Source: Isurus oxyrinchus (taxonomy: Eukaryota). Taken from it: a stretch of 64,000 bases of DNA. Under the pieces are notes generated by a model that had not been told where the DNA came from, made no database searches, and was given only the letters and a program-made list of their open reading frames with translations. The DNA is taken from NCBI GenBank assembly GCA_026770705.1, contig JANJGN010000019.1:39370001-39434000 (forward strand), given 5' to 3'. Every line of letters starts with the position of its first letter. Position 1 is the first letter of the stretch. This document shows, in pieces, positions 1 to 64,000 of the stretch. The translations under genes were made by a program, and so were the position numbers.

Positions 1-1334
1 ATCTTTGTTGTGAGTTATTAGCTGTTTTCTTAAACATCTGCCATTATTCATCAACCATTTTTTCTGCTAAACTCCTTTCCCAGTCCACTCCAGCCAACTC
101 TGCCCTCATTCCTTTGTAATTACCCTTTTTTAAGTTTAGCACAATTGTTTCCGACCCAAGTTTGTCACACTCAAACTGAATACTAACTTCTACCTTGCTA
201 TGGTCACTGTTTTCTAGGGGATCTTTTACTCTGAGATCATTATTAAACCTGCCTCATTACACATTATCAGATTCAAAATAGCCTGATCTCTTATTGGATC
301 CACAACATATTGTTCTAGGAAACTGTCCCGAAAACACTATGAATTCTTGCTCATGGCTACCTCTGTCAATTTGATTTTCCCGATCTACATGAAGATTAAA
401 GTCACCCATGATTAATGTACTGCCTTTCTTACATGCCCTCATTATCTTCTGATTTATTCTCTGTCCCACAGCATAGCTACTGTTAGGGGGCCTCCAGACC
501 ACTCCCACTAGTGTCTTCTTCCCCTTGTTGTTTCTTACCTCCACCCAAAGATGGATTCTACATCTTCTGATCCAAGGTCCTTTCTTGCTATCATACTTAT
601 TCCATCTCATACTAACCAAACTACCCCACCACCCCTTCCTTCCTGCCTATCCTTTCAAAAAGTCACATATCCTTGAATATTTAGTTCCCAGCTTTGATCT
701 CCTTGTAACCATGTCTCTGTAATCGCTGTAAGATTATACCCATTAACCTCTATTTGTGCCGTTAATTCGTTTATTTTTTTCCAAATACTATGTGCATTTA
801 AGTAAAGGGCCAATAATATTGCCTTTTTATCATCTTTCCCCCCTTTGACCCTGTTTGCTGTTTTTTTTTAATATTTGTACACTCTGTCCCTTCCTGTCAC
901 ACTCTGGTTATCATTGCTTAAATAGCTGCCCTGCAATGCTGCCATATCCTTTTGCTTTATAAGCCTATGTATGCCCTCTCCACAACTCTCCCCCCCACCT
1001 CTATTTACTTTAAAGCACTCTCTACAGCCCTAGTTATTCAATTTGCTAGGACACTGGTCCCAGCATAGTTCAAGTGAAGCCCATCCCACAGGAACAGCTC
1101 CCTTCTACCCCAGTACTGGTGCCAGTGCTCCATGAGCTGAAACCCATTCCTCCCACACCAATCTTTGAGTCATGCATTTAACTCCTTGACTTTATGTACC
1201 CTATGCTAGTTTGCCCGTAGCTCAGGTAGTAATCCTGAGATTATTACCTTGGAGGTTCTGCTTTTCAGTTTAGCTCCTAGCTGTTCAAAATCATTCAGCA
1301 GAACCTCCTTTCAAGTCCTATCAATGTCGTTGGT
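1..1334 (-). mobile_element. CR1 LINE relic (ORF1 esterase end and ORF2 endonuclease)
   Basis: LWVEVRNNKGKKTLVGVVWRPPNS...MGDFN APE-endonuclease motifs, frameshifted. Confidence 0.85.
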
Positions 1335-1484
1335 ACCAACAACATTGATGGGACCTGATAGGAGGTTCTACTGAATGAATTTGAACAGTTAGGAGCTAAA
1401 TTAAAAAGCAGAACTTCCAAGGTAATAATCTCAGCATTGCTACCTAAACCATGGGCAAACTGGCATAGGATAAATAAAGCCAAG
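1185..1484. repeat. Spacer-less ~300-bp imperfect palindrome of CR1 ORF1 sequence
   Basis: Arms mirror around GTTGGTACCAAC (centre 1334/1335), e.g. cttgactttatgtaccctatg vs cataggataaataaagccaag. Confidence 0.85.
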
Positions 1485-3540
1485 CTACTACTGAATCCAT
1501 TTCCATCACCTTATCAGGCACTTTATTTTAAATCCTAACTGTTGCGTAGAAATGATTTTCCTTCATCGCCTCTGGTCCTTTAGTCTGTGCCCTCTGGTTA
1601 TCGACCTTCCTGCCACAGCAAGGACACAGATGGTTTATACATCAGTGTGCACAAAACCAACAGTCACCGGTTGATGCAGGCACCGGATGTCAAAAACGTC
1701 CTATTCAATAGGATCCCTCAACTCAACTGAGTGGAATAACTCAGCCCCTAAAAGAATTGAAAATAAAATATTGACAAAAATGGTGCTCACACAATCAAAC
1801 TGGCTAATCAATTTGCTTGGCAGGTCACATGGAAACAGCTGACACATGAAGTGCAATGTCACCAAGCAAGCTGGGACTTACTCTTTCTTTGTGGAATATT
1901 GAAGATAAAACAGCTCTACCTACTGATGTTTGAGAACCACACTTCATTTCACATCAACCCTTAAACACAGGCCAGTGAGCAGTGTTGATGTAGATTTGAT
2001 TCCTACTGAATTTCGATTTAAATTACAACTTTCTTGTTTAAAAAAAAGTGAATAGATGCTTAATAATATTAAAATGACTCAGACCAAGTTTTTTTTAGTA
2101 TGTTCTCAGCATGTGGGTGGGGCTGACAAGGCTGCATTATGTTACTCAGCCCTAGTTGCTTACTCTCGAACCACTGCAGTCCTTGCAGTGATGATGCTTC
2201 CACAGTGCTGTTGGGTAGGAATGTAAATGAATGCTACTTTAGATACAAGATCAAAACTTGCATTTCACAAATAACTAGTGTATTAATAACATAGCTGCAT
2301 TATCTTTGAATCCAAAAAAACCCATGAAAACAGAATCCTCTATGAAACCCCGAGCTATTTCACTCCTAAAACAGTACACAGCCACTATCAACATCTATGC
2401 ACCTGGAAAAACTCAAGTACCTCTTGATCACACAAATATCCCACAAATTAACAGAAACAAAGAACTTGCACTTATACAGCACTTTACAAATGCAAGAAGT
2501 ACTGGCGTACAATGTTCAGCAGACAGCTTAAAAGGATTGTGCATTTTTTTAGTTTCATAAGGGATAAACGCTCAAAATGTCATAAGCCACTTTTTTCTCC
2601 ACAGATACTGCTTAACTCTGTTGACATTACATTGTTTCAGTTTCAGGTTTCCAGCATTTGCTGCTTTCCTTTCAATTTTACTGCATTCATATAGCAAAGG
2701 TGCTGTTAGCAGTTTATTATACTTTGCTGCCACCGTCAGGGCAGAATGCACACAAGAGGCAGAAACTTTTGCTCTGAGGCTCTAAGCATGAGTCAGGATG
2801 ATTTCCTAGTCCTGACCCCACTCTGCCTGTCAGGGTGCCCAAATGGGAGATTGTCCCAGAGGCAGCCTCAGGCTCCATCGCCTAGTTATGGACAGCGGGC
2901 AAGTCTTTGAGGCTGAAGGCTCAATCACAGGATCCACAGCCTTGGAGGCATAGTAGCCACACTGCCAGGGTGGATGCCATCACTATTGGAGGGGGAACGC
3001 TAGGGTGCCTGCAGCTTGAGGTATTAAATCCAATTAAATGAATGGTGGCCATAGCTGCTTGGCCTCCCTTTTGAAGGGAAACTGATGGCCATGGCTCTGG
3101 TGGGAGGAGGGATGAGTGTAGAGCCCTTGCTGCCCCCACCACCACCCCCCAGCCCGCCTCAGGTCAGCCACAGGCAAGCCCCTCATTGTGACGTCCACCC
3201 ACCATCAGGAGGAAGCGAGTGGTATGTCTAATCAGTATACACATTGGCACTTAATTATGCAGATTGGTGACCCATCACTGCCAGGCGGGTAGCCTCTTGC
3301 AGGTGCTGATCCAGCTCCAGGAAGATTAACCCAATACGTATTTCTTAGACTTTATTCCCAGTCCCCCTTTGAAAACCTTCCCCATGGAACTGAGAAGAAT
3401 CCAGCCAAGAAAGGAAGAACTTAATATTACTTTCTTCAATACTGGGAGCATTTATAGTGTGAAACCAAAAGTTGGGAGAATGGTTTGCGCACTCCCCTTG
3501 AGGGACATAGTGATATTGATCAATACTGGTGTCAAACAGT

Positions 3541-4945
3541 TAGAAACATAGAAAATAGAAGCAAAAGTAGGTCATTCGGCCCTTCAAGCCTGCTCCACCA
3601 TTCAATATAATCGTAGCTGATCCTCTATCTCAAAACCATACTCCTGCTCTCTCCCCATAGTCGTTGACGCCTTTCGAGGCCAGAAATCTATCTATTTCCT
3701 TCTTGCATATATCCAGTGGCTTGGCCTCCACAGCCCTCTGTGGTAAAGAATTCCATAGGTTCACCATCCTCTGAGTGAAGAAGTTTCTCCTCATCTCAGT
3801 CCTAAATGGTCTACCCCGTATCCTGAGACTGTGGCCCTTTGTTCTAGAACCCTCCACAGCCAGGGGAAACATCATCCTTGCATCCAGTCTGTCCAGCCCT
3901 GGCAGAATTTTATACGTTTCAATGAGAACCCCACTCATTCTTCTAAACTCCAGTGAATACAGGACTAGTTGGCCCAATCTCTCCTCATACGACAAGCCTG
4001 CCATCCCTGGAATCAGTCTGGATAGCCTTTGCTGCACTCCCTCTATGGCAAGTATATCTTTTCTTAGGCAAGGAGACCAAAACTGCACACAATACTCCAA
4101 GTGTGGTCTCACCAAGGCCCTGTACAGCTGCAGTAAGACATTCTTGCTCCTCTACTCAAGTCTTCTTGCAATGAAGGCCAACATACCATTTGTCTTCTTA
4201 GGTGCTTGCTGCACCTGCATATTTGCTTTCAGTGATTGGTGTACAAGGACACCCAGTTCTCTTTGTACATCATCAACATTTCCCAATCTATCACCATTTA
4301 AGTAATACTCTGCCGGTCTGTTTTTCCTACCAAAGTGGATAACTTCACACTTATCCACGTTATACTGCATCTGCCATATATTTACCCACTCACTCAACTT
4401 CTCCAAGTTGCCTTAAAGCCTCTGAACATCCGCCTCATTACTCAAATTCCCACCAAGTTTTGTGTCATCAGCAAACTTGGAATTACATGTGGTTCCCTCA
4501 TTCAAACTATAAATATAATATAATTGTGAATAGCTGGAGCCCAAGCACTGATCTCTGCGGTGCCCCACTATTTCTACTCTGTTTACTGTCAACTAAGCAA
4601 TTCTTAATCCATGTCAATATATTACCCCCAATCCCATGTGCTTTAATTTTACACACTAACCTCTTATGTCGGACTTTATCAAAAGTTTACTGAAAATCCA
4701 AATACACCACATCCACTGGTTTTCCCTTATCTATTCTGCTAGTTACATCCTCAAAAAACTCCAACAGGTTTGTCAAACATGATTTCCCTTTGATAAATCC
4801 ATGTTGATTTTGTCTAATCCCATTGATATTTTCTAAATGTCCTGTTATCACGTCCTTTATAATAGGCTCTAACATTTTCCCTACCACTGATGTTAGGTTA
4901 ATCGATCTGTAATTCTCTGTTTTTTCCTCCCTCCTTTTGTGAAAC
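3541..4945 (-). mobile_element. CR1 LINE 3' fragment (reverse transcriptase C-terminus and 3' tail)
   Basis: NYRSINLTSVVGK, QHGFIKGKSCLTNLLEFF, VRPHLEYCVQFWSP, RRNFFTQRMVNLWNSLP. Confidence 0.92.
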
Positions 4946-5789
4946 ATCTACTACAAACCTGTGCTAGTTCTCAATATTAGCACACATTTTTATTAGCTTG
5001 CCTTCAAAATAACTTTTTCACATTTACCCTGTAAAACATATCATGTCCCAAGATTCACATCAAGCAGCACAATATAAAAGTCCCACAGTCACCCTAACAT
5101 AAAGAATGCCACAAACTGAAAAATTAATACTGTAAGTGAGATAAACAGATTCCATCAGATGAGCCTCAGGACTCAAGGCTCTAAGAAATCATAAAAACTA
5201 CATCCACCTAGAAATGGGATAGCATTCAACAATCAGAGATATTAAAGCTAAAAGTTCTGATCAGATTCCTTTTTTAAAAAAGTCCTAGTTTTAAAAAGGA
5301 ATTAACAAAAATGCCCATGGCATTTTTTAAGTACAATTTGGTGACAAGAGTTCATAGAAACAATTTACAAATTAGTGCACAGAGAGAGCCATCTCGAGGC
5401 CAGAATCTGCAACTACAGTGTGACAGGTAACTAAATTTGAATAGGAAACACGACTGAGCAATTTACAACAGTATATGTTGACAGAGAAGTATGGACAGGA
5501 AGTGCACATCTGATGCAAGACTTTTAACAATAGATACAGATGTTGTTATCTGGAAGAGAGCAGCAAAGTATCAAATACATTTACCTCTTTATACATCTAG
5601 CAGGGATTTCTCTCAACACAAGCAAATCAATATGTATAATTTTGCAAGAATTTGTCCATAAAACATAGGGTGACAACTCAGAAATATGCAGTGCAATCAA
5701 CTATATCCTCGTTGCACTTGTTCTCAGTTAACTCACCAACATCTCCTTTAAAAAAAAGCACAAAAACCCCTGGTGTCTAAGGCAGTGAA

Positions 5790-8030
5790 TCGCAGAAATG
5801 TTACGGTGTAGAAGGAGGCCATTTGGCTCACCGCGTCTGCACCGGCTCTCTGAGCATTTTAACTTAGTGCCAATCTACTGCCCGTAACCCTGTACATTGT
5901 TTCTACTTAAATAATCATCCAATGCCCTTTTGAATGGCTCAATTGAACCTACCTCCACCGCACTTCCAGGCAGTGCATTCCAAGCCCTAACTATTCGCTG
6001 TGTGAAATTTTTTTTTTTCATCTCGCATTTGCTTCTTTTACAAAACACTTTAAAAACTGCGCCCTCTGGTTCTCGATCCGTTTATAAGCAGGAACAGTCT
6101 CTCCCTATCTACTCTGTCCAGACCTCTCATAATTTTGAAAACTTCTATCAAGTCTCTTCTTAGCTTTCTCCTCTCCAAGGAAAACACTCCCAACTTCTCT
6201 ATCTTTCCTCATAACTGAAGTGTCTCATTCCTGAAGCCATTCTTGTAAACTTCTTCTGCTCTCCCTCCAATGTGTTCACATCCTTCCTATAATGTGGTGC
6301 CCAGAACTGTACATAATACTCCACCGGAGGTCTAACCAGTGCCTTATATAAGCTCACCTTAACCTCCCTGCTCTTATACTCTATGCCTCTATTAATGAAG
6401 CCTAGAATACTGTATAATTTAGAAACAGCTCTTTCTACCTGTCCTGCCGCCTTTAATGACTTATGTACATATACATACAGGTCGCTCAGCTCCTGCACAA
6501 CCTTTAGAATAGTATCCATTATTTTATGCTGTCTCTCCATGTTCTTTGTACCAAAGTGTATCACCTCACACTTCTCCGCATTGAACTTCATCCACCACCT
6601 ATCCGCCCACTCCACTGCCCACTGTCAATGTCCTTCTGAAGTTCTACGCTGTCCTACTCACAGTTGATAATTCTCCCAATTTTGTGTCATCTGCTAACTT
6701 TGAAATTGTCCTCTGCACACCAAGATCTAGATTATTTATATATATCAGGAGAAGCAAGGGTCCCAGTACCAACCCCTGGGGAACTCCACTACAAACCTTC
6801 TTCCAGCCCAAAAAATACCCATTAATCATTACTCTCTGTTTCCTATCCCTCAGCCAAATATGTATCCACATTGCTCCTGTCCCTTTTATTCCACGATCTA
6901 TAACTTTCCTCAAGTCTGTTATGTGGCCTTTTGGAAGTCCATATATACCACATCAACGGCTTGCTCTCATCAACCATCTCTGTTACCTCTTCAAAAACTC
7001 CAGCAAGTTAGTTAGGCACAATTTTCCTTTAGCAAATCCATGCTGACTTTTCTGAATCATTCCACGTTTTTCCATGTGACTATTAATTCTATCCTGAATA
7101 ATTGTTTCTAGAAGTTTCCCCACCACCAAAGTTAAACAAAAACAGAATTACCTGGAAAAACTCAGCAGGTCTGGCAGCATGAGGATTCAAAACATCAACT
7201 CTTTTTTCTTCTCCGCCGATGCTGCCAGACCTGCTGAGTTTTTCCAGGTAATTCTGTTTTTGTTTTGGATTTCCAGCATCCGCAGTTTTTTGATTTTACC
7301 AAAGTTAAACTGACTGGTTTGTAATTGCAAGGCAGATCTTTACAACATCTTTTTGAACAAGGGTGTAATGTTTGCAATTCTCCAGTCCTTCGGCACCTCC
7401 CCTGAATCCAGGGAACATTGAAAAATTATTGCTAGTGCCTCTGCAATTTCCACTCTCACTTCCTTCAATATTCTTGGATGCATCTCATCGGCTCCCGGTG
7501 CCTTATCAACTTTCAGTACTGACAGCTTATCTAATATCTCCTCCTTATCAATTTTAAACCCTTCCAGCGACTGAGTTTCTTCCTCTGTCACCATGGCCTG
7601 GGCAGCATCTGCCTCCTGGGTAAAGACAGTTACGAAGTGTTCATTTAACACCTCAGCTATGCCTTTTGCCTCTACGTGTAAACTCCCTTTTTGGTCCCTA
7701 ATCGGCCCTACTCCTCCTTTTCCCACCCTATTACTATTGATATGCTAATTGGATACTTTGGAACTTCCTTTTATGTTAGCTGCCAGTGTTTTCTTAATCC
7801 CTCTTTGCTCCTCACATTTGCTCTTTCACATTCCTTCTGAACCTCCTATATTCAGCTTGGTTCTCAATTCGCTGACACCTGTCGCAGGCACACTTTTTCT
7901 TCTTTAACTTAATTTCTATCTCCTTTGTCATCCACGAAACTCTGGGTTTGTTTGTCCTACCCTTCCATTTTGAGGGAACACACCTTTACTGTGCCCAAAC
8001 CATCTCCTCTTTGAAGGTAGCTCAATGTTT
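5790..8030 (-). mobile_element. CR1 LINE fragment, interrupted by a Penelope-like insertion
   Basis: KAPGADEMHPRILKE, SGVPQGLVLGPLL, KLADDTKL, ALVRPPVEYYVQFWAP. Confidence 0.92.
7138..7297. mobile_element. Penelope-like family A, short fold-back insertion with 13-bp TSD
   Basis: ACCAAAGTTAAAC at 7125-7137 and 7298-7310; inverted arms aacagaattacctggaaaaactcagcaggtctggcagcat / atgctgccagacctgctgagtttttccaggtaattctgtt. Confidence 0.8.
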
Positions 8031-8559
8031 CCAGGTTCAATCACCAATCCTTGCTGAGTTATCCAATCCCAACCAGAGCAACAAGTGGCAGCAAAACAAT
8101 TGGCCCCTGTTCTTTTAAACTAGAGGAAATGAGGTTAGTCTGATAATTATTCAGTGATCCCGACAAGTACATGGACATTGGGCAAGGTCAAACTGAACTG
8201 AGTCATGATGCCCCTAAAACCATGCTGACACAAGAATCACACATGAAGAATGACACATGATGAGTTACCACAAAGTGATTGGTGCTCATGATTTTACACC
8301 CAGCAATTAGGGAGAAGGATGACAGGGAACAACTGGCAGAAAAAAAACTCAGCTCTAAACACTCTAAATTGTGCCAGCTTTTGTCACAGAGATCCCTAGA
8401 ACTCATCCTGAAGAGGCCATTTACATTTCACCAAGTGAATTAATAGTAAATGGTTCTCAAGCTAACTGCAGTTCTAGAGAACTCTTTATACTGGTTATTT
8501 TAAATCAAAATCCTTTTGATGTTCAGGGATTACATTATTTCAAACAGGCCCCAGTTAGT

Positions 8560-9290
8560 AATTTAAGGAGGTGACAAATACGGTGGATGGGGAAATGCAA
8601 TGTGGTGCAGACAGCCCTTGACAAGGTACCACACAGGAAACTATTGGAGAAAATTAAAGGGTGTGAAATTAGAATAGTAGCTTGAATTAAGAACTGGTTA
8701 CAAGGGAGGAAAGCAAGAACAGGAGTAAAAGGTGTTTCTCAGAGAGTTTGCAAGTGGGTAGTGATGTCTGTTCTGGGCCAACTCTGTTTACTGTAATATT
8801 CGATTCTGTGGATATAGGGTTAGAGGGACCGTTGCCAAATTTTAGACTACGTTAAATTAGGAAGCATCATTGTTAGGAACAAAGGAAGTTGCAAGGATAT
8901 ATTTATGAGATACTAGATTAGGCAAAAAAAGTGGCAGATTGAATTTAATGTGTAAGAGATTTGATGTGTAGGAGAATAAGAGATTTGACATTATGTTTTA
9001 AAAAGTTATAATTAACTGTGGGAAAGCTGGGTGATATCAAAGAACTGAGGGAGTTGAGTTTCAGGTTCACGAGAAATTAAAAGAAGCACCTCAAGTAGAT
9101 AAAGCCATACAAACGTGAATTGAATATTTAGTTTTTTGGCACGAGGCATAGAATATAAATGTCAAGAAATAACATTGAACCTGACAAACCCTTAGTAAAA
9201 CAGCAGTATGGAGTACTGAGAGCAGGTTTGGACTCCACATTTGACAGGAAAGATGTTTCTGCAATAGAGATCATACAGAGAGACTACTTG
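8560..9290 (+). mobile_element. Old degenerate CR1 reverse-transcriptase fragment
   Basis: Decayed similarity to the CR1 reverse-transcriptase region seen in younger copies. Confidence 0.6.
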
Positions 9291-9993
9291 ATGTGAGAAA
9301 GAACTTGTATTTGTTTAACAACTTTCATGACCTCAGGACATTCCAAAATGATTCAACGCAAAATGAAGTTGCATAGAATAATAGAGGGATTGCAGCAAAG
9401 AAGGCCATTTGGCCCATTGTGTCAGTACCAGCTCTTTGAAAGAGCAACTCAGTTAGTCTCACTCCTCTCAACTTTCCATGTAGCTCAGCATTTCTTTCTT
9501 TACAGGTGCTTATCTAATTCCCTTTTGAAAGCCCCAATTGTATCTGCCTTCACCACACTTTCAAGAAGGGCATTCCAGATCCTGCGCATTCATCACATGC
9601 AATGTTTTTCTACGTGTGGCATATATGTTAACATACAAGTTTGGTAATCGCAAGACACCGGTAACCACCTTGAATTTCATCTTTTATATAATGACTCAAT
9701 TTTGAAATAAGATTTTAAATAAGAAGTTGCAGATAGAACAGAATTTGTTCAGTAGTTTTAAATTTAGCATCAAGTATTATGAACATACTGACCCATCCTC
9801 CCAACATAGGGAAAAATCAACCAAAGATTAAAGACACGGTAATATACCACAGAATACTGACTCCCATAAACATTGGAGAACTCAAGGTATTTGTGAAATT
9901 AAGGTTCCAAAAGGTTCCAAAAACACAAGATACAATACAAGACATAAGCCATCACTCCCATTGCGCAATTGAAAAAGGTGTCCAGCTTATATT

Positions 9994-10160
9994 AAATAAA
10001 AACAGAAAATGCTGGAAAAGCTCAGCAGGTCTGACAGCATCTGTGGAGAGAAAAACAGAGTTAATGTTTCAAGCCTGTACCCGTCTTCAGACCTGCTCAG
10101 TTTTTCCAGCATTTTTTGTTTTTATTTCAGATGTCCAGCGCCTGCAGTATTTTGCTTTTT
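9994..10160. mobile_element. Penelope-like family A, fold-back fragment
   Basis: aaaaacagaaaatgctggaaaagctcagcaggtctg ... cagacctgctcagtttttccagcattttttgtttttattt; no clear TSD. Confidence 0.7.
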
Positions 10161-10559
10161 CTCACAGTCTGTATCAACTGCACAGTATTAAAAACCTTCA
10201 AATCATGTAGCATTGCTTCATTATCATTTCAGCCATTTCCTCTGCTAGCATTGAGTTATGCATTAGATTATTCTTCCCATAAGGAATAAAAATCAAGCGT
10301 ACAGAAATCACTTAATGTGGTGTATATTTACCATTTGCTTTCTTTCCTGAATTCTATAAAATGTCCCAGAATAAGCTTAACTTAAATAGAATTGAGTTTG
10401 AATTGTTTTCAAGTAATGAGACAAATTAATGTCACAATCTGATGCACCTATAATTATATGGTCTAAATTAGGGCTTGAGAATATAACCCGGAGCAGTTTA
10501 AAATCTGTACCTAGCCACATCAACATGGCTGACAGTTCTATTTCTTTACATCATTAGAT

Positions 10560-11665
10560 TTCACAGAATCACAGAATTATTACGGCACAGAAGGAGGCCA
10601 TTCAGCCCATCATGTCTGCACTGGCTTTCTAAATGAGCATTATGACTTAGTGACATTCTCCTACTTTTTCCCCCGTACCCTTGAACATTGTTTTTATTCA
10701 AATGATCATCTATTGCCCTCTTGAATGCCTCAATTGAACCTTCCTCCACCACTCCTCCAGGCAATGCATTCCAGACTGGAACCACTTGACGAGCGGGAAC
10801 AGTTTTTCCCTATCTACTCTATTCAGATTTTGAACACCTCAATCAAATCACTTCTTAGTCTTCTCCTCTCCATGGAGAACAGTCCCAACCTCTCCAATCT
10901 ATCTTCATAACTCAAGTTCCTCATCCCTGGAACCATTCTTGTAATCCTCTTCTGCACTCTCTCCAATGCATTCACATCCTTTCTACAGTGTGGCGTCCAG
11001 AACTGTACACAATACTCCAGCTGAGGTCTTATATAAGCTTATCATAACCTCCCTGCTCTTGCTCTCTATGCCCCTATTTATAGAGCCAAGGATATTACAT
11101 GCTTTATTCACTGCTCTCTCCACCTGTCCTGCCACATTCAATGATCTATGCACCCAGGCCTCTCTGCTTCTGCACACTCTTAAGAATTGTACCCCTTATT
11201 TTATATTGTCTCTCCATGTCCTTCCTACCAAAATGAATCACCTCACACTTCTCTACAACAACTTGTCTATGTTGTTCTGAAGTTCCACGCTGTCCTCCTC
11301 ACAACTTACAATGCTTCCAAGTTTTCTATCATCTGCAAACTTTGAAATTGTCCCCTGCACACCAAGATCTAGATCATTAATATATATCAGGAAAAGCAAA
11401 GGTCCCTATATCAACCCCTGGGGAACTCCAATACAAAACTTCCTCCAGCCTCAAAAATATCCATTGACCACTATCCTCTATTTCCTATTACTCAGCTAAT
11501 TTTGTATCCACATTGTTCCTGTCCCTTTTATCCCAAAAGCCATAATTTTTCCCACAAGTCTGTTGTGTGGAACTGTATTGAATGCCTTTTGAAAGTCCAT
11601 GTACACCACATCAACAGCATTACCCTCACCAACCCTCTCTGTTACCTCTTCAAAAAAAACTCCAG
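10560..11665 (-). mobile_element. CR1 LINE 3' fragment
   Basis: Similar to the 5790-7050 copy; VWNALP, NILGSINRGIE. Confidence 0.9.
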
Positions 11666-11929
11666 GTTTCTGTAATTAGAGTCAGATATGTATTTTCTCT
11701 ATTGATTAATAGATCATGATTCAAAGTCATAGTGTTACCACAACTCCTGTGTGTATTCTGGGAAAACATTTTCAACTATTGTGATGGGGGTCTTTCTTTA
11801 AGTCGTGTAATTAACAGATTTGTTTTAAAACAGCATTGCACCACTACAATGCACAAAAAAGTCTGTTACAACCATTGCATGGGTGAACAAACACAAGATA
11901 ATTAAACTGTAATGTAATAGAGAGAGAGA

Positions 11930-14480
11930 GAGAAAACAGAGAGTAATAACTCAGTTTAACTTGACATCAGTCATTGGGAAAAAGCTAGAATTTACTGTTA
12001 GGGATGTGGTGACAGAGCATTTGGAAACTGTGCTTGGGCAGTGTCAACACAATTTTAGAAAGGGAAACCATGCTTGACAAATGTATTACAGTTTTTTGAG
12101 AGTGTAACTAGTAGGGTGGATAAGGGTGAAACCAGTGGATGTAGTACATTTGGATTTTCAAAAAAGATTCAATAAAGTTGTAACTGGTTATTACAAAAGA
12201 TTAGGACTTATGGGGTGGATAATATATTAGAATGGATGGAGGATGTGTGAACTGACAAAAATTAGGTTAGGAATAAGAGAGTTATTTTTGGCTTGGTAGG
12301 CTGTAACTAATGGGGTGTTGCAAGGATCAGAGCCTGAGCCTCAGATATTTACAATCTATATCAATGACTTAGATAACAGGAACAAGTATAATGTACCCAG
12401 GTGTGCAGATGATACAAGGTTGACTGGGGTAGTAAACTGTATGGAGGATGCAAAAAGGGAAACCTGTATGTGCTTAGGTTAAATGAAAGGGCAAGAACAT
12501 GGCAAATGGAATATAATGGGGAAATGTGAAGTTATCCACTTTGGTAGGAAAAATAGAAAAACAGAATATTTTCTGAATGGTGAGAGACTAGGAAATATTG
12601 GTATTCAGAGACCTATGTACCTTTAGCAACATAGAAACAGGAGTAGGCCATTCAGCCTCTTGAGCATGCTCCAGCATCTAACTAGATCATGGCTGATCAT
12701 CTACCTCAATGCCAGATTCCCACCTATCCCCCTATCCCTTGGCATTATTGGTATCTAGAAATCTATCGGCCTCTCTTTGAATATACTCAATGACTGATCC
12801 TTCACAATCCTCTGGGGTAGAGAATTCCAAAGGTTCGCCACCCGCCGAGTGAAGAAATACCTCCTCCTTTCAGTCCTCAATGGTCTACCTCTTATTCTGA
12901 GACTGTGCCCTCTGGTTCTAGACACCCAACCAGGAGAAACATCCTTCCAGCATCTAACTTGTCCAGCGCTGTAGGAATTTTGTGCACTGCAATGAGGTCT
13001 CATTCTTCTAAATTCTGGAGAATACAGGCCCAGTTTCCTCAATCTCTCCTCATAGGGCAATCCTACCATCCCAGGGATTAGTCTGGTATGCCTTTGTTGC
13101 ACTCCCTCTCTGGCATGTACATCCTTTTGTAGATAAGGAGACCAGAAACGCATACAATACTCCAGGTGTGGTCTCACCAAGGCTCTATACAATTGCAAAT
13201 GCCTTTACACCTGGAATGTGATAAATCCATTTCATTGTTTTTGGACTAATATTGCAAGTAGCTTCATTTTTGAAATTCCAAAGCAGTTGCATGTCAAAAG
13301 AATGTGAGATATGAATGTAAGAACATAAGAAATAAGAGCATGAGCAGGCCATTCATCTGCTTGAGCCTGCTCCATCTTTCAGTCAGATCATGGCTGATAT
13401 TCTACCTCTCCTACACTTTCCTATCCAATCCCTATATCCCCAGATTCCCTTCCTATCTAAAAACTTGTCGATCTTTGATTTGAATATACTCAACACCTGT
13501 TGAGCATTCACAGCTCTCCAGGGTAGAGAATTCCAAAGATTCACAGCCTTTGAAGAAATCTCGATCCTAAGTGACCAATTCCCAATTCTGTAAGTACTAG
13601 TTCTAGATGTACTCCTGTACTCAAATCCCCTTGCAATATAGACTAACACACCATCTTTCTAATTGCTTGTGGCACCTTCACGTTAGCTTTCAACGACTTA
13701 TTAACAAGAACACCCAGATCTCTTCGGACATCAACACTTCCCAATCTCTCCCCATTTAATAAATAATCTGCATTTCTGTTTTCCCTACCAAAGTGGATAA
13801 CTTCATATTTTTCCACATTATATTCCATCTGCCATATTCACAAAGTAAACATGTAGGAACAGCAAGCAATTAAGAAAGGTGTTACAAAGGAATTGGATTA
13901 CAAGAGAAAAGAAGCCCTACTGGCTTGTAAAGGGCCTACACTTTAGAGTACTCTGTTCAGCTTTAGTCTTCTTACCTAAGGAAGGATATAATTGCCTTAG
14001 ACAGAGTGCAATGATGGTTCATTAGACTGATTCCTGGGATGACAGTATTGTCCTATGAGGAGAGATCGAGCAGACCAGTTCTATATTGCCCAGCATTTAG
14101 AAGAATGAGAGTGGATCTCATTGAAACATGAAATTCTTGAGGGGCTTGATGCTGGAAGGATGTTTCCCAGCTGGGGTCTCTAGAACTAGAGCTCACAGAC
14201 TCAGAATTAGGAATTGGTCACGTAGGATCGACATTTCTTCAATCAAAGGCTGTGAATCTTTGGAATTCTCTACCCTGGAGAGCTGTGAATACTCAACAGG
14301 TGTTGAGTACATTCAAATCAAAGATCGACAATTTTTTAGATAGGAAGGGAATCTGGGGATATAGGGATAGGACAAGAAAGTGTAGGAGAGGTAGAATATC
14401 AGCCATGATCTGACAGAAAGATGGAGCAGGCTCAGGCAATGCTCAATGGCCTGCTCATGCTCTTATTTCTTATGTTCTTA
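11930..14480. mobile_element. Cluster of CR1 fragments: + strand 11930-12620 and 13840-14480, - strand 12630-13840
   Basis: LYRALVRPHLEYC (-); reverse-transcriptase and 3'-tail similarity on +. Confidence 0.85.
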
Positions 14481-14776
14481 CACTCGTATCTCACGTTCTT
14501 TTGACATGTCTCCCAATGCAGTTGCTTTGGAATTTCAAAAATGAAGCTACTTGCAATATTAGTCCAAAAGCAATGAAATGGATTTATCACATTCCAGGTG
14601 TAAATGCATTTGAAGAGGGAAGAAAGTAAATTAAGATGAATCAAATATTTATGAAAATCAATATTTCCAAATATATTAGTTGTCAATTAGCCAATAAAGA
14701 TTTTAACAAAATTAATTATTCATCTTTGAGTACAAACCGATACCCAGCATATATGTTCTAAATAATGGAACTCTAC

Positions 14777-15505
14777 CTTTATAGACTTATCCATGGAAGC
14801 AGAGAGCAGTAAGTGACTATGTTGCTGCACAGGACACCATTCTATTGTAGTTACTGGTCCCTTGTGCTGAGAGATGTGGAACACCAAGCGTTTTGGTATG
14901 TCTGAAGTTTTGCATTGGTTTTCCAGGTAGGGCTTAATGAAGTCTGAAATTCTACTCAACAGACTTAACTGATGTTCTTCTGGTGGAGTATGGTTTTTCT
15001 CAGAGTTCAAAACTTCTGTGCTGTCTTTGCTTTCATAAGTTACTTCTTTCTGCCTCAGTCTTTTGGGTATGTAAGGCTTAATATTTTGAGCAGCAGCCAT
15101 TGAGTCTTGAAATAATCTCTTCTGAGCCGAGGGCACCATCTTGGCAGGAATTCTATCAGATTTCTGCATCAGGTCCAATCCATTTTTATAGTTATTTTTA
15201 GAAAACTGAAAATATGTCTCATCATTTAAAGACATCTCTGGAGGTCTGGGAGTTACACGGAGGTCTCTCTCTGCATAATTCGGTGTACTGCGCCAATTGT
15301 ATTCCTTATTGCTACTTCCAGTAGATGCAACTTTTAACTCGAAACCACATCGAGAAGATTCCAATCCTGTGATGGTTGGAAGTACAGACTGACATTGAAA
15401 TCTAGAGTGAACAAAATCATCTTTTCTCTGAAGAAAATTGACTTCTTCACTTTTGTCATTGTCTGTTTCAGAATCTGAAGACTCATAGGCAACCAGAGAA
15501 TTCAT
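14777..15505 (-). CDS. WDR25: WD repeat-containing protein 25, first coding exon (243 codons; the rest of the gene lies beyond the left window edge)
   Basis: Translates MNSLVAYESSDSETD...KPYIPKRLRQ...HKGPVTTIEWCPVQQHSHLLLSASMDKSIK, resembling the vertebrate WDR25 N-terminus and first WD repeat. Kozak-like GCCACATG; acceptor ttacag at 15514-15519; phase-0 donor AAG|GTAGAG at 14777/14776. Head-to-head with WARS1 as in human. Confidence 0.9.
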
Positions 15506-16744
15506 GTGGCAATCTGTAATGGATAGGATATGCACTCTGCTTCTGGCTGTGAACCTGATGGAGCTTCCTGTAATGACAACATTTTTATTAATTTTAAGAA
15601 TGAAAGTTGTCTTCTTAGACATTATGATGCAATTTTCTACTTTTTAAACTACTACTGTGCCTTTAATATTTTTACTCCAAAAGGTTATCTTACATCTCTA
15701 TGGATTATTTCCCTCCTTTCTAATAAAAGCACATTGTAAGTTCATTACAGACTAGGTGATATTCATGTTTGAAGCAAGCATAGTAAGAAAACCAGATATC
15801 CCTGCTGTAACAATACTCAGCTGCGCAGATGTTAATGGATCATATGGAATGGCAAGGCTATATAGAACATTTGCCAGTCCCATGTTTTATTAGCACTACA
15901 CACAAAACCAAAACTTAAAGTCTACATATTTATTGCTATGAATGAAAAGTATTAGAGACAAGAAGATTGAAAACCCATTTAAATATATTCAAGAAGGGAG
16001 AAAGAGTTAAGCCATTTAACCATAGACCTTTAATCCCAATATCATTGAGTGTGAAAGTTTCTAGAGGCCATAATACACAATCAAATTAAAACTCACCGAG
16101 AAGCAGAATAAAAATGAAGGCCAGGATGTGTAAAATGGAAGTTATGTCTGACAAATTTAATAGAAATGTTTGAGGAAATAAACTATCTTGACAAAGAAAT
16201 GCTGTGTATATACCGATTTCCAAAAGACATATGATAAAATACCACATAAGGGACTTTCAAAAAATTTTGAGACACATTTCAAAAGATTTGATATGGTAAA
16301 ATTATATTAGATGTTTATTTAAAGAGAGAGACTTGTATGTGTTTGTTTGTGAAAGAAACAAAATAAGTGGTGATTGCACCCCTGTTGCATTTTAAGTGTT
16401 CTATAAAATTTATAAACTGTATTAATCAGGGGGTGGGTTGGGATGGGGGGATGCAGAAGGAAAGAAGGAAGTAACTTCGATGCATATTAGTTAAACTGCA
16501 CAAAAAAGTTGAATTTACAAGCCAACTAATTATTTCAAGAGAGGGATATGATAGAGGATGAACTAGTTACGGGTATGGGAATGTTTGCGTTCTTTAACAC
16601 ATCCACTAACAGTAAGGTGGACTAGTGGCAGGGGAAAACTAGATTATGGTGAGTCACGGTGCAGGAAAGAGAAGGTACATGTATGAGCAAGCAGTGGGAG
16701 AGAGCAATTTGAAGAAAAGGAATCAGGGGAAGATGAAGGGTTAA

Positions 16745-17004
16745 AAGCAAAATACTGCAGATACTGAAAATCTGAAACAAAAACAAAAATTGCTGGAAAA
16801 ACTCAGCAGGCCCAACAGCATCTGTGGAGAGAAGTTGACAGTCCGGATGACTCTTCTTCAGAACTAAAGAGAAGTAGAAATGTAGTGAAATGTACACTGT
16901 TTAAGGGGGGTGGGGCAGATGAGGCTGGATAGAAGTGATAGGTGGAGACAAAGGAGAGATTGCAAAAGATGTCATAAACAAAAGGTCGAAGGGGTGTTGA
17001 TGGT
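16745..17004 (-). mobile_element. Penelope-like family A, single arm
   Basis: Closely similar to 35066-35340 (aagcaaaatactgc...gatgactcttcttcagaac...aaaggtcgaaggggtgttgatggt). Confidence 0.75.
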
Positions 17005-17580
17005 TAGATGAAGGCTAGATAAAGGTTAGATGTAGGGTTAATGTGATGCAGGGGACTCGCAGGGGACTTGGTGAGAGATGAGTATTTTAGTGATGAGTTG
17101 TGAAAATAGCTGCTGAGGATACAAATTCCCTGCAATGCCCATCTCAAATGTAGCTTATGGCCACTGATGTTTCCTTTCACCACCATGCCATGTCGTACCA
17201 TATTACACCATATCACCCACGACCTCCCTGGTAAAAGATAATCAGAAGAGGATAGAGAAAGAGGCAAAATAGTTAAGTGTCAGAAGAGCGAAAAAAGGGA
17301 AACCACAACACAAAGGGAGCAAAGTGCTAAGAGAGACTATATTCCACACTGGGAAATGCACCTAGGTTTACAAAGCTTAAATCTGCACATAGCTGCCGTC
17401 AACATTTTACCTTTGTAAATTCCGAATCCATATTTATAGTGGAAATTAGCTATTTAAATGTCATCCTGTAATTACATCCTTCACCAAGAGGTGACCAAAT
17501 TCAATCTGTATGCTTAAGTCTAATTATTCTCCAATACCACTTTGCCTGAAAATTAGTTTGTCTTGACGTGTGTGCAAAGT

Positions 17581-18545
17581 CAACAACAACTTATATTTAT
17601 ACAGGGCCTTTAACGTAATAAACGTCCTAAGGCAATTCTCTGGAACATTAAAAAACAAAAGCCACAAAAGGAGATACAAGATCAAATGACCAAAAGCTTG
17701 GTCAAAGTGGTAAGTTTTAAGCAATGTCTCAAAGGAAGTAAATGAGGTGGAATGGAAGAGCACTACTGGGAGGGATTCCAGAGCTTAGGGCCTAGGCAGC
17801 TAAAGGCATGGCCACCAATGCTAGAGAGACTAAAATCAGGGATGCTCAAGAGGTCAGAACTGAATGCGTGCAAATATCTCAGAGGGTTGTGGAGCTGGGG
17901 GAAATCAGAGATAAAGGAAGTGTGAGGCCATGGAGGGATTTGAAACCATGATGGGAATTTTAAAATCAAGACATTGCTTGACCGAGAGCTAATGGCAGGG
18001 AGCAGATGGTGATATGTGAATGAGACTTAGTGCAAGTTAAGGTACTTGCAGCAGAGTTTTGGATGACCTCAAGTTTATGGGGAGTGGGAGATAGGTGACC
18101 AATCAGTAGTGCATTGGGATAGTCAAGTCTAGAGATAACAAAAGTAGAACTGAGTGTTTCAGAAGCAGATGAGCTGAGACAAGGGCAAACTTGATGATAT
18201 TACAGGGATGGAAATAGGCTCTTAGTGATGGCGTGCTTATATGAGTAGGAGCTCATCCCTGGGCCAAATGTGACACTAAGGTTGCAAACAGACTGATTTA
18301 GTCTCAAACTGTTATCAGGGAGAGGGAAGGTGTTGGTAGCTGGGAACCAGAGTTTGGAGCAGGGACTGGAAACAATGGTTCAATCTTCCTATTATTTAAT
18401 TGGAGGAAACTTTGCTTATCCAGTACTCGATGTCTGATAAACAGTCTGATAATTTTGCAACAGTGGAGGAATTGAGGTAGTGGTGATGTAGAGCTGGGTG
18501 TAATCAACATACATGTGAAAACTTACAGTGTGGTTTTGGATGGGA
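17581..18545 (-). mobile_element. L2-clade LINE 3' fragment
   Basis: GGHAFSCLGPKLWN and FETLLKTYHFDQAF, typical of the L2 C-terminus; (CAA)n tail. Confidence 0.75.
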
Positions 18546-18682
18546 CAGCATTTAGATGAGAGCTGGCAGAGCCACAACTTTTCTGACATATAAATTTTGG
18601 CTTTTTTTTATATAAAGATGCAAAAATAGCAGTTGCTCCATACAATAAATTATGCCGTTAGGCCATAATGAACAAAACTTGA

Positions 18683-18836
18683 AACAAAAGAGAAAATGTT
18701 GGAAAAACCCAGCGGGTCTGGCAGCATCTGTGGGGACAGAAACAGAGTTAACATTTCCAGTCCCCCATTTTAACTTCTTCTGAGTTTTTTCTGCACTTTG
18801 TTTTTGTTTCAGATTTCCAGCATCCACAATTTTACA
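18683..18836. mobile_element. Penelope-like family A, fold-back insertion with 12-bp TSD
   Basis: AACAAAACTTGA at 18671-18682 and 18837-18848; inverted arms. Confidence 0.75.
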
Positions 18837-18910
18837 AACAAAACTTGACCAGTCTGCCTATCAGACCTACTAGGATATACAGATGCCCCTATGCAGTAGT
18901 GCGTTAGATT

Positions 18911-21285
18911 TTTTTTTTGGAAAAATATATTTTATTCATAAAATATCTGAAAGAACATCACAAACATTTCTAAATGGCCATCACAAAAAGTACAATCATA
19001 TTCAATTTTTACACATGGATCTCGAGCTGCTTCAATACAATCAATGAATAATAAAGTCATTTAAATATGATCATTACAGACAGACAGTACAATGGTATTG
19101 GAATTATCTACATATATCATGTTGCACTCTGAGGTGCTTCAACGCAGTTATGATGCATTTAGTATTCACTACATACAGTATTCACAACATACATTCATTG
19201 TGAGTCATACAGCCCAAGGGGTCTACACAGTCCCTGGTCCCTCGGTGCACTATGTCAGAAAGGTCTTAGACAGCGACCTCTCCCCAATGCGCCTTTGCAA
19301 CAGCTGCCCCAAGCTTTAGTGCATCCCTCAGCACGTAGTCCTGGACCTTGGAATGTGCCAGTCTACAACACTCGGTTAAGGACAACTCTTTGCACTGGAA
19401 GACCAACAAATTTCAGACAGACCAAAGAACATCTTTCATCGAGTTGATGATCCTCCAGCTGCAGTTGATGTTTGTCTTGGTGTATGTCCCTGGGAACAGC
19501 CCATAGAGCAGAGTCCCGTATCACAGCACTGCTGGGGATGAACCTCGACAAAAACCACTGCATCTCTCTCCAGGCCTTCTTTGCAAAGCCACATTCCACA
19601 AAGAGGTGAACAAAAGCCTCTTCTTCACCACAGCCACCTCGAGGGCAATGTGCAGAGGGGGTGAGACTCCTGGCGTGTAGGAAGGATCTGACGGGGAGGG
19701 CCTTTCTCACCACCAGCCAAGCTACATTGTGGTGCTTGTTGGAAAGTTCTGGCGATGAGAAATTCTGCCAAATGACTTTGACAGTCTGCTCGGGGAACCA
19801 TCCCACAGGATCCACCATCTCCTTTTCCTGCAGGGCTTCCAGGATGTTACTGCCTGATGGGCTTGATGCAGCCAAACACAAAGGTGGTCATCAGGATGAG
19901 GGTGATGTTGGGCATGTTTTTCCCCCTTTATCTAGGGGTTTGTATATCACATCCCTGTGAACATGATCCATTTTTGATCTCCAGATAAAGCAAGAAATGA
20001 ATTTGGGTGATCACCACCGCGCAGGAGTAAGGAATAGGCCAGACCTGTGCCACATACAGTAACACCAAGAGTGCTTTACATCTGATGACCTGGTTCTTAT
20101 CTGCAATGGAGACGGAGCGTCGCTCCCACATGCCCAGTTTTCTTTCCACCATAGCCACTCGCTCCTTCCAGTTTCTAACGCATGCCCCAGTCCCTCCAAA
20201 CCATATCCCCAGCACCTTCAAGCCATCTGACCTGATGGTGAAGGGGACAAAGGATCAGTCAGCCCAGCCCAGTCCAAAGAACATGGCCTCACTCTTACCA
20301 CAATTTACCTTGGCTCCCGAGGCCAGTTCGAATTGGTCACAGATGTTGATCAGTCTGCGCACCGATAGCAGATCTAAGCAGAAGACAGCAACATCGTTCA
20401 CGTACAGGGAGGCTTTGACCTGTGTGCCTCCACTGCCTGGGAACATCGCTCTTCCTATGCCCAGATCCTTCCTGATAGACTCAGCAAAGGGTTCTATGCA
20501 ACACACAAACAGGACAGGGGAGAGAGGGCAGCCCTGTCTGACTCCAGATTTAAATCGGAAAGCTATCTGATTCCCACCCATTGATTGAAACTGTGCTACT
20601 GATATTAGTGTAGAGCAGTTGGATCCAGTTACAGATTCCCTCCCTAAACCCCATTTTGGAGAGCACATCCACCATGTAGGTGTGTAATATTCTGTCAAAG
20701 GCCTTCTCCTGATCCAGGCTGATAAGAGGTAGGCGAGCGCATCCCTGAGTAGCAGAAGGCTGTCAAGAGATCTTCCTGCCGGGCACAGCACAGGTCTGGT
20801 CAGGGTGGATCACCGACTCCAGAGCAGACTTGACCCGATTGGCGATGACCTTGGGCAGAATCTTATAGTCCACATTCAACAATGAAATGGGTCACCAAAT
20901 TCTAATTTCCTCCCTTTCCCACTTCTGCTTGTCTAACATGCTGCCGGCCAGGAGCATACTCCCTACACTTTTATCAGGTCTGGGCCGATGCAGTCCCACA
21001 GAGCCGAATACAACTCAGCCGGTAAGCCGTCGCTTCGGGGAGTTTTACTCTTCTCAAAGGACTCAAGGGCCTTAGTCAGTTTGTCAGGAGTTGGTGGTTT
21101 GACCAGACTCTCCCGTGTACTGTCTTTTATTTTTGCAAAAATATACTTTATTCATAAAATATCTTCAACCACATTCCAAACCATTTCAAAATCACCATTA
21201 CAAAGGTACAATCAGGTTCAACTTTTACAACATGTATCACAAGGTGCATCAGTACAAACAATGAATATACTCTCCCGTGTACTGT
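18911..21285 (-). mobile_element. 5'-truncated L1/Tx1-clade LINE
   Basis: SGVRQGCPLSPVLF, YVNDV (YxDD-derived), CPRGGCGEEEAFVHLFVEC C-terminal Zn knuckle; polyA tail (T-run near 18909-18918); TSD CGTTAGATT at 18902-18910 and 21286-21294. Confidence 0.88.
21125..21268 (-). mobile_element. Short 3'-end fragment of a related L1/Tx1 element nested in the first, 18-bp TSD
   Basis: ACTCTCCCGTGTACTGTC at 21107-21124 and 21269-21286; body resembles the 3'UTR at 18920-19050. Confidence 0.8.
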
Positions 21286-21554
21286 CGTTAGATTATCCCT
21301 GATAACAGCACCGGGGCACTGACTCTGTGACCCGTTCAGACTGGGGCTGACACCGCCAGCTCCACCTTTACGGTCAACAGACCGATTTTTGAGTGAGTCG
21401 CTTAAAACTATGGATAAAAGAAAGCCCATCTTTCATATGGTGGGAAATATTAGACATTTAGATTAATATCATCATCATCATCATCAACAGCAAAGCTTAA
21501 ACTAAAGACCCACCAACTTCCGGTCCCACCTCCTGTCCGCTCCGCTCTACTCAC

Positions 21555-21600
21555 CCCCGCAACGACCTGATTTATGTTTAGTTCCGGATGTGAATGCGAC
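21555..21600 (-). other. WDR25: Probable non-coding exon 1 of WDR25 (5' boundary unknown)
   Basis: Minus-strand consensus donor GGG|GTGAGT at 21554-21549 inside the CpG island. The start site cannot be determined from sequence. Confidence 0.5.
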
Positions 21601-21649
21601 TTCTTCAGGGGTTCGATCGCGTCAGAGCGGAGAAGCTTTTCGTTAAATC

Positions 21650-21786
21650 GTCGGGTCGCGGAGGGGGAAGGAGGGCGGACCGCCGGCGGCCCAGTGGGGA
21701 AGAGCCGCCTGCCTCGCGGTTCATTCAGAGCGGGTGCGGAGCGTCTTGGCCGCGAAAGTCTAAATGTTTCTGATGCAATCGGGGCT
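21650..21786 (+). other. WARS1: Probable non-coding exon 1 of WARS1 (5' boundary unknown)
   Basis: Donor GCT|GTAAGT at 21786/21787 at the right edge of the CpG island; matching acceptor ttcacag|G at 23869/23870. Confidence 0.6.
21771..21779 (+). promoter_or_regulatory. C/EBP-ATF response element (CARE/AARE), TGATGCAAT
   Basis: Exact match to the ATF4/CEBP composite core TGATGCAAT, located in the first exon of an aminoacyl-tRNA synthetase gene. Confidence 0.6.
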
Positions 21787-21877
21787 GTAAGTGAGGAGAT
21801 GGAACCCGGCTGGGGTTATCGGGGGGGGGGGGGGGGGGGCGGGGGGAGGTGAGGATGTTTCCCACTGGGGTCTGGAC

Positions 21878-23810
21878 CCGGGATGTGAGTGAGGGCCCCC
21901 CACCCCCGGGATGTGAGTGAGGGCCCCCCACCCCCGGGATGTGAGTGAGCGAGGGCCCCCCACCCCCGGGATGTGAGTGAGCGAGGGCCCCCCACCCCCG
22001 GGATGTGAGTGAGCGAGGGCCCCCCACCCCCGGGATGTGAGTGAGCGAGGGCCCCCCACCCCCGGGATGTGAGTGAGCGAGGGCCCCCCACCCCCGGGAT
22101 GTGAGTGAGCGAGGGCCCCCCCACCCCCGGGATGTGAGTGAGCGAGGGCCCCCCACCCCCGGGATGTGAGTGAGCGAGGGCCCCCCACCCCCGGGATGTG
22201 AGTGAGCGAGGGCCCCCCACCCCCGGGATGTGAGTGAGCGAGGGCCCCCCACCCCCGGGATGTGAGTGAGCGAGGGCCCCCCACCCCCGGGATGTGAGTG
22301 AGCGAGGGCCCCCCACCCCCGGGATGTGAGTGAGCGAGGGCCCCCCACCCCCGGGATGTGAGTGAGGGCCCCCAACCCCCGGGATGTGAGTGAGTGAGCG
22401 AGGGCCCCCCACCCCCGGGATGTGAGTTAGTGAGTGAGGACCCCCCACCCCCGGGATGTGAGTGAGTGAGCGAGGACCCCCCACCCCCGGGATGTGAGTG
22501 AGCGAGGGCCCCCCACCCCCGGGATGTGAGTGAGCGAGGGCCCCCCACCCCCGGAATGTGAGTGAGCGAGGGCCCCCCACCCCCGGGATGTGAGTGAGCG
22601 ATGGCCCCCCACCCCCGGGATGTGAGTGAGCGAGGGCCCCCCACCCCCGGGATGTGAGTGAGCGAGGGCCCCCCACCCCCGGGATGTGAGTGAGCGAGGG
22701 CCCCCCACCCCCGGGATGTGAGTGAGCGAGGGCCCCCCACCCCCGGGATGTGAGTGAGCGAGGGCCCCCCACCCCCGGGATGTGAGTGAGCGAGGGCCCC
22801 CCACCCCCGGGATGTGAGTGAGCGAGGGCCCCCCACCCCCGGGATGTGAGTGAGCGAGGGCCCCCCACCCCCGGGATGTGAGTGAGCGAGGGCCCCCCAC
22901 CCCCGGGATGTGAGTGAGCGAGGGCCCCCCACCCCCAGGGTGTGAGTGAGCGAGGACCCCCCTGCCCCCGGGATGTGAGTGAGCGAGGGCCCCCATGCCC
23001 CCGGGATGTGATGAGTGAGTGAGGACCCCCCACCCCCGGGATGTGAGTTAGTGAGTGAGGACCCCCCACCCCCGGGATGTGAGTTAGTGAGTGAGGACCC
23101 CCCACTCCCAGGGTGTGAGTGAGGGCCCCCCCTCCACATTCCCGGGATGTGAGTGAGCGAGGGCCCCACACCACTGGGATGTGAGTGAGGGCTCCCCTCC
23201 ACCACGCCCCAGGGATGTGAGTGAATGAGGGCCCCACACCCCCGGGATGTGAGTGAGTGAGGGCCCCCCCCCCCCGCCACACGACCCCGGGATGTAAGTG
23301 AGTGAGGGCCCCCCCCCCGGGATGTGAGTGAGTGAGGCCCCCCCAAAACTTCATAGCAAACCCAACTGATAAATCTGCAACCAACCCCCAACCCCAAAAA
23401 TCAGGCAAGAAACCAGTAATTTAATGAAAATTTCCATTTCTTTTCAAGAATAAAGTGACATGCTCGGTAACAATAAAGAATAAAAAGGTGGTGGTGGCAG
23501 TAGGGGGGTTGGGAAGGAGGGAAAAGAAATCCGACATATGCCAGGGGCCCCCTGTGTGAGCCCCCCCCCCCCGATGTGTGTGAGTGAGGCCCCTCCACCT
23601 CACCCACGGGATGTGAGTGCGCGACGGCCCCCCACCCCCGGGATGTGAGTGAGCAAAGGCCCCCCACCCCCGGGATGTGAGTGAGCGAGGACCCCCCACC
23701 CCTGGGATGTGAGGGAGGAGGGCCCCCCCACCCCCGGAATATGAGGGAGGGGCCCCACTCCCGGGATGTGAGTGAAGCGCCCCACCCACCCCTGGGATGT
23801 GCGGGAGGGG
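21878..23810. repeat. 32-bp GC-rich minisatellite (VNTR) in WARS1 intron 1
   Basis: Unit CACCCCCGGGATGTGAGTGAGCGAGGGCCCCC. About 33 near-perfect copies at 21878-22940, degenerate copies to ~23340 and again at ~23545-23810. The 32-aa period of the ORF translations (3 units) confirms the unit length. Confidence 0.97.
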
Positions 23811-23925
23811 CTTGAGGCTTAGACTGAGTATGAGTTCCTTGTCGTAATTACTATCTGGCTTATTCACAGGTCCAAATATTAAGTGGTCCATTTTGAAGAG
23901 AGTGTCAGCTCCTCCCAAGTGCAAA

Positions 23926-24018
23926 ATGTCTTTATCGACAACCCCCATGGAATTGTATGGGAAAGTGGCTGCCCAAGGGGACACTGTCCGACTGCTAAAG
24001 TCAAACAAAGCAACAAAG
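23926..24018 (+). CDS. WARS1: Tryptophanyl-tRNA synthetase coding exon 1 (exon 2; N-terminal half of the WHEP domain)
   Basis: MSLSTTPMELYGKVAAQGDTVRLLKSNKATK|gtgaaa; WHEP signature QG..VR.LK; 93 nt, phase 0. The exon starts at 23870. Confidence 0.9.
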
Positions 24019-24432
24019 GTGAAATATCTGCACTGCATTAATGCATAAAGTTAGTACCAGCCTGTGTAAATCTGACTAGGATTTTAAATTGACCTGATGT
24101 TACAACATCTTTTTCAATTTTATAAACAGGATCTAAGAAATGTGAAATATTCATAAATTTATAGGCTGTTTATGTGCCTCTTTTCTGTTTTTAAAGAGCT
24201 GTTTTTAAAAATTGCTTTTTATATGAATACATGGAGCATTACTCCTCTCATGCCATAGCATCACCCCAAACCTAACTATTTGTACTCTGAAAACCCATTA
24301 AACACCACAAAGATTTTAGAAAAAAATATAATTTTTTTCTAAAAATGTTTGAGAAATCTCACATTTTAGAATAATAAATTGGATGATTATGTACATCAAT
24401 AAAACATAAAAATAGAAATTTTTTTAGCCCAC

Positions 24433-27400
24433 TAGAATCATAGAATGGTTACAATACAGAAGGAGATCATTTGGCCCATTGTGTCTATACTCATTTTCTG
24501 TGAGAGCAACTCAGCTACTCCATCTCTCCTGCCTTTTCCCCATAGCCCTACAAATCTTTTCTCTGCAGTTATTAATCACTTCTCATTTGAAAGCTTTGAT
24601 TGAATGCACTCTTAGGCATCCCTGATCGTAACCAATAATAGCGTAAAAATGTTTTTCCTCCTGTTGTCTCTGGATTTTTTGCTTTAAATCAGCATCCTCT
24701 GGTTCTCGATCCTTCCACCAATGCGAACAGTTTCTCCCTATCTACTCCGTCCAGACCGCTCATGATTTGAACACCTCTATCAAATCTCTTCTAAATTTTC
24801 TTTGTCCTCCTAACTGTCGTCCCTCATTCCTGGAACTATTCTCGTGAATCTTTCCTGCACCCTCTCGAATGCCTTCACGTCCTTAAAGTGTGGTGCCCAG
24901 AATTGGACAATACTCCAGTTGAGGCCAAACCAGTGTTTTATAAGGGCTCACCGTAACTTACTCACTTTTGTACTCGAAATCTCTATTTACAAAAGCCCAG
25001 GATCCCATAAGCTTTATTAACTGTTTTCTTAACTTGGCCTGCCACCTTCAACCTCTGTGCACATATCCCCAGGTCCCTCTGCTGCTGCAGCCTCTTTAGA
25101 ATTGTATATTTTATTTTATATTGCCTTTCCTCATTCTTCCTACCAAAATGTATCATTTCACCTTTCTCTGTATTAAATTTCATCTGCCATGTGTCTGCCC
25201 ATTCACCACCCTGTTATGTCCTCTTGAAGTCTACTACTGTCATCCCCACAGTTGACAATTCTTACAAGTTTTTTGTCATCTGCATATTTTGAAATTGTGC
25301 CCTACACCCCTAGGTTTAAGTCATTCGTATAGATCAAGAAAAGCAGTGGCCCTAATACTGACCTCTAGGGAACCCCACTGTATACTGTCCTTCAGTCCAG
25401 TGAGCAACTGTTCCCCACTACTCACCCTCTCACTCACTCAACCAACTTTGTATCTATGCTGCCACTGTTCCTTTTATTCCATGGGCTTCAACTTTGCTGA
25501 CAAGTCTGTTATGTGTCTCTTTATAAAATGCCTTTTGGACATCATGTACACCACATCACCCGCAATATCCTCATCAACCCTCTCTGTTGCCTTATCAAAA
25601 AACTCAATCAAGTTAGTTAAACATGATTTAACCATAAAAAAATCTGTGCTAGCTTTACTTAACTAATCCACATTTGTCCAAATGACTATTAATTGTGTCC
25701 TGGATTATTGTTTCTAAAAGCTTTCCCACCACTAAGGTTAAACTGACTGCTGTAGTTGCTGAGCATTTCCTTACATCCTTTTTTGATCACAATTATGACT
25801 TTTGCAATTCTCAGTCTCTGACACCATCCTTGTATCCAAGTACGATTGGAAGATTATGGCCTGTGCAGTAATTCCTTTTCACTTTCCTCACATCCTCAGA
25901 TGCATCTATTCTGGTCCTGGCTACTTTATCAACTTTAAGTACTGGCAGCCTTTCTAATATTTCCATACAATTTTTAGCTCATGCAGTATCTCAACCCTCT
26001 CCTCTTTCACTAGATTTCAACAGTACTGTATTCCTTGGTAAAGACAAATGCAAAGCACTTATTTAATATCTCAGCTGTGCCCTCTGCCTCCATGTGTAAA
26101 TCCCTGTTATGTTCCCAAGCTGACTCCACACCTCCTTTTACTACCTTTTTATTATTTATATGTCTACAGAAGACTTCTGAATTCCCTTCTGTGTTAGCTC
26201 CCAGTCTCTCTCATACTGTTTCTTTTTGCTGCTCTCATTTCCTTTTTCACTTCCCCTCTGAACTTTCTATTTTTAGCCTGGTTCTCACTTGTATTATCAA
26301 TCTGATATACTGCTTCACCTTAACACTCTTATCTCTTTCATCATTTGGGGATCCTTGACTTTGTTTGTCCTATCTGGCCCCCTCATGGGAATGCACTTCA
26401 CTTGTACCCAAATTATCTGCTCTATAAAGACAGCCTATTCTTCAACCCCAGTTTTACCTGCCAACCTTTGATCCCAGTTTACCTGGACCAGATCTGTTCT
26501 CATCCCATTGAAATTGACCCCCAATTATTTATTTTGTACTTTGGATTGCTCCTTGTTCTTTCTCATAGCCAACCTAAACCTTATACTATGATCAGTGTTC
26601 CATAAGTGTGTCCCTACTGACACTTGATATACTTGATACATTCATTCCCCAGAACCAGATCCAGTAATGCCCTCTTCCTTAGTAGAAGAGAAACATATGA
26701 TCTGGAAAATTCTCTCAAGCACACTTCAGAAACTCTTCCCCTTCTCTACCCTTTATAATATTGCTATCCCAGTCTGTGTTAGTATAATTAAAGCCCTGCA
26801 TTATCTGTACTCTACAGTTTTTGCACCGCTCTGTAAATTCTCTGCATATTTGTACCTCTGTATCTTTCTCACTAGTTGGTGGCTTAAATAATACACTCAG
26901 CGATGTAATGGTACCTCTTGTCTCTTAGTCCTCACCAAATGGATTCTGCCCTTTACCCCTCTTCCAGGATATAGTCTCTCTCCAGCACTCAACTACTATC
27001 CTTAATCAATACTGCCACCCCTCCTCCTTTCTTTCCGATCTTTCCTGACCACCTTGTACATGGGATTATTTATTTTGAGCCAGGACTTTTTGCCACAACA
27101 TCATTTTCCTAGATGGCAACCTGCACCTGTAATCCACCAACCTCATTTATCAAACTCCATGTATTCACCTATATGCACAATAAATGCAATTTAGGCTTTA
27201 TTCCATTTCCTTTTTACTTTGACCCAACCTAATACCATACTATTTCCTACAGTAATACTGTCTGTCTCTTCCAATTCTTTATGTGCCTTTTCTTTCCTCT
27301 CTAGTATTACCGCCTGGTTCCAATCCCCTGTCAAGTTAGTTTAAACACCCCCCAATAGCACTAGCAAATTGCCCTGCCAGGACATTGATCCCAGCTCTGT

Positions 27401-27640
27401 TCGGGTGCAATCTGTCTGGCCTGTACAGGTCCCACCTCCTCCAGAACCAACACCAATGCCCCAAGAATCTAAAGCCCTCTCTCCTGCACCATCTCTCCAG
27501 CCATGCATTCATCTGCTCTATTCTCCTATTTCTATACTCACTAGTGTGTGGCATTTGGAGTGATCTGGAGATTATTACCTTTAAAGTCCTGCTTGCTGGT
27601 TTCTTTCCAGCTGTCTAAAATCTGCCTGCAGGACCTTAAC
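24433..27640 (-). mobile_element. Long decayed CR1 LINE in WARS1 intron 2
   Basis: 3' tail at ~24433; reverse-transcriptase and endonuclease relics; ORF1 esterase NAWLERWCRREGFRFLGHW...DRLHPN. Confidence 0.9.
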
Positions 27641-27645
27641 CCTCT

Positions 27646-27744
27646 TTCTGATAAAAGGTCACAGACCTGCAAAGTTAACTCTGTTTTATTCTCCACAGAC
27701 GCTGTCAAACCTGCTGAGTATTTCCAGCATTTTCAGTTTTTATT
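27646..27744 (+). mobile_element. Penelope-like family A terminal fragment with degenerate hammerhead
   Basis: ctgataa-aaggtc-aca-gacct-gcaaagttaact...ctccacagacgctgtcaaacctgctgagtatttccagcatttt. Confidence 0.6.
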
Positions 27745-28654
27745 AACTTTATTTCCCTTAACTAGAAGATCAGATTATAAAACTGTATCAGATTTCTGCT
27801 CAATTATTTGCTTTTGCAGTATTTGTTAACAAAGGATAATGCAAGTGTTAGAGGAGCAGTGTGTTTTACAAACATTTTTTAAAGTAAGAAGATTGTACTT
27901 TCATTTCTTTAGGGTAGTTTAATAACTTTTTAATTTAATAATTATGCTTGGAATTGCTCCAACTCATTTTTAACACAGCTGGTCTTGCCTAATTCCAGAA
28001 CAGGTAGTAACATTCAGCAGAAAACCATGCAAGTTTTTTGTCTCCTACAACAATTTGTAAAACTGGGCCAGAGCAGATTCTGGAATGTATGGGAGTTAAT
28101 TGCTGAATTTCTCTGGCTGATCATATTGGAGAATGCGTCAGTATTACTGTGGTAGGAATCAATACAATGTGATTCTGTGCTTATACCTTTTAAGAAATTG
28201 AGTTGTTTTTAGAATGTAATATAATATCAACCAAAGTTGACGTACTGTGATAAAGAGCCGGATTTTCCCCTGGGCTTTCAAAGCCTCCATCATGGTGAAA
28301 TGGGGGTCAGAAGCCTGCAATACGTGGGGAAGAGTCACCTGGCTGTTGGCCAGGTGGTGGGCTTGCTGTCCAGTTAAGGACAGCCAGTGAGATATAAAAA
28401 GTGGACAGCCAATAAGAGGCCATTCAGCACCGAAGAAGCAGCAGGTGTCCTTTCAGGTGAATGAGGGAGAGGGTGCCCCAAGATGGAGGCACCGACTCTC
28501 CAACTTTTTTCACTTTAAATTGACCTGAGCAGCTGGGCCACCATTGTGATGGAGTGGGGTGGAGAGCTCCACCATAGGCTGGTCTGTGGCTACAGCTGAA
28601 GCCAGGCAGGCAGCGAAGGCCTCTAAGCTTGCATGGAGCACTGCCCTGCCCCCG

Positions 28655-28688
<34 letters not shown>

Positions 28689-28777
28689 GGAATACAGATA
28701 ATACATACACAACCCTTTATTTGATTTTAAATGTTCAGAAGGATTATTCATTTTGCAAACTACCACTTTTTATGCAG

Positions 28778-28991
28778 GAAGAAATTGATGCAGCAGTAAA
28801 GGAACTGTTGGCACTGAAACTGGATTATAAAACATTGACAGGCCAGGAGTACAAGGTTGGCGTACCGCCCACGAGCAGCACACCAGTTAATAGTAATGGC
28901 CCGGCTGTTGAAGAAGATGGTGGTGACTATGTGGATCCATGGACTGTGCAGACAACCAGTGCCAAAGGGGTGGACTATGACAAGTTGATTG
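28778..28991 (+). CDS. WARS1: WARS1 exon 3
   Basis: tatgcag|EEIDAAVKELLALKLDYKTLTGQEYK...DYVDPWTVQTTSAKGVDYDKLI|gtaagt; 214 nt. Confidence 0.97.
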
Positions 28992-29164
28992 GTAAGTATC
29001 CCTTTCCTTTAATTGTTCTGATTATTGGAAGTGAGATAAGTTTGTACATTTTAGTATTGTGGAATTAATGTTCGCTAAGTGTTGTGCATTACTTTGAAAC
29101 TAATGTGCAACAAAAAATTATGCATCACAAAGGCTATGTAAAAATCAAAAAGTACATACTGCAG

Positions 29165-29590
29165 GAATGGCTATGTAGTCATTACATTACTTTACTAGTC
29201 CAGAGAATGAGTTTGAGAAGTTGAATTCAGTTTGGTAAAAAAATGAAAATGTAAAAAAAAATCAATAAAAGCGACCGTGAAGTTATCAGTAACTGTGAAA
29301 ACGCAACTGGTTCACTGATGTACTCTTTAGGGGAAAAAAACTTACCATCCTTGCACAGGCCAAGATGTAATTCCAATCCCACACCATGTGATTGACTCAA
29401 AACTGCTCTCAAAATGGCCAAGCAAGTCAATCAGTTGTACCAAACTGCTTCAAATCCTAGTGTCATTCTAGGAGACCCTTTACCACAAAAGCAGTAATGG
29501 TTCAAGAAGATGGATCTCAACCACTTTCTCAGGACAATTATAAAAGAACAATAAATGTCAGCCTTGATTGAAATGCCCAACTTCTTGCAG
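29165..29590 (+). mobile_element. Decayed SINE sharing its 3' tail with the LINE at 48021-50390
   Basis: Tail gttcaagaag...ccactttctcaggacaatta...caataaatg resembles the reverse complement of 48050-48130. Confidence 0.5.
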
Positions 29591-30302
29591 TGCCCAACTT
29601 CTTGGAATGCTTAGAACAATTTAAAAAAAGAAAGACTTGCATTTATATATCACCTTCATGATCTCAAAGCACTTTACAACCAAAGAAATATTTTGAAGTA
29701 TAGCCACAGTTATAAGTAGGAAGCATATTTGCACACAGAAAGCTCCCACAAGCCCACAACCTTTGACTAAGTGGTGAAAGTGCTTCCGACTCAGCTGCAA
29801 CTAACACTTTAGGTCTGAGTGGTTAAGAACCCAACAATTTGGTGTAAACCTAAATCATTGGTGAACTTATAATGAAGAATGATGTGAAAATTTAGTAATT
29901 TATCTTTGAAGTGTATTTTGAAAAGACAGGAAAATGTAATATACAAAGAAAACAGTACAGGACAGCAAGTATGTATTTATTTATGTGTACTATTAAAGTA
30001 AAAAAATCCATAGGCACTTTACAGACTTGCAATACAGATATTATTGTTGATATAGTACTGCTTAAACATGTCACTTGCGCAGGGAGGTATTTAAATTTCA
30101 TTTTTGTTCATCATTTTTGATCACTAACTAGCAGCTTCATTGCACACTCAGAGAGATGGAAAATCATACCAATCCTTTAACCTTTCGTTGTAATTTAGAT
30201 AAGAAATATAATGGTTTAATATTACCTCAATTTATGTTCCAATATTTGTGGTACTGTACTGCACTAATTTAGTAATTGTGAAAACCTCTTTGTCATTTAT
30301 AG

Positions 30303-30411
30303 TTCGGTTTGGAAGCAGCAAAATTGATCAGGAGTTGATTAACCGAATAAAACAAGTCACTGGTCAAAAAGCTCATCATTTTCTTCGCAGAGGAATCTTC
30401 TTCTCTCATCG
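30303..30411 (+). CDS. WARS1: WARS1 exon 4
   Basis: ttatag|(V)[36 protein letters not shown]|gttggt; 109 nt. Confidence 0.97.
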
Positions 30412-31181
30412 GTTGGTAAAGCTTTATCTATTTTTGTGCCCATAGTATGTGATTCTTCAGTACATGTGACTTATTCCCAACTGCTGAACTTGCCTTTGTT
30501 TGTTACTGTAGCAATTAGCATCTCTTATATATTAAATGCAGTATGGTTTGTTACATTCTGAACTAGTTTTTTTTTTCGGATAATCTTTCAATATCTTTTA
30601 AAGTTTGAAACTTCTGACATTACTTTCTGTATTCTGTCCTGAATTACTGAGACAAAAAAGTAAAAGTAGTAATACTTCAACATAACATGATACATGTTCA
30701 CCATCCTATTAACTGCCATCCTCCCTCATCTGATAATTGTTGTAAACTATTATAAAACAAAAAAGTTACTTCATAACAGCATTTTTCGGGGCTGTTTCAG
30801 CATCACCTGAAGATATATAATTAATCACTTGACACTTTGAACATAAATTTGTTTTAGTTGTCACTGAATGTTTACATCAAAGTGTAAAGACTTCAAAGCA
30901 CTAGAGATTTAATATGAAATTAAGTGAATCTAAGTAATAGCTATTTTAGTAGAATACTGTAATTTTACTGTTAGTAACATGCCAATGGAATCAATTCAAC
31001 TGGAGTGTATTTTAATTATTAATTTAAGATGCATGGGATTATTAGGCTGATGCTATTTATTTGAAGGGTTTGTTTTGTGATGTCTTAATGCCAGAAAATT
31101 GCCCATGACATTTTCCTATCTGGTTTATCTGTATTGAAAGGTATTCTCGAAATTGTATTTTTGATCACTCTTTTTTCATAG

Positions 31182-31301
31182 GGATATGCACCAGATCCTT
31201 GATGCTTTTGAAACAAAAAAATCATTTTACCTATATACAGGGCGTGGTCCTTCATCAGAAGCTATGCATATGGGCCACCTTATTCCATTCATCTTCACAA
31301 A
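31182..31301 (+). CDS. WARS1: WARS1 exon 5 (HIGH-type motif HMGH)
   Basis: tcatag|[40 protein letters not shown]|gtaagt; 120 nt. Confidence 0.97.
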
Positions 31302-31377
31302 GTAAGTTTGGATAATACTTGTGTGAATACATGTGTTCACTAAGAGAGCAACCTTATATGTGCTTCTTAAATTCATT

Positions 31378-31759
31378 GGGCTTGATTTAACTTGCTGAAA
31401 TCAATATTAAAATGATAGACTTGCTTGCCTATTAATGTCAACACTTTGCTCATCGACGCCTTTACAGGGGCTTACCAGTAGGCAACGAAACGCCTGCCTG
31501 TTTGGTGAACATATGACCCCAATTTTGTGGGGCCAGGAAGACCAAGACTAGTCTTGATGCCAGCTGAGTGGTCTCCAGGCTGCGGAATAACAGCCTGAAT
31601 GCAATGGGCTGCATTGAGAGATGAAGTGCTCGTTTGGCATCTGCATCTTGTCGGTTCTGTTAAAATGAGGCCAGGGCCTCAAAATGGCTCAGCCCTCTTC
31701 ACTGCCAGTGGGTTGCTGCTGTGCTCTGCCTGTTGCCAACTGAAAAGTTAAATCAACCC
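31378..31759. mobile_element. MITE-like non-autonomous DNA element with ~16-bp terminal inverted repeats
   Basis: Left end GGGCTTGATTTAACTT, right end AAGTTAAATCAACCC; GC-rich non-coding interior. Related GGGCTGGATTT-type ends occur near 28257, 58348 and 62910-62920. Confidence 0.55.
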
Positions 31760-32139
31760 TGTGATATCTTGGCTTGCGATCTCTGAGTGATATTTTATAA
31801 CTATGCTCACACGAAATATGATTCAAGAGTCTGCTAGTTTAGTGAGAATATAGTATGTAGAGTTGCAGGCTCATTCTTGATCCAGCAGTCTGCTGGCTTG
31901 GCCATGTCCATCATTTTACTAGTAAAAATTTTGCATAGTGCTCTTTACAGATAATATTTGTACATTTTGCATTTTTGGTGTGCATTGTAGGCTTTCAAGT
32001 TTTTAAGTGTTGGTAGTTACTGCCCATTTAAAATGCTTTCCCAGCTGGCTTAAAGCTTAAGACCAATGAAATGATATTCCACTGATTGTTCCAATAAAAA
32101 GGATTTAGCTTGTTCATGCCTATATATTCTATTAAATAG

Positions 32140-32322
32140 GTGGCTCCAAGATGTTTTTGATGTACCTCTTGTAATTCAGCTGACCGATGATGAGAAATAC
32201 CTGTGGAAAGACATAACACTGGAACAGGCTTATAAGTATGCTGTCGAGAATGCCAAAGACATCATTGCTTGTGGCTTTGATATGAATAAGACCTTCATCT
32301 TCTCTGATCTGGATTACATGGG
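32140..32322 (+). CDS. WARS1: WARS1 exon 6
   Basis: aaatag|[24 protein letters not shown]...[26 protein letters not shown]|gtatgt; 183 nt. Confidence 0.97.
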
Positions 32323-33636
32323 GTATGTTCATTGCAGTATTACACCAGTGTTTTTATTGATCTTTTCTATTGGAAAAGACGATCTTAATCTAAATATGAG
32401 ATATGGCAGTAATGGTGGGTAACCTATAGAAAATCTTTTAGTATGGAATGTAGGTTAGATTAATTAAGAGTATTTTGTATGTTATAATGCCAATTTTTTG
32501 TTAGTGGTACTGAAATAATTTACACTATTGAAAGTAAAATAGTGTGGCATGGTGCATTACTTCCAGAGATTAGTCCTCTGCTGTATGCTTTGTTTTAAAC
32601 GACATTGTAACAGCGCATCTTCCCTTCTTAGCCCCAACTTAGCATACAGTGAAATGTTGCCATAATGTCTAGCCTTGATTCCTAAAGACAGTTTAATTTG
32701 TTTAAAAAAAATCTCACACACAACACCATAAAGGAAAAACAAATAGTGCACTCTATACTTATGGTCTCCGCTAGGGAACAAATACATTTCCAAACTATCA
32801 GCCATTGATTACTTGATAACATGTTGAAATGTTAAAGACACTGCTGAGTGATGAGCATGACACGCCTGCAGCAGAGGAGGAAACCACTATGAAGGGGAAA
32901 ATACCCATAAAGAAGACCCTTTTGCCAAATTGTAAGTAATGAGTGGAAAGATCTGAGAAGACATTTACCATAAGGGGATAATTGGAGTGAATCGGGCAAG
33001 TTTTTGCTTTCCCTGCTGAATTATTAATAACTGCAGTGCTCCCAGCAATGCATGTGAAGAAAAAAAAACCCAGTTCGGGCTGAATTTGATCCTAACCCAA
33101 CAAGGTAAGTATCACATTCTCATGAAGCATGAAAGTGATTAAACTTGCTATGCTGTTAAAATTGCAATGAATTGAAATCCACACCAAAGTATCAGTCAAC
33201 TATACTGCAATGTATTACATTATATATGGCCTCTGCTCCTGTGAACTCCTAGTACCCCAAACTTATCTGGCTGATGGAACAGACTGGACACCTGATCCCA
33301 AGCCTCTGCACCTCCAGCACTGTATAATAGCTGGCTTCTTGAAAATATGTGAAGTCAGCCGAAGGTAACTGGGCTCAGTCTTCCTTTACTGTACCTTTTC
33401 ACAGTGAGATCAAAAATGGATTGATTCCATGGCATGTGTGTAGGAACTCCATTGCACTGCGCAAGAGAATGTACTTCTAAGATACACACCTAAGCACTAC
33501 CCTACTCAACATAGATTATGGCATCAAAATTACAGTTGTGCTAACTTTAGAACCAAGATTCTTCTTTAACTGTAAATCAAGTGCTTTTTCACCTCAGATC
33601 TGCAAATATAATATTTTAATTCTGTTCTGGCTGCAG

Positions 33637-33737
33637 ACAGAGCCCAGGATTCTATCAGAATGTGGTTAAAATCCAGAAACATGTTACTTTTAATCAAGTG
33701 AAGGGGATCTTTGGCTTTGGAGATAGTGACTGTATAG
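33637..33737 (+). CDS. WARS1: WARS1 exon 7
   Basis: ctgcag|[33 protein letters not shown]|gtaaga; 101 nt. Confidence 0.96.
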
Positions 33738-34380
33738 GTAAGATTAATAGTGCTTATTTTCAAAATTTAATCGAAAGTTTGACCTTGTGCACTGAAGCCA
33801 ACATTTTTGTGTCACCTTCAGTATGTTCATTTATGTTTCCGCTGCTGCCATGGGGTCCCATCAACATCTTGTTTTATTGTGATTTCATCAAACTTTATCA
33901 AATGTTTTCTGTGAGCAGACTTGTGTTCCTTTTGATAACCATTAAACTGGAAACTACGGCATAGCCCCATGAACAGATTTGTGACCTCAAAGTTAAAAGC
34001 TTCATTTCGACTGTACCAGCTTCTAATCACCAATCCTACCATGAGAATGTTTTGTTAAATTTCTGCAAGAGCCTTATCTTTCATAATTAAGCAACTAGCA
34101 TTCCATTAATTAGCTATGATTAAGCAAATTTAAACTGAGAACAAATATTGTATTGTGCCTGGGGAAAGTTTAATATTTGAGTGACAATGTTAATATATAA
34201 ACATGTGAGTTTAATAAACATATAAATATATATAACTTGTGTTCTTTGAGGTAAATTAGTGTAACGTATCACTTTAGATCTTTTATGGTAAATATCTAAC
34301 TTTGTTAATCACTTTGTGTTTGATTGCTCTTGTTAAGAAATGGATTTTAAAAATTCTAACTCAGTATTTTTAATTGACAG

Positions 34381-34493
34381 GAAAGATCAGTTTTCCTGCT
34401 ATCCAGGCGGCTCCATCTTTCAGCACCTCATTTCCACAAATCTTTAATGGCCAAAAGGATATTCCATGTCTAATTCCCTGTGCTATTGACCAG
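34381..34493 (+). CDS. WARS1: WARS1 exon 8 (AIDQ motif)
   Basis: tgacag|(G)[37 protein letters not shown]|gtcaga; 113 nt. Confidence 0.97.
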
Positions 34494-34699
34494 GTCAGAG
34501 CTAAGTGCTAGCCAAAGAAAATACATATTCTTGAAATGTGCCAGACCTTTGAATTATAAGTATTAATTGCATTCAAGTTTACACTATGTGGTACATGTTT
34601 TTTCTCCCCCCATGAGTCATTTTCATTATACACCACCAGTAGCCTAAGAGCCCAGAGGACAGACAGATCTGTGACAATATCAGAACAAAAGTGACAATT

Positions 34700-34940
34700 A
34701 AGCTGCCCTATTCGAAGAAGAGTGTCATCATTTTCTCAGTGTCATAGTTTACATTTATCCCTCACCCACTAACGCCAAAGAAGAAAATCTGGCCATTTAT
34801 CTCTTTTAAGTTTGTGTGATCTTGCTGTGCAAGATTGACTCCACATTTTCCTACATTGACTGCATTGCAAAAGTACATCAATGTGAAATACTTTGGAATA
34901 TCCTGAGGCCTTGAAAGGTGCTATATAAATGTAAGTTATT
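34700..34940 (+). mobile_element. Deu-domain SINE relic (SacSINE1/AmnSINE1-like)
   Basis: ctattcgaagaagag...atttatccctca...gatcttgctgtgc...tcctgaggccttgaaaggtgctatataaatgtaagt. This resembles the Deu core and tail as recalled from memory. Tail fragments of the same type lie near 9300 and 29635 on the - strand. Confidence 0.55.
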
Positions 34941-35065
34941 TCTTTAAAATGTTTAGAAGAGCAGCCTGGAAACAGCTTTCTGTTTTGGATAGTGTTTTGT
35001 GTTGAGGAACTTGCCAAGTGTTTGATACATCATACAACAATATGACAGAATTCAACAGTTCATAG

Positions 35066-36050
35066 ATAAGCAAAATACTGCGGATGCTGGAAATTTGAAA
35101 CAAAAATAAAAATTGCTGGAGAAATTCAGCAGGTCTGACAGCATCTGTGGAGAGAAAGACGAGTTAATGTTTCAAGTCCAGATGACTCCTCTTCAGAACG
35201 AACAAGAAATGTGGTGAAATGTATACTGTATAAGGGGGGTGGGACAGATGAAGCTGGATAGCAGGCCAGTGATAGGTGGAGGCAAAGGAGAGATTGCAAA
35301 AGTTATAAACAAAAGGTCGAAGGGGTGTTGATGGTGGTGATACTGGCTAAAGGAGGTGCTAATGATGACATTAAGAGTAGGAAGCAGGATGAGCCAGTGA
35401 CAGATGGCCCTAGTGGGGGTGAGGTGGGGGGAGGGGACGGTGTGGGAGAAAAGATCGAAATAGGCTATAAGGTGGGGATAAAACAATGAATGGAAATAAA
35501 TTTTAGAAATAATAATAGAAATAGGTAGAGAAAAAATGTATATATAAAAAATTTTAAAATAAATATTTGAAAAAATCCCCCTTTTTTCAAATATTGATTT
35601 TAAATTTTCATACATTTTTTCCCTACCTATTTCTATTATTATTTTTTAAATTTATTTCCATTCATTGTTTTATCCCCATCTTTTAGCCTATTTTGATCCT
35701 TGCTCCCACACCGTCCCCCACCCCACCCCCACTAGAGCCATCTGTCACTGGCTCATCCTGCTTCCTACTCTTAATGTCATCATTAGCACCTCCTTTAGCC
35801 AGTATCACCACCATCAACACTCCTTCGACCTTTTGTTTATAACTTCTGCAATCTCTCCTTTGCCTCCACCTATCACTGGCCTTCTATCCAGTTTCACCTG
35901 TCCCACCCCCCTTAAACAGTAAATTTTCACCACATTTCTACTTCTTGTTAGTTCTGAAGAAGAGTCATCTGGACTTGAAACGTTAACTCTGTCTTTCTCT
36001 CCACAGATGCTGTCAGACCTGCTGAGTCTTTCCAGCAACTTTTGTTTTTG
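35066..36050. mobile_element. Penelope-like family A, ~985-bp fold-back element with perfect 14-bp TSD (WARS1 intron 8)
   Basis: TCAACAGTTCATAG at 35052-35065 and 36051-36064; two highly similar ~470-bp inverted arms meeting near 35575. Confidence 0.88.
35950..35988 (+). ncRNA. Minimal type-I hammerhead ribozyme motif (family A)
   Basis: AGTT CTGAAGA A GAGTC atctg GACTT GAA ACGT T AACT: intact CUGANGA/GAAA core, 5-bp stem II, palindromic stem III, stem I AGTT/AACT. Confidence 0.7.
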
Positions 36051-36397
36051 TCAACAGTTCATAGCCCAGGCATCACCATAGAGTCTCTCATATTGCTACT
36101 TGGTGCTGCAAAGAGTTGCTGTACACAGCTAGATCTTAATATAATTTTGTTGTAGCAGATTTGAATTTCTTATAAATTATAATTATTTGCAGTTTATATT
36201 ATTATTTTTAATTTATATTAAAGTATATTTAGCATACTTTGACAAAAGTGCTTGCTTCTGCAAGCCAATGTTCTTGTAAGTCGGCTTTGTGAAACATAAA
36301 ATTTTAGGAAACTTGCATTTTCAGCATAGAAGGAAGTCATTCATCCCCTTGTATTCCATGCTGACCAAAAAAGAGCGTAATCCCACCTTCCAGCTCT

Positions 36398-36471
36398 GAG
36401 TTTTTCCAGGTATTTTTATTTTATTTTTATTTTTGTTTTGGATTTCCAGCATCCGCAGGTTTTTGCTTTTA
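36398..36471 (+). mobile_element. Penelope-like family A, truncated 3' end with 10-bp TSD
   Basis: TTCCAGCTCT at 36388-36397 and 36472-36481 flanking gagtttttccagg...gatttccagcatccgcagg. Confidence 0.7.
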
Positions 36472-38045
36472 TTCCAGCTCTTGGTCCTGCTCATTACAGC
36501 ACCTCAAGTTCATATTCAAGTCTTTTTTAAATGCAGTGAAGGTTTCTGCCTCTACCACCTTTCAGGCAGTGAGTTCCAGACTCCAGCTACAATCTGGATG
36601 GGAAATATTTCTCCTCATTTCCACTCTAATCCTTCTGCCAATTATTTTAATTTTATGCCCCCTGGTTGTTGACCTCTCCGCTAATGGAAAAGATCCTTCC
36701 TACCACTCTATCTAAGCACCTCTCAGAATTTTATGCACCTCAATTAAGTATCCCCTCAGTCTCCACTGTCTACAGGAAAACAACCCTAGTCTATCCAATC
36801 CTCATTGCTAAAATTCTCCGTTCTTGGCAACATCCTCATAAACCTATATGCTCTCCAGCTTGATACAAACCCCCTGTAATGTGCTGACCAGAACTGTATG
36901 TAGTACTCTAGCTATGATCAAACTAGCATTTTATATAGTTCTGGTACAACCTCCCTGTCCTTAGATTCTAATCCTCAGTCAATAAAGAAAAGTATCCTGT
37001 ATGCCTTCTTGAACATTTTATCTACCTGCCCTGCTACAATAGGGATCTGTGGACATGCACTCCATGCCCTCTGTTCTTTTACACTTTTCAGTATCCTGCC
37101 ATTTATCGTGCATTCCCTTGCCTTGTTTGAGCTGTCCAAACATTTCAAACTTCACACTTCTCCAGAATGAATTCCATTTACCATTTGTCTGCCTCCCTGA
37201 TCAGCCCATGAGGGTCCTTGTACTGAGCCCTGCAGAACATAATCGTAAACCCCAACCCTTTGCTTCCTGCCACTGAGCCATTTTTGGATCCAATTTGCTT
37301 TTTTCACTTGGATCCCATAAGCATTTAGTCTTCTGAGCAGACTGCCATGTGTAACCTTGTCAAAAGCCTTGCTAAAATCTATGTTGACTACATCAAATGT
37401 GCTACCCTTATTGACAGTCTCTATTTCCACCTCAAAAATTCAATCATGTTAGTCAGACATGAACTTTCCTTAACAAATTCATGCTTAATTGTCCTTGATT
37501 TAATCCATGCTTTTCTATATGGCAACTTATATTGTGTCTCAGAATTTTTTTCCAATAATTTGCTCACCACCAAGGTTCAGCTGACCAGTCTGTAATTACT
37601 TAAGGCTATACCTTAGTTCCTTTTTAGCGGTCATCCAGCATCATGCCTGTAGCCAGACAGCATTGGAAAATAGTGGTCAGAGCATCTATTTTTTATTTCC
37701 TTGCTTCCCATAGCAATCTGGGGTATATTTCATCCCTACCTAATGATTTATCCACTTTCAAGGATGCTAAGCACCTTAATATTTCCTCCCTCACTGTTTA
37801 TCCTTGCTAATATTTCATATTACTCCTTAAATATAATGTTTGCTTCATTCTCTCTTTTGTGAAAACAGACTCCAAGTATTCATGAAGAACCATGCTCACC
37901 TGTCCTAACTCCATACACACATTACATTTTTGGTCTCAAATTGGTCCTTACCTTTCCTTAGTTATCCTCTTGTTGTTTATGTATTTCTCTTTGGTTTTTT
38001 TAATTTTACTTCCCAATATTTTTTGCTCTCTTTGCTTTCTTAATT

Positions 38046-38515
38046 GCAGTCACTTGGTGGTACAAAATTTCAATCACGGAGTCATATCTAACAGTAGAAC
38101 AGTAAAACTCAGAATGTCTATTGGGTAGCACTTGCTGAACAATCCTGGACATGCGAATAGCTACCCAGTAACCAATTTAAGATATTCAGTCAAACTTGTA
38201 ATATGGTTCAACTTCCACTTGCTAGAAGCGACATATGTTCATGCACAGGGACTCGTTCTCTGTAAGCAAAAGGAATATGTTCAAGCCTTGCAATTTTTTT
38301 TAATTACTAGAGAGCTAGTAATTGGGGAGCTTATGGCTCACTGTTGCTTTCTCCATGGCAACACCTTAGCCAATTGGAGTCAACTTGCCAACCAATCAGC
38401 ACCCTTTTCTCCTGTAGCATAAATTGTATAATCATTTGAAATTTGGCATTCTTGCATTTGTCCTCATGAGTGCAAGATGAAAAGCTTCAGCAACATGTCA
38501 CACCTTTCAGCTATA
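38046..38515 (+). mobile_element. Penelope-like family B 3' fragment (GIY-YIG C-terminal relic plus hammerhead)
   Basis: HLLNNPGHA...HLLEATYVHAQGLVLCKQKE; hammerhead-like ttgtc ctcatga gtgcaagat gaaa agcttc at 38458-38488; imperfect TSD tttctt(a/g)att. Confidence 0.75.
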
Positions 38516-40798
38516 TTTCTTGATTTCCTTTTTCATTTCACTCCTGCACTTTCTGAACTCTCTAGGCTTTCTGCAGTATTGAGTTTTAGGCATCTGACGT
38601 CTTTATTGCCTTATCCTACTCGGTATGCTCTTTGACATTTGGTGGGGGCGGTGGAGTGGGACCTAGGTTTGGGAATGCAATGCTTTATCTTTGTGAACCC
38701 TCTTTAGCTTTTCCTTGAATGCCTCTCACTACTCTGACACTGATTTGCCTTCAAGTAGCTGTTTCCCATCCACTTCTGCCAAATCACATCTCAACTTAAT
38801 AAAATTACCCTTCCCCAACTTACAGCTTTTACCCTTGGTCTATATTTGCCCTTTTTCATAATAACACTAAACCTAACTGAAGTATGATCACTACCAATAA
38901 AATGTTTTCCCACAGATGCCCTTTCCAGCTGCTCAGTTTCCTTTCCTAAAATGAAGTCCAGAAGTGACCTTTCTCTTGGGCTTGTCCTGTAATGGCTTAT
39001 AAAGTTCTCCTAAATGCATTTTAAGAATTCTGTGCCATCTGCATCTTATACACTGATTTTTATCCCAGTTAATATTAGGGAGATGAAATCCCCTATTACT
39101 ACTGACATTTTGTTTCTGTACTGTTCAGCAATTCGCCTACCTATTTGCTCTACTATTTCCTTCTGACTGAGAATTTATAGTATACTCCCAGCATTGTGAT
39201 TACCTCTTTCTTGTCTCTCAAATCAACCAATATAACCTCATTTGATGCTCCTTCTAGCAATACATCCCTCCTCGTAGCTATGATTGTTTCTCTAACTAAT
39301 ATAATCAACCTCCCCCCTATATTTTTTGTTCCCCTCTCTATTCCATCTGAAAACCTTGTAACCAGGAATGTTGAGCTGCCATCCCTGCCCTTCTTTAAGC
39401 CACGTTTCAGAAATGGCCGTGATGCCATACTTCCAAGTACCCATCTGTGCTCTCAGTTCATCTGCCTTATTCATTATGCAATGAAGTACATACCAGTGAT
39501 TCCTAAACAACTTCTTTGTTATTTATTTTCTAGCCTTTGCTTCCTCAACTTTCCATTCTCACTTTTTAATTTTCTGCCTTCTATTTCCAACTTTGCTTCT
39601 CTTCCTTCTGAATCTACACTCTGGTTTCTATTCTCCTGCCAAGTGAGTTTAAATTATCACCAACAGCGCCAACAAACCTCCTCACTGAGATATTGTTCCT
39701 AGCTTTGTTCAGGTCCAACCGCTTTCCAGTCTCTCTGCCACAGAAACCTAAATCCCTCCGACGATTACAGCCTTTGAGATCCTTCTTTTTGATTTCTTTC
39801 CTAGCTCCCTGAAATCTACCTGCAAGTCGTCATCCTTCTTCCCACCTGTGTCATTGGTACCAATATGGACCAAGACCCCCCACCCCCTTGCACAATGTTT
39901 TGCAGCTGCTCAATGACATCCTTGACCCTGGCTTCAGAGAGGCAACATCTTGGAGTCATGTCTGTCATCACAGAAACATCTGTCCATTCAGCTTGACTAT
40001 TTAATCTCTCTACCACTATTGCTTTCCTGACTTCCTTCCTCCTCCACTGTACAGCTGAGCCATCCATAATTCTGTGGCCTTGCGTCTGGCTGTACACCCG
40101 AAAGGGCAGGGGAGGGGGGTGCAGACAGGGAGTGGGTGCCTGCAATACCTGCCTGGTCCTTCACTGTCTGGCGCTCCCTCTGCCTGCACACCCTTACACT
40201 GCAATGTGACCACCTCCGGAAGCACGCTACCCATGTATCTCTCACTAATGCACCGGATTGCATTTCACAGGATTGCGGTGCTCTTCCATATCTCCATTTA
40301 TTAGATTAAACTTGACAGAAATAAACTAAAGACTTATTTACCAAAAAAAAAACACTGACCAGGTACTCACTCAGCATCTTCCCATGTGCTGCTGCCATTT
40401 CAGGTTTGTTTTTTGCCTCAATCCTGATATTTGTGCTTCTGCCCCTGAACTCCTTCAGTTCTGTGCTCTCTTCTGCTCCAGTCTCTTCCATCCTATGGTA
40501 TCACTCCTTGATTTTCATTTTTGTTCTCGCTCTGCCACTGCTTTCATCCCTGCCTCTTACCTCTGGTCCCACTCCCGCTGTTGCACTCAAGTCTTGAGGT
40601 GCTGCTTCTTTTATCCTCATGCCTCACCTCTAGTCTCACTGTTGACACTGCTTCTCTTGTCTTTCTAAGTTTTTTTTTACAATAACTATGTGCATGTAAT
40701 TGCTTAAATTTGACTGCAATTAATATTCACATGCCCCAAGATTAGTTTTGAGAGCAAAACTTCAATTCTGTTTAAACACTTGTGTTACTTTTTCATAG

Positions 40799-41002
<204 letters not shown>

Positions 41003-41215
41003 TAAGGCAGAAAATTATTACCTTATTTGGTGGTCAAAACAGTGGTTCATCTTGCATATAAGGTTTAGTCCAAGTCTATTTTGTAATACTATTCTTTGAA
41101 GGTATTGTCAACAATAGCTGTTTTTTGAAAGTGAACAATTACCAGAGCGATAATATAAAATATAGTTACATGCAACAACATTAACGCTAATTTAATTGTA
41201 ATATTTTATCCTCAG

Positions 41216-41356
41216 ATCAACAAGCATGCTTTTTCAGGTGGCAAGGATACTATTGAAGAACACCAACAGTTTGGTGGGAATTGTGAAGTAGATGTATCTT
41301 ACATGTATTTGACCTTTTTCCTAGAAGATGATGAGAAACTGGACAAAATAAAACAG
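41216..41356 (+). CDS. WARS1: WARS1 exon 10 (anticodon-binding domain)
   Basis: cctcag|[47 protein letters not shown]|gtcagt; 141 nt. Confidence 0.97.
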
Positions 41357-42896
41357 GTCAGTGTAATGTATTTCATTTTAAAATTTTCTTTTTAAAATGT
41401 TTATTGCGCTACCCCTCCTCCACAGCCGCCAGCACACTAACCTACTCTGACCTGGTCAAAATTAAAACACAGAATCTCACAGGTAATAATTTCTGGATTG
41501 TTACCTGTGCCACTTGAAAGTTGGCAAAGGGACAAACCGATTAGGATGGTAAGTTCATTGCTGAAAGAATGGTGTGGGAGGCAGGGTTTTCAATTCATGG
41601 AGCACTGGCACCAGTAATGGCAAAAAAAAGCTGTTCCATTGGGATGGGCTCCACTTAAACCATAATGAGGCCTGTGTCCTGGTGAATCGTGTAACGAGGG
41701 CAGTAAATAGGGCTTTAAACTAATGAATTGGTTGTGGGGATCGGATTCAGGGAAGGTTAAATTCAAAAGCAATCGTATGAATGTTGAGGCTGGAGAACAG
41801 GATAGCAATTTGGATCAAATTAAACAGAAAAGGTCAGGAAGAGACTTAGAGTTTAAAAGGTTATAGGCCATTAGTCACTAAAGTGATATCAGGGAAAAAT
41901 ATAAATAAATTAATAGAAATACATAGGTTTCATCTCACAGAGATTATGAAAATGTGGTTAGAGTGACCAGGGTTGGGAGTTAAAAGTTCCAGGATTCTTG
42001 ACTTTTGGAATTGACAGGGAAAATAGAAATGGGAGGGCAGTGATAGTCCTGATAATAAAAATTGGAATAAAGACAGTAGCGAGAAAAAGATCTTGGCTCA
42101 GAGAATAAAGATGTAGAATTCGTTTGGGTACAGCTAAGAAACAAGGGGCAGAAAACAGTGGTAGGAGTAATTAATAGGCCCCCTAACAGTAATTGCCATG
42201 CCACGTAGAGTGTAAATGATGAGATCAGAGGTGCATGTAGTAAGTGTTATACAACTATCAGAGGGCACTTTAATCTTCAAGTAGACTGGACAAACCAAAT
42301 TTGCAGCAGTAGTATGGAGGATGAGTTCATTGACTGGATTGAAAGTTTTCTAAATCACTATGTTACGGAACCAATTAGGAAACAGGCTGGTTTGGATGTA
42401 GTATTATGCAGTAAGGTAGGGTTAATTAATAATCTTGTAGTAAAGGAACCTCTTGGGAAGTGTGATCATATGGTAGAATTTTATGTTGAGTTTACAGTGT
42501 GATTTTGTTGAATCCATAACTAGGATCCTATGTATGAATGAAGCAAATTAAGGAGGTATGAGGGGCGAATAGGCCAAGGTAGGTTGGAAAATTAGATTTA
42601 AAAGGCATGACAGTAGATAAACAATGAAAATATCAAAAGAAATAATTCATAATATATATTCCCTTGAGGAATAAAAACCTCATGGTATAAGTGACCCTAT
42701 GGTGGCTATCAAGAAGTTGGGCTAATGGATGCAGTTTAAAATGTTGCCAAAAATAGTAGTAAGTTTGAGGATCAGGCCGATTTTAGAATTCAACAAAGAA
42801 TGCTCAGAAAATTGATGGAAAATACAATATGAGAGTGAACAAGAAAGAGAGAAGAACAAATTGTGAAAGCTTCTATAGACACATAAAAAGGGAAAG

Positions 42897-44047
42897 TAGT
42901 CATTTGGCAGTACAGAACTTGAGTATTGCTGAAAAAAGAAGTTTTTTTGTCAAACCTTTTCATCTTGCACTCATCAGGAAATTTGCAAGAAAATGCCAAT
43001 GTCAAGGGCGACAGCAATTTATACTGTATGAGAAGAGAGTGCTGATTAGTTGGCAAGTTAGACTCTGTCGGAGGCAGTGCCATGGAGAATGCACCAGCTG
43101 ATGGAGACTGACAGTTAACTGCCAAGCATTGCTGAAATTTAAACCAGGCAACTTGACGCTGGTCAAGACATTGCCGTGGGAAATGAACCAGGAAATGGCT
43201 GTCACTTATTTTGTTTAGTTGCAATGTATGTACATGTTCTTTCTGTTTGCAAAGAACAGGGCCCTGTACATTAATCTATGTAGCTTCCAGTACACACACA
43301 CACCACACTGTGAACCTGACTGATGATCTTAAATTGGTTGTCAGCGTAATTCTTAACACACAGAGGATTATTTAGCAAAAATTGTCCAATCGTGGAATCA
43401 CATCTAATGTTGGACACTGTTTCGAGTTTTGCAAGCATAGGCTGGTTGGATACGGTCTGTACCTTGAATGTTGCGAATATCAACTATCAATATACAGACT
43501 ATACCCAACCAGCCCATGCTTGCAAAACTCAAAACACAGTGTCCCAACATTAGATGTGATTCTGCAATTGGACATTTGCTAAATAATCCTCAGTGTGTTA
43601 AGAATTATACTGACAACCAATTTTAGATCGTCAGTTGGACTTGCAGTGTAGCAGATTTGTATGTACTGGAAGCTACATATGTTAATACACCGGGCCCTGT
43701 TCTTTGTAGACAGAAAGGACATGTACACACATTGCACCTGTTTCAGCTAAACAAAATAAGTAACAGCCATTCTCTGGTTCATTTCCCAGAGCAATGTCTT
43801 GACCAATCAGAGTCAAGTGGCCTTGTTTAAATTTTAAGCCACGCTTGGCAGTTAACTGTCAGTCATCAACAACTGGTGCATTCTCCATGGCAGCGCCTCT
43901 ACCAGAGTCCACTTGCCAATCCATCAGTACTCTCTTCTCATACGTTGTAAATTGTTGTTTCACCTGACATTGGTATTTTCTTGGGAATTGTCATGATGAG
44001 TGTAAGACAAAAAGCTTCAATGATAAATGTCTCTGTTTTTGTCAACA
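42897..44047. mobile_element. Penelope-like family B, ~1.15-kb fold-back element with 14-bp TSD
   Basis: ATAAAAAGG(G/A)AAAG at 42883-42896 and 44048-44061; inverted arms with a GIY-YIG relic (STIGQFLLNNPLCVKNYADNQFKII) and a hammerhead near each outer end. Confidence 0.8.
42947..42982 (-). ncRNA. Hammerhead ribozyme motif (family B), core intact
   Basis: Minus strand: tttc CTGATGA gtgcaagat GAAA aggttt gacaa; sister copies at 38458-38493 and 43988-44020 (+). Confidence 0.6.
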
Positions 44048-44119
44048 ATAAAAAGGAAAAGATTAACAACAGTAATCAATAAACAAATTAGAGGCAGAGA
44101 CAGAAGAAAGTATCATGGG

Positions 44120-46710
44120 AAATTGGTGGCAGTGGCTATACCACAATTCAAGGATGACATCTACTCAGGGTTCAGTTTTCTGCCATGGGTTTTCATGTGA
44201 CTACGCAGGCCAGTTTTCAACACGTGGATCTTTGGGCGTGTTCAGCATGATGCCCCACAAGGTAGTGGGATTCAGAACTCAGGATTTGCTTCCTTCTCTG
44301 CCATCAGTATGCCTCATTATTAAGGCATTAAGAACTCAAAAGCGTGATGCAGCTTGACGGACAACTTGTCATCATTCTGAGCAATTGGTAGAAAGCTCAT
44401 ACCAGTCATTAATGTCAATGCTGCTGCTCTTCAAGAAGAACAGAGTGTCTTTGAAGCTTTCCTTTGATCTTCCCAGATGGTTGACCATTTGAAAGTTTAG
44501 AGAACAGGACCTGGTGGAGGCAAAAACTTTCAACCGTTGGGACACTGTGGCCAATCCATCGAAGTTGATCTTGCAGGACTTTTGGCTGAATGCTTGTGGG
44601 CCTGAAGGACACAGACACAGTTCAATGGCCCTCCCATTGAATCCAAAGGATGCGGCAGAGACTTTGTTGAGGGAATTTCTTTAGTAATCTTCTGCTGGCG
44701 CTGATGCACAGTCCAGGTCTTTCTGCAGTACGGGAGCATGGTGAAGACAGCTGCTCTGTACACTATGCCTTTTGTTGACTTGCAGGGGTCTTTATTGTTC
44801 TGTTGTTCGTAGAGGACTGAACTGGCAGAGCTGATCTGTTGTTGGATCTCCATGTCAATGGTGGCCCTTAGACGGAGGTGATTGTTGAGGTTGGGAAGTG
44901 CATATTAGGGTCTCTACTTCAACATATAAGGGAGATGGAATATTTGGCTGACCAGATGTGGTTTGATATGGGTTTTGTTCTGGCAACACTTAAGAATAGA
45001 ACTGGTTTCCTGTATATAGAATTGAAGAGATCAAGGGTGGCTTGCAAATCTTGTGTAGAGTGGACAATGACACTACATTCATACACATACTGTAGATCAT
45101 GTATATCTATGGTGGTCAGTATAATTTTGGCACAGAGATGACTGAGGTTAAAGTTTTCCATCAAGATGTATTTTAATACTGACAACAAAAGGAAGTTGAT
45201 CTTTGAGGTGAATAGCCATCATCAGGTAGATTTTGAATAGTAGTAGTGCTATCACACAGCCTTGCTTGACCCCAGTCCAGATTTTGAAGGTGTCTATTTC
45301 ACATCCCCCACTTGAGACATACATAGTAATATCATCATAAAGCAATCACAGGATTGTGGTGAGGTCTCTTGGAGATTCAAATCATTGGAACGCAATCCAC
45401 AGAGCCTCACAATTTACTGAGTCAAATGCTTTGGTCAGGTCAGTGAATGCAATGAAGAGTTCTGGGGTTATTTCTGATATTTTTCTTGCATTTGTTTGGC
45501 ATCAAAGACAATGTCGGAAGCTCCTCTGAACGGCCTAAAACCACACGCAGTCTTTAGGAGGACTTTCTCAGCCATAGGAAGTAGGCAATTCAGGAGAATG
45601 CAGGTCAGGATTTTCTCTGCTGTGTACGAGAGGGAAATGGCTGGAATTTTTCCACAGTATGATTCATCTCCCTTGTTGAAGATGGTTATAGTAGGTGCAT
45701 TCCTGAAGTCAGGGTGGAGGTCTTTTTCCTCCACATTCCATATTTTGAGTGCATGGAGTCTTGATGTGAGCCAGCTGGTCTGCCAGCTTTGAAGAACTCA
45801 GGAGGAATGCCATTGAGACCCCAGGTGTTGTTGTTTTTCATCTTTTGATTGCTTGTTGCAACTCTCCCATCAATAAGGCTCACCCATGGATTCTACCACA
45901 GGGCATTGGGGATGGCCTGGAGGATGTCAGCTGGCACTGTAGATTCACGGTTGAGGAGTTGCTCAGAATGTTCTTTCCAATGTTGGAGGATGGCATTGTC
46001 GTCCTTAAGAAGAGAAACATCAATGTGTGAACGAAGAGGATTTTGCCCATTTGACCTCTGTCTATAGGTAGCCCTCATGGCTTCAAAAAAGCTTCGCATG
46101 ACATGACCAGCAAACTATTGGATCTCTCAGATTTCCTCTTCCCATCACATGTTCTTTTTCTTCTGGATTTGTATTTGGGTATCAGCCTTGAGCGTTGGAA
46201 TACTGGCTTCTTGAGTTGCAACCTTGGATTGTTCTACCAAGCAATAAAGGCTGCTCATTTTTGTTCCAGTGTGTCATGTAGTGTTGAGCATCATTTGCGT
46301 CAAACCAGCCCTGATGCCCACAAAGCTCAAACCCATTGATCTGGACACAGCAGTCTAGTACAGCTGACTTTATTTGATCCCACTGTTCTGGAATTGAGTT
46401 GGATGTGAAGATTTTTCAGATTGTTTGTGAGCTGAACTTTAGAATTCCTCTCTTGGTCAGGCTGTTTTAGGACTGAGACATTGATCATCTTCCTCTTGGA
46501 CATTTGGGCTTCGTGATGTCTGCGTGCTAGGTGTATGATTATCACCAATCGAATAAGTCGATCGATGATTTGTCCAGCGGGCATCAGTCCCCCAAATGGA
46601 CCGAGTGATACAGACATCACTTAGATCTTTAACCCGAACAATGGCACAATCCAAAAGGTGCCAGTGCCTTTGATCTAGGATGCCCCCATGTGGCTTTGTT
46701 TTTGCTATTC
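44120..46710 (-). mobile_element. RTE-clade LINE relic
   Basis: HWHLLDCAIVR, CGFRPFRGASDIVF, TGVKQGCVIALLLF, VYRAAVFTMLPYC, QLRWIGH. Confidence 0.85.
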
Positions 46711-47895
46711 TAGCAGAAGAGGGTATGTATTTTAATGAAGCCATGCTGGGAAATAAGGAACTGGGAGAAAAATTAAACAAAAACTTTGTATCTGTCTTTA
46801 TAATAGACTATACAAAAGAAACATTCCTGGGAAGGTGGGGAACTAAGGGTTCATTGGGGATGATGAAGTTAAGGAAATTCTTACTAGTAAAGGAATAGTA
46901 CTAGTGAAATTAATGGGATTGAAAGCTGACAAATCCCCAAGACCTGATACTACTACAGGTTTTAAAAGAGGTGCCTACAGTGGATGCATTTGCTTTGATC
47001 TTCTAGATTTTATAAGATCATTAGAGAAAAAGAAAATAAGCAGAAGCACTCCATTTGACTCATCAAGCCTCCTCTGCCATTCGATAAAATCATGGCTGAT
47101 CTGATTGTGGCCATAACTCCATTTTCCTGTCTGTCCCCCATAACCCTTTAACTCCTTTGTGAATCAAAAATCTATCTGACTCATCCTTGGAATATATTCC
47201 ACTGCTCTCTGCTGAAGACAATCCCAAAGACTAATGATCCTCTGAGAGAAGAAATTCCTCCTCATGTCCATCTCAAATGAGAGTCCCCTTATTTTAAAAC
47301 TCTGCCCTCCAATTCTAGATTTCCCCCATGAAAGGAAATATCTTCCCAGCATCTACCCTATCAGAGTTTTATATGTTTCAATAAGGTCACCTCTCATTCT
47401 TCTAAACTCTAATACGTTTGTCAAAACATTTCCCTTTCACCAAACCATATTGACGCTGCCTATTTGTATTATGATTTTCTAAGTATCCTGTTATTACCCC
47501 CTTAATAATGGATTCTAGCATTTTCCTAATGACATATGTTAGACTAACTGGCCCACAGTTTCCTGCTTTCTGTTTCCCTCGTTTCTTGAGTTCCCAGATT
47601 TTAGATTAGTCCTTGCAGATTGGAAGGTAGCAAATGTAACCCTGCTAATTCAAGAAAGGAGGCCATTTAGCCTGTGGTCAGTAATAGGGAAAATGTAAGA
47701 ATTTATTGTTAGGTATGTAATTCAGAGACACGTAAATGGTAATATGATTGGGCAATTCAACACAGAATTGAAAGGGCAATCATGTTTGTCAAATGTTATG
47801 TTTTTTGAAGTTGCATCTAGCAATAAGAGGCAACCAGTGAATGTAGTGTATTTGGATTTCAAAAAGCATTCATTAAGATACTGCACAAGAGAATA

Positions 47896-50800
47896 ATAAA
47901 AACAGAAAAGCACAGGAAAAACTCAGCAGGTCTGGCAGCATATATGGAGAGATTAACAGAGTTAACATTTGAGTCCAATATGATTCTTCTTCGGAATTGA
48001 AGAGAAAGGAATTGATGGGTCTTTTTAAATTCCTTGACGGGATGCGGGTGTCGCTGGCTAGACCAGAATTTATTGCCCATCCTTAATTGCACTTGAGAAG
48101 GTGGTGGTGAGCTGTCTTCTTGAACCGTTGCAGTCCCTATGGTGAAGATACACCCACGGTGCTGTTAGGGAGGCAGCTCCAAGATTTTTACCCAGAAGCA
48201 GTGGAGGAACGGCAATATATTTCCAAGTCAGGCTGGTGTGTGGCTCGGAAGGGAACTTCCAGGTGCTGGTGCTCCCATATATCTGCAGCCTTTATCCTTC
48301 TAGGTGGTAGCAGTCATGGTGAGTTTCTGCAGTGCATCTTGGTACAGACTACTGCAATTGTTCATTGGTGGTGGAGGGAGCGAATGCTTGTGGAAGGGAG
48401 TGCCAATCAAGGAAGCTGTCTTGTCCTGGATGGTGTCAAGCTTCTTGAGTGTTGTTGGAGCTGCACTCATCCAGGCAAGTGGAGAGTATTCCATCACACT
48501 CCTGACTTGTGTCTTGTAGTTGGTAGGGTCAGGAGGTGAGTTACTCACTGCAGGATTCCTAGCCTCTGAGCTGCTCTCGTAGCCATAGTACTTATATGGC
48601 TAGTCCAGTTTTGTTTCTGGTCAATGGTAACCCCTAGCATATTGATCATGGGGAATTCAGTAATGGTAATGCCATTGAATGTCAAGGGGCGATGGTTAAA
48701 TTCTCTCCTGTTGGCGATGGTCATTGCCTGGCACTTGTATGGCACGACTGTAACTTGCCACTTGTCAGTGCAAGTTTTGCTGCATTTGGGCATGGACTGC
48801 TTCAGTATCTGAGGAGTCACAAATGGTGCTGAGCTTTGTGCAAATCATCAGTGTACATCCCCACTTCTGACCTTATGGTGGAAGGAAGGCCATTGATAAA
48901 GCAGCTGAAGATGGTTGAGCCTAAGACACCATCCTGAGGAACTCCTGCAGTCATGTCCTGGAACTGGGATGATTGACCTCTATCTTTCTTTGTGCTAGGT
49001 GTGACTGCAACCAGCTCCGCCTGATTCCCATTGACTCCCGTTTTGCTAGGGCTCCTTGATGCCACACTCGGTCAAATGCTGCCTTGTTGTCAAGGGCAGT
49101 CACTCTCACCTCGCCTCTGGAGTTCAGCTCTTTTGTCCATGTTTTAACCAAGGCTGTAATGAGGTCAGAAGCTGAATTACCCTGGTGGAACCCAAACTGA
49201 GCATCTGTGAACAGGTTATTGCTCAGCAAGTGCTGCTTGATAGCAGTGTTGATGACATCTTCCATCACTTTACTGATGATGGAGATTGACTGATGTAACA
49301 GCAATTGGCCGTATTGGATTAGTAATGATTTTTGTGTACAGGAATACCTGGGCAATTTTCCACATTGCCAGGTAGATGCCAGTGTTGTTGCTGTACTGGA
49401 ACAGCTTGGCTAGGGATGTGGCAAGTTATGAAGCACAAGTCTCAGTACTATTGTTGGAATATTGTCAGAGCCCATAGCATTTGTTAAGTGCAGTGCCTTC
49501 AGCCGTTTCTTGATATCACATGGAGTGAATCGAATTGGCTGAAGACTGGCATCTGTGATGCTGGGGACCTCTGGGGGAGGCCAAGATGGATCATCCACTC
49601 TGCCCTACTGGCTGAAGATTGTTGCGAATGCTTCAGCCTTATCTTTTGCACTGATGTGCTGGGCTCCCTCATCATTGAGGATGGGGATATTTGTGGAGCC
49701 TCCTCCTCCAGCAAATTGTTTAATTGTCCACCACCATTCGTGACTGGATGTGGCAGGACTGCAGAGCTTAGATCTGATCCGTTGATTGTGGAATTGCTTA
49801 GCTCTATCTATTGCTTGCTGCTTATACTGATTTGCACGCAAGTAGTCCTGTGTTATAGCTTCACTAGGTTGACAACTCATGTTTAGGTATGCCTGGTGCT
49901 GCTCCTGGCATGCCCTCTTGCACCCTTCGTCGAACCAGGGTTGATCTCCTGGCTTGGCGGTAATGGTAGAGTATGGGATATGCCGGGTCATGAGTTTACT
50001 GATTGTGGTTGAGTACAATTCTGCTGCTGCTGATGGGCCACAGCGCCACATGGCTGTCCAGTCTTAGTTGCCAGATCTGTTCGAAATCTATTGCATTCAG
50101 CACTGTGGTAGTGCCACACAACACAACAGAGGGCATCCTCAGTGTGAAGACTGGACTTTGTCTCCATAAGGACTGTGCAGTAGTTTCTCCTACTGATACC
50201 ATCATGGACGGATGCATCTGCGGCAGGCAGGTTGGTGAGAAAGAGGTCAAGTACGTTTTTCCCTCTTGTTCGTTCCCTCTTGTTATTCCCTCACCACCTG
50301 CTGCTGACCCAGTCTAGCAGCTATGTCCTTCAGGACTCTGCGAACTCGGTCAGTAGTGGTGCTACCGAGCCACTCTTGGTGATGGACATTTTATGCTGTT
50401 AAGAAAGGGGGAAGGGGTAGGTGGAGCAAAGGAGAAACTCAGGGATAAGTTAGACAGCGGGGGAGATTAAATGACAAAGATATCATGAAACCAAAGGCAA
50501 AAGGAGTGGTAATGATAGGATTAAAGAAACAAAGGACTGGTCCAGGTTTTAAAAGCAGAATAAAGGTCAGCACTGTCTGAAAGCAAAATAACAATGTGTT
50601 AACACATTCATGCTGTCTTTATCACTCCCTCTGCCTTTGGATCCACAACATTTTTGTAATTTAATCTACCCCACTCTCTAATCTATCCCTGCCCATTTTT
50701 GCTTCACCTTCCCTTCTGCCCTTTTTCAATAGCATAAAACCCATCAAATTCCCACCTTTAATCAGTTCTGAAGAAGTCATGTTGGATGCAAAATGTTAAC

Positions 50801-50901
50801 TCTGTTTCCATCTCCACAGATGCTGCCAGACCTGCTGAGTTTTTTCCAGCACTTTGTTTTTATTTCAGATCTGCGGTATCCACAGTATTTTGCTTTCATT
50901 T
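47896..50901. mobile_element. Penelope-like family A fold-back element (17-bp TSD), split by a LINE
   Basis: TACTGC(A/T)CAAGAGAATA at 47879-47895 and 50902-50918; left arm 47896-48020 resumes at ~50390; right arm ~50610-50901. Confidence 0.75.
48021..50390 (-). mobile_element. CR1-group LINE of a second family, nested in the Penelope-like element
   Basis: AQFGFHQGNSASDLI, DNKAAFDRVWHQG, AGVPQDGVLGSTIF, YTDD, YKTQVRSVMEYSPLAW. Confidence 0.85.
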
Positions 50902-51004
50902 TACTGCTCAAGAGAATATTGCACAAGGTTAGGGCTCATGGGGTAGGGGATAATATCTAAGCATGCATTGAGAATTGTTTTATGGACAGAAAACAGAGTA
51001 GGAA

Positions 51005-52257
51005 TCCATATGAATTCGGAGCAGGAGTCGGCCATTCGCCCCTTCAAGCCTGCTCCATCATTCAACAAGATCATGGCTGATATGATAGCAACCTCAACTC
51101 CACATTCCCACCAACCCCTGATAACCTTTCACCCCACCTATCTGACTATCTAGCTCTGCCTTAAAAATGTTCAAAGACTATGCTTCCACCGTCTTTGAGG
51201 AAGAAATCCAAACATTCGCCACCCTCAGAGAAAAGATTTCTCCTCATTTCTGTCCTAAATGGATGACCCCTTATTTTTAAACAGTTCTAGCTTCTCCCAC
51301 AAGAGAAAACATCCTTTCCATACCCTGTCAAGATCTCTCAGGATCTTCTCTGTTTTAATCAAGTCGCTTCTTACTCTTCTGAACTCCAGTGGACACAAGC
51401 CTAATCTGTCTAACCTTTCTTCATAAGACAACTCATCCATTCCAGGTATTAGTCTAGTAAAGCTCCTCTGAACTACATACAACCCATTTACATCTTTCCT
51501 TAAATAAGGAGACCAATACTGTACACCGTACTCCAGATGTGGTCTCACCAATGGCCTACATAACTGAAGCATAACCTCTCTACTTTTGTATTCAATTCCC
51601 CTTGCAATAAACAATAACATTCTATTAGCTTTCCTAATTACTTGCTGTATCTGTATACTAACCTTTTGCAATTTATGCTCTAGGACACCCAGATCCCTCT
51701 ACAACTCTGTGCTCTGCAATCTCTCACCGTTTAGATAATATGCTTTTTTTCCTTCCTCCCAAAATGGACAATTTCACACTTTCCCACAATATGCTCCATT
51801 TGCCAGATCTTTGCCCACTTCATTAACCTATCTATATCCCTTTGTGGCCTCTGTATGTCCTCTTAACAGCTTACTTTCCTACCTATCTTTGTATCATCAG
51901 CAAATTTAGCAACTATACCTTTTGTCCCTTCATCCAAATAATTTTTATAAAATTGTAAAAACGTTGAGGCCCCAGCACTGATCCCTGTGGCACACCGCCC
52001 GTTACATCTTGCCAACCAGAAAATGACCTGTTTATGCCTACTCTGTTTTCTGTTAGCTAGGCAATCTTCTATCCATGCCAAATGTTATACCCTACACCAT
52101 GAGTTTTTATTTTCCGCAATAACCTTTGATATGGCACCTTGACAAATCCCTTCTTGAAATCCAAATACAGCACATCCACCAGTTCCCCCTTATCCACAGC
52201 ACATGTTACTTCCTCAAAAAACTCCAATAAATTGGTTAAACATGATTTCCTTTTCAC
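51005..52257 (-). mobile_element. CR1 LINE 3' fragment
   Basis: KSCLTNLLEFFEEV, KFADDTKI, LVRPHLEYGVQYWSP. Confidence 0.9.
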
Positions 52258-53310
52258 TGGTAAATAAACAGGTCAATTCAGTTTGGCAGGCTGTAACTAG
52301 TGGGGTACCACAATGATCAGTACTTGGCTGTCAGCTATTTATAATCTATACCAGTGACTTGGATGAGGGGACTAAGCATAATGCATCCAAGTTTGATGAT
52401 ACAAAACTAGGTAGGAAAGTAAGCTGTGAGGAAGACGAAAGGAGCCTGCTAAGGCATATAAAGTAAATGGGCAGGAACGTGCCAGATGGGACATATAATG
52501 TGGCGCAATGTGAAGCTATCCGCTTTGGTAGGAAAAATAGAAAAACAGAATATTTGTTTAAATGGTAAGAGACTGGAAAATGTTGGTATTCTTAGGGAAC
52601 TGGGTGCCCTTGTATGCAAATCACACCAAGCAATGAGAATAGTAAATGGAGTAGTGTGTGGAGATTTTTGAAACCCTTCCCTAAGGAAGGAAATTATTGC
52701 TTTAGAGGGTGTGCAACAAGAATTCACAAGATTAATTCCTGAATGGGGGATTGCTCCATGAGGAGAAATTGAGTAAACTAGACCCATATATCCCAGAGTT
52801 GAAAAGATGATAAATGAAACATATCTTTGAAAACATATAAAATCCTTAAGGGGATTGACAGGGTAGATGCTGGGAGGATGTTTCCCCTGACTGGGGAGTC
52901 TAGAAGAAGAGTTCAAAATCTCAGAATAAGAGAGTCAGTCATTCAGCACTGAGATGAGTAATTTATTCTCTCAAAGGGTTGTGAATCTTTGGAATTCTCT
53001 ACCACACAGCTGTGGATGTTCCACAGCAGTCTTTCTTTTGTTGATGTCTTGAATTTCTTTGATGCTTCTTTCCATTACCTGATGTAAAATTCATCTCTGT
53101 TGTCTGCATACAAGTTTACAGCACAGAAACAGGCTAGGGTAATTCTGGTTAGACTGTCATCTGGAAATTGAGCCCAAATAGCGTTTGAAATTGTACTGGT
53201 ATTTAGGCTTCAAGTTACCTTAGAGCTGTTCCGCAGTTGAGCACATTCAAGACAGAGATTGATAGATTTTTGGATGCCAATTGGGTGGGTATAGTGTGGA
53301 AAAGTGGAGT

Positions 53311-53995
53311 TAGGAACAGGAGACAGTCATGCAGCCTGTCAAGCCTGCTCTGCTATTCAATATGATCATGGCTGATCGAACACTTCAATGCCTTTTAACC
53401 ACATTATCCCCATAAACCTTTATGTTATTGTCATTCAGCAATCTATCAATCTCTACCTTAAACATACTCAATAAAGCTTCCAGCCCTCTGGGGTAGAGAA
53501 TTCCAATAATTCACAACCCTCACAAATTCTGAGCAAAGAAATTTCTCCTCATTTTGGTCTTAAGTGGCTTCCCTGTTATTTTGAAATTGTGCCCCCTGGT
53601 TCTAGACTCCCCAACCAGGGGAAACACCTTACCTGCATCTACCCTGTCTCTTCTTTTAATTACTTTGTAGGCTTCAATGATATCCCCCCTCATTCTTTGA
53701 AACTCTAGAGAATACAGGCCCAGTTTCCTCAATCTCTCTTCATAAGACAGTCCCGCCATCCCCAGAACAAGTCTGTGAACCTTCGTTGCACTTCCTCAAT
53801 GGCAATAATATCCTTTCTGAGGTAAGGGAACCAAAACTGCACACAGTACTCCAGGTGCAGTCTAACCAAGCTTCTACACAATTGAAGCAAGACTTCACTG
53901 CTTCACGACTCCTGTACTTAAATCATCTTGCGATTAAGGCTAACATTCTATTAGTCTTCCTAATTTCCTGCTGCCCCTGCATGTTAGCTTTCTGT
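53311..53995 (-). mobile_element. CR1 LINE 3' fragment
   Basis: MAGLSYEERLRKLGLYSLE...RTRGHNFKI...MRRNFF. Confidence 0.88.
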
Positions 53996-54547
53996 TGAGA
54001 TAGAAAATCAGCAATGATGTTGTGGAGTAGGCTCAAATGACCTATTCCTGCTGCTGTTTATTATAAACTAATGACAATATTAAGATTCAATGCTCAACAT
54101 GTCAAACAAATACAGTGCAGTCATCAACAAAGCCACTAGAATGTTCAGCTACATTAACAGCACAGTGTAATAAAAGTCAGAAGAGATCAGGATCAAGTTT
54201 TTATCAGCTATGTTCAGACCCCATCTTTGAATACTGCTTTCATTTCTTTAAAGTGCAGGAGATGGCGCAAAGAATGTAGTTTATCTCTGGCTTCAGTTGT
54301 CTGAGTTATGAAAACTGAAGAAACTCAGGCTTTTCCTTTTGGAAATAAGTACTGGAGAAGTCATTTTGTAGTAGTGTTGGAGGTGAAAATTCTAGATTTA
54401 AGTAAGAAAGAATTGGATACTGCAATGGAAAGACTATAAGAATTTTCCGGATGGATGAATTAAGATGGACTGAATGGCCTTCCTCATCCATAATTATCTT
54501 AGTAATTTTAAAACATATTGATTACTTCTAAGAATTCTTTGATTTAG

Positions 54548-54706
54548 GATTATTCAAGTGGAAAGCTTCTTACAGGAGAGCTGAAGAAGATTCTTATTGA
54601 AACACTGCAGCCCATCATAGCAGCACACCAAGTACGACGCAAGCAAGTGACCGATGAAATGGTGAAACAGTTTATGACTCCCCGGAAACTGGCATTTGAC
54701 TTTTAA
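54548..54706 (+). CDS. WARS1: WARS1 last coding exon (exon 11)
   Basis: atttag|[52 protein letters not shown](TAA, then TGA). The summed CDS is 1407 nt = 468 aa + stop. Confidence 0.97.
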
Positions 54707-54829
54707 TGACAGAGCTTCATGAATTCTGAAACTATATAGAGAACGGAGGCAATTTTCATTCATCAGAGTCTTAACATGATGCTGAAGCTATGTGTAACAT
54801 TATTATGGATGAATGTTTTAGAATATATT

Positions 54830-54835
54830 AATAAA
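54830..54835 (+). terminator. WARS1: Candidate polyadenylation signal of WARS1
   Basis: AATAAA 124 nt after the stop, followed ~40 nt later by a GT/T-rich tract. Confidence 0.5.
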
Positions 54836-55674
54836 TGTCACTAAATTATCACCAATTATTTCTAGAGAAACAGTGATGTGTTTTTTAATTACTTATGTTG
54901 TAGATGAACAGTTTTGATTTGCCTTACCACAGATTCATACATGCCCAGTTAATAGTTTTCATAAGAGTATGTCATGGCTCAAAACATTACAACTTGGCAC
55001 TCAAGTCACAGATCAAAAGAAAAATCTGAAATTGGGATTTTCATACAGCATCGTTACCATTGTCTTAGCTTGTTTAATGGATTTTTGAAAAACCTATCAG
55101 GTTCACAAATTCCCAGTATGAGAATATTTGTATTCTCCAGTGTTCACATAGATCCCTTTAGAAAAGTTTGTTACTGTTGTATGACAGGTATGTACATTGC
55201 TGATCTCTGGAATCTGATTTATAATAAGGCACCATTTCTTCTATCCCATTTAACAAAAATGTTACGTTGTTAAATAATCACAATTCCAAACCTTAATAGG
55301 CCTCTAATCCATGCTGTCTTTATGTATTATTGCACATTGGCGAATCTCCAGAGGTTGTGCAGAGAAAGCAAACTTACAGCCCCAGGGAATTGGATAAATT
55401 CCTAAAAAATGGGGAAAAATTGCATCATGTAGGGAAAGCACAAGTGAGTGTGACTAACTGGATTGCTCTTCAAAAGAGCCAGTGCAGTCACCATTGGCCA
55501 ACTGGCCGCATCCTCCTGTATTATTCTATGGTTCTACTTTTTAAAACAGTTTTCTTCTGAAGGAGAAATAGATTTAATCTGTAAGTGTATGGCTTCATAG
55601 ACTGTACTTATATTCTTACTTTGAACATTTTTTTTAAACATTGTCTGAGAGGTATAAAGGCAACTTCTCTTATT

Positions 55675-56720
55675 AATTCTCATGATATGGGTGTCACTAG
55701 CAAGACCAACATTTAATCCTAAACTCATGATGCCCTGGGCAGGTAGTGGTGAACTGCCTTCTTGAATTGCTGCTTTCCATATGGTGAAGATGCTCCCAAA
55801 GTGCTGTTGGGTCAGGAGTTGTAGGATTTTGACAGTGACGATGGAAGATTAGCAATATATGTCCAAGTTAGGATGGTGCGTGAATTGGGGAACTTGAAGG
55901 TTGATGGCGTTCCTATGCAATGCTGCCCTTGTCCTTCTAGGTATTGGTGATTATGGGTTTGGGAAGTGCTATCAAAGACGCCTTGGATAGATATTACACA
56001 ATGCACCCAGTCCACAAGTGATTACAGAAATGGAGGTTTAAGGCAGTAAATGGGAGGCTGATTAAATGGACTGTTTTGTCCTAGATGATGTTGAGTTGTT
56101 TGAATGTTTAAGCTGCACCTGTCTAGGCAGCTCCATCACATTCTTGATTGGTGTGTTGTAGGTGGTGGAAAGGCTTGGGGTGAGCTAATTGCGAGGGGAT
56201 CAGGAGGTGAGAAACCACTGAATATACAGCTTATGACCCACTCTATAACCATGTGATTTATATAAAAGCAAAATACTGCAGATGCTGGAAATCTGAATAA
56301 AATCACATTTATGTGGCTGCTCCAGTTCAGTTTCTGGTCAATAGTAACCCCACAGGATGTTAATGGTTGAAGATTTGGTGACAGTAGTATGTTTATATGT
56401 CAAGGGGTGATAGTCAGATTCTCTTGTTGGAGATGGTCATTGCCAGGCACTTGTTTGGCATGAATGTTAAAGCCACTAATCAGCCTAAGCCTGGATGTTG
56501 TCTTGGTCCTGTTGCATGTGGACTGCTTCATTATCTAAGGAATTGTAAATGGAACTGAATACTATGTAATTCAGTGAACAGCCCTGCTTCTGACCTTATG
56601 ATGGACAGAAGGTGAAGCAGCAGAAGACAGTTGGACCTAGGATGCTGCCCTGGGGGACTTTTGCAATGATGTCTTGGGATTGAGATGATTAATCTTCAAC
56701 AATAACAGCCATCTTCCTTT
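55675..56720 (-). mobile_element. Decayed LINE of the same family as 48021-50390
   Basis: Collinear nucleotide similarity with 48030-49020. Confidence 0.75.
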
Positions 56721-56755
56721 GAGTAACACTTGACTCCAACCAGTGGAGTCTATTC

Positions 56756-56787
56756 CACACCACCACCACCACCACCGCGCCGCCACC

Positions 56788-56818
<31 letters not shown>
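56756..56818. repeat. (CAC)n plus long C homopolymer; similar G/C runs at 21821-21847 and 28650-28686
   Basis: Directly visible low-complexity tracts. Confidence 0.9.
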
Positions 56819-56820
<2 letters not shown>

Positions 56821-59004
56821 CCATGTCCAAAACGCATTTTGAATTTGCATCAAGGACTGAGTTGGACACATCTATAACTAATATCACGTTATTTGCCAAC
56901 ATGCACTATTGTACAATTAGCACTGCCACAAGGTATGTTGTTGCCATTTACCATAATTATTGAGATAAATTGTCAGGTTGAGTCTGTAAGCTTAAAAACA
57001 CTAACTGCACATAATCAGCATTTTCTGGATTTAGTTCAATCGGATATGATGGAATACTCAAGATTACTATATGAACACAGCAAGGTTAAGTTTATTATTC
57101 AGATAGCATGGTTGACTTCCAATGTTAAGTTGTCCCTTTGATTATGAGCTTAAAAACTTTCTTTGGATAGCAGACTGGTTGTGGTATCAGGCAGTTCCAC
57201 AATCCTCCACAATGATGGGTTTCATCTCTGCTGTATGTCTGCAGTGAGTCATTGCAGTCAAAACCCTTTTCTTGTTTTCTCTGTCAGAGTTGTATTATAT
57301 TTTCTTTGGTTGCTATACAGTAAATTCTGCTTAGAAGCTTATGTCATTGAATTATTTGTTGGACTACACCTTTTCTACTAGTTTAATCTAAAATCCTTCT
57401 GAAATTTGCGAACATTGTTAAACATTCAACACCCACACCCCCCCAACCCCTTTTCAGAACCTCACAATTTTCTAAAATGTTCCCTGTTAGGTGAACAGTG
57501 CCTCTCAAACTACTATAGGGAGCTGCATTCAGGTGATCTGATTGATCATCATGACAAATTCAGCTGTGTAGATTACTTTCATACACAGGTTGGAAACTAT
57601 AATTGTGAGATTTTAGTTAGATTTACTAAACCTTTACTCATAATTCATTTGATCCTTAATTCTCCTAGTGTATATATCAGCAGGAAGGAAGATATGTTAA
57701 TAGTGTTTCTTAACATCCCTTGTTATGATGCTATTAGACCAAGGGCCATGGAACATAAATCTTCCCTTTTTAATGTTAGACCCAACTCATCCTGGTATAA
57801 GTACAGTAATGGCTTTACCAAATGAATACTCTTGGTAGAATTTGAACCATTTTTCAGAGGGAGAGGATGTTTTCTAGTTTAATAGAGTTACAATGTGATA
57901 AACAGGGAGACAAGTTGACAATCAGTTTTTTTTTCTTTTTCTACAACATTCTTGATTATTGCCCTGCTCTCCAAAAAGAAACAAAACTTTTTTTTATAAA
58001 ATGCTGTTGCTTGTTGGGACCTGTTTAAAAACTGTTAATGAGCTTTTCAAGAAAGATGTAGTAGTTTTTCCACTGAGGAAAAAAATAACCAGAAAAGAAT
58101 TAGCTGGCATGCTGAACTGAAGTTAATTTGGCACATATTAATTTGATATGGATTTTACTACAGCTGTTCCAGGAGCTGATGATTTTGCTAGGAAAAAGCT
58201 GATGGGAGGGTAAGCTTCACAGGACCCTAAATATTCTTCCCTACCAACTACTACCAAACTCTTAAATATTTATGTTGCACCCATAGGGCACTCTAGTTAG
58301 CTCAGCACTAAACTGGGGGGGAACCCAATGTGCTGTCCAGCCACATCAGGCTGGATTTTCATGTTAGAGGCAGGTAGTGGGAGTTGTGAAATTTTCCATC
58401 TCGGCGTGCCCGCCTTGGGAAAAGGTGCCTCGAAAGGTGTGATCTTGGTTCCAGGGAGTGGGGAGGGCAGGGCGTTTCTAGAGTCGAGCCTGCTGTTCCT
58501 GGAAAGCACAAACCTATAGAAAAGTTAAGACACAGAAAGAGGCCATTTAGCCCATCATGTCTGCCCCAAGCTGAAAAAAAACTAGCTGCCCATTCTAATC
58601 CCACCTTCCAGCACCATTGCCTTGAGTCACAGCATTTCAGGTGCATATCCAGGTACCTTTTAAATGACTTGAGGGTTTCTACGTCAACCACCAATCCGGG
58701 CAGTGAATTCCAGACACCTACCACCCTCTGGGTGAAAAAAGTTTTTCCTAATATCCCCACTAATCCTTCTATCAATTACCTTAAATCTGTGCCCCTTAAT
58801 AATTGACCTTTCCGCTAGGGGAAACGAGTCTTCCCTGTCTACTCTATCTCAGCCCCTCATAATTTTGTACACCTCAATCAAGTTACCCCTCAGTCTCCTC
58901 TGTTCTAAGGAAAGCAACCTTAGCCTACCTAATCTTCCCTCATACCTGCAATTTTCTAGCCCTGGTAACATTCATTTAAATCTCTTCTGTACTCACTGCA
59001 AACC

Positions 59005-59335
59005 GCTTTCCATTCGCTAAAATATCAGTCAAATATGAGCTTTATGCCTCCTATCAGCACCTTCTTTCGTCTTCACCACTACCATTAACACTCTTTGTCT
59101 TGTGTCCATGACATCTTTGTCAGCCTCTCCCTAGCCCTCACCTATCTCTGACCTCCTATCCTGCTTTACCTACTCCACCACCCCGCCCCTTAAACAGTAT
59201 AAATTCCATCACATTTCCACTTCTCTTTAGCTCTGAAGAAGAGCCATGCAGATTCAAAGCGTTAACTGTTTCTCTCTCCACAGATGCTGTCAGACCTGCT
59301 ATGTTTTTCCAGCATTTTCTATTTTTACTTCAATT
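59005..59335 (+). mobile_element. Penelope-like family A, single arm
   Basis: Similar to 35770-36050, including the hammerhead relic ctgaagaagagcc...aagcgttaact. Confidence 0.7.
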
Positions 59336-60972
59336 AGTACCCTTTGTTTCCTGTCACTGAGCCAATTTTGGATCCAACCCACCACATTCCTCTGTATCCC
59401 ATGGGCTTTTATTTTTCTGACCAGTCTGCTATGCAGAACCTTGTCAAATGCCTTACCAAAATCCATATAGACCACATCAAATGCACTATCTTTATCAATC
59501 CTCCTTGTTTCTTGCTCAAAAAAAATTCAATTTAAGTTAGTAAGGCATGACTTTCCCTAAACAAAACCATGCTTGCCTTTCTAAGTGACAGTTTATCCTG
59601 ACTCTGAGAATTGATTCTAATAATTTGCCCACCACTGAAGTCAGACTGACTAATCTATAATTATCTGGCCTATCCTTTGCACCCTTTCTAAACAATGGTA
59701 CAATGTTCCCAGACCTCCAGTCCTCTGATACCTTGTCTGTATCTAGTGAGGATTGGAAAATGATCCTCGGGGCATCTGCTATTTCCTCCCTGGCTTCCTT
59801 TAACAGCCTGGATGCAATCCATCCGGCCCTGGTGAATTATCCATCTTCAAGGATGTCAGTCCCTCCACTACTTCCTCTCTCATCATGCTTATTGTATCTA
59901 ATATTTCACACTCCTCCTTAACTAAAATGTCTGCACCATCCCTCTCCCTTGTGAAGACAGAGACAAAGTATTCATTAAGAACCCCGCCCACATCTTCTGC
60001 ATCAACGCCTAAGTTACCTTGTGCATCCCTAATCAGCCCTACTCCTTCCTTCTTTAGCCTCTAGCTCTTAATGTACCAATAAAACATCTTTTGAGTTTCC
60101 TTGATTTTTGCCTGCCATTGTTCTTTCATATCCTCTTTGCTTTTCTGATATCATTTTTTACTTCACCCCTGTATTTTCTATAAGCTGCCTTTTTCTGCTT
60201 TATCTTACCCTGTATGCTTCTAGATAACCAAGGAGCTCTAGATTTGGTGGTACCACTCTTTTCCTTTGCGGGGACATGCCTACACTATGCCCAAAGAATC
60301 TCACTTTTGAATGCCTCCCACTAGTCTCTCACTGATTTCCCTTCAAGTAGCTTCAACCAGTCCACTTTTGCCAGAACACTTCTCAGCTTCATATAATGTG
60401 TCTTTCCCCCAATTTAGAACTTTTGCTTCTGTTCTACCTTTATCCTTTTCCATAATTATGCTGCATTTAACCATATTATGGTCACTATCTCCAAAATGGT
60501 CACCTCCTGCTATTTCATCCACTTGCCCAGGTTCATCTTCTAAAACTAAATCTAGAATTGCACTTCCTCTCGTTGGACTTGTTACGTGCTGACTAAAGAA
60601 GTTCTCTTGAATGTAGTTTAAGAATTTTGTGCCATCTGTGCCCTTCACATTTTTCGTATCCCAATTGATATTAGTGTAGTTGAAGTCCTCAACTATTACT
60701 ACCCTATTGTTTCTGCACTCAGAAATTTGCCTACATATTTGCTCATCTACCACCCTCTCACTATTTGGGGGTCTATAGTACACTCCTAGAAGTGTGGCTG
60801 CCCCTTTTTTATTTCTGAGCTCCACCCATATGGCCTCATTCGATGATTCATTTAGTATATTTTCACTCCTCGATTTTCACTCCTCGCAGCTGTTCTTTAA
60901 CCAATAATGTTATACCCCCACCTTTTTTTAATCTCTTTGTCTATCCTGTCTGAACACTCTGTATCCAGGGAT

Positions 60973-61197
60973 TACCTGGAAAAGCTCAGCAGGTCGGGCA
61001 GCATCAGCGGAGAAGAAAAGAGTTGACGTTTCGAGTCCTCATGACCCTTCAACAGAACTAGTTCTGTTGAAGGGTCATGAGGACTCGAAACGTCAATTCT
61101 TTTCTTCTCCACCGATGCTGCCAGACCTGCTGAGTTTTTCCAGGTAATTCTGTTTTTGTTTTGGATTTCTAGCATCCGCAGTTTTTTTTGTTTTTAT
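60973..61197. mobile_element. Penelope-like family A, near-perfect spacer-less palindrome with 16-bp TSD
   Basis: CTCTGTATCCAGGGAT at 60957-60972 and 61198-61213; arms 60971-61059 and 61060-61148 centred on AACTAGTT. Confidence 0.88.
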
Positions 61198-64000
61198 CTC
61201 TGTATCCAGGGATGTTGAGCTGTCAATTGTGCTCCTTATTAAGCCAAGTTTCAGTTATAGTGATGATATCGTGCTGCCATGTGTCTACCTGTACCTTTAG
61301 CTCATCAGCTTTGTTTGCTATACTCCTTGAACTTAAATATGTACCCTTTAACACTGCCAAATTCCTGTGCTGTACACATTTTAACCTTTGCTTCTTTTGT
61401 CTTGCAGAGTCACTCGCTAATTTTCTGTCTCCCACTCCCCGCTCTGAATTTGTCCTATCTAAATCTGCCCTTAGGTTCCCATTCCCCTGCCAATCTAGTT
61501 TAAACCCTCCCCACAACACAAACAAGTCTCCCTGCAAGGATACTAGTCCCGGTCCGGTTCAGGTTTTGACCTTCCAGCTTGTACAGGTCACACCTTTCCC
61601 AGAATTGATCCCAGTGCCCCTGAAATCCTAAGCCCTCCCTCCTGCACCATCTCTGCAGCCACACATTCATCTAGTGAATTCTCCTGTTTCTATACCCACT
61701 AACACATGGTCTTGGGAGTAATCTGGAAATTGCCACCTTTGAGATCCTGCTAGATCTTTCCTAATTCCCTAATCTCAGCCTGCAGGGTCTCATCTCTTTT
61801 TCTACCTATATCATTGGTACTAATGTGGACCATGATCTCTGTCTGTGCACCCTCGTCCTCCAAAATACTCTAGCAGTTCGATGATATCCATGACCCTGGC
61901 ACGAGGGAGGCAATATACCATCTTGGAATCAAATTTGCGACCACAGAAGCACCTGTCTTTCCTCTAACTAATGAATCTCTTATCACGACTACTGTCCCCA
62001 CCCCTTCTTCCTCCACTCCTGTACAGCTGAGCCACCTGTAGTGCCACGAACTTGGATCTGACTACACTCCTCTGAGTGCCCTCTCCAGCATCCAAAATGG
62101 AAAACTGATTAGCGAGCGGGACCTTGGGAGGACTCGTGCAGTAGCTGCCTGGTTCTCTTGGACTGCCTGGCAGTCAGCATTCTCTTTCTGTCACTATGCT
62201 CCTAGCCTGCAGTGTGACCACCTCTCTGAACATGCTATCCATGTAGCTCTCAGCCTCGCGAATATGCCACAGTGACTCCAGCCACCACTCGATCTCCAGA
62301 ACCCAGAGCTTAATTTCTGTAGTTGGTGACATTTCCTGCACACATGGCCGTTTAGGTCACTCGTAGCGCCTATGACTTCTTACATACACCTGGACATGCA
62401 TTACGCATGATCAAGCTGCCCTGCCATATCTTACCTTTATTTCACTTATGTTAATTTTATTTTACTTTGGTCTGCTTATATTAATTTTACTTGGCCTTAA
62501 CTCAATAAACCCTACAATATTGATAAACCTTATAATAACTGATAAATCTGACTAATAATTAACACACTTTGCAAGTTGCAATAAACGTTACTTAAAGCAT
62601 GGCTGGGGGCAAGAGTTAGCATGAGTAGGACCTTTTGAAGTTATCTTTCAAAAGGTTTCCTCATCCAGACATGGTCCACAATACCTCTGAGGAGCCGTGA
62701 ACCATGAGTTCTTGAAAAGCTGGCCCGACTTCATGAAAATTGCAAGGGACCAGAAGATGCCTATCTCCACAATGGAGCCGGCCAGGTCAGGAGTCCAGGG
62801 TGCAGGCTCGCTGCCCACACCCTTCTCCTGTGCTAACAAAAACTGGGGGAGGGAATCCCGAAATTGGATCCCATCTGCCATTTTTTACGGTATGCAAAGT
62901 CTGCCCAACTTAAATCTAGCCCATCATCTTGATTAGAGAAAGCCAAGGTTGATTATTTGCAACTACAAAACCAGAAATAGCATAAATTACACAATTTGAA
63001 TCGTAATTTGTTCTTTGCTTCCAATATTATCATTTATAAAAGTAAATACTTCAGTTGTAATGCCATGGGTTTGAAATTTGTATCCAAAATATAGTTACAC
63101 CAGTGAAATGGGATATACAAAAATCACTGTTCTACTTAATTTCCATAATTTCTCTGGGGGCTTCCCTGTAATCTTTGATTAAACTTGACTAGTTAAGTGA
63201 CTTATAAGCTACTTGACAAGCACAAAATGAGGTTTGCTGTAGCTGAGCCCTGATCACCCAGGCCTCTGCTTGCAAAGCTGACAAATTCCTGCAGTGAAAC
63301 AATTCAGACTGAATTAACACTTCTATTTGTTGCTTTAAAGTAAAATAAAACTAGATGAAGACTATTGCTTCTAAAAGTGGAGTGTTTTAAAATACGTTTA
63401 AAATTGCCAAACTATTGAACTAGGGATTCAAAATTATAATCAGGACAGTGAACAAACTATTTAGATTTCAACTTTATGCAGAGACTTGCATAAAATTGTT
63501 GCCCCATAACTTCAGTAACTCCCGCCTCGCACCCTCCCTCACCCCACCCTGCCCCTAACAGAGAGATAGAGTATAGTCCTGATGTACCTCACCACACAGA
63601 GTAGATCAGGATACAACTATCTCTTTTGCTTAACCAACCACCACCCAGTGCTGACACTGTCCAGTACTCTCAGCAACATGAGTCACAACAATCCAAAGAG
63701 ATCGAGTCCTAAAGCAAATTACACTCTAAGACAACACACAACAGTACAGTCTGACTATCAGCTAGCAGGCAACCCAAAGTAGACAAAAGCATTGCACCAG
63801 CAATGGACTAAATGGATCTTAGAGTAGAAATGTGAGGGTGCCACTGAAATTTTCAGACCACCATTCAGGTCATGTACTTTCATGTCAATTCACTGGTAGT
63901 GTGCCAAGATAGAAACTGCTTTTATTTTATTTATCAACAACTTTTCATTTTGGAGATAAGTCATCTTCCAAGTAGAGGGGTGAATCACAGTAAAGGGCAG

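Follow-up and report, generated by a model that had tools for sequence, protein, structure and literature searches.

Penelope-like elements (PLEs) are present in all vertebrate lineages (PMC4350176), and strong 5′ truncation characterises their insertions, in which an inverted and likewise 5′-truncated copy often lies beside the 5′ end and one end often carries a tail of 30-40 bp; the origin of the inverted copy and the tail is still described as unresolved (PMC8557442). These features are also given as curation guidance (PMC8969392). PLE examples have target site duplications (TSDs) of 8-10 bp, including Pen2a_Av with a 9-bp TSD and a 31-bp tail, and self-priming at palindromic junctions has been proposed for these elements (PMC3846280). 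For the Poseidon element PAc of the anole Anolis carolinensis, both target strands are cut and extended, the tail maps between two reverse transcriptase (RT) start sites, and insertion in vitro does not need hammerhead cleavage (PMC11167929). The minimal-hammerhead features of PLEs have been described, and opposite-strand pairs of these motifs 100-700 bp apart were already noted (PMC4209133). Animal retrozymes, in turn, are head-to-tail tandem repeats (PMC7229834; bioRxiv 10.64898/2026.07.22.740005). They have been reported from one chondrichthyan genome with a mean consensus of 363 bp, in a preprint whose supplementary tables may list the family studied here (bioRxiv 10.64898/2026.07.22.740005). 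In literature outside Repbase, Dfam, and subscription journals, the term "hammerhead ribozyme" was absent from the 20 papers on cartilaginous fish listed out of 2,058.

We analysed a fold-back at 35052-36064 of a 64-kb stretch of DNA (the window). It joins two copies of the non-coding 3′ terminus of an abundant, hammerhead-bearing repeat head to head; a single target-primed insertion by a PLE RT-endonuclease likely placed it, and it is now likely inert. The parts of this explanation that we observe directly are the anatomy, the TSD, the asymmetry of the tail, the abundance of the family, the variable junctions, and the two preferred ends. The fold-back is thus likely an ordinary dead insertion scar of a Penelope-type element, not a new self-propagating ribozyme element.

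The locus resembles the complex insertions of endonuclease-bearing (EN+) PLEs in its head-to-head inverted copy, the 34-nt tail at one end, the single TSD around the whole unit, the palindromic junction, and the strong 5′ truncation; its parent may be of the Neptune, Poseidon, or another clade. It differs in that its truncation fell before any coding sequence. The same features recur in the family: inverted copies at 5 of 12 loci in the window, a one-sided tail, two preferred 3′ ends, and short TSDs whose length varies (six of the 12 loci have one, with 9, 10, 12, 13, 14, and 16 bp). A hammerhead motif lies in the terminal repeat, with descriptor matches in both focal arms. An inverted 5′-truncated copy, a one-sided tail, a TSD, and a hammerhead are the typical published form of a PLE insertion, which supports the Penelope-like origin suggested by a first-pass annotation of this DNA.

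Structure of the insertion

The fold-back is bounded by a 14-bp TSD, TCAACAGTTCATAG, that is exact on both sides (35052-35065 and 36051-36064), whereas exact matches of at least 14 nt arise by chance in 2 of 2886 random pairs of 60x60-nt windows. The left arm (35100-35575, minus strand) is a 5′-truncated sense copy of the family's 3′ end, which is non-coding and 3′UTR/pLTR-like, and the right arm (35582-36050, plus strand, with the aligned stretch reaching 36051; delimited by alignment and BLAST) is the inverted, 5′-truncated copy without a tail. Between them lies a 6-nt loop (35576-35581), the centre at which the two 5′-truncated ends meet head to head. The right arm halts at the equivalent of 35100, and the left arm runs 34 nt further outward; this tail (35066-35099, minus strand) is the extreme 3′ end of the element and is found in the left arm only. 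The first-pass annotation had described two inverted arms of about 470 bp within a perfect 14-bp duplication. The duplication is indeed perfect and the arms are inverted, but they are unequal in length. Of 463 aligned columns, 435 are identical and 28 are mismatched, 19 of the latter by transitions; there are also 6 gap events, and the divergence is 6.0%.

As the earlier annotation had also stated, the arms lack visible coding sequence: open frames of either arm had no Pfam match, and tblastn with five PLE-like proteins gave no match in the focal arms. No tandem array is present at the locus. The whole element is predicted to fold into a hairpin that is 90% paired.

We infer the enzyme, the order of steps, and the present inactivity as follows. 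A GIY-YIG endonuclease would have introduced a nick in each target strand, the two offset by about 14 nt. From the outer 3′ start site of the element, reverse transcription would have proceeded for about 510 nt before stopping. An inverted second copy would have been produced in the same reaction; for the near-symmetric focal copy, the simplest route would be new DNA folding back at the 6-nt loop. Termination of this second copy at the inner site, 34 nt short, would explain why one arm alone has the tail; the two arms would since have decayed independently to 6% divergence. The hammerheads would be passengers of the pLTR that act as dimers in the tandem transcript of the parent.

Head-to-head pairs in the window

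A BLAST search with the left arm identified 12 family loci in the window, the focal one included, in agreement with the earlier estimate of about a dozen copies; tens of thousands of public contigs also match. Five of these loci are head-to-head pairs, located at 7.1k, 10.0k, 18.7k, 35k (the focal copy), and 61.0k, and each of the five has the tail in a single arm. For the tailed and tail-less arms, respectively, the 5′ ends fall at reference positions 407/435 at 7.1k, 441/382 at 10.0k, 447/400 at 18.7k, 1/4 at 35k, and 380/380 at 61.0k. The other four pairs fold back 380-450 nt from the focal centre, every one at its own junction, so the focal junction is common to no other pair in the window, and the focal centre is reached by none of the 11 other loci.

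Exact flanking duplications accompany four of the five pairs (13, 12, 14, and 16 bp). Two single-arm copies, at 16.7k and 36.4k, have TSDs of their own (9 and 10 bp), of which the 9-bp duplication is a weak case because matches of at least 9 nt occur in 61 of 2886 random pairs. The remaining six of the 12 loci have no exact duplication of at least 9 nt.

Three of the pairs are short fold-backs of unequal 5′ reach (7125-7310, 9994-10157, and 18671-18848). The arms at 7.1k are identical over their shared part (43/43 nt), and short shared letters are visible at the 7.1k and 10.0k junctions. The fourth short fold-back (60957-61213) has a 16-bp TSD, and its two arms meet in perfect symmetry at an ACTAGT palindrome immediately ahead of the hammerhead. 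Its core reads CTGTTGA instead of CTGAnGA in either arm, with a GTC site, which suggests a subfamily with a variant core.

The second copy may also arise by another route. In twin priming, each nicked strand would prime a cDNA of its own, using the two RT start sites, and the cDNA ends would be joined by microhomology; this would replace the fold-back step only, and we regard it as a real possibility, if the lesser one. At 10.0k and 18.7k, it is the tail-less arm that extends further 5′, by 47-59 nt relative to the tailed one. A simple fold-back is therefore insufficient for two of the five pairs, and either this step is not general or deletions later removed central sequence. The letters shared at the 7.1k and 10.0k junctions also speak for twin priming, as does the purified anole PLE protein, which has two start sites and acts on both strands, cutting and extending them (PMC11167929). 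Yet the arms differ by no more than 6 nt in the focal copy and by 0 nt in the 61.0k pair, so that two independent truncations are unlikely unless they met the same stop. Unequal pairs could also result if hairpin centres later suffered asymmetric deletions, and the sample comprises five pairs only. A tally of junction symmetry over such pairs genome-wide could separate fold-back from twin priming without bench work.

The family in public contigs and its source RNA

We compared the left flank plus left arm with the contigs of 4 of 24 runs (organisms A and B) at 80% likeness. In the three DNA runs, of which about half of each was read, 25,229, 24,719, and 23,021 contigs matched; these counts, like the summed depth of the family, are not copy numbers. 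The summed contig depth peaks over the 3′-most 110 nt and remains far above that of the flank all the way to the centre, so the arm is family sequence throughout. The family has two preferred 3′ ends about 30 nt apart: among the best 24 of 1,682 rows, host-junction loose ends at 35068 occur in 555, 823, and 553 contigs of the three DNA runs, and those at 35110 in 162, 227, and 147. In the latter group, the loose letters carry family sequence about 12 nt on, to about 35098. In a further run, presumed to be RNA, 1,780 contigs match the arm, which indicates neither strand nor level.

The contigs also bear on whether the two arms entered together. We kept 22 arm sites at which most of the depth of run X1 differs from the left arm (from the best 40 of 158 rows, after dropping 3 sites in the flank, 1 in the tail, and 14 at or below half). 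At these sites, the right arm has the left-arm letter 11 times, the family letter 9 times, and another letter twice. A letter at 35381 is common to both arms and is missing from 99% of the family depth. The shared letter and the mixed variant sites fit a single template followed by independent decay of the arms. The earlier claim of a single insertion event is supported.

We found no RT or endonuclease ORF tied to the focal family in the arms, by protein search, or in metagenome and viral contigs. Exact family motifs had no match in the metagenome contigs or the viral contigs. When the open frame of 43 residues that spans the right hammerhead was used as a protein query, no longer protein appeared among 46 candidates, which is weak evidence.

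As far as the letters go, the 510 nt without codons are compatible with a template of either kind, the terminal part of an autonomous element or an RNA that is non-autonomous. The latter alternative retains the insertion chemistry and the fold-back as a by-product and overlaps with the main explanation; only the source RNA would differ, being a stand-alone, hammerhead-bearing, PLE-dependent SINE of at least 510 nt that is mobilised in trans. We consider this unlikely, though well short of negligible. The arm has 510 nt with no detectable coding sequence, the family is very abundant, and non-autonomous PLE derivatives that share 3′ ends have been described (PMC8557442; bioRxiv 10.64898/2026.07.22.740005). 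A second fold-back family in the window, moreover, has arms of similar length that do reach endonuclease codons. Against a separate element, the family sequence continues to the last compared base (20, 29, and 22 contigs extend beyond one end of the compared stretch), so 35578 is not established as a 5′ boundary, and a 3′UTR/pLTR of 500 nt would require no element of its own.

This second fold-back lies at 42924-44050 (widest limits 42883-44061), is about 1.1-1.15 kb long, and has arms that are 16% apart. The C-termini of GIY-YIG-type proteins, whose own GIY-YIG Pfam matches are weak and below the curated cut-off, align to either arm (tblastn E as low as 4e-15). The arms contain a CTGATGA-type hammerhead-like core, the left one is about 27 nt longer, and a candidate duplication of 13 of 14 letters flanks the unit. 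Judged by these letters, another family in the window, with arms that extend into endonuclease-like codons, yields the same architecture. A single-arm copy of this family is found at about 38050-38490.

The two alternatives could also hold jointly: the arm would then belong to a dispersed, non-tandem, hammerhead-bearing SINE-like family of very high copy number that a PLE mobilises in trans, and the pairs would be cDNAs primed independently at two RT start sites. We judge this combination improbable. If it is true, the genome is a large natural dataset on how PLE inverted repeats and tails form.

Opposed hammerhead motifs

Returning to the reading of the focal copy as a truncated PLE insertion, its hammerheads can be compared with those of PLE terminal repeats. 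A descriptor of the minimal motif (CTGAnGA, optional bulge, stem II, GAAA, UH, and stem I of at least 3 bp) matched three times in the window (+35954, -35196, and -10090), compared with a mean of 0.01 in 100 resampled windows; the matches are in both focal arms and one other family copy. The outward-reading motif that the first-pass annotation had noticed in each arm is thus recovered. The minimal type I motif of the right arm (35950-35988, plus strand) has a stem I of 4 bp, one unpaired base, a stem II of 5 bp, a palindromic ACGT helix III, and a GUU site. Its core had been called intact, and the core letters are present; stem II, however, is closed by G·U, whereas the family has G-C. The motif of the left arm (35162-35200, minus strand) retains the core CTGAAGA...GAAA and is decayed, as claimed, with a broken helix III palindrome and a stem I of 3 bp. 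The predicted self-duplex of helix III has -5.5 kcal/mol in the right arm and +1.3 kcal/mol in the left, so that a palindromic helix III permitting dimers is predicted for the right arm only.

These motifs resemble the minimal type I hammerheads of metazoan PLE pLTRs (PMC4209133) in their core letters, the unpaired base before stem II, the short stem I, the palindromic helix III region, and, in the family majority, the G10.1-C11.1 pair. The focal copy differs from them in that this pair is missing, stem II being closed by G·U in both arms, and in the lost palindrome of the left motif. G-C closes stem II in the loose-end consensus of the family (167, 191, and 205 contigs of the three DNA runs). 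The focal stem II has 5 bp, compared with 7-8 bp in Schistosoma families (PMC4209133). As in PAc (PMC11167929), two preferred 3′ ends define a tail downstream of the hammerhead. In PAc the ORF begins in stem II, whereas the protein search yielded no relative for the open frame that spans the focal motif.

The search with Rfam models that the first-pass annotation had proposed gave no support: no family matched anywhere in the window at the gathering threshold, and none of the 17 matches by E-value in 35000-36100 was to a hammerhead family. Matches to MIR8562 (65.8 bits versus a gathering threshold of 211) were dismissed, as they reflect the AT-rich hairpin. Free folding of monomers did not favour the hammerhead over shuffles (z +0.96 to +1.61). 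Among the 12 window copies, 85.5% of 76 stem cells are paired, compared with 18-49% for slid partners, and covariation in stems I and II is not above column shuffles (48 and 44 of 500). The family appears to be one of the lineage's large reservoirs of hammerhead motifs that are invisible to Rfam. The single focal locus matters little; the family matters somewhat more.

The first-pass annotation had taken the 1-kb fold-back itself for a non-autonomous, retrozyme-like unit, which would be freed by its two hammerheads and amplified as such. One TSD does enclose both arms, a motif lies near either end, and the unit shares with animal non-LTR retrozymes its lack of coding sequence, the type I hammerhead motif, and kinship with PLE pLTRs. 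Retrozymes are tandem, with same-strand motifs and circular RNAs, unlike the focal copy, which is an inverted pair with motifs on opposite strands. Any single RNA therefore carries one sense hammerhead, and excision by two ribozymes in the manner of a retrozyme is impossible for the fold-back. For the plus-strand RNA, folding predicts that the left arm pairs with 37 of the 39 nt of the right motif, so the single sense hammerhead of each transcript is predicted to be locked inside the long hairpin, and a host pre-mRNA would pair the two antisense motifs with each other. The locus has no tandem array, junctions differ among the five pairs, and the centre recurs at no other locus in the window. 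A centre joint was also absent among the best 15 of 53 joints in the public contigs, although this is weak evidence because the compared stretch ended at the centre. Amplification of the fold-back as a unit is thus very improbable, and this part of the earlier annotation is not supported.

Directly downstream of the hammerhead, at 35990-36005 (plus strand) and at its counterpart in the left arm, a pyrimidine tract ends in CAG and is followed by ATG. This part of the family sequence resembles a candidate splice acceptor. PLE pLTRs can hold introns.

Other repeats and the host gene

That the hairpin is a DNA transposon of the MITE-like kind, or arose after insertion by an inverted duplication that had nothing to do with retrotransposition, is barely credible: long inverted arms within a TSD and a third fold-back of unrelated sequence at 1185-1484 would suit this origin, but the termini are not mutual inverted repeats given the 34-nt tail, the copies at 16.7k and 36.4k have a single arm and a TSD each, every copy is anchored near the 3′ end, and the variable TSDs (9 to 16 bp) and variable junctions largely refute it.

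The third fold-back is 300 nt long (87%) and consists of an unrelated interspersed repeat that is related to 41459-41647; no TSD was found around it. This repeat resembles a fragment of a CR1/L2-type LINE. Broken LINE-like coding remnants are present at 19.3k-20.8k, 44.5k-45.8k, and 48.3k-50.3k, and these are presumably of Tx1/L1, RTE, and L2/CR1 types.

The focal insertion lies in an intron of a tryptophanyl-tRNA synthetase (TrpRS; WARS1-like) gene on the plus strand (34500-40798, limits approximate). The gene is recognised by a match of PDB TrpRS to 33620-33961 (E 1.7e-15) and by the presence of a WHEP domain, and the flanking exons, placed by short peptide motifs, are near 34.4k and 40.8k. 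A contig of organism B aligns to 34946-35091 with 3 differences and continues 26 letters into the element. As this is below the 31-letter bridging rule, the contig is at most suggestive of a shared insertion. No empty-site contig was found among the matches listed. The focal locus is an old intronic insertion that is probably common to two related organisms. Long intronic hairpins of this kind may be candidate double-stranded RNA substrates in host pre-mRNA.

A WD40-protein exon (14720-15643, minus strand) is encoded on the strand opposite to the TrpRS exons (28.8k-41.4k, plus strand), an arrangement that resembles the WDR25-WARS1 head-to-head pair. Between the two genes, at 21885-23801, is a GC-rich 32-bp minisatellite with 42.8 copies in its main array.
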